Of a stretch of DNA of 64,000 bases, positions 1 to 64,000 are shown one piece after another (the stretch's first letter is position 1; every line of letters starts with the position of its first letter). The DNA lies in NCBI GenBank assembly GCA_907165135.1, contig OU015569.1:5394001-5458000 (forward strand). The letters are read 5' to 3'. The notes under the pieces were generated by a model, which was not told the DNA's origin, did not search any database, and saw only the letters and a list, made by a program, of their open reading frames with translations. A program made the position numbers and the translations under genes. The DNA comes from Oikopleura dioica (Eukaryota > Animalia > Chordata).

Positions 1-126
1 GGTCTGTAAATGGCCGACTATCTATAATTCCTTCTCTAATTCCCCTGACTGATTCATTCTTCATCCGACAATCAATTCCTGATCTATTCCACTTCTGACT
101 TTTTCTATACTTTAAGAAAAGTTGAA

Positions 127-600
127 ATGAGCACTGAGAAGCCGATCAAGAGAATTCCAGTTCGAAAAGCCCAGGATTTGCCAAGTGATTGCAGTGGAAC
201 TCCAGGTCAGAATATTTTTAGCTAGTTGTGGTTAAAAATACCCACTCTTAGGCGGGACAATCTATGGAACGACCCCTGGAGGCACGAAAATCATTTATGA
301 TCGCCTTTATCTCCTTCGAATGCGGGATCACGTCGTGTCGCAGGTAACGGAAGCATCTTAACGTATTTAAAACAAAGCTACAAGACACCTCCACGAGACA
401 TGCCAAACATTCCTGGAGTAACGTGCGTCGAGTCCTTCGTTTCTGATTCCACAACAAACAACGCTTGCGAACATGGAAGAGTCGAAGACAACAAAAATGG
501 TTCATATTTTTTATAACTAAAATTGATCTATCTTGCAGCCATAGACGAAGGTCCTGAGGACAACCTCAAAAATCAATATCCGGACGAATTGGAACTCTAA
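127..600 (+). CDS. EIF4EBP: eIF4E-binding protein (4E-BP), 4 exons
   Basis: Manual GT-AG splicing (introns 206-251, ~344-384, ~500-538) gives MSTEKPIKRIPV...[49 protein letters not shown]...YPDELEL*. It has the two TPGG sites, the YxxxxL-phi eIF4E-binding motif and the TPPRDxPxIPGVT motif of 4E-BPs. Confidence 0.93.
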
Positions 601-754
601 ATTCTCTTCAACCTTTCTAAAGCCGCAGTCACGGTAGCACAGTAATATGCTCGTTTACTATGTTTTCTTCACTGTTCAAATCACTGTCATTCAACCTCCA
701 AAGTTAAATAAATAATTTCGATGAAATTCGAAGTGATTGTGATGTATTTGCAGT

Positions 755-1251
755 CTAAAGATATTTAACTTTGAGTTCTTCGGTGCCCGTATACGGATCA
801 ACAGCTTTGGTGTATTCTTCTTCTTTGAGAATTCCAATCACTAAAACAACAGTGTTCCCCACTGTTGTATCGCCAAAAAGATCGCCACCTGCTACTGCTC
901 CCTCTTCATTTGCGAGTGTTATCTTGTTTTAGATAGAATATGTTAAATTAACCTAACTTACCTTCAAATCCGCACCGAAATTATCTGATACTGGTCCAGT
1001 TAGTGACAATAATGTAAAGTTTCCCCGCAAAATATCGATCATTCCACTCGCAAATTTGATATTTGCTCGCGTTAGATGCCCCGTGCCGGAAAGAACTACG
1101 CCTGCATGAATTTCATTTTCCGTGAGAAATGTTCGCAACTCTCTCAGTATATCTGTCAGGAGAGATCGCAATAAGCGCTTCAACGCGTCATATTTTTTTG
1201 TGACGATCCCTATTCTTTTCCCTGTCGAAGACGGACAGTTACGGTATCCAT
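755..1251 (-). CDS. Stand-alone PPC/DUF296-domain protein, 3 exons
   Basis: Spliced product MDTVTVRLRQ(GK)DILRELRTFLTENEIHAGVVLSGTGHLTRANIKF...GNFTLLSLTG...LKITLANEEGAVAGGDL...VLVIGILKEEEYTKAVDPYTGTEELKV follows the DUF296 pattern RLxxGxDL...GSL...GxFEIxSLxG...GGHL...DPxTGxxEL. Confidence 0.8.
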
Positions 1252-1507
1252 TTTATTTCTCTTTTTTTTCTAAATAAACGAAGAGATTTCATCGTGACCT
1301 TTGACCAGCTGACAAAGGGATTCACACTTCGAGTATCGTTGAAAGAACCGTGTTTCAACGTCGATTACCGATATTTCCTATTTTTCGTTAGTTTCCATCT
1401 TTATTTATTCAAGTCTCACTATAATCTTAAAGATTATCTTATAGAACTCATTTTATTAGCATTTTTTTATTGTACGAGCTATGACAGTACATTAAGCGTT
1501 TCAAGAT

Positions 1508-3221
1508 TTATCCTCTTCCGGGAAACGGGAATCTTCCTCCTTTGGGAGGAAAAAAGGCTTCAGTTGTTGTTGTTGTTGTAACGGTTGTCTCAGGAGAAGT
1601 TTGATTCCAGTTTGCCGGTCGAGTAATATTCCAGACAGGAACACTGCCCGTGAAGCTTATTAATGATCAGTAAATTATGATATTTTTTTTATAAAATTAC
1701 ATCATTGGGTCAGGCGTTGGTGGTTGTGTCACTTCTCGCTTGAAAAATGGAGGCCTGTATGTCGTCTGATCGGCCAAGTCAATCACGTAATCATCCCTGT
1801 ATCCGCCTGGGCGGAAGTCCGCTCGGAGAATATCCTCGCTGCAAACATCGGAAATCTGGAAATCAGGAATCATTCCTGTATGTCGGTCCACTTTCGAATC
1901 TAAGGAGAGTTAAAAGAAAGCAACGAGCCTAATTTTTCTACCATCTGAACAGCCGAACGGGAACATGCTCAAAAAACATTCCATTCGAGTAATATTGTAT
2001 CGTCCCTGATCGTCTTAAAAACGTAAGCAAAGAACATTTTATAGTATTACCAAAATATCCAAGCGCTTCTTCCTTGCACTCTTCATAGCTTTTGCCAGAC
2101 CACCAGTCAGTAACGCACTCATAAATCTTCGTGGACAGAATGTAGCCTTGCTACTAGGAGTTAGGATACATTTTTCCAAGATACACATTACCTTGCAAGG
2201 CGAATTAAAAAATGTGAATCGATCGCAGTACATGTTGTTATCCTCATCATACGATCGCTCACCTTTTCCTATTTTCTTTTATTTAGCTGTTGGAATCAAC
2301 GAAGATTTTTACCTTCAGCACATTGGCAAGTATAGTAACCATTTCCATTAACGCATTCAAAGTCAGGATCAAAGTCACAATCGTGTGTTCCGGTTGCGCA
2401 TTCGTCGATATCTACCAAAATAGAGAAATCAAAAGATGAGATATCTAGTTAACCTTCGCAAACTGTTCCTTCCTCTCCTTCGGGAGACTTGTCTACAAAA
2501 CCATCTCGACAGGAACAAGCATATCCTTCTCCGTTCTATAATTACATGAGTTTTATGATGGGATAAATGATTTACCTCAAGATTATCACAATTTGCGGAT
2601 TTGTGACATCTATAAGCCCCTACGTCCTGAAGTGTTGAACGAATCGTCCAATCGCATTCATTAATATCTTAAAATATTTGAATGATTTTACTCAATTATC
2701 TTTTATTACTCTTGATGTCAACTTACCAAGACATTGGGACATTTGCGTAGTTTGATTGGATACCTTCCATGTTCCTTCGGGACAGACGAGATCGTTGTCC
2801 AGTACAGTGAGTTGAGACATCTTCTCTCTGTTCTCGAGAATGTTCTTGATCTCGTTAACCAAGAAGCGGACTTTATTGTACTTTTGGTTTGGTAAATTCA
2901 TATCGCCATTGAGGACGACCAAATCGCCGGTTCTCTTTGCGAACTTTGAACCTTCCCGATAGAAGCCCAAAATCGGAATGATATCACCCCGGACAAAGGG
3001 CCGGTAATTCTTGGGTTTCTTCCCATTCATTCTATGTTAAAATTATATTATTCTTTAACATTGAGCTCGTCATACTTTTGGAAGTCCTTCGCTGCTTCTC
3101 CGCGTAGATAAGTGTAATACTTTCCTTTGGAGATTCCATTTTTCTCTTCGTCCCATGAAAGCCCATTCTCTTTGAATATCATACAACTGGAGACAACTCC
3201 TGCTAGAAAAACCGACCTCAT
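1508..3221 (-). CDS. Secreted protein with a calcium-binding EGF-like domain and Thr-rich tail, multi-exon, otherwise unidentified
   Basis: Signal-peptide-like start MRSVFLAGVVSSC at 3221. Exon ~2290-2410 encodes DECATGTHDCDFDPDFECVNGNGYYTCQCAEG (cbEGF pattern). The last exon encodes PETTVTTTTTTEAFFPP...*. ORFs 2692-3030 and 1697-1891 are internal exons. Confidence 0.6.
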
Positions 3222-3702
3222 GGTGAGATTTTTACTGATTGCCTATTCCAGAGGAGAAAGTTCGTTTTATATTCACCACTGGGTGGTGATTTATCATTAT
3301 TACGGAAATTCGGGACTTTTGAAAAGGCTATTTTTAGAATACACACAGCCTCTGTCTTGCGCTTCAGCGAGCTCAAAAATCCCTGTTACGGGCGACTGAA
3401 ATTTAATCGTTCACCTGACAGCCTGATGAAGCACATTATTCCTTAAAATAGTTATGAAATAGATCAAACCAATATTTTCTTTCATATTCGTCTTGTGATT
3501 TATTTGATTAATAAGGTATTTGTGAGTTTTATTTACAGTGTCAGTGATAATGTGATATTGATGAGTGGCTGATTAGACGAATGTTGCTTTGTGCTTCTTT
3601 CTGTACACAGTGTTCGTCAATCGTCGGTGATTAGTAGGTGAATGCAGTCGACTTGCATCGGTTAATATCACAGATTATTTTTAACAAAATTAATTTCTAA
3701 TC

Positions 3703-5901
3703 TTAGTAACCGTTTCTTAATGAAGCTGGACTTGAGTGACTTTTCGGAAGATTTGCACTTTCCAGACTTTCGTGTAATGTGGCCTTGAACAACGGATGTC
3801 GATGGAACTTCTCATTCAGAGACTCGTAGGTGTCTTCCTCATTGTATCGAGATGAATCCCTTATTGGTGTGAAGAAGTACGGGTCTAGTTGCCAAACTAA
3901 CCAAGTAAAAATATGTCTTTTCACGTTCCTTGAGGATTCTTCCCAGTCTGTTACAGTCTCGCAAGTTTCAACGGGCATGAATAGGTTTTCCATCGACTCG
4001 TGAGAGGTGAATTCATGTGAGCCAATCTCTTCTGACCGAAAGTTGTCGAACAAGCTGTTTAAACTGCTTATGTTTCCACTTTCACCCATCATCGAGTTGA
4101 AGCTGGTCTGAGGGAAGCCCTTGGTTGCACTTCCGAAAAGAGCGTAACCAGCCGCTGCAGAAGGCATCACTCCTTGGAGATCGCCTCCGAAGGCGTCAGA
4201 TGGTGTGTGCTGTCTGATCTCGTCGTCAAACTCTTGTCTTTCTTGAAGAAACTTTGGCAAACTAAGTTCTTCCTTGTTTAGCAGTCCGCGCTGTGTGTCG
4301 ATTCGTCCTTGAGGTGGACGTAGTCTGCCACTATTCGGCTCCGAAGAAGGGTCAGAAGAAACTGAAGTGGTATCGCCTCGCAGCGACGAAAAGGCAAATA
4401 CGCATCAGATGCTCGTCTAAAAGAGACAATAAGCATTTATGAGCGCTCTCTACTTACTGAGGTTGAAACGGTGACAATTCTGGTGTGACCTTTGATTTCG
4501 TGAGCATTCGTCGGAGTCCGAAACTTTCTCTTCGCTTCCTCTTTTTCTTAGCTGTTCGAAATCCAGGTCGCCTCTCGAGAAAAGGGCGGTCCACGTTTAG
4601 ACTCTTTGAACTTTCATTTTTGACTTCGTCGAAGAGAGAGTCGCCAATATCGTTTTTCCTGACAAGAAAAAGTCTCTTGTTATCGACTTTAAACGCGTGA
4701 TCATCAATGTCAACAGTATTCTCTGAGCCATTCTGAGAGTTTGTATACAGACGAAAGTTGTTTGGGTCTTCGCCGGAATACTTTTCCAGAATCGGCAATA
4801 TTATGTCGCGAAGTGGTTTTTGCGGTTTTACTCTAAATGTCATGTTTTTCTGCATAATTTTAATCTCAATGTACCTGATGGCAATCCTTTTCTTTAAATC
4901 AATTAGATCAAGCTTGAAAGAACAGCGCAATTCCGCCCGCAAGTGACAATTCTCAAGCTCCATCGAGTTCTGGTCCATCAAAAGTCGATTCTCGCGACTT
5001 TCGCCAATCAACATCCAGTCAACGTGATTTTTATCGATGTCTAGTCGCTGGACAAGGCTATCGAGAACATCCTGTACTGTTCGATCGTCGGCCAAATTCA
5101 CCGACAAATTGCGTCCGTCGCTGAACTGAACGTAGCATTTGCCGGTTCTGGAACCATCTCTCCTTGGTTTGTTCTCCTTGTCGGGATCGAAGCCCCAACG
5201 GAGTAGCTGTCCGGCGTCTACAGACTTACGCCGCTCTTTTTTTGGCCGCACGTTCACCGCCTTCTTCAAGATCTGAAACGCGGATTTTTTTGGCTTTGCA
5301 GTATCGCGTCGTTTTTCGTAGGCATCACAGATATCCTCCTCGCTCACTGACTTATGCGTCAGCTCTAAAAGTACGATCACAACAATTTGCAGCGCAGTTG
5401 ATTTTTACCGAGTTGGACTAATCTGCGGTACTGCTCCGACTTGATGAATCTGGGGTACGAATCACGCCGCATGAGATCGTAAATATGATTCTGTTGGAGC
5501 CGGAAGGAATCGCGGTGCCACGAGCTGCACATTTTGACGCTACTCTCTAGCTTATGAGGAAGATTGACTGGAATTTCCGCGCTATCGCCAATGTACTTTT
5601 TCACAAGCTTGAAGGCGATTCGCCGCCGTTCTTCCTCCCCAAGCGCATTCTTGAAAACTTCGCAGTCGATCCAAAACTGGAGATTTTCTTCGGAGTGCTC
5701 CTTTTTCAGGTGATATGAAAATGCCGTTCGCCCAAGCGCGCAACCTAGTACACCGTCTAGCGAAATCGCCCAGCGCGCGATCTGGCCAGCTGTGCACGAG
5801 CAGTGATCGGCGATTGAGTTCACCGAGCCGCTCGGTCTAGGCGTTGCAAGTAACGGCATTTTCTCCCCCGACAGCGTCTCCGAACTTGCTGCTAATCGCA
5901 T
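3703..5901 (-). CDS. RGS14: RGS12/RGS14-like regulator of G-protein signalling (RGS domain, two Ras-binding domains, degenerate GoLoco)
   Basis: RGS box (FSYHLKKEHSEENLQFWIDCE...IYDLMRRDSYPRFIKS) in 5377-5901, tandem RBD-like segments in 4454-5380, and IDTQRGLLNKEELSLPKFLQ resembling the RGS14 GoLoco end DQRGLLxKEDLxLPxFLQ. A further 3' exon near 3390 is possible. Confidence 0.85.
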
Positions 5902-6489
5902 TTTCGCCTATAAAATATCTTTAACAACTTAATAAATTGAATATAATAAGGAAACCAAGTTAACTAAGCTTACTACTGAAAAGAATAACATTGTTTTTCT
6001 GAAATATATTCAGACTTTTATATTTTGTGAAAAGAGCATAAAATCACTTCAGCTGACAATACTAACCTCATTTTCAGATCGTTTGCTCAGCAAATTTGTA
6101 AAATCAGAAGACAGCCTCCTCGGCCTGGGCAATCCTGCAGGCTTGAAAGAAGTCGGCGTATCTGTCAGACACCACGAGCGATTTTTGTCGTCAGATTTTG
6201 ACATCGCAAAAAAGGCAAAGTTCTCTCTTCTCTAGGCGAGGCGGTTTGTGCAGACTGGCATTAATTCAGACTAGTGTCGCTTCCGCGCCACTTTTCAGTT
6301 ATCTGATGAGCGCGATCAAAATAACGTATTTTTATGCATGAACTTTCAATTCCGTGCTGTTTTTCTCGCAAAATAATTTTTATGTACAAGTTTTAATAAT
6401 TATAGTATTCTAAAAGGTTTCCAAAACGGTTTCCAAAACGGTTTAAACCATAACAATTAAATAACATTGATGTATGAACAAGACCCATT

Positions 6490-7340
6490 TATGGGAAAAA
6501 TGGGGGGGGGGAAGTAGCGAACCAGAAGCACTATCCTTGCCCTAGTGATGTTTACTTTGACCTTCGCTCACAGATTTCCTGATAAGGGGACAGGTAGCCA
6601 TCCTTATCGACTAAGAACGCAGAAGCCACAGATGCGACTCTCTCGATAAGAGACTTCGATACAGTACTTTAAACTTTAATTGGCAGTAAACATGAGCTCA
6701 AGGATGGGGGAGCTTAAGGAGAGTCGTCTATGTTTGCGAGAATCGCATTTCATAATCCGGACCTTGAAAGATCGAGGAAGCGTTCTTTATCTGACATAAC
6801 ATTCTGTCACGAGAGACATGTGACCTCCTTGGGAACAAGGGGTCACTCAAGTGGACGCAACTCTTCCGGACAGCGAACTAAACAAGATCCCGTTAATTAA
6901 AGCATCTGTAGAACGAGAACAAACACTGCGGCTCGGCCCTTCGCAAAGAACAAAGAAAAATACTCAGCAACCGCAGTTATCGTTAAAACGGAATAACCCT
7001 GCACGTAAAGACCGCTAGTTCATACCAACGAAAATTTATACTGCTCAACCAGAAGCTTCTTTCGGATGCGTGTAAAGCAATTTCGAGTCCTGATGTTCTC
7101 GTACCCGGGCGCGGAATGTCTTCCCAGCGCCAAAGAGGTAGCTTATGATAGGATTCTTCCGTTTGTTTGAGATTAAGAAGATGAGCTGTGTATTTTGGCA
7201 GTTATTTGCGCGATTTCAGCAGTTGAGTGAAATGTCAAGGGTACCAAAGATCGCAATAAATGTCTACTCCGGGCGAATTAAGCAGCTCCTGCGAATTTCC
7301 TCTCGGGTTTTCCGATATCTGAGTTGTTTTAAGGTGTTCA
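6490..7340 (+). mobile_element. Possible LTR-like remnant (polypurine tract plus putative 3' LTR)
   Basis: Non-coding ~850 bp block starting with a purine run and G10 (6493-6514), with an internal GNRA hairpin (6820-6846) and AATAAA at 7255. No second LTR, TSD or retroelement ORF was found. Confidence 0.2.
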
Positions 7341-8732
7341 GTATTTTAAATTTAACGTCTAAAATTATAAGAATTAAGAAGTGTCATATACTAAGAAGTG
7401 GCATGAATGACAGAAATCCTGAGATCTAAAAAAAACGATGAGTTACACCTCCGTTATTCTCCAGAATTTTAAAAATTCGTTCTGAAAAGCCCATTTCCGG
7501 CGACAGGAGCCTTTCTGACTGGCGTTTCGCAATCGTCCGTATCGGTCCGCTCGTAACGTGCTGGCTTGATGTGGCGCTCCGAGAACGTAGCGAATTGAAA
7601 AGAAGGCGAAAACACTTCCGGCCACGGTCAAATTTATCGATCAAAGCACGGCGCCTGAACATGCACACAGTATGGATCCAGTAACTAGAAGCTCTCGTGC
7701 GGCGCCGCGGAGCCCTATTCTGCACTGAAGGTGTGTGTGTGTCTTCCCGCGTATTCAGGACGAAACTCCCTATGCAATTTTGATTTTTTTAGAGTTCGTA
7801 AGAAGAAAATTTCAGAGGGATGACTTGAAGAAGCAAGAATGAACGACATCATCCAATTGCCTGCAAAAATTTATAACAGCATTCGAAAAACAAGCGTAGA
7901 CCATAGCAAACTAGAGAAAAACGAGAACAAAACCAGGAGAGATATCATTTTATCGCGTAATTTTTAAACGCCATTTCAATCATAGACGAGAACTCTTTTA
8001 TGATCTCATCTGAAGGAAACTCTCCTGCCCGGATATCAGCCAAAATCAAAAGAGTCGAAAGAAATCCTTCAGTAGACCGAAAATTATCAGTAGAAAATCG
8101 TCAATATCAGGATCACAGGAATCGGCGAAGTTTTTATTAAAAAATTCCTTATTGATTTCCGGACTCCCATACTAAGCTTTTTCTAAATACAACCTTCATT
8201 ATGAATCGGTGCTTATATAATAAATATTATATATTTACAATTGCAAAAGGTGAAGCGACGGATTATTTTTCTTTTGTTTTCTCTAAAAAAGGATCGGTCA
8301 GCGTCACGCAACTGACCGGTTCAGCGAAAAGCACTGCGTCTAAATGCGAATGAACAAATATTAACTGACCGGACATTGTCGGAAATAACTTTTCGACAAA
8401 CTTGTCAAAGATCTTTAGTGTGTTTTGACTTTGACTTTTTCGATCGCGTTGGCGATTGAGGAATGCGCGGACGTGTATTTATTTTCTGTGATCAAAGGTA
8501 GCTCTTCCGTCGCGCTTGGTGACATCACATTTCCTGAACGGGTTGATATCGCCTCGATATCGCTCCCGTCTGGACTTGGAGTCGTGGGCATCCGTCAGTT
8601 CTTTCTTGCACGAGATGAACAGTAATTCTCCTATTCGCTGATAGTTAAAGTAAACTCTTTCAACCACCTCGAAAATATCAACGTTAATCTTTTCAAGTGG
8701 TAGCCCGAGAATAAAATTAAGCCGTTTTAAAG

Positions 8733-11364
8733 ATAAACCTGCGATTTGCGATGCTTGGCGAGCCGAACTGCGGCAAATCAGCTGTTCTCGTTCGGTACCT
8801 GACCGGACGTTTTATTGGAGAATATGTTAAAGGTAATTATTTGCACTTCTCTAAGGCCTTATTTGAAAGTTTAAATGGACAGTAAAATCCGACAGGAGAA
8901 CGGAGGAAAACATTTGATTTTTCTTCAGACATTTTGGCAAGATATTTTTTTGTGGGAAAAATATTTCAGCTCGTTAATCGCAATTATTATATGCATTTTG
9001 GATAGCGGCCAAGAGTTCTTCGAATTAACCAGAATGGCAAATTTCAGCAAAAATAAATCAGCTCTGGAAATGTCATTGCTTGATCGAGGGGTAAAAAATC
9101 TTGTAGTTAATGTTAGAACTCGCTGAGTCAAATCAAGCTGCCTTTGGACAGCTGGTGTCACCCTGTGCTAACTCAATGGGCCTTACTTCTCCAACCCGAA
9201 AGAGCTCTTCTGCTCTAAAAATAGTGTGAGACTTCCTTTTCGAATTGTAAATCGTGAAACGGACTTGCTCTGGTCAAAATTTTTTATCGCAAATATGCAT
9301 TATGCATCGTGAAATGTACTTTCATTTTGAATTTTCGTTGACAATTTGGGTCAGCCCAATTTTGCACTGTCACAAGTCAGAAGTATTGCGTGAGTTTATT
9401 CTGGCACACACTGACAGCGCAATTAAGAGTCAAAGGAAATTCCTTCATTACGAAGTCAAAAAGGCAACACATTGATAGCCAAGTTCAAACATAAACAACC
9501 AACTGTTAGGCACTGCGCGAATAGATAAACAGATAGAAATTCTTCAAGAAGAATTCGCGCTGTTTACACTCACAGCTTTTTTATTGTGGAAATGGGCTAG
9601 AAATCAGTGGGCTGTCGTGGAAAGAAGGATTTGAATATGTTAGAGTTTTCTCATTTCAGTTTCTTGTCGACATAATAAGTCGATTAAATAGCGAGTGCTC
9701 ACTTGCAAGCTCTAGATCGTCCATTTTCCTTATCAGAATGTTGAACTTTAACTCACGTTGATACGCTACGTTTTTAATTTGGAAATTCTTCGCTTACATA
9801 ACTAGTTTCGTGAAAGTTCGGCTAGAATCTGCTCGCAACAGTGGATTCTTATTGCCCCTATAACCGATTCAAATTATCTGACAATTTCCGGTCACTGACT
9901 TTTGATTTTATCAGATTCGGATGGCGTCGACCGCACTCAAACTCGATTTCCGCGAGCTGCGCAAATAGCGCTACCGGATTTCCGCGACAGTAACTGCTCT
10001 TAGCTCAAACTTCATAAACTTCGCAGCATTACTTCCGCTGGAAATATCTGCGTTCCATTTATAGACGAAAAAGCCCACTCGCGTAGGAGGAAATTTGACG
10101 AAATGCTCAGTGATTTCATCATTACATCAGCTTTCCTATATTTATCCTCGTTTAGACAGATCGCTGAAGTATAAACATAAAGCGAACATTATGGGAAAAT
10201 CTATCGCCGCTGAATTCATCGACCTGTGCTCCGAGGACTCAAACAACTTCTGCCCGATAGAACGATGTGACCTTGACGGTGTCATTGTTGTGTAAGTAAT
10301 CTGTATTTGAAAACTCGACTTTTCAATTTATTCTTTTCAAATAGCAACAGCTATTTTAATCATTGGTATATCCTTAAGTGCGCGAGGCTTATTTGAAAAT
10401 TATAAATTTTTCCAGATTCTGATGTCAACACCGTTTTTCGGCCAGTTACAGTTGCTTGTCTAGTTCGAGTGTTCCATCTGGAGTTATACACTTGATTTTG
10501 TAGCTCATTCAGATGAACAAATCTTAAGGGTGGTAAATTTGAGATTTCATTTGACGTGAAACTCCTTTTTATTCCTCGCAATCCACAAACTCCTATTTTA
10601 GCTATGATACGACCTCACAGACGTCCATAATTCACTCAAAGGCGGAGTTCAAACAAATTTCAGCATAATCACCCTAAATATTTTTGAATGGATTGATTGA
10701 ACACCCTTGAATACAGGAGATAGTGACGACGCTGAATGCTCTTCGAATACCACATGTTATAGTAGGCAATAAAAGAGACCTTGATGGGAACGCTGGCTTG
10801 CCTGTCGAGCTCGAAAAGAGTCAGAACCACTTCACCGTTTCCGCCAAGGAGGTATGCTCAAAAGCAGTTTCAACATTTATCCGATTCAGAAGACAGACGG
10901 CGTCATCAAAGCCTTCAGCAACCTCTACCACCAATTGCTGGATATCGACACAGCCGAAGGTAACTCTTGCATAATTATGACCTCTAGTACCATCCTATTT
11001 TCGCCAGAGAAACTATTTGGGCTAGAGTCAACTATTTCCGGTTACGCTTGTTGAATTTCTTCGGAAACTCTTTCAAATAACCGTATTAGAAAATTCGTTT
11101 AGGACAAGTGTCGAAACGCTTACGAGCACGGAAGCACAGTACTGTTGAGATTCCACAGAGTTTGACAAGACTCAACTCGACAAAGAATCGCCGACAGGTA
11201 AGTTCAAATCATGGAATTCGGATTCCAGCCGATAACGCACTCTGATTAGCTACTTACATTATGACAAGGGTAACCCTCAACAAACAGCGATATTGTCTAA
11301 AGACTTCGATCAGTTGTATTTTCAGATTTTGCGCGGAAGCCAATCACTTACGGTTAATCATTAA
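8733..11364 (+). CDS. RERGL: RERG/RERGL/RASL11-12 family Ras-like small GTPase, multi-exon; start exon not resolved
   Basis: Exon 8733-8832 encodes INLRFAMLGEPNCGKSAVLVRYLTGRFIGEYVK (P-loop plus the RFIGEY signature). Later exons encode FIDLCSE (G3), DGVIVVYD, IVGNKRDL (G4) and VSAKE (G5). The first intron is ~1.3 kb. Confidence 0.85.
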
Positions 11365-11428
11365 TCCTTCAAATCATCCGTCATTTTAGACAGTTGGAGG
11401 ACGACACGGACCTGAAATCAAAAAGGCC

Positions 11429-11950
11429 CTAAGCGCACATGAACAAAACAGAGTCTGTGCTACTCTCATCACGCCGAATTTGACGCCCTCCGCCACCAAT
11501 ACCACAATCAGCGCAGGGTAAGTCAAGTTCTTTCCGATTTTCACATTCTTGCACTTCTATTTTGAAAAAAATCATAAGTTGGGCGTCAAGAAGGCGCCGC
11601 ATTAAGCCAAAAAGTCTTTTTCTCGCAAATATTGAACCCAAACGGTAGGACAAAGTTTTTGTCAAGGCGGAAATTTGCACATGGCTCGATAATGTTAGTG
11701 CAGCACGTCTGAATTTTTGCGCTTCAGCTTGAATCCCGTTTGCTCTCTTTGACGTGCCACTGCCAGCTGTATTCGCACATGTCGCTACTGTGGGGTTTTT
11801 TTTACCTTGATATTCGAAAAATCGCTCTTCACTACCTTGAACTTGCACAGTTTTCTCATTCAATGGCATAGAGAACCGGTTCGTCATCGGAAGTGGAGCC
11901 ACTCTTGTCTGCTCATTTTTTTTAAATAGCCAAGTTCGTAAATTCTTCAA
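11429..11950 (-). CDS. Orphan protein, probably containing an in-frame intron
   Basis: 173-codon ATG ORF with coding-like ends and an AT-rich intron-like middle. No recognisable domain. Confidence 0.4.
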   Translation of the reverse strand: MKNLRTWLFKKNEQTRVAPLPMTNRFSMPLNEKTVQVQGSEERFFEYQGKKNPTVATCANTAGSGTSKRANGIQAEAQKFRRAALTLSSHVQISALTKTLSYRLGSIFARKRLFGLMRRLLDAQLMIFFKIEVQECENRKELDLPCADCGIGGGGRQIRRDESSTDSVLFMCA

Positions 11951-12765
11951 CTATCATTATGTCGCCGAATTTACTGTTTTCCATTTTGCTTTAAAAATTG
12001 GCGCCGCGGAACGGCACACATTTCTATTTCCCTCGTGACATGATAATTTAGCGTTATCGAAAACCTGGATCCAAACACAAAGAGTCGCAGAGGGTCATGG
12101 TTCCGTCTCCCTGCCCTTTTTTCGAAGAATGTCGGATCGTCGACACTCAGGAAGAAGTCCTCAACGTGGGACAGCTCTTCATTGGATGATCCGATCGACG
12201 TGGACTACCCGTCAAGGTAAGTCGAACGTAAGAAATCTGAATGAGTTTTATTTAGTTCTGATTCCAGTTGTTCTAGTTCCTTTCGTTCAACAGGCAAGGG
12301 TTGATGCTCCTTTGAATTTTGCACTCTTTTCTCGCGAGACGAGGTGTCTCAGTTTCTATGGGAATGATCTTGTGAGACAGAATCACTGACTTTTCATGGA
12401 AAGTAAAACAAACGCACCCCGAGCGATTTCACGGGCAATCCACTGTCCATCTACTTAGCCTTGAATGCTCAACCGTTCCAAAAGCCTCCTGCTACCCTAA
12501 GTACGCCGAATCCACACGCTGCCCAAGAACCGAAATAGACCCAATCTCGAAATCAAGGAGGAAAACAATCCTATAAACTCACAATTTGACCCTGAAACAA
12601 CATTCCCACTACAGTTCAAATATTTTATAAAGACTCGAAAATATTTATGTTCTTACAAATTGAAGAAATTAATATGGACAGAATCAATATCGACGAAAAT
12701 GTCAAAAATATTTTTTATGAAAATATAGTTTATTTATAAAAATTGTCAGAGAAAAAGGGAAGAAA

Positions 12766-13590
12766 TCATTTTGGCTCGTACGTATCTAACCATTTGAAGG
12801 AACCTTTGCGTCGGTGAGCGTCACAGGCGACCCGGTCAGTCAACTTTCTGCCGTACGTATCGATGGAAGGCATCTTGGGAGAAGAGATTCTACGGTCACC
12901 TTCCATTTTTTCTGGATGAGGAACAGTGTAGTCCGCCTTATTGGTTGTTTCGTAGCGCTGCGTCTTGAGTTTATGCTGACGGGCTTGCACTTCCTGCCAA
13001 CGAATGCATTTGTGGTCGAGAGTGGTTTTGGCGCGGTCGCCTCCCTCGGGCAGGTAGTTTTTTGCCATAAGACGGTAGCCGGTTCTGTCGACCATTCCCT
13101 GAATCAAACCATTAACAGTTACGGTAAGATTAAAGTTATTATCACCGTGGTTTTCGAAACAGGCTCATGGAATTGTTTTTGTTTGAAAGTTTCTTCAAGG
13201 CCTTCTTTTGTAGTAGAAATTGGGATTGTTGGTTTATCGAAACCAATGGTCTTGTAGCTAAATGTACAATAATAATTTAATAATAAATAAATTGTACGTA
13301 CGTAGCTAAATGTTGATTTCTGTCTCGATCGCGTACTGCTGTAACATCGTAGTCCTTTTATGGGCTTATTAGTGCCAGACGATTATCATCAAATTAAGCT
13401 AGTGGAAAACCGAGCCTTTGGTTCAGCCTCTCGAACGGAATGCCAATCGCTGTTCAAAGTTTTCGGGCCATAATGCATGTGCTCGCTCTTATAATATCTT
13501 GTAAGATCATAAGTTAACAGAGAGTTTACCTTGAGGCACAAGCTTCCCTTTCGCTCTTCGACCTTTTTCGGAATTCAAAATACACTTCAT
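12766..13590 (-). CDS. CFAP95: Cilia- and flagella-associated protein 95 (C9orf135)-like microtubule inner protein
   Basis: Exons encode VEERKGSLCLK|SEHMHYGPKTLNSDWHSVREAEPK...YKTIG...RYETTNKADY...RKGSFKWLD, collinear with remembered human CFAP95 ([34 protein letters not shown]...STYRRLG...TTYSEDY...NTWHD). The start codon is not resolved. Confidence 0.75.
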
Positions 13591-13647
13591 TTTACTATTT
13601 GTTAGAAACACGCAAACATATAAAAGTCAAAAATGGAATATTTTCAA

Positions 13648-14839
13648 TTATTCCTTTAATTTAGAAGTTGAGTTAGCAACTCCAAACTTAGGTACTGGAA
13701 TTGCCAGATTTTCGACCATCGCCTGGATCCCCTTTTTCCTCGAAGCCTCCTTCGATTGTTCCTCGCGTTCGCGCGCTTCCTCCTGTGCGTGAGTCCTCAA
13801 AATCTGCTTGAGCAAACGAGTCATGCTGCGCAATCTAAATTCAGAAAAAGTTGAAAGATTTTATGCTTAAATTAAATAGTGTGGATAAATTTAACAGCAT
13901 CCTTTTTAGCAGCGATGGGTGCATTTTGAAGGGGTGCGCTTCTTTTTGATTGATCCCTCCATAAGGTCTAGTTCTTTTCTGGTCTTTCGGGCATCTTCGA
14001 TCGTACTTTCAATTCTAGCACGAATCTGACAAGTGTTATCGTCATCTTTAACAAGAGATAGTTTCACCTTTAGTCCTTCATTTTGGAAATTCGACTGTTC
14101 GACTCTCAGATTCTGCATTTGCGCTTCAATCTCTCTTATCATCCTGTTGGTGTTCGTGAGCGAGCTCTCTAACTCGCTGAAAACTTCTTTTTGCTCCTTG
14201 AAGCGGTCGATTATGTACGAAGACTTCCCTCGAAAGGCTTGCTCGTTCGTTATCGAGGCGTTTAGAGTGGAGAGCTGCTCGTCTGCATTTTGTAAAAGCC
14301 GTCGTAAGCTGCGATTTTCCTCTGTCAAGGGTGGATGATAATATCGAGTGCGAAAGTTGTGTTATCTTGATTCAAACAATCCTATGGACCCATCGCCTGC
14401 CAGTTTATTTCGCTCATTGACCTGTCGGTTTAAATATTGAGTGGCGTTGTCCTTGTTGTCTTGCGCCACGCGGAGCTCCTCCCGCAGATAACTCTGCTTA
14501 AGCTCCTCTTGCTGGAAGGCCGCAGCCATTTGCTTATAAAAATCTTTATATTTAACATCACATTTAAATTTAAGAAGATTGGCAGTGACTTACGTTACGG
14601 GCAAATATGCGTAGGTCCTTTGCTTTTGAAGATAAGCCGTCTTTCGGCGTGTACGCTGGCAGATCGTTCATCATCAAAACTGGCATCGGAGCAAGTTGGC
14701 GAGGAACTTCGCAGTCGCAAGGGTGTGCCGTTGCCTATCGAACAGTCAGCTGCAGAAATTGTGTCAAGCAATTTACCTGCATTCGTGCTTTGGCGACTTG
14801 ATGGCTCAGTTCTGCTTCATCCTCGGTTAAATTTCCCAT
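13648..14839 (-). CDS. Coiled-coil protein of unknown identity, multi-exon
   Basis: ORFs 13906-14328 and 13648-13833 are E/K/Q/L-rich heptad-like sequence. Upstream exons (YKQMAAAFQQEELKQSYLREELRVAQ; MGNLTEDEAELSHQVAKARMQ) have GT-AG boundaries. Confidence 0.55.
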
Positions 14840-15244
14840 GGCTCAAACTGAGCTTGGTAAAGGAAAATAATTAAGCTCATAGAATAGTTCTAGAAAAAAA
14901 ACTTTTCTAGAAGAACTATAATTGGCGAATTTCTACACCAGATCAAAGGGACAAATTTTCTGGATAGCATTTTTAAATGTTTTTCTTGGAAGGTCTTCCC
15001 TTTTCGTCGGATCGATTTATTCTCTTTCAAAAAATCATTCATAAAGAGATATTTCCAGCTGATTCGCACACTTTTGCCATCCGACCAGTTCTCCCACGAT
15101 GAATCACTTACGGTCTTCTGGCGCGCTAATTCCTACTGGTTGCTGAACTAGCATTTTGGCGCGCGCCGCGTAAAATTTTCACGTGAACCTTTTTCGATCT
15201 TTTTTTTACTAAAATTTTTAAATTTAGACTGAGAAAAAACGAAA

Positions 15245-16155
15245 ATGGACCGATTAACTCTCGAAGATAAACCCTGCGAAATTTATTTCGCTGCTGCTCG
15301 ACTCGCAGACCAGGAACGGTTTCTTATAATTTACAAGATCTGAAATTTAATATCAGAAAGCACTCTTTTAATGATTAGGTTAAACAAAATTGGTAAGAGA
15401 CAGAAACTTTTAGGAATTAACAAAATATCTCCATGAGAAAAATTTCATAATTCAATTTGGTGGGAGATATTCCCAGGCTGTGACAAAAGACAGCAGGAAA
15501 CCGCTAAAGACTCCAGTTGGTAACGGCTTTTCGGTCAAGTTCCCGCACCAAGAGGCAACAATGATCCCGAACCCGATCGGCGAAGGAACAGATTCAAATT
15601 GAGCTCTTACTGTAACTAATTTGACGCCCGCCGTCAGCCCTCGCCGGCCATTATAATCTCGAATGTTTAATTTTGACTGTAATTGCTCGCTGAACTTGAA
15701 CAAAGACCGCATGCACAAGATAACGTTCATGAAGACGATCGGAGTCGTGGAGGCTCTGAAGATGGCGAAAGCGCGAGGCTACGAGGATTTTGAGGTATTT
15801 TTTTTTCTCTCTTTTCGTCGAAAACAATTCATTTTTAGTTCCACGCGAACTTCTACCCTCCACAACAGGAAGACTGGGAATTTCTAGAGGACAAATGCGA
15901 TGAGATGATGGCCCTCATCAAGGAGCTCAAAGTTAAGATGGTCGAGCGAAGAATGTATGGTCGCTTGCGAACAAGGAAGGATGGACAGTAAAATTCTGTC
16001 ACTTGGATTATTATATTTGTCCATCCTGAATAAGTGTCGAGCGAGAGGTTGATGCGGCTGCGCAGAAAGCCGCCGAAATCGATCAGAACCAGCAGCGAAT
16101 CGCCAATTTAATGATCGGCGGAAATGATGGGAACAACAACACGAAAATGGACTGA
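15245..16155 (+). CDS. Orphan multi-exon protein
   Basis: Exons joined by GT-AG sites give DRMHKITFMKTIGVVEALKMAKARGYEDFE|FHANFYPPQQEDWEFLEDKCDEMMALIKELKVKM...|VEREVDAAAQKAAEIDQNQQRIANLMIGGNDGNNNTKMD*. The 5' exon is uncertain. Confidence 0.5.
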
Positions 16156-16793
16156 TCGATTCTTATGGGAATATAACACTTCATTGCCACACTTATAACG
16201 TTCCCTTATGCACCCCACTTGCCCCTCTTTTCAGTAGTAGAATCGCTTGCTTCATTAAATTCTGCATTCGCAGCGGCTATATTATCGCAGGAACGCTCCT
16301 GACATTTTCTAGATTAAATCTGCGACTTGCTTTCTTGCGTATGTTCATTTTGCTTCCTGCCATTAGACAAGATACTATTTTTCTTTATTGTGCAAAAGAA
16401 GAAATATGGAATTGAGAGATCAGCATTTATTTGGGTTCTATTCAGATTTGAAAGCATCGAGTAAAACTGTTACTGGAGTGATGAAATGATTGCTAACGTA
16501 CGGACTTGGAAAGAAGCATTTTGACAATTGAAAAAAAGGAAAATTGTGTCTAGGGATCAATTTAAACTAGATTAGTTGAACTATGAGGAGAGCGCTAGAA
16601 ATCAACAGACAAAACAAAAAGGCGTTAATTAGTCTAAATGGGCAGAAAATGTCGATTCCAAAGGAATGGGATTTTCTCCGCCATTAAAAAGCCTAGCAGT
16701 GGTTCTCTCTCTTAACAGGAGGCCAACTGTAGCAGTGAAAAATTAAGGATTTCTCCAATTAGTTCGCTTTCAGAGTAGATTCGAGTGAGGTGA

Positions 16794-17830
16794 CTATAGC
16801 TGCCACCTGGCAGTGACAGTAGATCCACGGCGCTTCATCGCGTCAGTGTGCAACTGGAAGCGTATCCGAAAGTGATCAGGTAAATTTAGTGCCTTCTTGA
16901 AGTTGGTGCCGATCGAGAGCGCCTCTTTCCCGTCGGTGCCGACTTCGCCCGTCCACAACTGCAGTCGATCGGCGCGCTTGCGAACTTGCACGACAACGCC
17001 GTTTACACAGTCTCCATGCTCGCCAAACACTAAACACACTCATTCACTCACTGAAGCATTCAAAGGCACACTCACGCTCGCCGATGCAGGCAAGAAGCGA
17101 TTCCAACCAGCCGGCGTCCAAGTGTTCCTTCTGTTTCTTGCCCGTCTCGAGCACCCAGCTTCCTCCCTTGGCGTTTCGCACGTCCTCCCACTTGGGCGCA
17201 ATGCCCGATTTGAACACCATGTAGTCAGCGCCAATGTGTAGACGAGACGGAAGTGCTACATGGTGATATACTGCCCAAAAGTCTTCTACTGTGGAGAAGG
17301 TCATTATCTTTGTCATGCGTTCATCCCATTCCTTCGTCTGAAACAAATCAATCAAGCCACTGAAACTCTTTCCTTTTAGAATGCACGCATTGGTGACCTA
17401 TCAGTTCAAACGCCCGCTGGCTGCGATTCTCATGATCGGCGACGCAGGCTGCACCGCGTTCTACTTTTACTTTCCGAGCAAATTTCTCTCCCATAGATTC
17501 AAAATTAGTTACTACGTGATGTTCAATTATGTTTAGGCTGTGTCTCTACTGTTAAATTATTTTTAATTGTCTAGATTTGTCATTGTTAAAATTCACGAAT
17601 TCAGATAATTCTACCTTGTCTGCGGAGAGGTACCAGAAGTCCCAGCTGTTGTCAAGCGGGTGGCGAAGGTCGTCGTTCAGCAGAGCCTGCTCTGTCTTGT
17701 CGGCCTCGTTCGCCCCGTCGCCTTGGTTGTGGTTTTCGTCGTCATTGGAGTGGAAGAGTGCGGCCTTGTCCGCCACTTCCTCGGCCAACTGCTCAACACA
17801 CGTTTCCTCGCAGACGACCTCTTCTCCCAT
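16794..17830 (-). CDS. EIF4E: Eukaryotic translation initiation factor 4E, class I, 3 exons
   Basis: HPLDNSWDFWY, KEWDE (W56 equivalent), FSTVEDFWAVY, DYMVFKSGIAPKWED (W102 equivalent), GGSW, WLESLLACIGE, VNGVVVQVR, RLQLWT. Confidence 0.96.
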
Positions 17831-18506
17831 CTTCCCCTCTCTTTTTTTCTTTCTTTTTCTTCACTCCCGAAAATACTATAAGATGTCGCCCGCGCGAATT
17901 TCGTTGTGGAGGTGGGCCGCGATCTCCCCTCACCCGCCAACCATGTGACCCGATTTCACTCACAAAACAACCATTCCTCTCCTACTCATTCCATTCACAG
18001 CTGTCTACTTACACGTACTTCTTATCGCCCATATAGGCTTTATTTTGAACAAGACCCATTGCGTGGGCTTTTTCTACCAATTGAATTTCTATCTTCGTGT
18101 TCAAACGACTAGTTCGACCTTGATAATCGCTCATCTTGACCGCTAACAGTTAACTTGCCATTCTAGTGTTCTCCTACGAATATTTCAAGACCTTGTTCAC
18201 GAATGAACTCAAATAGCTCTCCAATTTAGCTTCATAGTGATCATAGCTTTATTTATTTTCCGGCTTTCCAATGAGAATTAATTAGACATGTTTCTATCAG
18301 ATTATTTTCGATTTAGTAATAATGATTTTTTGTCCGGTTTTGATCCGAATCCGTGCCCAAGTTGCCACGAAGTTGCGTGGAAGCTCTCGCCCAATCGTAA
18401 GCCGCCATCACTGCCCGTCCACGTTGAATAGGAAAATAATACGAAGACGAAATTTCTGAAGGAAAGATTTTCTTCCCGCCCGACAGAGAGACAAAACTGA
18501 GAAAAA

Positions 18507-19503
18507 ATGAAGCTCCTGAGAAGAATGCTCCCGATCGCCATTCTCGGACTGGCTCTTGTAGCTAGGGCGGAGGAGTTTGATGAAGGTAAGCCAGCAGATC
18601 GATACTAGGAGATTCTACGGAATTTTCGCTTTTGAGAAACTATTTTTATTGATTCGAGAAAGATGGGAAATTACTTTGATTTAATGATTTTAACTTCTTT
18701 TGTCAGAAGTTGGAGACGACACCGTGGAAGTAAATGACGTCTTGGACGAAGATGAGGGCGATGACATGGGAATCATCGACGAGCTCGAGGAAGAGTCGGA
18801 AGTTCAAATCAATACATACTGGCCGGAAGCAACAATTACTGCCGGCAAGGTTTCCGAAGTGCTTGTTTCCGTCAAGGTGAGCGATCTGCTTAGTTGAACT
18901 AGCATCAAGCGTTCCACTAGGTTGCATCCACCGCCATGAACCGATACCAATTCGGCATCATCGAAGGTGGCTTCCACTTTCCCCAAGACCAGAGCTACAA
19001 GGTGCAGAATTTCTCCTCGATCAAGTACAATCGTGACCTCGGATCCGGCCAAGAAGCAACTTTCCTTTACCCATTTGTTGCCGCCGAACTCGCCGGAGGA
19101 CGATCTTACGGACTCCAGATCAACCTCGCTTACGAAGCCGACTCCAGTAAGTCCAAAGAGCAGAAAACTTAATTCATTTTCTCCAAAAGCAGTTATTTAT
19201 CGATTGCATTCAGGCCCTCCTCGTCAAATGTTCGCATCTGTGGTTAACCAGACGGTCGAAGTTGCCGAAAACCTCGACAATGCCGCCGCCGAGCAGTTCT
19301 TTATCTTTTTGACGTTCGCTGCCTTCGCCGCTGTCGGCTTCTTCCTTTTCGCTTCCAAATTCTCGTCAAAGAAAAAGGCCGCTCCCGTGGAGGTCGGAAC
19401 CTCTGCCACTGCCGACGCCAGCTGGATTCCCGACATTCACATGAAGAAGAGCGCTACCACGCCGAAGACCTCTCCCCAGTCGCGCCGACGCAAGGTGGAG
19501 TAA
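18507..19503 (+). CDS. SSR1: Translocon-associated protein alpha (signal sequence receptor alpha)
   Basis: Signal peptide, acidic N-terminus, VQNFSSIKYNR...QEATFLYPF...YGLQINLAY, NQTVEVAE, one TM helix and an SWIP...KTSPQSRRRK tail, all typical of TRAP-alpha. Lies head-to-head with eIF4E. Confidence 0.93.
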
Positions 19504-21409
19504 TTTACTCGTCTACCATCGATTTTCACACCACCTGCGTGGCAAAATTAGTTCGATTTCACAATTTTAATTAATATTTCGTAAATTTTCCCTACATTCG
19601 GCCGACCTTCGTGCAATACGTTATTGTTTCTAATTCCCACTTTCCGACGCCATTGTACAAAAAAAACTAAACCTAGTTATATTATTATTTTTTCGTTGGA
19701 AGCATCACCTTCTGTTCTGACCCTAAGTTCGATAAACTTATTACTAGCTCGACAAAAATCTAGCAACAATTGATTCAATGAGTCTTGACGGTTTTATTAA
19801 TAAATTAAAAGATTCTTCCTTACATTTCCTCACCAGAAACACGCATTTGGACTTTCAGATATCCGTGTTTCTTTAGCGTCTTTACTGTTTTGCATTCAAA
19901 GTCATCTTCGGATTTGGAATAAGAGATTGATTGCTTTCTGAATGCAATTTTCGCGCAAAAAAAAGTAATCAAAGTCATCTTTTTCGCAATAAAATCAGTA
20001 ACAATCCACTACAAAGCTGCTTCTGAGGGCATCACTCGTTCTAGTTGCTTCAGTACGCAGTCTGCAAGTTAAACGAGAGCAAGAAATAGTTGTGGTCAAG
20101 TAGCCTAAATGTGTAGCATGAATTATTAGGAGCAACACTTCGCTAGAGTATTACCGATGGAGCACTCAAAATTTATTAATCCAGTAACAAGGAAGTCCTC
20201 GATCAGACGAGCGCAGCTATACAAGACGGACATAACGATACGTCATATTACACGTTATAAAACTTGTTAATTATCCATGGGATCGAAGTGATATAGCGAA
20301 GGGAGGAAAAACTCGTGGCCGGAAGGGGCCCATTCTATCGCGCGAGCGATCAGAATTTCAAGGCAGGCTCCATTAGGCGCAATTAGAAAAGAAATTGTTT
20401 TCGATTATTTTCTCTTTAAAGATAGGCTTCGGCTTTCGCCCGGCTCTATCTCGTTCTTGTGTTGAATAATTAACAACTTGGCAATGTCATTTCTTTTAGA
20501 GGCGCAGCACCACTCATCCGCGCTCGAGCACTAGTTAAACCTTTTTCATCCTTTTTTTTCTCCCTAAAATAAATATCGTGACATTCAAGAGAATAATGGG
20601 GATAAGAGATTCATGATATCTTCGGTGAAAAACTACCAAATCAAAGCTGTCAAAGGAAACCGGAGAAAATCAACGAAGTACTCTGAAAACATGTCGAAAA
20701 CTATATTTTCATACAAAAGGATTCATAACTCAAATAGGGTTAGGAGATCAAAAATTACTTACTTCGGATGGAGATAGCTCCAGTTTAGGATATGAAAAGA
20801 CTTACATCTGGAATACCGTCTTAGTAACACTGTTTTGACTAATTATAGCCGCTTGGATCAATATGAGCAGAGTAATTATTAGATTCTAATTGATAGGGCC
20901 AGAGCTTTGAAGCAGAGAATAGCGAATTAGTTGTATGACCCGGTCGATAAGCCGGAGTGCCTGATATCTCCACACTACGCGACCGATCACTCATTGAAGG
21001 TGCTTCTCAAACTGTCAGTGTATACACAATAGAACTAAAACCGTCTTCAGTATCCCCTAAATTTCTCAATGATAAGCAAAGCTTTACAAAGCATTTCAAA
21101 TAGTCAAAAAATAGTCGAGTTTAACAACCAAATTGGTACAGAAACGCATGAGAAAGTTCCTTTCATCTACAAAATAGACCATTAGACATTTACAGACATT
21201 AATTTATAGTAGAAAGTTTTTGGAAAGGAATGTAATCGAATTGACTTTTCCGCGCGTTAAATTTTGACATCTTAGCTCATGCTTCATTTGGCTGTTAGCA
21301 CAGCATTGCACCAGAATAGATGAGATGCTGAGTGTAATCTCAGCGCATCGGTATAATTTATCGGCATTTTGGATTTGTGCATCACGTGAATTAATAATGG
21401 AAAATTTTA

Positions 21410-23609
21410 ATACAGATTGCTTCTGAGGGTCATTTGCCCACGAGAGAATATTTGATGACATGTAGAATCTACATTGAGATCTTCCGAACTCGTGGGACCA
21501 TTGACGGCTCATTGTTTTGGTGTTACTTGGAAATGAGTGCTTTCAGCTGTTTTCTATATACAATAAATATTTAATTTTGAATGAATTGAGACAACAATAT
21601 CATGTTGTCTAAGAAAGAGGGAGGATGCACGCTAGAGGCGAGTGAATATTTAATAATGAAAATTTAGCTATCGCAATGATGTTTCAGTGGGTGGTAGAAA
21701 ACTCAGAACATGATCAGTAAATACATTTATTTAGGTGATGAGCTGCCATCTTTTTCTCCTTTGTGTTGGTGCATTGGAGGACGAGGGCCGCTAGCTTTCA
21801 TTTGGCGAACGGTTAAATATCAAATTCTTTTCAGCCTAATTCAACTAGCACTTCTTCGATCAGTGCCAAAAATCAAAAACCTTGCTCCACTCAAATAAGT
21901 GGTATTTAACCTGAAAAGACAACCGGAATCCTCCTCGTCTGTGTTCTTTCGCCTTTAATATCATTTACCGGTAAGGTCTTTTTTATCCCGTTCGGATTAT
22001 TAAGCTCATTTTCAGCCGATATTGCCTTTTATGTAACTTGCAATCAGATTTACATTGACGCCATAAGGAAAGTGACTTTCTCATTTTACTGATCTCGAAA
22101 TGAAAAAATAATGAAAGTCACGAAACAGTTCACTACTGCTAAATCAGAACCAAAACCAAAAACTCACGAATGGAAACAAGACCCTTCCATTTGACAGTTC
22201 GTCCTCTGTGGAGATCGCAACAGAATCAACTTTCACTTTTGAGCTGGCCGAAAAAGCAACGGAGAAGGCCAAGCTCCATATCAACCTTCCACCAGAATTC
22301 GATATAAACTCGATTGAAAGTAACAAGTAAGTTATTACTTGTATTAGCCTTGTATTTCCTCAAACGCTTTCTCAGGAGATTCTGTGACAATTTTTTGGAA
22401 AAGCTTCAAGACAAGGATACAGGCGGGACGATCAATGGACAAATACGGCGCTTTCGCCACCTGCTTGAGAATATTTATAAACCAGCGCTTATTATCGGAT
22501 GCGTGCTTTCCACAACATTGGAACGGTCAGAGCTCGGCTGCTAGAATAATTAGCGCAGGGCCTGTTCCGACCGCATAAAGTGCATGTTCTTCCGCGTAGT
22601 CGTTCTGGGATGCGGCCATTCTCATCTCATGTCAGGTCTGGCGTTGCATTATTAAATATAAACCACACGGTTAATCGCAATCTATTTCAACCAGCTACAG
22701 CATTCGTCGTTACTATGCTCTATAGTTGCTTACCTGTACTAACAGGCATAGTTTCCGTTAAAGGTGAGTCTGTGACAAATAAAAAGAAACAATACTAACA
22801 GATCTATAGCGGCTGGTTTTGTTTTTGGCAAAACTTCGATACCATGTCTTCTGGATCTCGTGGAGCAAGTGAATGCTCAATTTGCACCGCCGCCAAACAC
22901 GACTCCTCTACCTGATCCTTATCAAACTTTAAAATTGAATGCAAGGTAATTCAATGCTTGCTGAACCCTGTTTTTAAAGTTTCATAATTCAAGCGTTGTC
23001 GAGCAAGAAGATCGAGTAGCTCCAGAACTCGTTTGGTTCAGCTTTGCGTTTTTAACAAAAGCGATCGACAGTCTCGCGTCCGGGTAGGAGAACAAGACGT
23101 TTAACCGCAAGTTCAATATTCCTAGATATATGCTTTTCGTGGTTACATTTCGATCCTTTCTGAGGAAGCATGGCCACGAACATATCTGGTGGCACTTTGC
23201 GCGCGCGCTCGGAATCATCGTTGCATTAGTGGTCTGGATGTGTGTTATGCCACTGCTAGTTCTGGAACGGGTTCAGTAGATTAAAATAAATGCACATTTG
23301 AGCAATACATGAACTCCGCAAAAGTCGCCCTCGATAGGATGGGTCTTATTTGGAACGGACTGGTCGCAAGAAGACAAAGGACCGCCTTTTAGCCAAGACA
23401 TCTCATTTTTCGACAACAATATGCTCTGGGATTCGAACGTTACTTCCGCAATTTTCTACATAATCTTCATTATTTCCGGTAAGTTCTCATTTGATTTGAT
23501 AAATTGTTGACCGCTTAATAAATCAGCTGTATTGTGGGGCGTCATTCTTCTATTCGGCGCCGCTTACTTCATCTACCGATCCTATCTTTATAAACGAAGA
23601 CAGGAATGA
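21410..23609 (+). CDS. Unidentified multi-exon, multi-pass membrane protein
   Basis: A chain of short GT-AG-bounded exons encodes hydrophobic segments (ELVWFSFAFLTKAIDSL; WWHFARALGIIVALVVWMCVMPLLV; SAIFYIIFIIS|AVLWGVILLFGAAYFIYRSYLYKRRQE*). The 5' end is uncertain and may start near 20600. Confidence 0.4.
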
Positions 23610-24118
23610 TTCCAAATGACCGAAGAAACACGCCAAAATTACTTCAACTTTTCTCAAACACTTCAAATATTCTTGTATAAAGAGTATAAACAGTACTGTC
23701 ACTGCCATTTATTGCAGGAACGATTGGCCTTGGAGCGGGAAAATATCCCCAACGAAGGATCGTTAAATTTTTTAAAATGGTCTCATAAAATCTGTTCTTG
23801 CATCGACGAGTCAAGGATTTGATCGTGATCATTTCAAATTTGAATCAAGTTCACCTCAGGCCTCTTCGTTAGATTTTCATCGTTCTAAATTGACCTGCTT
23901 ACAAATCTTTTGTGATGAATTTTTGTTCGGACATCAACATATGGATTTAAATTTTAAAATCGGCTCATCCATGGTCATAAACGTAAGATCCGCCTTTCTG
24001 ACCGTTAATCGCCCACCTTTGACACGACTGGGCGCGAGAGAGTTACATTGAATGATAGTTTTTCCGTTTCATAAAATTTGAATAGTAAGAGAAATTTACA
24101 CTCAACTCTAAATCATCG

Positions 24119-26218
24119 ATGTCGACTCTTGAGGAGCTTCGAGGGTTGATAGAAGATGACAGGAAGAACATCAACCAGTTTTTTCTGCTTATAATGGGTG
24201 CAATCGTGCTGCTCATGCAGTCGGGCTTTGCATTTCTAGAGGCCGGCTCGGTACGCGCTAAAAACGTTGTAAATATTTTGGTGAAAAACGTTCTCGATTG
24301 TTGTAAGTGATTTCAAAGTTTTCATATGAATTTAAGCAACTAATTTTTTAGTCATTGGGGCAATAGTCTACTGGGCCTTTGGATTTGCATTTGCGTACGG
24401 AGATGTCGATGAAAGTCATCCTCACTCATCAGCAAATAGATTCATCGGATTCAAATACTTTTTTTCGTGAGTAAATTGCTCACTGACACAAGCGATAAGG
24501 CTAAAATAGATTGAGCATAGATGATGGGGTGGGTTTTTATGCGACTTGGTTCTTTCAATTTGTATTCGCTGCTACAGCAGCAACGATTGTGTCGGGTGCA
24601 GTGGCGGAACGCACACAATTCGGCGCCTATTTGATCTACAGTACCTTCATCACCGGCTTCATCTATCCCGTGGTCACCCATTGGGCCTGGTCAGAAACTG
24701 GTTGGCTTCAGAATCAAATTGTAAGCTCCTTTTTTACGAGAATGAGTTGCATTAATTCGTTCAAGATTTCGTCAAACTTCAAACACGCTTACACTGCAAA
24801 TGGCTCTTTAGCCTACGACGGCAATCAACCTGTCAAGTGAAAGAGTTCAAAATCTATCGTTTTCATCAGCAATATAGTAATTTGCGGTTTACAACTTGCC
24901 TCAAACCATTTTAGAAGATCTGAATATCTCCGTTCATTAATCGTATTTTTTCTTTTCAAAGTTTATTTGATTTCGAGCACTAGATCAGTTCGTTGATTTT
25001 GCTGGTTCCGCTATTGTACATTGTACTGGTGGTGCTGCTGCCTTCATGGGAGCCCTAGTTATTGGACCAAGAATAGGTCGCTTTGAGAAGGGAGCGCATG
25101 ATCCGAACCCACAGCCTGGCCATTCAACGCCTTTTGCAGCCCTTGGTGCATTCATCCTCTTTCTGGGTTTTCTTGCATTCAATGGCGGCTCTGAACTTGC
25201 TATTGTCGGTGATGATCATGCAGTTGTTGTTGCCACTGCTTTTGTCAACACCATGCTTGGTGGAGCTGCAGGCTCGATCGTCGCTGTCGTGTTAAATTAT
25301 TGCGTTGCTTGGATCAAAGGCGAGCCAAAATACTGGTCCCTTCTACAAATGATCAATGGAGGCCTAATTGGAATGGTGGCAATGTGTGCTGGCTGCAATC
25401 GTCTGAATCAAGGTTTTACTATTTTCAAATAAAAATATTACTAATCATAATAGTCTAAATTTTAGACTCTAAAACTTTTAAATTCTAGGCGCTGCCGTTG
25501 GAATTGGAGCCATGGCTGGCATAACTCTTCTTTGGGTATCATGGGTTATGAAAAGAATTCGAGTTGATGATCCCCTTGATGCCTTTGCTGTTCATTTTGG
25601 CGGAGGATTGGTAGGAATTCTCGCCACTCCGGTTTTTATGAATGGTGGTATCGTTCACTGGAAAAACTGCAAAACTCAGAGAGATATTTACGAGTAAGCA
25701 ATGTTTTTATATAAACAGATTTTCTGTTCCGCGAGCTGTTAACTGAGCAAGGCTGTTTAGAGCCGATTTCCCTGCGATAAACCCTGATGCAGAAGGCAAT
25801 TTTCAATGTGACTACTTTGAATTTAAAGTCTTTGCATGGAATCTGGCTGGTTTCCTTTCTATAGTCCTATGGTCAGGTTCTTTGTCCTTTTTGATTTTCT
25901 ACTGCTTGAAAGTAACGAAGATGCTTCGAGTGAGTAGAGATGATGAAGTGCGTGGCTTGGACATCGGAAAGCACGGCGAGCCAGCGTATCCAATCGAGGC
26001 CTACGGACACGGCTGGAATACTGATCTTACAAAGGAATATGAACAAGAAAACGGTTAGTTTGAGATCTTATTCTACCCAAAGTTTGTCGTAAATGTCAAG
26101 TTGACGAGCTTTTAAATGCCCATAAAATTGAAATTTGAAAATTTTATTAGGTGAAGTTACAAACATTGGATACCAAGATTCATTAGCAGACTCAAACGCA
26201 TACTCAAATTCATCTTAA
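24119..26218 (+). CDS. AMT1: Ammonium transporter, Amt1-type, about 8 exons
   Basis: [97 protein letters not shown]. Both pore histidines are retained. Confidence 0.97.
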
Positions 26219-27403
26219 AGAATTTCAAACGCTTTCCAACTACAGCTGACCCTTTTCTCTTTGCTCCAATAAACCTCGAAACGTCGACTCTTGATTCATT
26301 AGAAATAAGTCTTCCTTGTTTTCCTGTCTGAAATTAATACTCTTTCGATTTTCAATCGCGAAAAAAGAAATGAATCAGAATTGAAGAACGGGATAATTAC
26401 TCAAAATATTTTTTTTCGATCACAACTTTATGTTATTTTTTGCTGTTTTCCATATAAACGGTCAATCAGAAGGAAAGTTGCACCGTGCATCTTGCACATC
26501 TATAAGTGGGAATTCTCGTCTATATATAACTCTATCTATCTACGGAAGAACTTGACCTTCTTATAAAAACGAAGCTCTTGATCGACAAGCAACTTGATTA
26601 TTCTACTTGAGTTAAGGGGAACAGATGGCCTATTTACCCTTGTATCATAATCAGCAAGGATGTGCATGTGTCTTTCTGAACAAGAAAAACTTTCTCACAG
26701 CAGTCACGTGTGTCTTCCAATAAATCTCTAGTGATTACACGGAGTTTGCTTAGGAAAAGAAAGAGTCCGATCGAGCATATGTCCACAGTGCACCCCACAC
26801 CTGTCGCTCAGTTCCTCAGTTCCTCAGGTTATTAACTTGTCTAGTCCCAGAAAGTGTCAGCGCTAAGCCAGAAAAAATGTCAGAACTAAGCCTGTAGGCT
26901 AAACTCGACACCTCTCATATCACCGAGTAACTCCTGCGACGCTGAGAAATGCACTCTTTTCGAGTAACAATATATCTCTACCGAAAACATTGCTTCAATG
27001 AGTCAAATAAGTCTATTCCTCATAGACCTGAAAAAGTTTTTTCTTCTAAAGACGAGCTGTGCACTCTTGTTAAACCCACTGTTTCACAAATCAATCATCT
27101 AAACAAGGTACGACGAAAAGTAGACCCTGTCTAGAAATCAAAGAAGAAATTTGATTGAAATCAAAGAAGAGTAACTTCACGGGAAGTTGAACAATTTGGC
27201 ACCAGTAATGTAACGTTTCAGTGAATGTGAGCGAGGTACAGTCGGTAACGGTTTATGTCACAGTCTGGTTTGAGAGGGAAAACACTGTGGGCAGGGCTGG
27301 GGCGTCGCTCGTGAGCGGCGCTTTGCGCTTATGAAAGGGCACTCTTCCGTGCAGCGCAGCCTTAACTCTGGAATGACCCGATATCCGTTACGACGAGATA
27401 GAC

Positions 27404-30402
27404 ATGAGCCAAGAACCAGAGAACCATACAGATCGCCCGGGCGCTGATGAGAAAACAACAACGGAACAAAAAAGCTGGTATGCTCTCGTTTATTAAATTT
27501 CTCTAGAGTCGAAGTCCGTAAAAACGTTATATGGTAGGGAAGATAAGAAGATAAAAGGAGAACGTGACAGTCGCACAAGAAAAGTTCACTCAGGAAGAGA
27601 AAGCGAGGCTGCTCTCTTTTATTGGCATGGGTTCGAGATCGAAGCAAACTGAGTTCAAATTTTCGGCAGTGCGCCAAATATTGTGCTATTTGTAGAGGCC
27701 AAATTCAACCCCGTTCCCGTGAACTATCCTCGCACTTTGGCAAATAAAAACGTACTAGCTCGAACCCACGATTACAGCAATTATGTCGAGAAAATTCATC
27801 ACTGCCTTGATTCAGAAAAGAAGGAGGTATCGGAGAGATCGAACTGCCCTGCCAAAATTCAATTCAGGCTATTGGACAAAATATTTCATAAATGAAACTT
27901 CAAATGATTTGTAAGTTTGACTGTTCCTTTGGCCCATTTAAGCATGTTTGGCGCCGTTTGTTTCCCTGAAGTTCCACAAAACGCTTCATTTTGCGACAAA
28001 GAACGACGTTTCCTCACAAAATGCATGCCTCCAGCATATGATGACTACGAAGAATACGAATCACAATCGCCAACACAGTCGCCAACACATTCGACAACAC
28101 AATATCCGCCGTTCGATGACGGTGGATGGATCCATCACCAGTTCGCTCATCATCATTGGGAAGCGAACGATACAAATTATATCGAGCTGATGAACAAAGG
28201 AGAGTGCGGGGAAAACACCTCCCACTCAAGAATTCATCCCGACAGAATGTACTTGGAGTGGTGCGAAACTCCCGATCACAAGAACGAAAACCAGGGGTCC
28301 TTCAATCCATGCATTACAGAGAAGTCCTTCGAACAAGAATATGAAACTTCTGTTTCTGAAGTTGTCAGAGATTTGGTATATATTGGACTGCCCTCTTTTG
28401 CTTTTATTTTGACGCTATCGACGACCCTAGTCCTGGTAAAATTTTTCCGACGAAGCAAGCGCATACTAGTCTATATAAACATGTTCCTGTCAATGTCCCT
28501 CTTTTCGCTCTGCTACGTTATCAATATTTGGATTTATCGACTTTACGCTAATATGAGAAAAGAGGAATCAAAAAAAATTATCGATGGTAAGCTTTTAAAC
28601 TTTGAACGATTTTTCTTCTGGACAAAATTTACGGTGATTTTAGTACTTGGTGGTTACATCGACTCTTTATTCCAACGAAATTACAATGGCGAAAACGGAA
28701 TAAACAACTTGACGACGACGCAGCACGACTTATTTCTCAAGCCGGATTTCTGCGACAGAAACGATGAACATTTTTACAAAAGACTAAACTATACGAGAGC
28801 AGACTGCTCGACCCTGGAAGATCTAGATCGAGTTGCTCGCGAAGCCGGCTGCGGCTGGGACGAGTTCAACGCCGAAAAATCCACCATTGAAAATTACTGT
28901 ATCTTTTTTGGCCTTCTGGAAGCGTACTTCTGGATGACAAAGTTTACTTGGTTTATCTTACAAGCAATTTATCTAGTCATGCTGAATTTATGTACATACA
29001 ACTCACTCTCTATTTTTCAATCCAACATGTTTATCTGGATCGGCTGGCTAACACCTCTCCCATTTCTCGCTGCCTTTGCGTCTAATTTTTTCTTCTCAAA
29101 AGGAACTGGGTCCATTTATTTTGATTAAGGAAAAATATTTTAACTCCTGAACGTATAATTTTCAAATTCCGCTGAACGCAAATACGCCCAATTAAGGACC
29201 CCCCCGTCAACAATTTTCGAAAAATCTATTTTCGGAATTTCAAAATTATGACCCCGGAAATGGATTCTACGAGTGAAAAAACGATTTTGAGGCTTCATTT
29301 TTTGGGGGTCTATCTCGACTCTAACACCCTCAAAATCGCGTTTGAAAATCGGATTTTTGACGAAAAATGACGAAAAAGTCCCAATTTTGCTAAAATTTCA
29401 GATTTTTCTTGGTCAAAAAGTGCTCCGAACAAGTTTTTATGATAAATTGAACTTTCAGGAAGACTCAGAAGCCAAAATATGGCTTTTAAGAAATTTTCGA
29501 TTTTTTGAGGAAAATTGTTGACGGGGGGGGTCCTTAATTCGGCACGGCTTTTAAGTGCATCTCACGTCGACAGTAAGAATGAAATAGACTCACAGAAGCC
29601 ATGGTTGGTTTTGTTAGACCTTTGCCTTGTTTTATATCAACATATGAATATGTAGTCATATTATGCTATTTTTCGAAGCTACTCATATTATTTTTTCACT
29701 AAAAAGGCGCAATGCCCAACAATTGGTTAATATGCGTTCAGGGATTAAGAATAAGTTTAACTTTTCTATATATCCTTTTAAAGATCGTCTGTACAACTAT
29801 AGAAACGACAACGTTTTCTGTGGAATAAAAGAAGACGTTTCGGACGTAGGTACATATAGATATACTCTCCATCTAAAAAATTTTAGTATCACTCTATCTA
29901 TGTTTTCACAGGCATTTGTTTGGCGATTAACTCCATATTTTTCATCATTGTTGTGTATCAAGTGTACAGGAAGTGGTTTCATTATTCCGGAAAAAAAAAA
30001 TCGGCGAGTTCTTATGAAACTGTTTAAAGAATCCATTCAAATACTCGTGCAGGAATCTGGCGAGTAACGCGAGCAGTTTATTACCTCATACCTTTGTTCA
30101 ACATTTTGCATATACTCGAAATCACTGACAACAACTTCTTCCGCGTCGAGGCGAAGCATATAGGCACGCCTTTTTACAGTCTAGGAACGGGCTCAAGAAT
30201 CTTCTCCTTAATTTTTTCAATCATGACTGAGAGAGTGAGCCTATTGATGAGTTATTTCTACGTTTGTGGAATTCGTTTATCCGCTTATCATCTGTGTGCT
30301 GTTTGTCTAGGGTCGTACTCCTTAACGTTCTGTTTTTTCGCCAAAATGATAAAAAGGGCAAGGAATCAATTCAGAAATCAAGTAAAACGGATTCTTAATT
30401 AG
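27404..30402 (+). CDS. Divergent class B (secretin-family) GPCR
   Basis: Degenerate hormone-receptor ECD (C..AVCFPE...C...TKC...GGW). TM2 RILVYINMFLS, TM3 CIFFGLLEAYFWMTKFTWFILQAIYL, TM4 IWIGWLTP, TM5 ICLAINSIFFIIVV and TM6 RVTRAVYYLIPLFNIL, the last recovered after a ~56-nt GT-AG intron near 29975-30030. TM7 and the C-terminus are uncertain. Confidence 0.8.
29192..29537. mobile_element. MITE with ~22-bp TIRs and TTAA target duplication, inside a GPCR intron
   Basis: Left TTAA-GGACCCCCCCGTCAACAATTTT (29192-29217) and right AAAATTGTTGACGGGGGGGGTCC-TTAA (29511-29537). The interior is non-coding and AT-rich. Confidence 0.85.
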
Positions 30403-31444
30403 GGAATTCAAAAGGAGAGGAGTACGACCCTAGCTACTTGTGTTTATGTCTCGGGAGTTCAAATCTAAATTAAAACGCTTCAAGAAAAACTTTTCTAATC
30501 AGGAAAAGCTTCTACAGCTGGAAATTCTGTCTGATAACAAACCCCCCTTCTCATGTAAAATGAGAAATAGTATTAAAAGCTGTCCATAAATTTAGCTACA
30601 TAAACGTCTGGAATGGCCAAAACACAAGCGCTTTGGTTTGTGACGAGAATATTTTTAGCTTCTTCTCAAATTAGAGCTCACTCGAGCAATGAAAACTTTC
30701 TCAGCAAACTGCTTCATCACTTTCAAACTTTGATCATAGCGATTTTAACGAGCGCGTATTAGTATTGGAGCATCATCAATAACGAAATTTGGTTACTGCC
30801 AGTTTAGATTTTTTTAAACGGCTGCGCTACTTAGTACCTCGCAACCACGACCAACCCGCAAAGCTCGTTTAAAAGAGCCGGGAAATCCTCGACGGAAAAT
30901 CGAATCAGGATATTTCTCTCCAACCGTGTAAATTTGCGTCAAGCCCTGAAACTTTTGCATCCTGCTTTTTATAGATCGAATAGAATAAAGCTTTTGTATA
31001 ACTAAATTAGATAATAATTATTATATAAAAGTTATATAACTAGTTACTTTTCTTTTGCATAATTCGAACAATAAAATAAATGCCAGTAGAATAGTTGAAC
31101 TTTAGCGTTTTTTAGCCGACAGAAGCCATTTTCGAAAAGGAAGCTATGAAAAGACTCCGTTTTTATACGGTCTTGCGACGAAAAAGCATAAAAATTCTGA
31201 TTCCAGGCCTGACCGAAGATGTTCAAATGTGACAACTGAAACATTACAGGCAGTGATCGCTAAATTCCTAATCAAATCATCTGAGCATATTCCAAACCAC
31301 TAGACATATGACAGTGCGATCCGAAAGAAGCCCGAGACACAAGACTCAAACTCCACTTCGAACAACTCCTCTAAGACCGAAGTCCTTTATTCTCGACCGT
31401 ATCTATCTTCTTCAAGCAGCAAAGAATAAGCAGCTTTGTAAAAA

Positions 31445-33300
31445 TTAAATGTACAGAAATGGAGCACCTTTCTTCATGCACACCGAGCAGTCCACTTTTC
31501 AAGTTCGATGAAAAAAAAAAACAAATGAACGAAAAATATAAAATAATATTTAATAAAGATTAAAAAGATGACACCGATTCCTTTTTTGTAGAAATTGATC
31601 CATCGACCGTGGCAGTAAGGGCGAATGCCTTCGAGATTTTCGATGGTCCAGCTTCCCCGGCTAGCTTCGACCGAGCCGCGACATTTCCCATCCCCAAGCA
31701 TGACATCTGAGCGGCATTTGACACAGATATTCTTGAGAAGATTCCCCCTAGGAAATTTCCCCGATTTGTAAAAAGTAAATATATATTCACGTGACAAATT
31801 TCAAAGCACACAGTTCAAGGTGTGTTATTTACAGTTCACTATTCCAAGTTCACGGGCGCTTGTTATTTGATGGGCCGGTTCGAGATCCTAGATTAACCCG
31901 AAATTTAGAATCCTTTCCTTGTAAACACTTTTTTGGGCCATGCAGGCGGAATTTCTTCTTGTCACCTAAGTAAGTTTAAGTTTCTCATTCTGAATCTAGT
32001 GCAACGGACCTTGTAGAGATGACAGTAGTCACCGTTGTTGAGCTCTTTCCGGAAGGTTGCCGAAGCGGGGATTATCGACGCTGCTGAGGCTAGAAAGGGA
32101 AGTTAAAACCCACTATCGCTTCACGTTATCATCCCGATGCTAATGAGCAAATCACTGGAGGTTATCAGCTCCATGTAGTTATCGCCCTTTTTAACGTAGA
32201 AAACTCGATAAAAACCTTAATTACTAACGCGCCATTGTATCTCTCGTAAGAGAATATCTGCTATGCATACGTTCTCATACAAAGATAATTTTGAAACTGA
32301 AGTTACATTTATGGAGAGGACACCGCTCATTGCAGGATCGACTTTGAGTGATTTTACGCTGCGGCTGTTGCTCGCCGTACTTGTCTATCGTGAAGCATCT
32401 GATGTCCTTTGCAGTGTTTTCCCGATTGCGCGCTAGAATTTTGTTATTTCGATTTAGCGAAACAAACCCACTCATAACTCCTTTGCCGCAAGACTTCTTT
32501 GATGGCAATTTACACTCGCTCCAATCGCTCCACGCACTCATCGAGTCACAATCTAAAAATATGTTTTGTATCATCAAAGCATCCATTCTCGTAACATTGG
32601 TAACTGTGTGACTTTCGGGACATGTGTAAATTATGATCCTTTACGATTGCTTACTGGAAAATGCAATGATCTCTCAATTTACAATTTATTTAGAAATATA
32701 TGCTATGCTTTATAAGTTGTTCTAGACATACTAGTGGAGCAGGCGTTCTGGTAAGTCAAAGCGTATAACTATTAATAATAGTCTATTATTTATCAAGTAA
32801 TTTTTCATATTTTTACCTTGAGGATATTTGCAAGTCTGCATGAAATCGTGACAACAATCGCCCAACTGAAAGCAACGATCATCGCAGAAACATGGTGTCG
32901 AAGAGGGTGTGTTTGCTCCAGCAAAAGATGGATCGTTTTGTTCGTCAATATTCGCGACTCCTGTGCATCCTGATCAGATCAGCTCTTGACTCCATTTTTT
33001 TATTATTTGCGCATTGGGCAATTAATCTCAAGAAAAACGCGTTAATTAAACGGTGTGTCAAGACCTTTTTAGGGATGAGGCGCTCATCGTCTAATCCGAT
33101 AGAGCACGTGACTGATCCCACGCCTGTGCCGTTGTCAGCTCCAACGCAGCAAGCTGAGTACGGGTTTTCGTCGGGATTGAATCATAATTGATCATAAAAA
33201 AGTCTTTATGCGACTAGAACCCATTCCTGGTTGTCCATTCATGAGTGCACGGTTTTCACAGCTCAATCTTTGGCCTTGTTTCAAGTTGATCAAATATTAA
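31445..33300 (-). CDS. SBSPON: Somatomedin-B and thrombospondin type-1 domain-containing protein (RPE-spondin)
   Basis: CCVGAD...C; SMB CFCDDRCFQLGDCCHDFMQTC; TSP1 CDSMSAWSDWSEC...SCGKG...SRSC; C-terminal ICVKC...CRG...CHGRW...DCSVC...PFLYI*, matching the SBSPON architecture. The start is approximate. Confidence 0.85.
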
Positions 33301-35640
33301 ACTATGAGTAGAAATGAAAGTAACTGTTAAATTATCGGATATCTCGTGGCTGTTTGATGAAAAATGATGAACCTTGGCTTTTGCCGGACGATAAGAAACA
33401 GCAACGACGATCTAAAAAATACACCTTCAAAGATTCGAAAGAAAATTCCTAGGAAGATATCACCACCGCGGCAGTAGCGATATCGCCAGCCCTGTGGCTG
33501 GTTTAGAAGAAAAGGATGAAGTTTTCACGAAACACGGCCTTTATCAAAGGGCCCTTTATAATAAATACTTGCTTCTAAAAAGGTTTAATTTGTTGAACAA
33601 TTCTAGGGTTTCTAAATGAGCTTGATGATTTTTTGCGCAGTCGATTCGACTTCGGAGTCAAAGTACAACTCATTCGGGAATATAGACACTCTCCTCCCAT
33701 TTTCATGCAATGTTCGAAGCATTTACGCGCCACAAAGTGACGTGCTTCGCGCAAGCTGCCCAACCAACTATTTTTGGCGTTCCTTAATACGTTTTCCCGT
33801 TAGAAGTTCTAAACAAATAAGGTTCACTCTGCAAAAGAAGTATCTTCCCATTCTAAGTAATTATGGATGGAATGCGACTTTAGCCTAGTACTAATCCAAC
33901 TATTACATTTTTCACGATTACGAACAGCATTTTGCGGTAAAATGGGCCAGTATCGTATCACAACGGACTTCTTATCAAAAACAGAAATTTTCAAGCGTAC
34001 CGTCTGAAACAGCTGCATTTTGAGCTACTTGTCCGGCTCGTGTCAAGAAACGTAGCTCCTTCTGTTCGTCTGGCACCTCTGCTTGAATTTATTTTCACTG
34101 TGAAAGCTAATTACTGTTACAATTTTAAAATAGTTCTCTATTTTCCACTAGTCTATATACTAAAAATAATTCAATTCCATACCTCTTTTCTTTAGCTCTG
34201 AATATTGTTTGACTCTCTCTTTCTTAGGGACCTGTTAATCTTGAAATCGTTTGTGAAAATTGGCGTTTTTTCGTTGTTATCCAAGAAATGCGGACTTGGA
34301 TCGATCACTCACTCCTTATCATGAAAAATAAACGAAGACAAGCGTGCACGGGAAAGTAGGGGATTGAAACTCCTGGCGTCTCAAGTTGAGGAGATCGAGC
34401 GCCAGCGCCGGATACTCGCGATTTTTTTCGAAAATCGATCTCGTGGGTCCGCCCCTCGGCGAGTGTAACCAAAGATTGTTGTTTGAAAACTTGTTATTTC
34501 AAGAATTTCGCGACGAGACAAAGTTTTCAATAAAGACTGTAATCGACAGATTTTTGATTTATAACTAATGCCTCCTAGCCGAAAGTTCCCCCAAATCTTG
34601 ATGAAAGCAAGGCTCGCCTTTGTCAAGCAGTTATGACAGTTTGTAATAAGTGAACCTAGAGCTCAAGTTACCACAGAATCCCAGTTTAGAAATGACCCTT
34701 TGCCATTAAGCCGTTGAGAGTTTGCTTTTAGTTGTATATTGAAGGTGTTGTATTGAGTGAATCAGAAGAAGGTTAAAAGAAGTTACGTGTGGCGTTCTGC
34801 GAAGTTGAGACGTCCACATGATAAGCATGTGTGATATCCAGCACCACGGCCTCTCTAATCCGCTTCCTCCAGAAAGAGATACCCTTTATCGTTCGTGTGT
34901 TCACTTTTGCTAGTCAAAAGTCTAGCCCAGGATTGCAGATGTAATCTCTTCAGGAGTTCTTATGAATGAAGCAACAAGATTTATAAAGAGAATCATTAGT
35001 ATTCCCAAAGATTGAAAGTGCTCCTTCTAAAATCGACTTTTTCAAAATCGGAATTTACAAAAATGCGGTTTTGAATTTCCGATTCGCCCCACTTTCCCAC
35101 TTACATAGCCCAAGAATTCAAATCGCGTTTTCTTCATTGCGGGAAAGTCTGACTTATATAATTTTGTGAATATATTATTATAATCGCTTCCAAAGCCATT
35201 TCATTGCCAATTTGGGAAACGGATGTGGGAAGTCCGCTGAAGCTCAAGGAAGGCGACTTCTAAGTTTCACTTTCAAAATTGCCATTTAATAAATCATAAA
35301 TTATACTATAAATTATTCATAGTCCCGAATTGGGACCCCCAATAACTGCTAGGAAGCAGATACTTCTTTCTTCATCATGATCGTTTTTTCTAGGAACTCA
35401 TTTTTTTGACATCTCATGCATGTTTATAAAAAGCTCACAAGTTTAGGGTCGATAAGTTAGCGAGAATCAATTTTAGTTTGATCCTCTTATATTTTTATTT
35501 ACAGGTTAATTTATACAATTTTGGCGAAGGTCTTCTTTACTACGGGAGTCAATTTCGCGAGCACTTCCTTCATTTGATATTTCTGTAGTTTGTTTTTGGG
35601 CAGGAAACTTAAATATACACTGTCGATGAAGTACTTACAG

Positions 35641-38600
35641 TTAGGTTGAGATTGAAAACTGCTTGGTTTGGCGACGGCGGCGCTGGAACAATAGACACAC
35701 AATCACGATAAAGAATATCACCAACACAACAAGTACTGTTAAGGGATTTATTTATCGAGCAAAGAAAGGGTCTTGGAATTGCTATCTACTGAGCATTAAT
35801 ATTTACGTTCAGGTAACTGCGAAATCCGTTAGGGTCATCTTTCGAGTGATGCTACTTGAGATATGGTTTTATTTTATTAACAATGAAACCGCTTTTGGAG
35901 TCTCTGTCCTTATCACTCCTAAATTGGCAGGAGAAAAGCGAAGCAGTCCTCGAAGATTTGCTTATTCTTATTTTGGAAATGGAACTTATCTCCATCTCTT
36001 GGAGCTATTTGCCAAATAGCGCTTTACTTGAGAATGTTCTTTTCAAGTGAATGTTAATCCCGTTCCTGTTAGAATCATCGCACCTAACCGGTCAATAATA
36101 ATTTCCGGGGCTTCTTCGACTTCGTGGATGAGAATATGAACACTAGAATGGTTGTTAAACAGCTATTAAACCAGTGACGAACAGAAATGTATTCTATCGT
36201 TGATCTCTAACGACGAATGACGTAGTATCTGACCTAGAGAGTTGAGAGAACTGGGGCAAATTGTTCATTAGTGGAGCAGAATTCGCCGCTTTGAGCTGTG
36301 GGCCATTTTCTTCCATCAGTTCTTCCCACTCATCGTCGTAAACGATCTCGGTGCCGTTTAGCTGCTCATAGAGTAGGAATTCTTCGTACTCGTTAACTAC
36401 CTTTTCGTGGCCGCATGAGGGCAAACATGTCCGCCTCAGACAGGCTTTCACCTAAATATGCATCACCACATTGTCGCCTTTACAGCGCATTAAATCCTAA
36501 CGGATAACTCGTGTTAGCTGACCAAAATAATCACCCATTTTCTTTTTAAACACTTTATTTCTTTCAAGTTGACTCATTTACCTGGCATTGGAGATAGACA
36601 TGTTCTGAGCCGACGAATTTGAAAACAGGAATGGAAAAGTGCACTCTATTCGACTCGCCATTATCGACTACGGAAAACTCGATCCCTTCTTTCCTAAAAA
36701 AGAACGTAAAAGCTGCGGCGCATTATGGAACTCTCCCGAGTGCCCTTTAATAATTAGCATGAACCTCAACCCTTTTAATGATCTGCTCTCGGATTTTACC
36801 TTAGAGAGTCATCCATGCATCCTCCGGAGACGAGATCAAGTCGCAAGTCAGAATAATCGTTCGGCACAGCCCAGCATCTATCAACAAAGAGATAGGCTTC
36901 TTCTGTAGGCGCTCGCATCAACTAGAAGTTTTAACGTGAGTCTCGAGCTCGAATACAAGCGCTTTAAAATCGCACACACTTCTTCAGGTTATCAAAGAGA
37001 TGATTCTAGCTACTCGATGTCCGGATTCGCACCGCAGATTAACGGATCGGGGGATGGAGGGATACCCAACTAGAGATTAGAGGGTCTAGAATCCGCGAAC
37101 ATGTGTTCTGCCAGAAGAACTTTGTTTCCGTACACTGCATTTACCTCCAGTCCAATATGTAGCTTCTCGTTCGTTTGAAGAGTAGGCAGCGATTCGAATC
37201 TGTTTCCAAAGGGGCGATCTTTGAAGATGTCCATCCGGGCCCAGATCAAGTCTTTTCCGACTCCGCTTTTTGAGGTTACTTTAAACGTGGCGATTTTCAT
37301 TGACAAATTTAATGTTGACAATTTTAGATTTAAGAAGGCAATCCAAAAGAGGCTTATTTCCGCGAAAATTCGTTTTGAGTTTCGATCTAAAATCTAACGA
37401 AGCGTAACGCGTTGGTGACAACATGAGCCAACCGCCGGTGAGACAAGCTGGCCACTATTGGGCTCCGAGTAAATATCAACTAAGGTGCCACTGATATGCT
37501 CCTGGCCATAGACGCGAACACCGCTGAACAAAAATACTGACTATGGCTCTCTAAGCCTTCGTAATTCACCCTCGGCGAGATTAGAACTCGCGAATTTCGA
37601 ATCAAAAACGTGCGTCGTCATTACAGATCTTTTTCGAATACAATTTTGTGCTCAGTACAGAAATTCGATATTAAGGTTTTTCTGTCTGCGGAACCTTATA
37701 GTTTCAAAATGAGGCAAGTAGTGTTTGTTTGAAAGTGAGTCAGATTGTTCAACAACGGTATGACTTTGGGTAGCTTAGAGGTGTAGCTTAGGTGTTGCAA
37801 ATGATTCGTTTATGCAACCGCAATGCGAGCAACAAAAAATGCTCGAGCGAGGTTAGAAAGATTTCTCTTGTTAAATGAGATTTCCACTTGTGGGAATAGG
37901 TGCACTACCAACTGTGCATAATCCAATTAAAGCGACTCTTAGTTTAGTAACCTTTACCCATAAGTCTCGATGGGCTCCCATGTTCGGCCCTCCATTGCAT
38001 CGTTCAGCATCTAAAAGAAGAGTCAAATATCCGGAGGTGGGGTCGACTTTGACGCACTAAAAACTTAATTGCGAGAAAATTGTGAGAAATTGAAACTCTC
38101 TTCATTTGCGCAAGTTGTTCCGTATTTTGAGTACTCTGCCAGTACTTACACAATGCTTACTCGATCACTTATAGCTTAATTGCGAACGTGGCCGAACAGG
38201 AAATTCATATTTCCGACGAGTTTGTAGAACGCTTTTGAATCGACAAAATAATATGAAAAAAGAGGTACGTAACGGAGCTGAGCTGGATTTTAATCATATA
38301 ATCCCGCTGCTCCATTATTATCGCTCGCTTACTGGTGTCGATGACTACAACCGCGTTAAATCAAAGCTCAATTAATACCCGACACCACTACCGTAAGCCA
38401 TGTGGCGAAGGGATTTGAAGAGATCAGAAGTCTTCCTTCAGATTAGGAACTTGTCAAAAGCGAAAAAGAGATCTACTCTTTTATACAGAAAAGCACTTTG
38501 AATTCTCCTCCCTTTCTGATAACGATATGAACATTTTAAAAGCTCTTGAAATAGCATGGGAAATGGTATTTGTGTCGCAGGTTGTAGAATTTCTTTGTAA

Positions 38601-41600
38601 ACGCAAATAGAACTAAATTGAGTAGAGCGGAGAAAAAAATCTGATTGAGAACTGTCCGCTGCCACCGCCACAGAAATTATAGACGTCAATTTAGCCATAT
38701 TGGATAATGCTGCTAGGAACGAGAGCAATATTCGCAAAACGTGGATGTTGATTGTTCGACTACAATAAAAAAAAAAGAAAAAGAAAGGAGAAGAGATCAA
38801 GAACGAGTTTAGAAATTCTCATTGTAAATCGGCCCTTCAATCTACACGTGAAAATGCATTATGTTTCTTGCGAAAAGAAGTAAATTTGGAAGGTCTGATT
38901 CCCCTGCTACTATATAATTCCAGAGCTCGGGCGTCTTTTAATGGTTTCGACTGGTGCCACATTGCAAAGCGCACAGCCGCAAATCACAGATTCAAGGCCG
39001 TAATTAGCACATAGGATGTGTTGCACGTTGGAAAAGTGTCTTGCAATGTGAAGAGTACCGTAACCGTGTGTCTACGGATGAATACGAGAAGAAGGCTCTC
39101 GCCCTCAAAATAAATCAAGAGAAAACGTAAAAATAGGTTCACAGGACGCTTATTCGAGGCTCATGAAAACGAAAAGTTCTCTTGGGCTGCTCCAGAAAGC
39201 GATAAAAGCCCGTCAGGTTGATAACCAGTCCGGACGCTTGGGCAAGGGAAAGATTAATGCGTTAGAATAGTAGTCGCTAAAGGATGTTCTAGCGTTTTGA
39301 AAAGTGAGTCAAGGCAATGAATGAACTTAGGTGAGCAAGAAATAATATCTCGGACGGTGATCAAGTACCTTTGTCAGAGCTAGGCCGTGATCAAGGGTGT
39401 TCATTGCGTTCCAATTTCATTAGATAAGGAGTCCGCGGTTGATTAGACCGCCTCGCAGAAAAAACGCTAGATAGTCGGCTATAAATCGAGGAGCCGCCTT
39501 TTTCGTATTTATCGCGAGTCTCCAGAAAAGAATGATAACGCTTAGTTGCCAAAGCAGGCATAAAAGGTTTGACTTACCGGGATGGATGGAGAATCATAGT
39601 AGAGCGAGGTACGCAGTTCGTCTTCGTTGAAGATGCATCCTATTCGTCCAGAGAACACCTCGGGTGCTTTTATTGCTGGTCAAAACGGGCCTTTCGATAA
39701 TCCCAAGCAGAGACTTGTTAGATTGGTATTTAGACAAAGAGCCATACGCTTGTGTTCAAGTGGCCATTTCTGCGAGTAGTCCTAGAACTAGCACTATAGA
39801 AGTGAGGTTCTTTCAGGAATAATTTAACTTCTCAATACACGGGCGCGCGACTAAGCGCTCAAAACACGGGGTCGGGTGAGGGGACCACAATGCATTATTC
39901 AGCCCCGCGCGGCGCGCAAAATTCGGAGTGTGATAAAGTGCGCTCAAGACTTTAAGCTCTAACTTGCGTTTCCGGCAAGCAAAAAAGTTACTATACATAT
40001 CGATGGAAAGCTTGAACACTCACCTATCAAGATTTACAATTGATTTTGCAAAACACTTTTTGGATTTACGGCTGGAGAGTGAAAGATAAATCCAGTGCAA
40101 AACGCCACCACTTTTGAGAAAACTTCCAAAATTTCACAAAGTGGTTCGTTTTAGTGATCTCAGCTCACATTTCAAAAATCAGGTCAAATGAATTATCACA
40201 AGAGAAATTACGGCGGCTCAAAGTCGCCGTGGTCGGTTCAACCGACCACGTGTATTGAGAAGTTAACATTTCATTTACATGCCATAACTAACCTGAATTA
40301 AACATTACCTAAGCAAAATCGAAACCCGAAAGACCATCCGAAAACCCGCAAAATGTATGAATTGCATAGAAAACTTTAAGAGTCCATGTGTTACCCCTAA
40401 TTTCTTTAAATTTCTGTGAAGCCTAGAGAACCTGTTCTCGGTCAAATGTTCTATTCACAAAATAACTCCTCGTTTTGAATGCAGTGAGAAGCGCGAGAAT
40501 CATTTATGTTCAAAAATGCTACCGCGTAAAATAATTCCGCGTATAATCAAGTAAATAGCTGGGAACATTTTTGACACGTGGTTGTAATACCACTTTCTTG
40601 TAAAAATCTACAATCTCAAGCGAGGCTTGTTTACGCGCCATTCGCGAGGTTGGAAGGCGAACTCGTCATATTTTCAAGGAAATTATTCATAAATAGCAAT
40701 TAACAACTTTTTCAGATAATTCTTCAAAATCGGCCCCAAAAGGTCTGGGGCGAACGAAATTAGCCGACTGAGGCTGATTAATAGAATTTGCTCCTCTTTT
40801 CAGGAGTCGAAATCAGGTTTGGCCACGTAATATCATCCGCTTTCTCCCTGGCGACGGAAAGGCCGCAGAATATTTTCTCAGAATCAAAATTTTTTTTCAT
40901 AAAAAGACAAATTAGAAAATCTAGAGCCGCCGCAGAGCAAAAACTCGCGACCATCCCAGACAGGCGCAAAAGCCAAGAACACGTATTTTTCCAGCGCCTG
41001 ATTTTGATTTCTAATCAGAAGCAACGCGCAAGCTTAAATTATACTTTAATGATGTAAATATTCACTTCTGATTAACGACTTGATGTGGGGCTTCTCTGAA
41101 TGGAGCTAAATTTACTTTTTGAAAGAAAAAATTCGACTTTCATTTTGATAGCTTATTTTGATGATTGCCAAACTAAACGGCCCTGTTCGAGAAACGGGAG
41201 GATAATTTTAGCGCGAGGCTTTTTCGGCAGCTTTAAACAAATTCTACTTAGAAAGCCTTTTATTTTTTTGTCCTTGCGTTACGTTTAATGGGGCGCTGTA
41301 AATGGAGAAAGTGGGGCAAAAACTACATGCTTGAGAAATCAAGCACTCGCGTTTGTGATCGATTTGCATAATTATGTAATTGCGACACCGATAAAGTCTC
41401 GTAAGGGCCGCCCGTACGTGTATCTCGGATCACTTTCAAGTGTGTCTTATCACTTTGCACAGCGAAAGAACTAAAATTCGGAGATAAAGTTTAAGAGGAT
41501 TTTAAAAATTTATATCGATCATTTCGATTTTAGATCGCCAAGAAATTATCCCCTTTCCCCCACTTTCCGAGTAGAAATTAGAATGTCCTGTGATTCGTGT

Positions 41601-43080
41601 TGCGTTTTGACCACTACCTAGAGCTGTGGCAATGGGCTGGACGATTTCGTTCATCAAAACAAGATGAGTGGAGTTGATGGTCAGCGAACTTCCGCAAGCA
41701 GTCGGAGGGCGAATCTGAATTAGATTTTCGGTTAGTCTCGGGTCGACTGTATATGTTCTTATACGTAATGAGTGATAATCGCAATGGTGATTATCTCGGA
41801 ATTGAGAGTCCACCATTTTCGTAAAAGATGAAATCTGAGCAAAAAGAAAACAGAAAGGCGTATTTAAAATGGCAACAATCTAAGTCGATGGATTACCGAC
41901 AAAGCAGATTATAAAAAGGAACCAATCGCGTCAACCGTCTTTAGAAGCACAAGAAGACTTCCAGAAGCAATGCCAAAAATGCTCACTTAAAATTAACATT
42001 CAAATGAGCCAAGCGAATTTCATTTTCAGGCGAATCACGTTATCTTCTGAGACTGGTCATCTCTATTTATTCTTGGTTTGAAACGCAAAACATAACGTTC
42101 AATAAGAAGCTTCGAGCTTTGGAATTAAACGTAACCAGCGCAATGTATTTATATATCAATCACTCGATTCCACTAAGTCAGGGTAACTTTGGATTTGAAA
42201 TAAGTAGATCTACAGTCGATAGATAATTTCAGTCCTTTTCAATTCTTATCATGAATATTTAGCGAAAGAATTTTGACGATCCTAGAATCTAGGACCTAGA
42301 TTCTGAAATTTAACTTGCATTTTCAAAGATTGCGGACCTTGACATTGCCCGAAAAAGAAGTCTCGCGGCGGAATGTTTCTGGTAATTTTGGCTGATTATC
42401 TGGTTCGATTGGTTCCAGCGAGTAAACACGCATTAACTAGAAGTGTATTTTCCCCACTTTGTCTTTGCGCTGGCAATTTTGAGCAAGCTACTTTGTTATT
42501 GACGAGTGCCCTTGTCTAGGTCATTAATACGCTTCTCTGTTGCGAAATGGTACCTGAATCTGCTGGGCATTTCGCGAGATCGGCTCAAGGCGGCAGCCAG
42601 GATCTTTCAGGTGAAAAGGCGTGTTTGGGAGCGCTCCTTCTAATGTGACGATCACTTCTTCGGCCGAGCACTTCACATCGACGTGGATCTCGTCGTTAAC
42701 AGCCTTCCATCGGTCGTACTCCGCTGCTGTCACGATTCGTCGACCGACGGTGCTCTCTTCTGTGATAGAAACCATTCTTCCTCCTAAATTCATTTAATTT
42801 CTATTTCGATTTTTTTAATAGCTAAAGAAGTTTCTTTTGCAAAGTCAGCGCTTCTAAAATTTCTATAAATTAGATTTGATTTTTGAGACGCGATGATCCC
42901 GCTCGTTGAAATGGGCGCTTTAGTCGAGCTTTGTGCACCTGGAAACGATGCCCAGCTCGGGCTCTTCCAGGTGGCTTGCAGAAGAGTATTCTTATCGCGC
43001 CTGATAGGACTATTTGGAGATAACGTCACCAAAATTAACACGACTCCTTCTAGGGTAGATGTCTCCGCAAGGAGCAAGTG
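35641..43080 (-). CDS. Single-pass ZP-domain protein with unusually long introns
   Basis: ZP-N: VKCSAEEVIVTL...HLKDPGC...IQ|IRPPTACGSSLTINSTHLVLMNEI...GIISWR (42560-42790, 41500-41716). ZP-C: MDIFKD...LHIGLE|...LFVDRCWAVP...GGC|...VVDNGESNRVHFSIPVFKFVGSEHVYLQCQ|VKAC...CLPSC (36200-37320). TM IPLTVLVVLVIFFIVIVCLLF plus RRRRQ tail, stop at 35641. Joining ZP-N to ZP-C across ~4 kb is an inference. Confidence 0.75.
39824..40266. mobile_element. MITE with perfect 18-bp terminal inverted repeat including TTAA, inside the ZP-gene intron
   Basis: TTAACTTCTCAATACACG (39824-39841) and CGTGTATTGAGAAGTTAA (40249-40266) are exact reverse complements, and complementarity stops on both sides. Confidence 0.75.
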
Positions 43081-45974
43081 TCAAACAATGAGGATTTAGA
43101 ATTCATGAGACGCGCTTTTACCACCCTTTTATCGCAAATTTAACTACAAGGATTTTATCAGTGAAGAAAAAAAGGCTCAGAAAACTCTCTTCTTGAATAG
43201 AGACAATTTTGAAATTTGAAACAAATTAACGCTTTAGGTCCAAATTGAATGTAAAATTAGTTTGAATTCAAATAATCCAAGGTTCTGGTTAGTTTGATCG
43301 CGGCTCGCTTTTTTGACTCGTAATGAAATAATAACTCTGGTTTCTTGGGCAAAAATTTTTGTAACATTGCGGCTTATTAGAACAAGCGGGTCATGTTATG
43401 AGCATGGTCGGCGAAGGGAAAGTAGGAATAGGTGCTCCACGTGTTGCTTGGATTTTAGAAAATCCAGAACAAGGTATTTGGTTGCAGAGTTTGCATCTAA
43501 CTCCATTCGGACTACTGCCGCTAAATGACAAGCAACTTATGAGTTGTCTCTTCCGTACAAGCCCACTTGCGAGCTGAATAGGGACTGGTGACTTCAGGGA
43601 AGCGGAACTCGCTCGCTAGTTTTCCCGACCGCAACTCTTCATTCTTACTGATAATTTTACGGAAGGATTTTTTAACCGCCTTATCAGTTTTTCATTATAT
43701 GAGAAAAAATTTTGAGGACAAGATCAAAAAATCCTCTTAGAACAAAAATGTTTTTATGATAAGAGAAAAAGGCTATTTTAAGAAAGGTGGCCAACTTTTA
43801 GCTGTTCATGGAGTATCATCGCGTTAAAAAAAAAACATATTGATTACCCCCAAATGGGGATACAGACGTTAGCCACGAAGATCCTCCGTGCCAAGTTCTA
43901 AACAGGTATGGGATGAGGCGTCGTCTCCAGTTTTGGCGAGGAGGCACTTTCCCGCGTCGATTTCACGCAATCGGTGCGAAGTGTCCAGCACACACGCGCA
44001 GGGCTGGGCCAGCAACTCTATTCAAACCAGATTGGCGCGAAATTTAACCGCGCGGTCCGCACTCAAATTCAATTCGCCTTCCCTCTTTCCTTTTTTTCTT
44101 TAGATGCGTAACTGTAGCTTATAGTCAAAATTAGCAAAACTGATAGAAAAATAAAGAGCAAAAGACGTGCATTCTACCGCTATTTATGCGAAAGTGATTG
44201 AGTGATAACAAAAAAGCTGCGCTGAAGAGTACTTAGCGATAGGGAACGTTAGCGCATATCAGCATGGGAAGTGGCCCAGATTTGCGGCACCTTCTGCTTT
44301 GGAGAGAAATGTACACACGTTTTACGCCACTAATTGCAATAATTATTTTACAGTGTTATTCGTTGATATTGAGTGGTGGTAATTGAAGGCAGTTGTGTTT
44401 ACATATTTTGAGTTAACAAGAAAAGCGTGAAAATATCTTTCAAGCGCGGTCTAATTGATTCTTCTATTTTCGAGACAATGTTATTGGCTAAATAATAGAT
44501 TTTATTTCGACACCTATTTAATGCACAGTCATTGCTGAAGACTCGAAAGCTCAATTACCATTATCTCTTGCTTATTGGCATCTATAAAGCAACGAAATTG
44601 TTGCATAAGTAATTTTTATTAAGCAATATTTAAATTTAAAACTATTTTTTTTCCATGCAAAGAAAAACTGTAAAAACTCACTGTGTTCTCAAAGAAATTC
44701 TTCTTCCGCGATCGAAGGAAATGTAAAAATCTCTATGTTTTTGAAACCTCACAAAAGTGTTTAAAAAAGTAAGTAAAAATAGTTCGCAAGTTTGTTCCCA
44801 AGAGTCGGTAAAATTGTCAGAAGCTAGGATCATCGCCAGAAAGTTGCGCATGTGCGCGCGTTTCTCGCGCCGCCAGGTGGCGTCTTTCTTTTGCGCCGTG
44901 AGTACTTACTACTGCCCTCGCACTTTCCTAAAATCGGACAATTTTTTTATCAGTTTCAAGTCACGAACATCTTCAGTATTTTCTTGCTTGTAAATATCAA
45001 ACAAGCAAGCTTGAACCCAGCTTTCAAAAAACTCTCGATCGATTCAAATGAATAAATTTCAACATTTGAAAAACCTTTGAATAGATCTCTTATCAGCATC
45101 AAGCACTCATTATCGCTTATAGTACAGTCGTCACTTTACTTACTGAGTTTAATTGTCATTAAACGTGCTGCTGGTAATTGAAGATTATTATGGTGATATA
45201 CAACTCCTAAACAGTAGAACCGCCTTTTATATTTAAAAAAGTCAGGGAGATATATCTAAGTGCAAACCCTAACCGGTTCCAGGGAGCTGAATTTTGAGGC
45301 CGCACTACGATGTATACTAATATAAATGATATTTGATAACTAAGATTTCTCCAGCAAATGAAATCATTTAGAAGTTTCATGATTCTGCGCAAGGTTTCGA
45401 TTAGCCTGATGGGAAACGATCTTCCCATCTCAGAGTGGCGAGTATCCAACTTGGAAATTGCATAATTAACTGCTTTACAAAAAATCTGCGCGTCATGGGT
45501 TTGCATACGACATAGGCGGGCTATTTCGATTATGCATAGTTAAACTGTGTGTAAAACAAATTGAGACTTGGAGGAGGCGGTTTGGTGGAGCAGCGGAGTA
45601 CAGCATTTGCCAATATTTCAAAGCCGATTTACTATGCGCCTGCCGTTATGCATCCACGACAAAAAGTGATAAGGCGCCACGACTCCCGCTCAGTCCAAAT
45701 CAAAACAATACTCAAGCACTACACTTTCCGAAATGCACTGGCACAATTCACAAAATCGAATTACTACAGAAGTGCCACTTTTCACGACCACGAAAAATCT
45801 CATAAAAAGTATGTTGTTCGCAGTTTGTTTTGCGAACTACAGCTGAAAACAAGACAAAGCGCAACAATAATATTTCCTTTATATATTTTTAAAAAATGAT
45901 TTGTACTCATCGCATCTGGGTTCCGAATTCTGGAATACTTTCTGGGAGGTGCGTTCATAATCACAACGTTTCAT

Positions 45975-46618
45975 CTATTTTTGCTCATAACTGACGGATG
46001 TGCGCATTGAAAGATTTCTTAAAAAATTTCCCCTGAGACGTGTCGGAAATTCCATCGCCCCGCTACCAAGATGCTGCTTCAGAGAAAGGCATCCGAGCAT
46101 AGTGGTGGAGATGGCGGTTCTAGCGCTGAAAATGCAACATCTCACTCGCATTCCGTTGGGCGGCGAAAGACACACAAGACCAGACCACCTGATAACCATC
46201 GAAAATAGTTAAGATGCTTCTCGGAACTCTCGTCAGGGTTCCAGCTAAATCTTGCATTTGCTTCCAGATCGCTGTTACCGTAAATGGAATTCAGAGAGAG
46301 CAGAAAAATGCATGTGTGAACCAAAATCATAAACAAAAAGCAGCTTGAAGAGATCTTGGAAAGCCTCACATGCCTGATCCATAAGTGTTTGTAAGTTGAT
46401 TTGTTGGGAAAATGGGCGAGAGTTGGATATTCCATGAAAAGTTGTAATCCGCTAGAACGGCTCATGATCCGCTCAATCCAGAAGCATAAACATGCCAACA
46501 CGTACTCACTGCCACAAAGAAACAGAAACGAGCCCCAGACACGTGGGGAAGAGACCAATTGATAACGACGATTATTACTCAAAAATCTCAATGAACAACA
46601 GAAATTTGACAATCTCAT
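45975..46618 (-). CDS. Possible small membrane-protein gene, unresolved
   Basis: Overlapping ORFs 46142-46618 and 45975-46199 include a hydrophobic stretch (SCFLFMILVHTCIFLLSL). No family was recognised and the strand is ambiguous. Confidence 0.2.
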
Positions 46619-47636
46619 AATTTGATGAATTCTGTGAATGAGGAACGCAGCGAAGAGGAAGGAAAATCATCGATCACGAGTCTTTTTCTGGCGCTCTTAG
46701 GTACAAAACTGTAATCGAAGAAATATTCAGAAATTGGATGAAGTTTCGATCGGCGCTCAATGAAGTCACTCTTTCCGGCTTTTCAAGTCTTGCCTCATCC
46801 TCATTATTTTGATTGGGGGTTGAGTCGTTTTCGGCGAAAGATCGTTCCCAAAAGAGTGAATCGAGTTGACGTGCACAGATGAGCCGCTCTCATCAGCCCT
46901 CAAATTAGACACTTTTGACGAAGTTTATTCAGCCCTGGGTCTTCTCGTTTACCTCGGAATCTGTATTTACGACGACTTCAAGCACAAGGCATGGTGAATA
47001 AACTTTTTCTGCGCTGAAAATTGTAACGCGTCTCTATTTCATCATTGTCCTAGGAAATACATCAAATGCACGTCTTTTTTGTTTTCATAACTTCATTTTC
47101 GGGTTACAAATACTACTTACGCTCTTAAACTAATAAGTTTCTTCTGAGTATTATTTTTTCTGTTTTCAACTAGATAATAATTGTGCCCAAAGCATGTAAC
47201 CTTGCAAAGTTCTTCTATACGCTGGCTGGATGACAGATAAATAAAGTTTAGTTCACGTTAACGCCGAAAAGAGTCCGTCATTTCATGAGAATGTGAGGAA
47301 TTTTCGGAAATCAAGTAGAATTTCCGTGGAGCGGGGCGATCTCGAGACTGTGCCTAACCAAAAGTGGTGTAAAAGTGGTTCCCTCTTCGTAAAACCGTGG
47401 TAATACGACGTTGAGTAACGGACGAATATTTTATTAATTGAATATCGCGGTTCGCTACAACCTAATCGCGGCGACACGCCTCAATTCAGTACTTCCTGTG
47501 TTTGAACATGCTCGAGAAAATATGATAAAAATGCTCTTTGTCTTGCAAGGGTCATCAGTAGACAATCGGAGTTATAATGTATAATGAGCACATGAGAATT
47601 AGGTACCTCTTTGTTTGATTGTTTTGAAAATGTTAG

Positions 47637-48195
47637 ATGTGGTCGATTGCAAGGGCTTATAAAACGAAAGAAAAAGTTATTTCGATAAACCAACTAGGCT
47701 ACGTAATCGAAGCGGTCAAAAACCGCGTCTTGGTATTTTCAGGAGGAAGACAGCAAAAGCCCTCGGCGATCGAAGATTTTTCAATCACAATTGCCATGAA
47801 TAAATATCAAATGCTCAAAAGAAAGGATGCAAAGGATTACCTGCATTATTATAAGAACACAAGAGAAGTCTCCGAAAAACATATTTTATGCTCTCCGCTT
47901 TGAATAAAAAAATTGTGTGTTTATTGACAGCATTGGAAAACTCGAGGAAGAGGTGAACTCCAATGTGAACAAGGCGAGGCAATACGTGATTTTCTGAGGC
48001 CAGAGGTTATCTAGCTACAAAAACCTGAAACTGGCAGTAGTACATGGAGGGAAAGAGCTTGTTAGTGTGGCAGAGCAAATCAGCCATTCGGGCCAGCAAG
48101 TGCGCAGTAAAATTCGAATGATAGAAAACAAGGGAGTTAGTTTGTGCACGCTCGGCCTGGCCCGGGTGTTTGATCACCTCCGCTCCCTGAACTGA
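47637..48195 (+). CDS. Possible small orphan multi-exon gene
   Basis: Open exon-like segments (IGKLEEEVNSNVNK; RLSSYKNLKLAVVHGGKELVSVAEQ...LARVFDHLRSLN*) are separated by intron-sized AT-rich gaps. Confidence 0.25.
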
Positions 48196-49020
48196 ATCGG
48201 ACGGGACGTCGTCGAACGCCACGTTGAAGCACAGCAATGTGAACAGGTCAAGGAGTATCCATTTAATCTGGAAGCCGTCAAATCGTCCCGCAGAAAAGAC
48301 AAAATCCATGGACCATGAAATCTTTGTCGCGATGGCAATATGACGGATTTCAGATTTGCAAGTTACTGCGCTAATAAGTGGGGAACTCATATGAGACAAA
48401 AAATAAAAAAAAAACAGAAAGTTGATCCGTAGTCACTGTGACTGGAATGGGGTTCAAGTTGGAACTTTGTTCAGAAATATGATTCGGTAAAAGATCACTT
48501 TAATTTAGTAAAAACACTGTTTTTTTTAGGTTGGCCCATCATTTGTCCTTTATAGGCTCTTAACTGGTAAGAGATAGGACTATATGATCAATAGTAAACT
48601 TGTAGAGGAGGGTTTGGAGGTGGTGCAGAGGGGGTTTAGAAATTCTAGAGGTCACGTGGTTATTACGTAATATGGGGGTAAAGTTGGTAAAGTCGGAATT
48701 GGAGAATTTTAGGCCATATGAACCTTATATTTATAGTTTTTATTAATTATTAATCATGTGACTTAGATGAGTCATCATAGCTCTTCCGGAGGACTCACCT
48801 GGTGGAAGACCGTTCCTGGAAGACAAAAAAAATTTTCTTTTGTATAACAATTAACAATTGCAAAAATTAGAATTTTTGTCATGTGACTTAATCTGACGTC
48901 ACAGAAGTCCTCCGTAGGACTTTTTCCTTGAAAACAAATGGTGGAAGACAAAAAAAAATATAAAAAATGAAAACCATAATTAAGCAAGAAACAAGGGATA
49001 ACCTGAATTTTTATATGCAT

Positions 49021-49040
49021 GGGTGTGGGTGGGGTTGGGG
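49021..49040 (+). other. Canonical G-quadruplex motif
   Basis: GGGTGTGGGTGGGGTTGGGG has four G-runs of 3 or more with 1-3 nt loops. Confidence 0.6.
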
Positions 49041-49079
49041 ACGAAACTGAGAATGATCAACTCAGATTTCCCAGCCTTT

Positions 49080-50592
49080 GTCAAGCCCCTTAAATTTAAA
49101 AATCAAGGAACGGGGCTGAAACGGCCCGAAGGGCCGTCAAGCCCCTTAAATTTAAAAATCAAGGAACGGGGCTGAAACGGCCCGAAGGGCCGTCAAGCCC
49201 TTAAATTTAAAAATCAAGGAACGGGGCTGAAACGGCCCGAAGGGCCGTCAAGCCCCTTAAATTTAAAAATCAAGGAACGGGGCTGAAACGGCCCGAAGGG
49301 CCGTCAAGCCCCTTAAATTTAAAAATCAAGGAACGGGGCTGAAACGGCCCGAAGGGCCGTCAAGCCCCTTAAATTTAAAAATCAAGGAACGGGGCTGAAA
49401 CGGCCCGAAGGGCCGTCAAGCCCTTAAATTTAAAATCAAGGAACGGGGCTGAAACGGCCCGAAGGGCCGTCAAGCCCCTTAAATTAAAAAATCAAGGAAC
49501 GGGGCTGAAACGGCCCGAAGGGCCGTCAAGCCCCTTAAATTAAAAATCAAGGAACGGGGCTGAAACGGCCCGAAGGGCCGTCAAGCCCCTTAAATTAAAA
49601 ATCAAGGAACGGGGCTGAAACGGCCCGAAGGGCCGTCAAGCCCCTTAAATTAAAAATCAAGGAACGGGGCTGAAACGGCCCGAAGGGCCGTCAAGCCCCT
49701 TAAATTAAAAATCAAGGAACGGGGCTGAAACGGCCCGAAGGGCCGTCAAGCCCCTTAAATTAAAAATCAAGGAACGGGGCTGAAACGGCCCGAAGGGCCG
49801 TCAAGCCCCTTAAATTAAAATCAAGGAACGGGGCTGAAACGGCCCGAAGGGCCGTCAAGCCCCTTAAATTTAAAAATCAAGGAACGGGGCTGAAACGGCC
49901 CGAAGGGCCGTCAAGCCCTTAAATTTAAAAATCAAGGAACGGGGCTGAAACGGCCCGAAGGGCCGTCAAGCCCTTAAATTTAAAATCAAGGAACGGGGCT
50001 GAAACGGCCCGAAGGGCCGTCAAGCCCCTTAAATTTAAAAATCAAGGAACGGGGCTGAAACGGCCCGAAGGGCCGTCAAGCCCCTTAAATTTAAAAATCA
50101 AGGAACGGGGCTTAAACGGCCCGAAGGGCCGTCAAGCCCCTTAAATTAAAATCAAGGAACGGGGCTGAAACGGCCCGAAGGGCCGTCAAGCCCCTTAAAT
50201 TTAAAAATCAAGGAACGGGGCTGAAACGGCCCGAAGGGCCGTCAAGCCCTTAAATTTAAAAATCAAGGAACGGGGCTGAAACGGCCCGAAGGGCCGTCAA
50301 GCCCCTTAAATTTAAAAATCAAGGAACGGGGCTGAAACGGCCCGAAGGGCCGTCAAGCCCCTTAAATTTAAAAATCAAGGAACGGCTGAAACGGCCCGAA
50401 GGGCCGTCAAGCTCCTTAAATTTAAAATCAAGGAACGGGGCTGAAACGGCCCGAAGGGCCGTCAAGCCCTTAAATTTAAAATCAAGGAACGGGGCTGAAA
50501 CGGCCCGAAGGGCCGTCAAGCCCCTTAAATTTAAAAATCAAGGAACGGGGCTGAAACGGCCCGAAGGGCCGTCAAGCCCCTAAAATTTAAAA
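49080..50592. repeat. Minisatellite: 27 copies of a ~56-bp unit (52-56) containing a GC hairpin and an AT palindrome
   Basis: Consensus AAGGAACGGGGCTGAAACGGCCCGAAGGGCCGTCAAGCCCCTTAAATTTAAAAATC. I counted 27 AAGGAACGG starts from 49105 to 50540. Variation is almost only in C/T/A homopolymer length. Confidence 0.98.
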
Positions 50593-51065
50593 AAGAAAAA
50601 GAATTTTTGTTCTTCCAGCAAATTTCTTCCAGTAGTTGAGTCCTCCGGAGGACCTCTGGAATGTTAGCTTTAGTCACATGATAAAATCTAACATATGAAT
50701 GAATATTATTTTTTAGAAAATTAAAATTTGTGTTGGTCTTCCAGCAAAGTTCTTCCACCAGCTGTATCCTCCGGAGGACCATCAATGAGTCATCGATGTC
50801 ACATGACTTATTTTTCATTTAAAATGTTAAATTATAATGGCCCCATGACCTTAAATTCTCAATTTACGACTTTCCCAACTTTGGGCCCCTGTTACGTCAT
50901 AACCACGTGACCTCTGGAAATTCTCAACCCCCTCTGCACCACCTCCAAACCCTCCTCTACAAGTTTACTATTGTTCATATGGTCCTATCTCTTACCAGTT
51001 AAGAGCCTATAATGGACAAATGATGGGCCAACCTAAAAAAAACAGTGTTAAAGCTAATTTAAAAT

Positions 51066-52876
51066 CTAGTGCCAGCTGAAGACGACGTTTAAAAAGGGAA
51101 CTAACAAAAAGAATGGGCAGCTGATAGTGGTGTAAGCTAATGTGACCGTAGCAATGAGGGAGGAGATATTGGATTGAATGAAGTTGCCTTCCGTCGCGAG
51201 CTTGCCAGAGAGGAGCGCAAAAGCGGCGGCAACGACGGCTGTCGCAGGATCGATAACGACCACTGTGTTGGAGAGGTTAGAAAGGATGGGGATGGTGGCC
51301 AGGAAAGGTAGATAGATCACGTGGTAAAATGCCCACATGAAGCCATTGCCTTGGATTTTGGTGGAGTAATCAGCTTCAGTCATAACTTTATAGCTGGTCA
51401 GGAGCACATTCAGAAGCGCAGCTGCAAAGAGGGCCAGATTGTCGGTGTTCCAGGCGGCGAGGGAGGGCATGATCAGGATCAAAGTGATTATTTCTCCAGC
51501 ACGAGCAAATCCTCGCTAAAGGGAAACGTAAGCTATGAACATGATACCATCAAGTATGACTTACCGCGCAGATCTTAGAGTTGTCGAACATGAATGACTG
51601 GAGGTAGTTGTGGAGCCAAGAGAACGAGAGTTTGAAGTCTAAAGAACATCTCAAATCGACGATTCATTACTCGTTTCTTACCCGAATTGGCAGAGTTTCC
51701 CACAAGGCTGTAGGCTGAAATAAAGAGGAGGGCAGTTTCGCCAATGGCGCTGGAGTTTTCGTTCACGAAGTTAGCTGGCAGGGCAAAGACAGCGGCAGAG
51801 ACAATGGCGATAATGGTGGCGAGGAAAAATTGCTGATTTTTAAATCGTGGCTTCAAGTGCTAAAATAACGATTTGCGGAAAGAAAAAGATATTGATGCTT
51901 ACCAAGACAGAGCCGACAGCAATGAGGAGGGCGCCTGCCATTTGGGTGCTCTGCTCTTGGACATTGAACGTTTTAAAGGCGTAGAAGCAATAAAATGTCC
52001 ACACGAAAAGAGCTGGGGCGACGTAAATCTGAAATATTTTTCTGCTGATATGTTGCTAAACTCGTAAAATTACCGTAAGAAGCGTTCCAATAAACTTGCA
52101 AAAGGGGTTGGCATACTTCTCGAACCATGGGCAAGATTGTGTGGCAGGAGCAGTCGACTGTTCCTGATCGTCTTCGTCTGCTGAGAACTGTTCGACTGGG
52201 ACCGGTTCGGCTTTAACTGGTGCTTCTGCTTCTTTTTTCTTCGCGATCCTAGTCGACTTTCGCTGAAATAGAAAATTGAGACATAGATGACTCGAGAAAG
52301 TCTTACTCTGTAGCTGTCCTGAAGGAGTTCTACTTCGATGGGAACATCGTCTCGTCTTCGACCTCGAGATCGGCTTCGCGATCGACGGATACGAGCTCGT
52401 CCTTCAGCTTCTCCGGCCACATTCGCCCAGGCATAATCAACCGGATTCATGTCAGCAGATGGTGTTTGCTTCTTTGAGGTGGCGCGGGCACGTGACTTTC
52501 GAACGGTGGGTTTCTCCTCACGTTCTGGGGAAGGGGACTCCTCTCGCTTGACCGGTTTGACTGTTTGGACGTTGACTGTGCTCTTTCGTCCACGTGAGCG
52601 GGATCGATTTCGGGAACCAATCGCTTTCACATGGGCAAAAGTGAAGGTCCCTAAAAATTAATTTAATATGAACCATTCGCAATTTTTCGGAATTTCATGA
52701 TAGACTTGATAATGAGAGTTACCTTGCTTCTGTTCACCATTATCGTCGACGGTCATGACTTCGTAGCCGTAGCCGCGAACGAGCTTGATGACCGACCCGT
52801 TTCGGTACTCGCCTTTGCGACCATCGTCTCTCTCGACATAAACCACCACCGGGTCTCCCGTCTTTCGGGTGGGCAT
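51066..52876 (-). CDS. LBR: Lamin B receptor-like protein (Tudor-like N-terminus, RS region, degenerate ERG24-type TM domain)
   Basis: MPTRKTGDPVV resembles LBR MPSRKFADGEVV, followed by two RSRSRSRG stretches. The TM region has EADYSTKIQGNGFMWAFYHVIYLPF, similar to LBR [29 protein letters not shown]. Confidence 0.8.
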
Positions 52877-53840
52877 AATCGCTATCTACGTTCAAATTTA
52901 TCTGAAGAGGAAAATTTAAATATCAGACAAGGGTTCTTGAATTGAAGGTCAATTTTAAGACTAAAGCTACTAGTATGCGAGCGCTTCTTTTTCGCAAAAT
53001 CTAAAAACGCGATTTTTTGAACGTCGTTCAATGAACGACCGTAAACCCTTAGAGAGAGGGGATTAAAAAGACGAGGGAATGATTTTAGTATAGAAAGGAC
53101 TTTGAGCGAATATCTTCTATGTTTCTCATTGATTACTAACTTTAGGACAGAGAAAATCGCCATTTTTAGACTCAAAGAGAAGCTAGTATTATTGATTGGG
53201 CTCCGTAAACAGTCTCAATTTAAGATTTTCGAGTTCAAGCGCTAGAACTAATAGATTTAGTCTTTTGCAAATTTGAGTAGCAGAGATTGACAAATGAACT
53301 GAATGAGGAACTAGAGTGGCACCGGTTGAGTAGGGTACATGTGAAGAATAAAACAATATTCTTAAACATCTTTTCGAAACGAGCTCTGAGGGAAATAATA
53401 TCAGCCCCGAAATTCTCAACGAAATTTATCGTAAAATAAATTAGTGTGTATAAATAATAAAGAAGCTAATTCAACGCGCTTTGAGTCTAGATAGAGGATG
53501 TCTCGACGGAGAGCTTGCCCAAATCGTAAATCTGGTTTTCATCGTTGTTGAGTGCCTTTTGTTCCATCTAAGAAGCGCGGGTGACTAGAGACACTCTCAA
53601 GGAACACTTGCGGACACGAGTGCCACGTTAACTTTCAAATGCCCTTAAGAACTCTGATTCCTTTCAACTGTTAAACACAAAATAAGGTCAATCGGCAATT
53701 TTCAAAGAATGTGTCTGACCGATATTTCCCGCCTTTCGTCGAATTAAATGGTCGATGCGTAGATAAGAGATAACTTCTCTCCGGAAAAAATCGTATTGAT
53801 TATTAATTTGTTTGGTCGCGCCGTGGGGTCTAAAGGACTC

Positions 53841-54951
53841 CTAGAAAGGGCAATGCTTCGAGTAGGGCCCAATCCTCGCTGCTATTTTAAATTGAGTTGG
53901 CTCAAAAGTCACCCGTTCATAAGATACTGCAGATCTTCGATCCTTGAGCGACGGGTAAAACTGGCGGTAGCCAATGTAGGCCATTACTGTGCCGAGACAG
54001 GAGCCAACTGTGACATCTTGCCAATGATGCTTGTAATCGCAAGTTCGCCCGATCGCGTTCAGAATCGCCAACAATGGAAGCGTCAGGCAGATTATTAGAT
54101 TTTCCGTCTTTGGAAGGCGGCCACTTTCGGAAATGGAATTGCCAACTCTGAGCAAACGCATAATGACAGATTAGAAGGTAAATGTTAATTACCTAAGTTT
54201 GCCGGCAAGATAGAGCGAGATCCAAACGCAGAAAGAGAACAAAAAGCTTGAATGGCCAGACGGAAAGGACTTGCGTCCCTCGATGATGTCCTCGTAATTG
54301 CCCGTGCATTCCAAATTGTACGGATTGGGCTGGCCAGCAGGTGGATTCCCATCGGGAAAGCAGCGGAAAAAGAAGTCGGGACGAGGGCGGCCGTATTTGT
54401 TCTTGATTAGATTGGTGGCGATTCCGTTCATTCCCATCGCTGATAATCAAAATTCAGAGTCGATCATGTTTTCAGGAACTTACTTAGAGAAGCGGAAAGA
54501 ATGCCGGCGATGAGGTCAAGACGGGCGGTTTCGCCATACTTCTGGGATTTCTTGTTTTTCAGATAGCGGCCGCAGATGACCAGCAGTGGGCAAAGGACGA
54601 CAAGAGTGAAAAGGGTCGAGGTCGGGAGCAGGTCCTGGCTCATCGTCTTAGTGGGGAATTTGTAGAGCCACCATTCTTCGTCTTGGATAATGCGGAAAAA
54701 CGGAACCGCCCATTCTGAAAAAAAAAATCAATCAAAAAATTATCGTCGCGATTCATTGTTGCTCGCCAACAACTTTAACACTTTAGTTCACTTCAAAATG
54801 TTTGCTCGATATTTGGAAAGAATTTTTTCCACGGTAAATTTTTAAGATAAATGATGAATAACTTGCCTGTAAGAAGAAATCCAAGAAGAAGCGCCACCCG
54901 GAGAAGCGCTTCTTTGTAAATGTAATTTCTGAGTCGCACCCCGCTAGTCAT
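53841..54951 (-). CDS. PLPP5: Phospholipid phosphatase PLPP4/PLPP5 (PAP2 family)
   Basis: PAP2 motifs [31 protein letters not shown] and [16 protein letters not shown]-terminus EALLRVALL...[17 protein letters not shown]. Confidence 0.93.
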
Positions 54952-55743
54952 CGTCTTCAATCGCCGCTTCTTTTGCTTCTTCTCTGAGTCAGGAGGACAT
55001 CGTCCGGAAGATCTCTGTCGACTCAAAACACGCGTCGAAAAAAAACAAAACGACTCAAAAATTCGTTGCTCGAGCCGCGCGCCAAGCCGGCGCTGATTGG
55101 CCCGTCGCCTGATGGCGTCAAGCCACGGGTAGCCCGCGGCGCTGTCGGCCAATCACAGCCAGTTTCACCAAGTTTGAAAAGAAAAAATGCTCCAAGAGCT
55201 CGTCCATCCTCCTGGCAGCCGTCCAACGCGTAAAAAGGGCTACTACGGACCCGCCTTTTTCACGCCGCTAATTTTAACTTGCGAATGAGTCATCCTTTCA
55301 ATTGGATCCTCTATTCTCCCATTTTCAATGACTATTCTTACTGCAGGCTTTTGCACTACGGACTCCTTCTAAATCATGAAATTTCGAATCGATAACTATC
55401 CATTCAAACAATAGAATACGTAAACAAACCTCAAAATTCATTTTCATAGAAATTCTCCGGACAGCGAGGACATTTTAAAATCAGTCTAGTGTTATTGAAG
55501 CTTCCTGCGATTTTATATTAAAGTGCAACTGCAAGAATTAGGAAAGAAGAACATCGTCGCTAGCATTGGTAAAATAGCAGCGCGACGATTGAGTACTGTC
55601 ATATAATATATTATTATATATTTGGTGATGCTTTGTGTACAGGTTTAAAGGGTTTTGTGAGATTTGTGTATGTGTGAAGTGGCAGTGAGAAATATGGTAA
55701 AAAGAATGTGAAAGTGTGAATATGGAATGGGTGAGATGTGAAT

Positions 55744-57968
55744 TCAGGGTGCGTTGGGCGGCTCGAACGGCATGCACGACTGGTCCAAGTTGAGAGTTCT
55801 AAAAGTTTATAGTTAGGAATCATGGAAGAGTAAAAGTGAGACTACCTGTCGAGAACTGGGGCCGGATTGCGCATGGGCGTGTTCCAAACAGAAGTCTCGC
55901 GACGCTGATTGATTCTGTTCAGTCGGTTGGGCTTGTGCTTGAGCTGCTGGCCGAGCAACTCTCGCATGTCCACCAGACGATCAGGATGAGCGTAGCAGCT
56001 CTGAAAGGCAAATAATAGAAACGAATTTCAACTTTGAGAAACTACCGTGAAGATGTCGACGGTTGGGACAGTCTCCCAATACTGCAATTTAAGGCGGTTT
56101 TTGAGCGCTTCCTTGAGTGCCCAAGCGGGAACCTTTTTTCGAGGATTTTCGTCGTCATCAGTTTCATCCCCGCTGGACAAGTCGTCGAGGCCGTAATCTT
56201 CCGCCGTCTTATTCGCGGTCGACTTGTCTGTGTTCTTCGGCGTCATCTTTCGAACAGATTTAGATACCGCTTCTATGAGTAATTATATACCTCGTATGAT
56301 TCAGCATTGACAGGAGGAAAGTCTGACGAGACATTGGAACCTCCCCCTGGAGTGAAGAGCTTCACGCTGGGCATCGGCAACTGCGTCATTTGGGACTTGG
56401 GTTTTGTCACCACGAAAGTTGCCTCCATTGGTGAATCCTCGACTACCTAAAATTCATTTTAGCGAGCGATCAAAAAGACGAATCTTCTTACCAGTCTGGG
56501 CTTATCGAATTTTGAAGCTTCGATGTTGTCTTTTGAGGGAACGGAGTCCATCGACATTGGCTCCTCGCTCGAGACAGAAGTCGTCTTCTGTTTCCTGAAA
56601 AGTGGTTAGCTTTACATCTTAGGTAATTGAAGAAACTTACTTTGATTGCCCTGCGCGCACTGACTTGAGAGAAGGAACAGGTTTTTTGTTTTCCTGCTTT
56701 TTGATCAGCTCTTCTTTACGGCGTTTCTCATCCTCCTCTCGTCGCTCTTTGGCGCTAGAATACTCAACTTACAAGCGGAAAAATGAAATAGCTTCTTACC
56801 GTTGCATCTTTGCCTCTTTTTCGCGCTTTCGCTTCTCTCGCTCTTCTTTTTGTTCCTCCTGTTTCTTTTTCATCCTCTCCGCATCCTGTTTCTTTTTTAT
56901 CTCAAACTTCTCTTTAGCAGAGTTTGTTCGAGTTTGGGGCTTCTTTGGCGAGTCTTTGGACGCGAATAATGAGCTGCTCGAACCAGAGGTTCCCGCCTGG
57001 AATTTCTTGTTAAAAAGAAGCAGTAGAAAATAAAATTACCTTTGAAGAGAAAAGCGATGATTGAGAAGGAGAGGGAGATCTCAGTCGCAGTTTTTGAGGT
57101 GCCTTTGACAATGGAGGTGCTTTTGCGCTTTTTGACGACTTACTCTGGCTCCTATTAGTGATCAGTTACTTGTTTGGAAACAGAAGCAAAACTTACAATT
57201 GCGTAGCACTTGCCGCTTTCTTCAGTCGTTTTTCATGGCTCTGCACGGGTGTCATGTTGAATTCGCGTTTTGATGCTCTAGTCGTCCGTGCAGGCAGTGC
57301 TGGACTACTCACAGTTTTCTGGAGCGTGTTCTGCAGCACTGTGGAGCGCGTCGTTCGCGAAGGAGTCTCGTCGATGTCTGCGCTCCAGTCCAGTTTCTGG
57401 ATCGGGCTAATGAGAGGCTCTGGTGCATCGATATCTCTCTTCGCCTTTTGCGCAGTCGAGCAAAACTCAGCTGCAGAAGGGACGGGGATCGCAACTTCCG
57501 TATTCTGCAGTGTCTCGTCGGCCTCATCTTCTTGCTCCGGTGTGGGTCTTTCGATCAGATCTACTTTCTGTCTAGCGGAGCCGATCAGCGGCCTCACGAA
57601 CCCTAAAATCATTGCGTTACAGATGACAAGAGTATTTAGACTCTAAATTTTAGAGACTTACTTATTCCAGCCTCGACTAGTTGCTCGCCTACCACGGCAT
57701 CCTCGAGGCCGGCTGATTGGAGGAGCGGTTGGCACAGTCGGATGAAGACGGCGCCTTTCGCTACCTTCTCGACTGGATCGGCTCTGACCGACTGCAGTTC
57801 CTCCATTATGTAAGAGAGAAACTTCGTGGCATTGTCGTAGCACTTGATCGCCTTACACGCGTTCAGAGCCGCTGAGCCGGTGCAGGACTTCTCGAACTCG
57901 CGAAGATCCGCAATGATTTTGCTCGTCTTCGTCCGGCAGCTCTGAATTATCGCCGCATTAGTCGACAT
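55744..57968 (-). CDS. INCENP: Inner centromere protein (INCENP)
   Basis: C-terminal IN-box YGLDDLSSGDETDDDENPRKKVPAWA...QY...RRETSVWNTP, a central E/K/R-rich helix (56700-56900), an S/T-P-rich linker and a helical N-terminus. Confidence 0.88.
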
Positions 57969-59024
57969 CTAAAAGAAAATGGTCAGATTGTTAAAAACTA
58001 TATATAAACAAATAACAACAATGATATATCAAAAAGCATAAAAATCACCTTGCCGTGCTATTTCGGTTTCCGGTCGGATCCGAACTGATTCACTCTCGCG
58101 ACGGTCCTCAGTAAAAAACACGTGTTCTAGAAAAAAGCAGGAATTTTAATTTTCCGTCTAACTTCTCATAAATTTCTCTCGAAAAGGAAAAACAGCGCTA
58201 GGAGAAAAATCGAATATTTCGATTCGGCCGCCAACGAGCCGCGTCAAATCGCGCGCGCTCTGAGAAACTCGTCGCCTCATTGGCGGAGCGCCCTTCGCTC
58301 CGAATTTAAAATTCTTGGGAAAAGTCTGAACCATTTTTCTCAAGCAAAATGGGTCCAGCGAGTACATTTGGGGATATTCTTGGAACTCGAGCTGCTAATG
58401 AATCTGTAGCTTTCTGTGTATCACCATTTTGAAATAAAGTTAACATTATTTTTCTAACCAGGGGATGAGAACCTTCCTAAATCAGAGCCTTTATTAATAT
58501 GGCTGTTGTGGAATCTACACTGTAAATTCTAACCCATACAAATAATTCCCCAAATAATAATCTCTGCTAATTGTGCTTACCTCTATCAAGCGATGTTTTC
58601 GAATGAAAGCGGTTGTAGGAAAGCAGTGGAAAATTGACGAAGCGTCGTTGTTTTCGAAAAACACCTGCAAAAATTTATGGAAACTACCCAAGAGATTATG
58701 GCGCCAAATTACGTTTGTTGCGAAGTTCAAAAGGTTTTGCAAGTTCACCCTTTTCGATCGACCGTTTACGGCCGAAATGACTGTTTACTGTTACTTATAT
58801 ACAAATTTGGCAGTGCGCAGCATTTCGGAAGAAGAAAGAAACTTGAATTAGAATATATATTACTATTATAACTTATGGTTCGAAAGGAGAACAGAAAATT
58901 GTAGATTTCGCGCAGCTGTCTCTCATCACGTCGCTGATGGATGGTAGTGTCTGGGCGCCAGGGAGAGTGGAATCTTTATACAGTAAGGCTTTGCTTTGTG
59001 AACTCGCGCGGTTTTATCTAAAGA

Positions 59025-59860
59025 AGTTTATAGCTACTGTTAGGGCGAGAAAGAGAGAGGCTCACCAGGAATCCCCTTGCGGACCTCGCCCCGCATTGGG
59101 ACGTTGTCTGCTTGGTTGTCAGTAGTGATGGCAGCGCTGAAGATTCGCTCTGTTTGTACCGCTCGACCGCGCTGCGAGCAACGAAGGGGCATGATCACAG
59201 GTAGCTGCGCCAAAGACTGGTCACCGATGATTACTTTGTTGTTGGTGTCTAGTGCGTAGACGGGTCGGAATAACGACGCCTGAAATTAATTTTACGAAAA
59301 ATTCAACAGCTGCAGTTGCAAATCATTCTATAACCCGGAGGGATCCTATTTGTAATTTAGAATTATCCAGAGTTGAATTAGAGTTGAATTTAATTTAATC
59401 ATTTTGAAAATCAAAAGCTCAAAATTGTCGATTGTTTTCAAGCGCTTTTTACATTGCGAGAAATCAACGATGACTGGTAGCCTGTGAGTGGGCTGGGTAG
59501 AAGGAGGGTTTGGATTTGGCCAGTATTTTGGAATAGATAACTAAAATGATAAGTTCAACGGGCCCTGGAACGATTCTTACTTTGCTGAGAGTTGTTTTTG
59601 CGCGGATTAGGTCTCTGGTAACTTCGCGGCCATCTATAGCTTGGGTTGAAGAACTCGATAACTAAAAATATATTTCTCATGGAAGTTCAAGGAATAAGTT
59701 TAATCATCGTCATTGTCTGGTGCTTCCGGATTCCGGTTTACACTTTTTCATTCACCGGTAAATTTAATATCTCCAGTGCTTATATAGAATCCGGTCTATA
59801 TAAAACCTTTAAAAATCACTGTAGATTCTACTGTGTTTGTGCTTGTCACCTGGCAAGTTA
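59025..59860 (-). CDS. Possible orphan gene or extreme 3' exons of TTLL3
   Basis: An open exon ~59065-59280 (ASLFRPVYALDTNNKVIIGDQSLAQLPVIMPLRC...) has AG/GT boundaries, with further short exon-like pieces upstream. Confidence 0.3.
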
Positions 59861-59929
59861 AGGGGCTTAGTTTTCCTGATATTTTTTCTCTTTTCCTAGT
59901 AAACGTTCCACCAGAATTATATAAACCAA

Positions 59930-62900
59930 CTACGAACCTGGTATTTCCAGTAGTCTTTTTTGTTCGGACTCTGTTGAGGATTTTTGTAGCGTTTCTCGGT
60001 GAATCGTAGAGGATACAGGATCTTCTGTTCGACGCAATTTGATTGACGCTCGCGTGGTGTCTTTCTTGGGGTCGTTCTTGATGGAATCACTGGGTTGGAG
60101 CTTGAGTAACGAATAGACGGCGCATTGCGAATCCGATGCTCGTCTGAATGCAACAAGTATCAGCTTCATTTCTCTCAATATGCGGGCTCATTTCTAAGCG
60201 ACTTATGCTTACCAAGCGTGTGCATGACATCAGCAGCGATTTCTTTCTGGGCAAGACGGTATTCTGACTGCGTTGGGACATACTCAGATCGCGAAGAGGT
60301 AGGTCTGAAAAAGTTCTTTATTTCGGAAGACATCGAGGGGTCAATTTGAACCTTGTGCCCACTAGAAGGAAACTGTATTGCTAAAAAACGAGGCAACACT
60401 GCGCAAAGATGACCCCTCATCGATGTGAAGGTATGATAAATGGGGTGATAACATGGAAGAGAATAACTGGTAAGTGTCATACTTTATGGATTCTTTGTAA
60501 ATTTTTAAGAGCTGGGCAACTCTGTTGGGATCGCAAAGATTGCGCAACGCGTGAGGTATGTCAGTAGGCAGCCGCGCTCGACGGGGTGGAAGTGGACACA
60601 AGTTCAGATTGACCATATTATTGCTTAACCGACCATAGTACGAATAGCAATCATCCGGCCTATACGAGATCTGGCTTACACGAGCGTATTCTGCGTTTTA
60701 AAATTAACTTACCTCGTCTTCTGCTGTTGGTACTCGTTCGCAGCACTTTTTGGCGGTGGCCTGCGACTTCGCGTGTTTGCTTTTTTAGGCAGTCGCTGTT
60801 CTTCATGATTTCGCGTGCTTGAAGAGCAAGTAGAGGCGGAAGTGTCAGAATGTGATGCTCGTGTGATCACTTTGTTCGTCGTCTGATGGCTTGTTGACTG
60901 GTTCTGGCAAGATTTTCTTTGGACAACAGTGGTTTGACTTGTAATTGTCATGATTGGCTTCGGACTCTCTACTTTTCCAGAGTTCGGCTTCTTCAAGCGC
61001 ATTTCTATTCGCTTTTGATCAACATCGTCTCGTCGCTTTTTTACGTGCCTTGGCTGGGCGAGACGTTCGATTCGATCGTGGTCCCAAGAATAGACTCGCT
61101 GCTCGAACGCTTGATCTTGTTCTTCGCCTTCTTCATTTTCATTGGCATCTTTATCCTTTTTTACAATCGGTATTTGCTGAGTTCCAGGATGAATTTAAGA
61201 TTTCATACTCGTGTTATAAAAAGAAAATAATCCCTGTCTTGATAAAAGTGCGTTGTTTTGGTTTCGGCTTGTAACAGACCTTTCCTTCGACGGAAAGTGC
61301 TGTTCCAGTGAATGGCGGAGGGTCAGCGTTTCCTTGCCTGTACACTTGCACAAAGTTCCCTGTATCCGCATTGCGTCCACCACGAGCTCGTCTGTCAACG
61401 ACGACTTTACACATATCCTCAAGCATTTCGCCGACAAGCTCATCAGATACCTTTGTAGCAGTGGACATTGTTGGTCCCTGGTTAATTTCAATCAGCCATA
61501 CATTGAGCTTCTCGTCTAGCATGAAATCGGCGCCGTAAACCTCGAATGAGTTCTTCCTGTGCGTTGAGTTCTCCTGAGACGACAGACACGATTCTATAAG
61601 AATGTTCTTCATGTCTTCATAGATTTTTTCTTGGTAAGCATTTCCATGTCCCAGACTTCGAAGGTATTCATCAAGCTCTTCAGAGAACCACATTTTTTCT
61701 TCTGGTACGGCATCCTTTATTACGGATTAATATAAAATTAGATTCATATTTGAAATTTGATATTTATGTGCGAAATTATCGAAATCCTTTCCTGAACATC
61801 AGCATCGATGGAGTAATTCTTCTGAATGGCATTATTGGTCAAGTGCACTTGTGCATCAAGTGAGTCCAGATTAAACTTGGTTGTTGCGAAGCGAACATAA
61901 GCCCGTTTGTACATCCAGCAGCTTAACTGATTCCAATCCGTTTACGGGATGAACTACTACTAGCATTATAAGCGGCAACAATATAAATATTAAGCATTCT
62001 AGCGCATCACTGCCCTGTAATAAGAAACCACTGCCGAATATCAAATTTGACACCATTGATGAGCAAGGGGCGCTCGATGTATTTTTGCGCCACCCAGCGG
62101 TTGTTGGCAATTACAGTCAAATCAGGCCCAAGAATATCCGTGATTTCCTTCAAGTTTTTGTAGACAGCGATTCCCCGACCTCGGCTCATTGCACCAGGCT
62201 TGACGATCCATAGATTCTTCTCGCCTTCAATTTCGGCTTGTGGGTTTCGCATATAATACGAAGAAAGCGCATTCGAAATATCATCGGCCCTTTCTTTGGC
62301 ACCTAAAAGCAATATTGAAATCATTGAAAGTGTGGAGAGTTAAAGGGAATTATTTGAGTTTTACCTGCGATGTGATATCCAGAATAAGCGACTTTATAAA
62401 AGGCTTCTAAGAACTTATTCCACTGTTCCGTGCTTTCACCCTCCTCCATATTTATGGAAGTTTGCTTTGCAAGCGTGATGATTGACTCAGCAATGCTTCC
62501 TTCTTCTTGGAACTCGAAGTGCTTTTGGAAGATTTCAAGGGCGAATTCTAAAAAGCACTCCTCGACAAAACCTTTTTAGACTGTCGAAAAGAGTCTTGCT
62601 GGTTTGGAATGCCTAAAATTTCGACACTTTCCTGGAGGAGTGACTTCAATGTAATCATCTTGATGCACGGCTTTGTTCTGTCTCTCGGCACTCTTTAGGA
62701 AGGCCGTCATCGCACAAGTTCGGAAGTCGTCTTGAAACGCAGCATTATCATCCTTGTCTCCGAGTATGTAGCATCTGCGAGAAGATAAATTCAATAATGA
62801 AAGAATGAGACAGAGTTACCGTGGATAAAATTCGTCCGCATGGCGATCACTGAACCAGGCCATGTTCTTGAGAGCGAGAGTCAAGCCAGTTTTGGTGACG

Positions 62901-63766
62901 AACTGTGCCTTTGGAAAGTGATTGAGCACAATTTCCTTGGGAATGTGATTGAAATCAATTCGATGTAAGGGCACGAATTGAAGGTGGGGCTCCACGTCGC
63001 GCAGCGCTCGCGAGATGAGGATCTCGCGCTCATCAAGATCGTCTTCATCGAGATCGTCATCTGATTTGTCAATGTCGTCGTCGTTGGCGTCTGATTTCGC
63101 GCCACAGTGAAAACGCTTCGTTTTCGGGGTTATCTTTTCGATCCAGCCCCGATCGCGCATCGCTTTTCGAATGTACCGATGCCCGCCATCCAAACGGAAA
63201 ACTTTCTTCTGCTGGATCGCCTTAATTATTCCTTACTGTACTATTCCCCGTACTATTCCCCGAGCGAATAAAATTTTGCTCCTATCGATAACCTTTTCGA
63301 ATGGCTTCTGTTCAGCAAATTTCAAGGACAAATCGATGATCTTGTCCCCCCAACTGGGACTGGGACGACCACTCTCCGACTCAGATGCCCGTTTCGGCAT
63401 TGCTAGATACGACTAGTATCAAAGCGGCTCTGAATAAGCCCTCCTTACTGCATGAGGCACACTTGCTAACTAAAGTCTCCCTCATCAATAAGCTTGCTTG
63501 TCACTTTTTCAATAACTAGCTCTAGAAAATCTGTTCTCGTTTTTCAAAAATAGCGCACGAGTATTGCCGATTCCTGCATCTGATGATATATTTCTTGAGA
63601 CTAATAGAGCCAACTTTATTTATATTTTCGACATGCATAACATAATTAAGATTTATAATAATTAATTATTATTGTGTGGTAGTTTAATAGTATACAGTAC
63701 CTGATCTGCAATCGCTCTGGCCTCGATGGATAGCGCATCCGGGACGTATTCCTTGACTTTGACCAT
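59930..63766 (-). CDS. TTLL3: Tubulin monoglycylase TTLL3/TTLL8 family with a long C-terminal tail
   Basis: [114 protein letters not shown]...WLIEINQGPTM. Both ends are approximate. Confidence 0.92.
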
Positions 63767-64000
63767 CTCTGGTGCCGGTGTCTTCGTCGTCAGCGTTTTC
63801 TCATTATCAGTTGGGTTGATTTATGCCCGTCAAAAATAATTTCGATCCAAATACTTTCTCAACACGTCGGGTTGTTCTCTTTGTTCCGGCGCTACTGGAC
63901 AATGGATCGCGTTCTAGTTTCACGAAAAGCAATCACAGTACGCCCCGATCTACTCGCCGGCCTAGTTTTTCTTTTTTTCTGCGATTTCGTTTTTTTCTTT

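What the first reader, a model, noticed from the sequence alone, without database searches (positions are those of the whole stretch)
48513..51049. Foldback-like transposon carrying a homogeneous cruciform-prone satellite array
Seen: ~450-bp TIRs (outer ~160 bp near-identical, inner part more diverged) with CACTG...CAGTG near the tips enclose ~120 bp of unique sequence and a 1.5-kb array of 27 near-identical units, with no coding capacity. The TSD is not clean (left AAAA, right TTAA). Established: foldback elements with internal tandem repeats can seed satellite DNA (for example Tetris in Drosophila virilis), and CACT(A/G) termini with subterminal repeats typify the CMC/CACTA group. Inference: a possibly undescribed non-autonomous family acting as a mobile satellite vector; the array is much more homogeneous than the TIRs, implying recent or ongoing amplification.
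Basis: partly seen in the sequence, partly recalled or inferred. Interest (0 to 1): 0.75.

Follow-up and report, generated by a model that had tools for sequence, protein, structure and literature searches.

The report
Satellite-carrying cut-and-paste transposon, minor carrier
This is a real 2.5-kb non-coding jumping gene, most likely in the tunicate Oikopleura dioica, that carries 27 copies of a 56-base hairpin repeat; the same repeat cassette sits inside at least five other transposon families in this genome, so this is one more example of the known link between transposons and satellite DNA.

Summary
Window 48513-51049 is a 2537-bp element with 442/446-bp inverted arms, about 125 bp of leader and a 27-unit 56-bp array. 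It has no coding capacity.

- The target-site duplication is clean once the tips are read as AACACTG...CAGTGTT. It is AAA on both sides.
- A second copy on another chromosome is 97-98% identical, has 38 units and is flanked by TTT. This shows transposition, not local duplication.
- Fourteen of 14 elements with RACASTG(T)8 tips have perfect 3-bp duplications.
- A 5.6-kb single-copy element shares the tip and carries a spliced gene for a transposase-like protein that matches no Pfam family. It is the candidate mobiliser.
- CACTA/CMC membership is not shown.

The satellite does not belong to this family. At least 1457 units lie across the genome, and the leader plus array also sits in another 3-bp-TSD family and in four hAT-like (8-bp TSD) families. 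This family is a minor, secondary carrier.

The arms' divergence is the same in both copies, so it is not an age clock. Array turnover since the copies split is real.

The scan found the same cassette several times on other DNA of this genome. This is a new member of a known kind (tandem-repeat-containing MITEs).

The parts
48510..48512 (.). Left copy of the 3-bp target-site duplication (AAA)
   Evidence: Sequence read directly. Homology with the second copy begins at 48513.
48513..48954 (+). Left inverted arm (442 bp). The tip AACACTG(T)8AGGTTGGCCC is followed by two subterminal repeat blocks.
   Evidence: Arm-to-arm alignment is 80.5% overall, with the outer 150 bp at 96%. The tip is shared with ~380-bp MITEs and with the 5.6-kb candidate autonomous element.
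48781..48794 (.). Subterminal palindrome, degenerate copy of GTCCTCCGGAGGAC
   Evidence: All four matches in the 64-kb window lie in the arms, at mirror-image distances from the tips (268/394 and 270/396 bp).
48907..48920 (.). Subterminal palindrome, second copy in the left arm
   Evidence: Genome-wide the exact 14-mer occurs at 47 sites against 0 in the control.
48955..49079 (+). Leader of the satellite cassette. It holds a G-quadruplex-type motif GGGTGTGGGTGGGGTTGGGG (49021-49040) and a hairpin CTGAG-N9-CTCAG (49047-49065).
   Evidence: The first look gave 193 and 230 candidate loci with the leader in two searches; scored hits were about 80-85% identical and several abut arrays. It is 70-82% identical between carrier families. 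The motifs are read directly from the sequence.
49080..50593 (+). Array of 27.4 units of the 56-bp hairpin repeat
   Evidence: Tandem Repeats Finder, fold, unit map. The exact 31-nt unit junction occurs 1457 times in the genome against 0 in the control.
50604..51049 (-). Right inverted arm (446 bp), ending ...CCT(A)8CAGTGTT
   Evidence: Homology with the second copy ends at 51049.
50640..50653 (.). Subterminal palindrome GTCCTCCGGAGGAC, exact copy
50766..50779 (.). Subterminal palindrome, second copy in the right arm
51050..51052 (.). Right copy of the 3-bp target-site duplication (AAA)
   Evidence: Sequence read directly.

Best explanation
The stretch is a non-autonomous cut-and-paste DNA transposon, here called family A. 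It has tips AACACTG(T)8AGG, long imperfect inverted arms with repeated subterminal motifs, and a 3-bp target-site duplication.

It belongs to a small group of elements in this genome that share the tip RACASTG(T)8A. Most members are ~380-bp MITEs.

Inferred: it is moved in trans by the protein of a related full-length element. The candidate is a single-copy 5.6-kb element at C4:8391899-8397511. It has the same tip and TSD length and carries a spliced gene for a ~600-aa transposase-like protein.

Between its arms, family A carries as passive cargo a cassette that is far more widespread than the family itself. The cassette is a ~125-bp leader (G4 motif plus hairpin) followed by tandem copies of a 56-bp double-hairpin unit.

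Inferred: the cassette entered the middle of a foldback-type MITE by nested insertion or by template switching during gap repair. The composite then transposed at least once, giving two copies that differ by about 2%.

Shown: the array has since changed length (27 versus 38 units) and the window copy has a private variant block. Inferred: this happened by slippage or unequal exchange, probably helped by the hairpins.
For: Two copies, transposition:
- The two copies have unrelated flanks, homology ends exactly at the tips, and the TSDs are AAA and TTT.
- A 246-bp MITE made only of the family A tips has TSD AAT.

Family signature:
- Fourteen of 14 complete RACASTG(T)8 elements have perfect 3-bp TSDs.
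- The tip pattern occurs 39 times against 1 in the control.

Candidate partner L066:
- 169-bp TIRs at 87% identity and TSD TAA.
- Its first 21 nt are identical to the family A tip, and there is a shared TTTGTCC box.
- Its three gene pieces are collinear with the 612-aa protein P0002, which NCBI lists as an Oikopleura dioica product.
- A 41-nt GT-AG intron restores ...DFAMG..., as in P0002.

Cassette elsewhere:
- Family C has 3-bp TSDs.
- Families B, E, F and G have 8-bp TSDs.
- At least 1457 units occur genome-wide.
- Leader-only forms with a single unit exist.

No coding capacity in the element. The array maps differ between the two copies.
Against: - Trans-mobilisation by L066 is inferred only from about 36 nt of tip similarity and the equal TSD length. 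Its protein has no recognised transposase domain. The AlphaFold model is poor (pLDDT 57) and the fold search was uninformative.
- How the cassette entered family A is not shown. No TSD or own TIR marks its borders.
- Most unit variants are homopolymer-length differences in what appears to be a Nanopore-based assembly, so fine-scale array maps are uncertain.
Confidence: 0.8

Rival explanations
1. The leader-plus-array cassette is itself (or was) an independent mobile element, for example the end of a rolling-circle Helitron/Helentron-type non-autonomous element whose terminal hairpin was multiplied. On this view it inserted into the centre of a family A MITE, and family A is only the landing site.
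For: - The cassette's left border is sharp and the same in six or more carriers.
- The last unit is a shared degenerate variant in families E and F.
- Monomeric forms, leader plus a single unit, exist.
- The unit holds a GC-rich hairpin near its end.
- Helentron non-autonomous elements with central satellite-like repeats are documented in the oyster (PMC7492417).
Against: - No cassette was seen outside a TIR/TSD-bounded carrier among the 14 array loci I resolved.
- No TSD or diagnostic Helitron termini were found at its borders.
- The right border falls at different phases of the unit in families A, B and C.
- No Rep/helicase partner was looked for.
Confidence: 0.12
2. The two copies arose by segmental or ectopic duplication of a local inverted duplication, not by transposition. 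The 'TIRs' would then be a structural accident.
For: Only two full copies exist, and the arms are only 80% alike.
Against: - Homology between the copies ends exactly at the tips, and each copy has its own perfect 3-bp TSD.
- The same tips bound MITEs and a 5.6-kb element elsewhere, all with 3-bp TSDs.
- The pattern is 39-fold above the control.
Confidence: 0.02
3. The array, or its length, is an assembly artefact of a long-read assembly.
For: - Most unit variants differ only in homopolymer length, a typical Nanopore error.
- The published Okinawa assembly that this genome appears to match is Nanopore-based, and its authors note that tandem repeats are hard to assemble (PMC8008620).
Against: - An array of 1.5 kb is far shorter than the read lengths reported in that paper.
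- Arrays of the same unit occur at dozens of loci with consistent borders.
- A run of five identical 'E' variant units is unlikely to be random error.
Confidence: 0.05

Closest known systems
Tandem-repeat-containing MITEs (DTC84 of the clam Donax trunculus and pearl-type elements of oysters; PMC3879986)
   Same: Both are non-autonomous elements with flanking inverted repeats that act as a 'cassette' around a central array of core repeats. In both, the repeat number varies between copies and each repeat holds a palindrome proposed to drive length changes.
   Different: - The DTC84 abstract reports up to five core repeats, a linked microsatellite and a putative AA duplication. Here there are 27-38 units, 440-bp arms and a 3-bp TSD.
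- Here the same repeat cassette is shared by carriers with two different TSD lengths.
Tetris foldback transposon of Drosophila virilis (PMC4079207)
   Same: Both are apparently non-autonomous and foldback-like. Both share their TIR tips with a MITE (DAIBAM there, the 246-380-bp MITEs here), probably through a common autonomous element. Both carry tandem repeats.
   Different: - In Tetris the ~220-bp repeats lie inside the TIRs and also form kb-size free satellite arrays. Here the array is central and in one orientation.
- Here the unit is 56 bp and no free array was seen in my sample.
- The repeat was not born in this family.
Cg_HINE non-autonomous Helentrons of the Pacific oyster (PMC7492417)
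   Same: In both genomes, satellite-like arrays are dispersed genome-wide as the central repeats of non-autonomous elements, in different combinations of flanks and repeats.
   Different: The carriers here are TIR elements with 3-bp or 8-bp TSDs, not Helentrons. One repeat family is combined with many kinds of flank.
CACTA/CMC superfamily
   Same: 3-bp TSD, CACTG-like motif near the tips, long arms with subterminal repeats.
   Different: CASTG starts at base 3 and its middle base is free. The candidate partner's protein matches no CACTA-type Pfam family.

Membership tests
Tandem-repeat-containing MITE / non-autonomous TIR transposon | Terminal inverted repeats | tested here: met
   Arms of 442/446 bp, with the outer 150 bp 96% identical.
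Tandem-repeat-containing MITE / non-autonomous TIR transposon | Target-site duplication, and copies at unrelated sites | tested here: met
   TSDs AAA, TTT and AAT at three insertions of family A tips. Fourteen of 14 elements in the wider tip group have perfect 3-bp TSDs.
Tandem-repeat-containing MITE / non-autonomous TIR transposon | No transposase gene | tested here: met
   No Pfam family above cut-off in any internal ORF.
Tandem-repeat-containing MITE / non-autonomous TIR transposon | Internal tandem array of variable copy number | tested here: met
   27.4 units here and 38 in the sister copy.
Foldback elements | Long inverted arms, often with subrepeats, that make up most of the element | tested here: inconclusive
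   The arms are 35% of the 2537 bp, or 87% of the non-array part. They are only 80% alike and have two subrepeat blocks each. 'Foldback-like' is a fair description.
CACTA / CMC superfamily | CACTA/CACTG at the very termini | tested here: not met
   The tips are AACACTG or GACAGTG. The motif starts at base 3, and C/G at its centre varies even between the two ends of one element (L060).
CACTA / CMC superfamily | 2-3-bp TSD | tested here: met
   3 bp in 14 of 14 elements.
CACTA / CMC superfamily | CMC-type DDE transposase in the autonomous partner | tested here: inconclusive
   The candidate partner's protein pieces and its 612-aa relative give no Pfam hit at all. The structure model is too poor to classify.
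PIF/Harbinger | 3-bp TSD of the form TWA | tested here: not met
   Only 1 of 14 TSDs is TAA. The rest are AAA, TTT, AAT, ATT, ATA, TAT, ACT and AAG.
hAT | 8-bp TSD | tested here: not met
   Family A has 3-bp TSDs. Other carriers of the same cassette (B, E, F, G) do have 8-bp TSDs.

The most novel reading that the evidence does not exclude
The leader-plus-hairpin-array cassette may not be inert cargo. It could be a self-propagating module that moves between unrelated transposon families, or one that they keep because its G4 and hairpin structures help their transposition or repair.

The signature would be arrays that stay nearly identical between carrier families while the adjoining leader has diverged by 20-30%. 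That pattern implies exchange between dispersed arrays or selection on the unit.
Probability: 0.12. Interest if true: 0.7.

Novelty: new member of a known kind. Interest (0 to 1): 0.35.

Why it matters
The element is a clean, datable example of a transposon carrying a satellite array: two copies about 2% apart, with arrays of 27 and 38 units. It lies in what is most likely one of the smallest animal genomes.

Together with the other carriers, it shows that this genome's 56-bp hairpin repeat is spread by transposons of at least two mechanistic classes rather than by free arrays.

The side result may be of more lasting use. A group of 3-bp-TSD elements has a candidate autonomous copy whose protein belongs to no described transposase family.

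None of this changes current concepts. The transposon-satellite partnership is well documented in bivalves and Drosophila, and the scan had already found this cassette several times in this genome.

Tried and rejected
Smaller requests worked.
- I looked at the 13.6-kb long-TIR element named in earlier notes as a possible partner. The end I fetched (L055) has no similarity to the family A arms and none of the subterminal motifs. Rejected.
- The ESM Atlas lead DUF7869 / DDE_Tnp_ISAZ013 was not confirmed. It did not hit by hmmscan at E up to 10, and the six-frame genome search with PF25273 did not hit the L066 locus.
- The word-based protein search with P0002 found only P0002 itself.
- The structure of P0002 has mean pLDDT 57. 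Foldseek against the PDB gave no match with E <= 0.001. A few scattered RNase-H-fold proteins appeared at weak scores.
- Rfam gave only a sub-threshold chance hit.
- Metagenome scans for the unit junction and for the tip were blank. This says little.
The pieces were searched apart.

Full report
**Setting**

The window is G000:C2:5394001-5458000 of a 64.28-Mb genome in 19 contigs.
- Its ORFs include metazoan domains: RA, and a secretin-type 7TM receptor.
- Size and scaffold number equal those published for the Okinawa Oikopleura dioica assembly OKI2018_I69, 64.3 Mbp in 19 scaffolds (PMC8008620).
- The closest full-length relative of a protein found during this work is listed by NCBI as an Oikopleura dioica product.

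I therefore take the genome to be O. dioica. This is an inference, not a direct identification. Nothing here looks human.

**Observation**

- Tandem Repeats Finder reports one array at 49080-50593: period 56, 27.4 copies, 97% matches.
- The inverted arms are 48513-48954 and 50604-51049. They are 80.5% identical overall. The outer 150 bp are 96% identical and the inner part about 72%.
- Each arm holds two copies of a block containing the palindrome GTCCTCCGGAGGAC. All four matches in the 64-kb window lie in the arms, at mirror-image distances from the tips. Genome-wide the exact 14-mer occurs at 47 sites against 0 in the control.
- Internal ORFs give no Pfam family above cut-off. Rfam gives nothing above threshold.
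- Two units fold as DNA at -28.4 kcal/mol, z = -5 against shuffles.

The description is therefore right, and the coordinates are exact.

**It is a transposon, and the TSD is clean**

- A search of the whole genome with the outer arm finds a second full copy at C4:10735442-10738612.
- Homology between the two loci begins and ends exactly at window 48513 and 51049.
- With tips AACACTG...CAGTGTT, the flanks are AAA|...|AAA in the window and TTT|...|TTT on C4.
- A 246-bp MITE at C3:1596153-1596398 consists only of the two tips and is flanked by AAT.
- The non-array parts of the two full copies are 97.4% and 98.1% identical.

This rules out a local inversion-duplication and a segmental duplication.

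**The wider group and a candidate mobiliser**

- The pattern RACASTG(T)8A occurs 39 times against 1 in the control. Most pairs bound ~380-bp MITEs.
- I read eight more elements, and all have perfect 3-bp TSDs: AAT, ATT, AAA, AAA, ATA, ATT, ACT, AAG. Two more from family C have TAT and AAA.
- Relaxing the T-run exposed a pair 5.6 kb apart, C4:8391899-8397511 (L066). It has 169-bp TIRs at 87%, TSD TAA, and its first 21 nt are identical to the family A tip. It also shares a TTTGTCC box.
- L066 carries three ORF pieces that are collinear with residues 1-293, 345-431 and 512-592 of the 612-aa protein P0002.
- Between the first two pieces lies a 41-nt GT-AG stretch (L066:3163-3203). Removing it gives ...DFAMG..., the same motif as in P0002.
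- The protein has no Pfam family. It has only 12 relatives among 1.8 billion representatives. The gene is single-copy in this genome, with four distant paralogues.
- The AlphaFold model is poor (pLDDT 57). Its strand-helix order around the DF...D...HGKG..DG motifs is compatible with an RNase-H-like core, but the fold search was uninformative.

L066 is therefore a plausible autonomous partner. Its superfamily is open:
- The 3-bp TSD fits CMC.
- The tips do not strictly fit CMC.
- Only 1 of 14 TSDs fits the TWA rule of PIF/Harbinger.

**The satellite does not belong to this family**

- The unit search gave 245 first-look candidates.
- The exact 31-nt unit junction occurs 1457 times. That is about 82 kb, or 0.13% of the genome, for this variant alone.
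- The ~125 bp just upstream of the array, the 'leader', recurs at many loci: the first look gave 193 and 230 candidates in two searches. The scored hits were about 80-85% identical, and several directly abut arrays.

Reading the flanks of other arrays shows the same leader plus array in the following carriers:

| Family | Tips | TSD |
|---|---|---|
| C | GACAGTG(T)8AAATTGCAC | 3 bp |
| B | CAGGGTGGGG... | 8 bp (GCAAGGAG) |
| E | TAGGGCTTCCG... | 8 bp (TGCATAAT, TTCATGGA) |
| F | CAGTGTTGGAAAA... | 8 bp (GATAGAGA, AGTGTAGC) |
| G | TAGGGTTCGCAC... | 8 bp (GCTAGCGT) |

- One array locus (L067) could not be resolved.
- All 14 array loci that I could resolve lie inside TSD-flanked TIR elements. 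I saw no free array.
- Two loci carry the leader followed by a single unit. The array therefore looks like an amplification of the last ~56 bp of a ~170-bp module.
- Family A holds about 65 of the at least 1457 units, so it is a minor carrier.
- Its arm is itself a mosaic:
  - bases 1-36 are shared with the MITEs and L066;
  - bases 117-161 are shared with family C;
  - bases 119-312 are 70% similar to a 4-bp-TSD foldback MITE family.

**Homogeneity**

- The arm-to-arm divergence is the same in both copies, so it is a built-in feature and not a clock.
- The array has changed since the copies split. It has 27 versus 38 units, and a run of five 'E' variant units is present only in the window copy.
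- Most other variants are homopolymer-length differences and may be Nanopore errors.
- Between carrier families the leader is only 70-82% identical. Yet the majority unit is identical in families A, B and C, differs by one base in E and by about five in F. This points to exchange between dispersed arrays or constraint on the unit. I could not separate these two.

**Mechanism**

Shown:
- transposition with a 3-bp TSD;
- absence of coding capacity;
- a shared tip with a gene-bearing element;
- the cassette inside carriers with two different TSD lengths (3 bp and 8 bp);
- array turnover.

Inferred:
- trans-mobilisation by the L066-type protein;
- entry of the cassette by nested insertion or by template switching during gap repair;
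- hairpin- or G4-promoted slippage as the cause of the length changes.

**Comparison and novelty**

The closest described things are:
- tandem-repeat-containing MITEs such as DTC84 (PMC3879986);
- the Tetris foldback element, which shares its TIR tips with a MITE (PMC4079207);
- the oyster's Helentron-borne satellite-like arrays (PMC7492417).

This element meets all the defining features of a tandem-repeat-containing MITE. It differs from Tetris in that the array is central, the unit was not born in this family, and no free arrays were seen.

The scan's earlier notes on this genome describe the same cassette in other carriers (s1-371373, s1-350394, s1-409209, s1-330359). My own loci confirm that picture. 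They add the 3-bp-TSD tip group and its candidate autonomous element.

I found no paper in the held library that describes this repeat in Oikopleura. That library is incomplete.

**Limits**

- There were no reads and no second individual.
- Own-genome searches are exhausted.
- The array sample was drawn from the best-scoring hits and is not random.

Noticed in passing
L066:200-5812 (G000:C4:8391899-8397511): A 5.6-kb single-copy TIR element with TSD TAA. It carries a spliced gene for a ~600-aa Cys-rich protein with DF...D...HGKG..DG motifs. The protein has no Pfam family and only 12 relatives among 1.8 billion representatives. It may represent an undescribed transposase group.
   Followed up: partly
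L065:264-4014 (G000:C5:~6064263-6068013): A ~3.75-kb foldback whose 1.75-kb arms (94% alike) are opposed arrays of a different 57-bp unit. That unit shares only the CCCGAAGGG loop with the 56-mer.
   Followed up: partly
L014:1261-2286, L015/L016, L011/L012 (C1:~3616004, C5:~3088369, C5:~6919542): Foldback MITEs of about 1.03 kb with 450-bp arms 97% alike and 4-bp TSDs (ATAT, TCAG, TGAA). They are 70% similar to window 48631-48824, so the family A arm is a mosaic that shares a segment with a family of different TSD length.
   Followed up: partly
L070:1540-1700 and L071:1540-1710: The leader is followed by a single 56-bp unit and no array. These are monomeric forms of the cassette and suggest that the array arose by amplification of the module's last ~56 bp.
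   Followed up: partly
window 49021-49065: The leader contains a canonical G-quadruplex-type motif (four G-runs with loops of 1-3 nt), followed by a 5-bp-stem hairpin just before the first unit. Both are conserved across the carrier families.
   Followed up: no
L070:1026-1105 and 2278-2353: An inverted repeat built of tRNA-like sequence (GGTTCGAATCC T-arm motif) flanks a monomeric cassette.
   Followed up: no
L051:1604-4747, inside the hAT-like element L051:1431-4913: Within carrier E, the cassette lies between inner inverted repeats of about 230 bp (GTCACTTGTCGA(T)8...). These contain the same GTCCTCCGGAGGAC palindrome as family A. A smaller element may be nested inside the hAT shell.
   Followed up: partly
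window 51066-51482 (minus strand): A 138-aa hydrophobic ORF ends 17 bp from the element's right tip. The element may therefore sit in or just after the 3' end of a gene. The ORF has no Pfam family.
   Followed up: no
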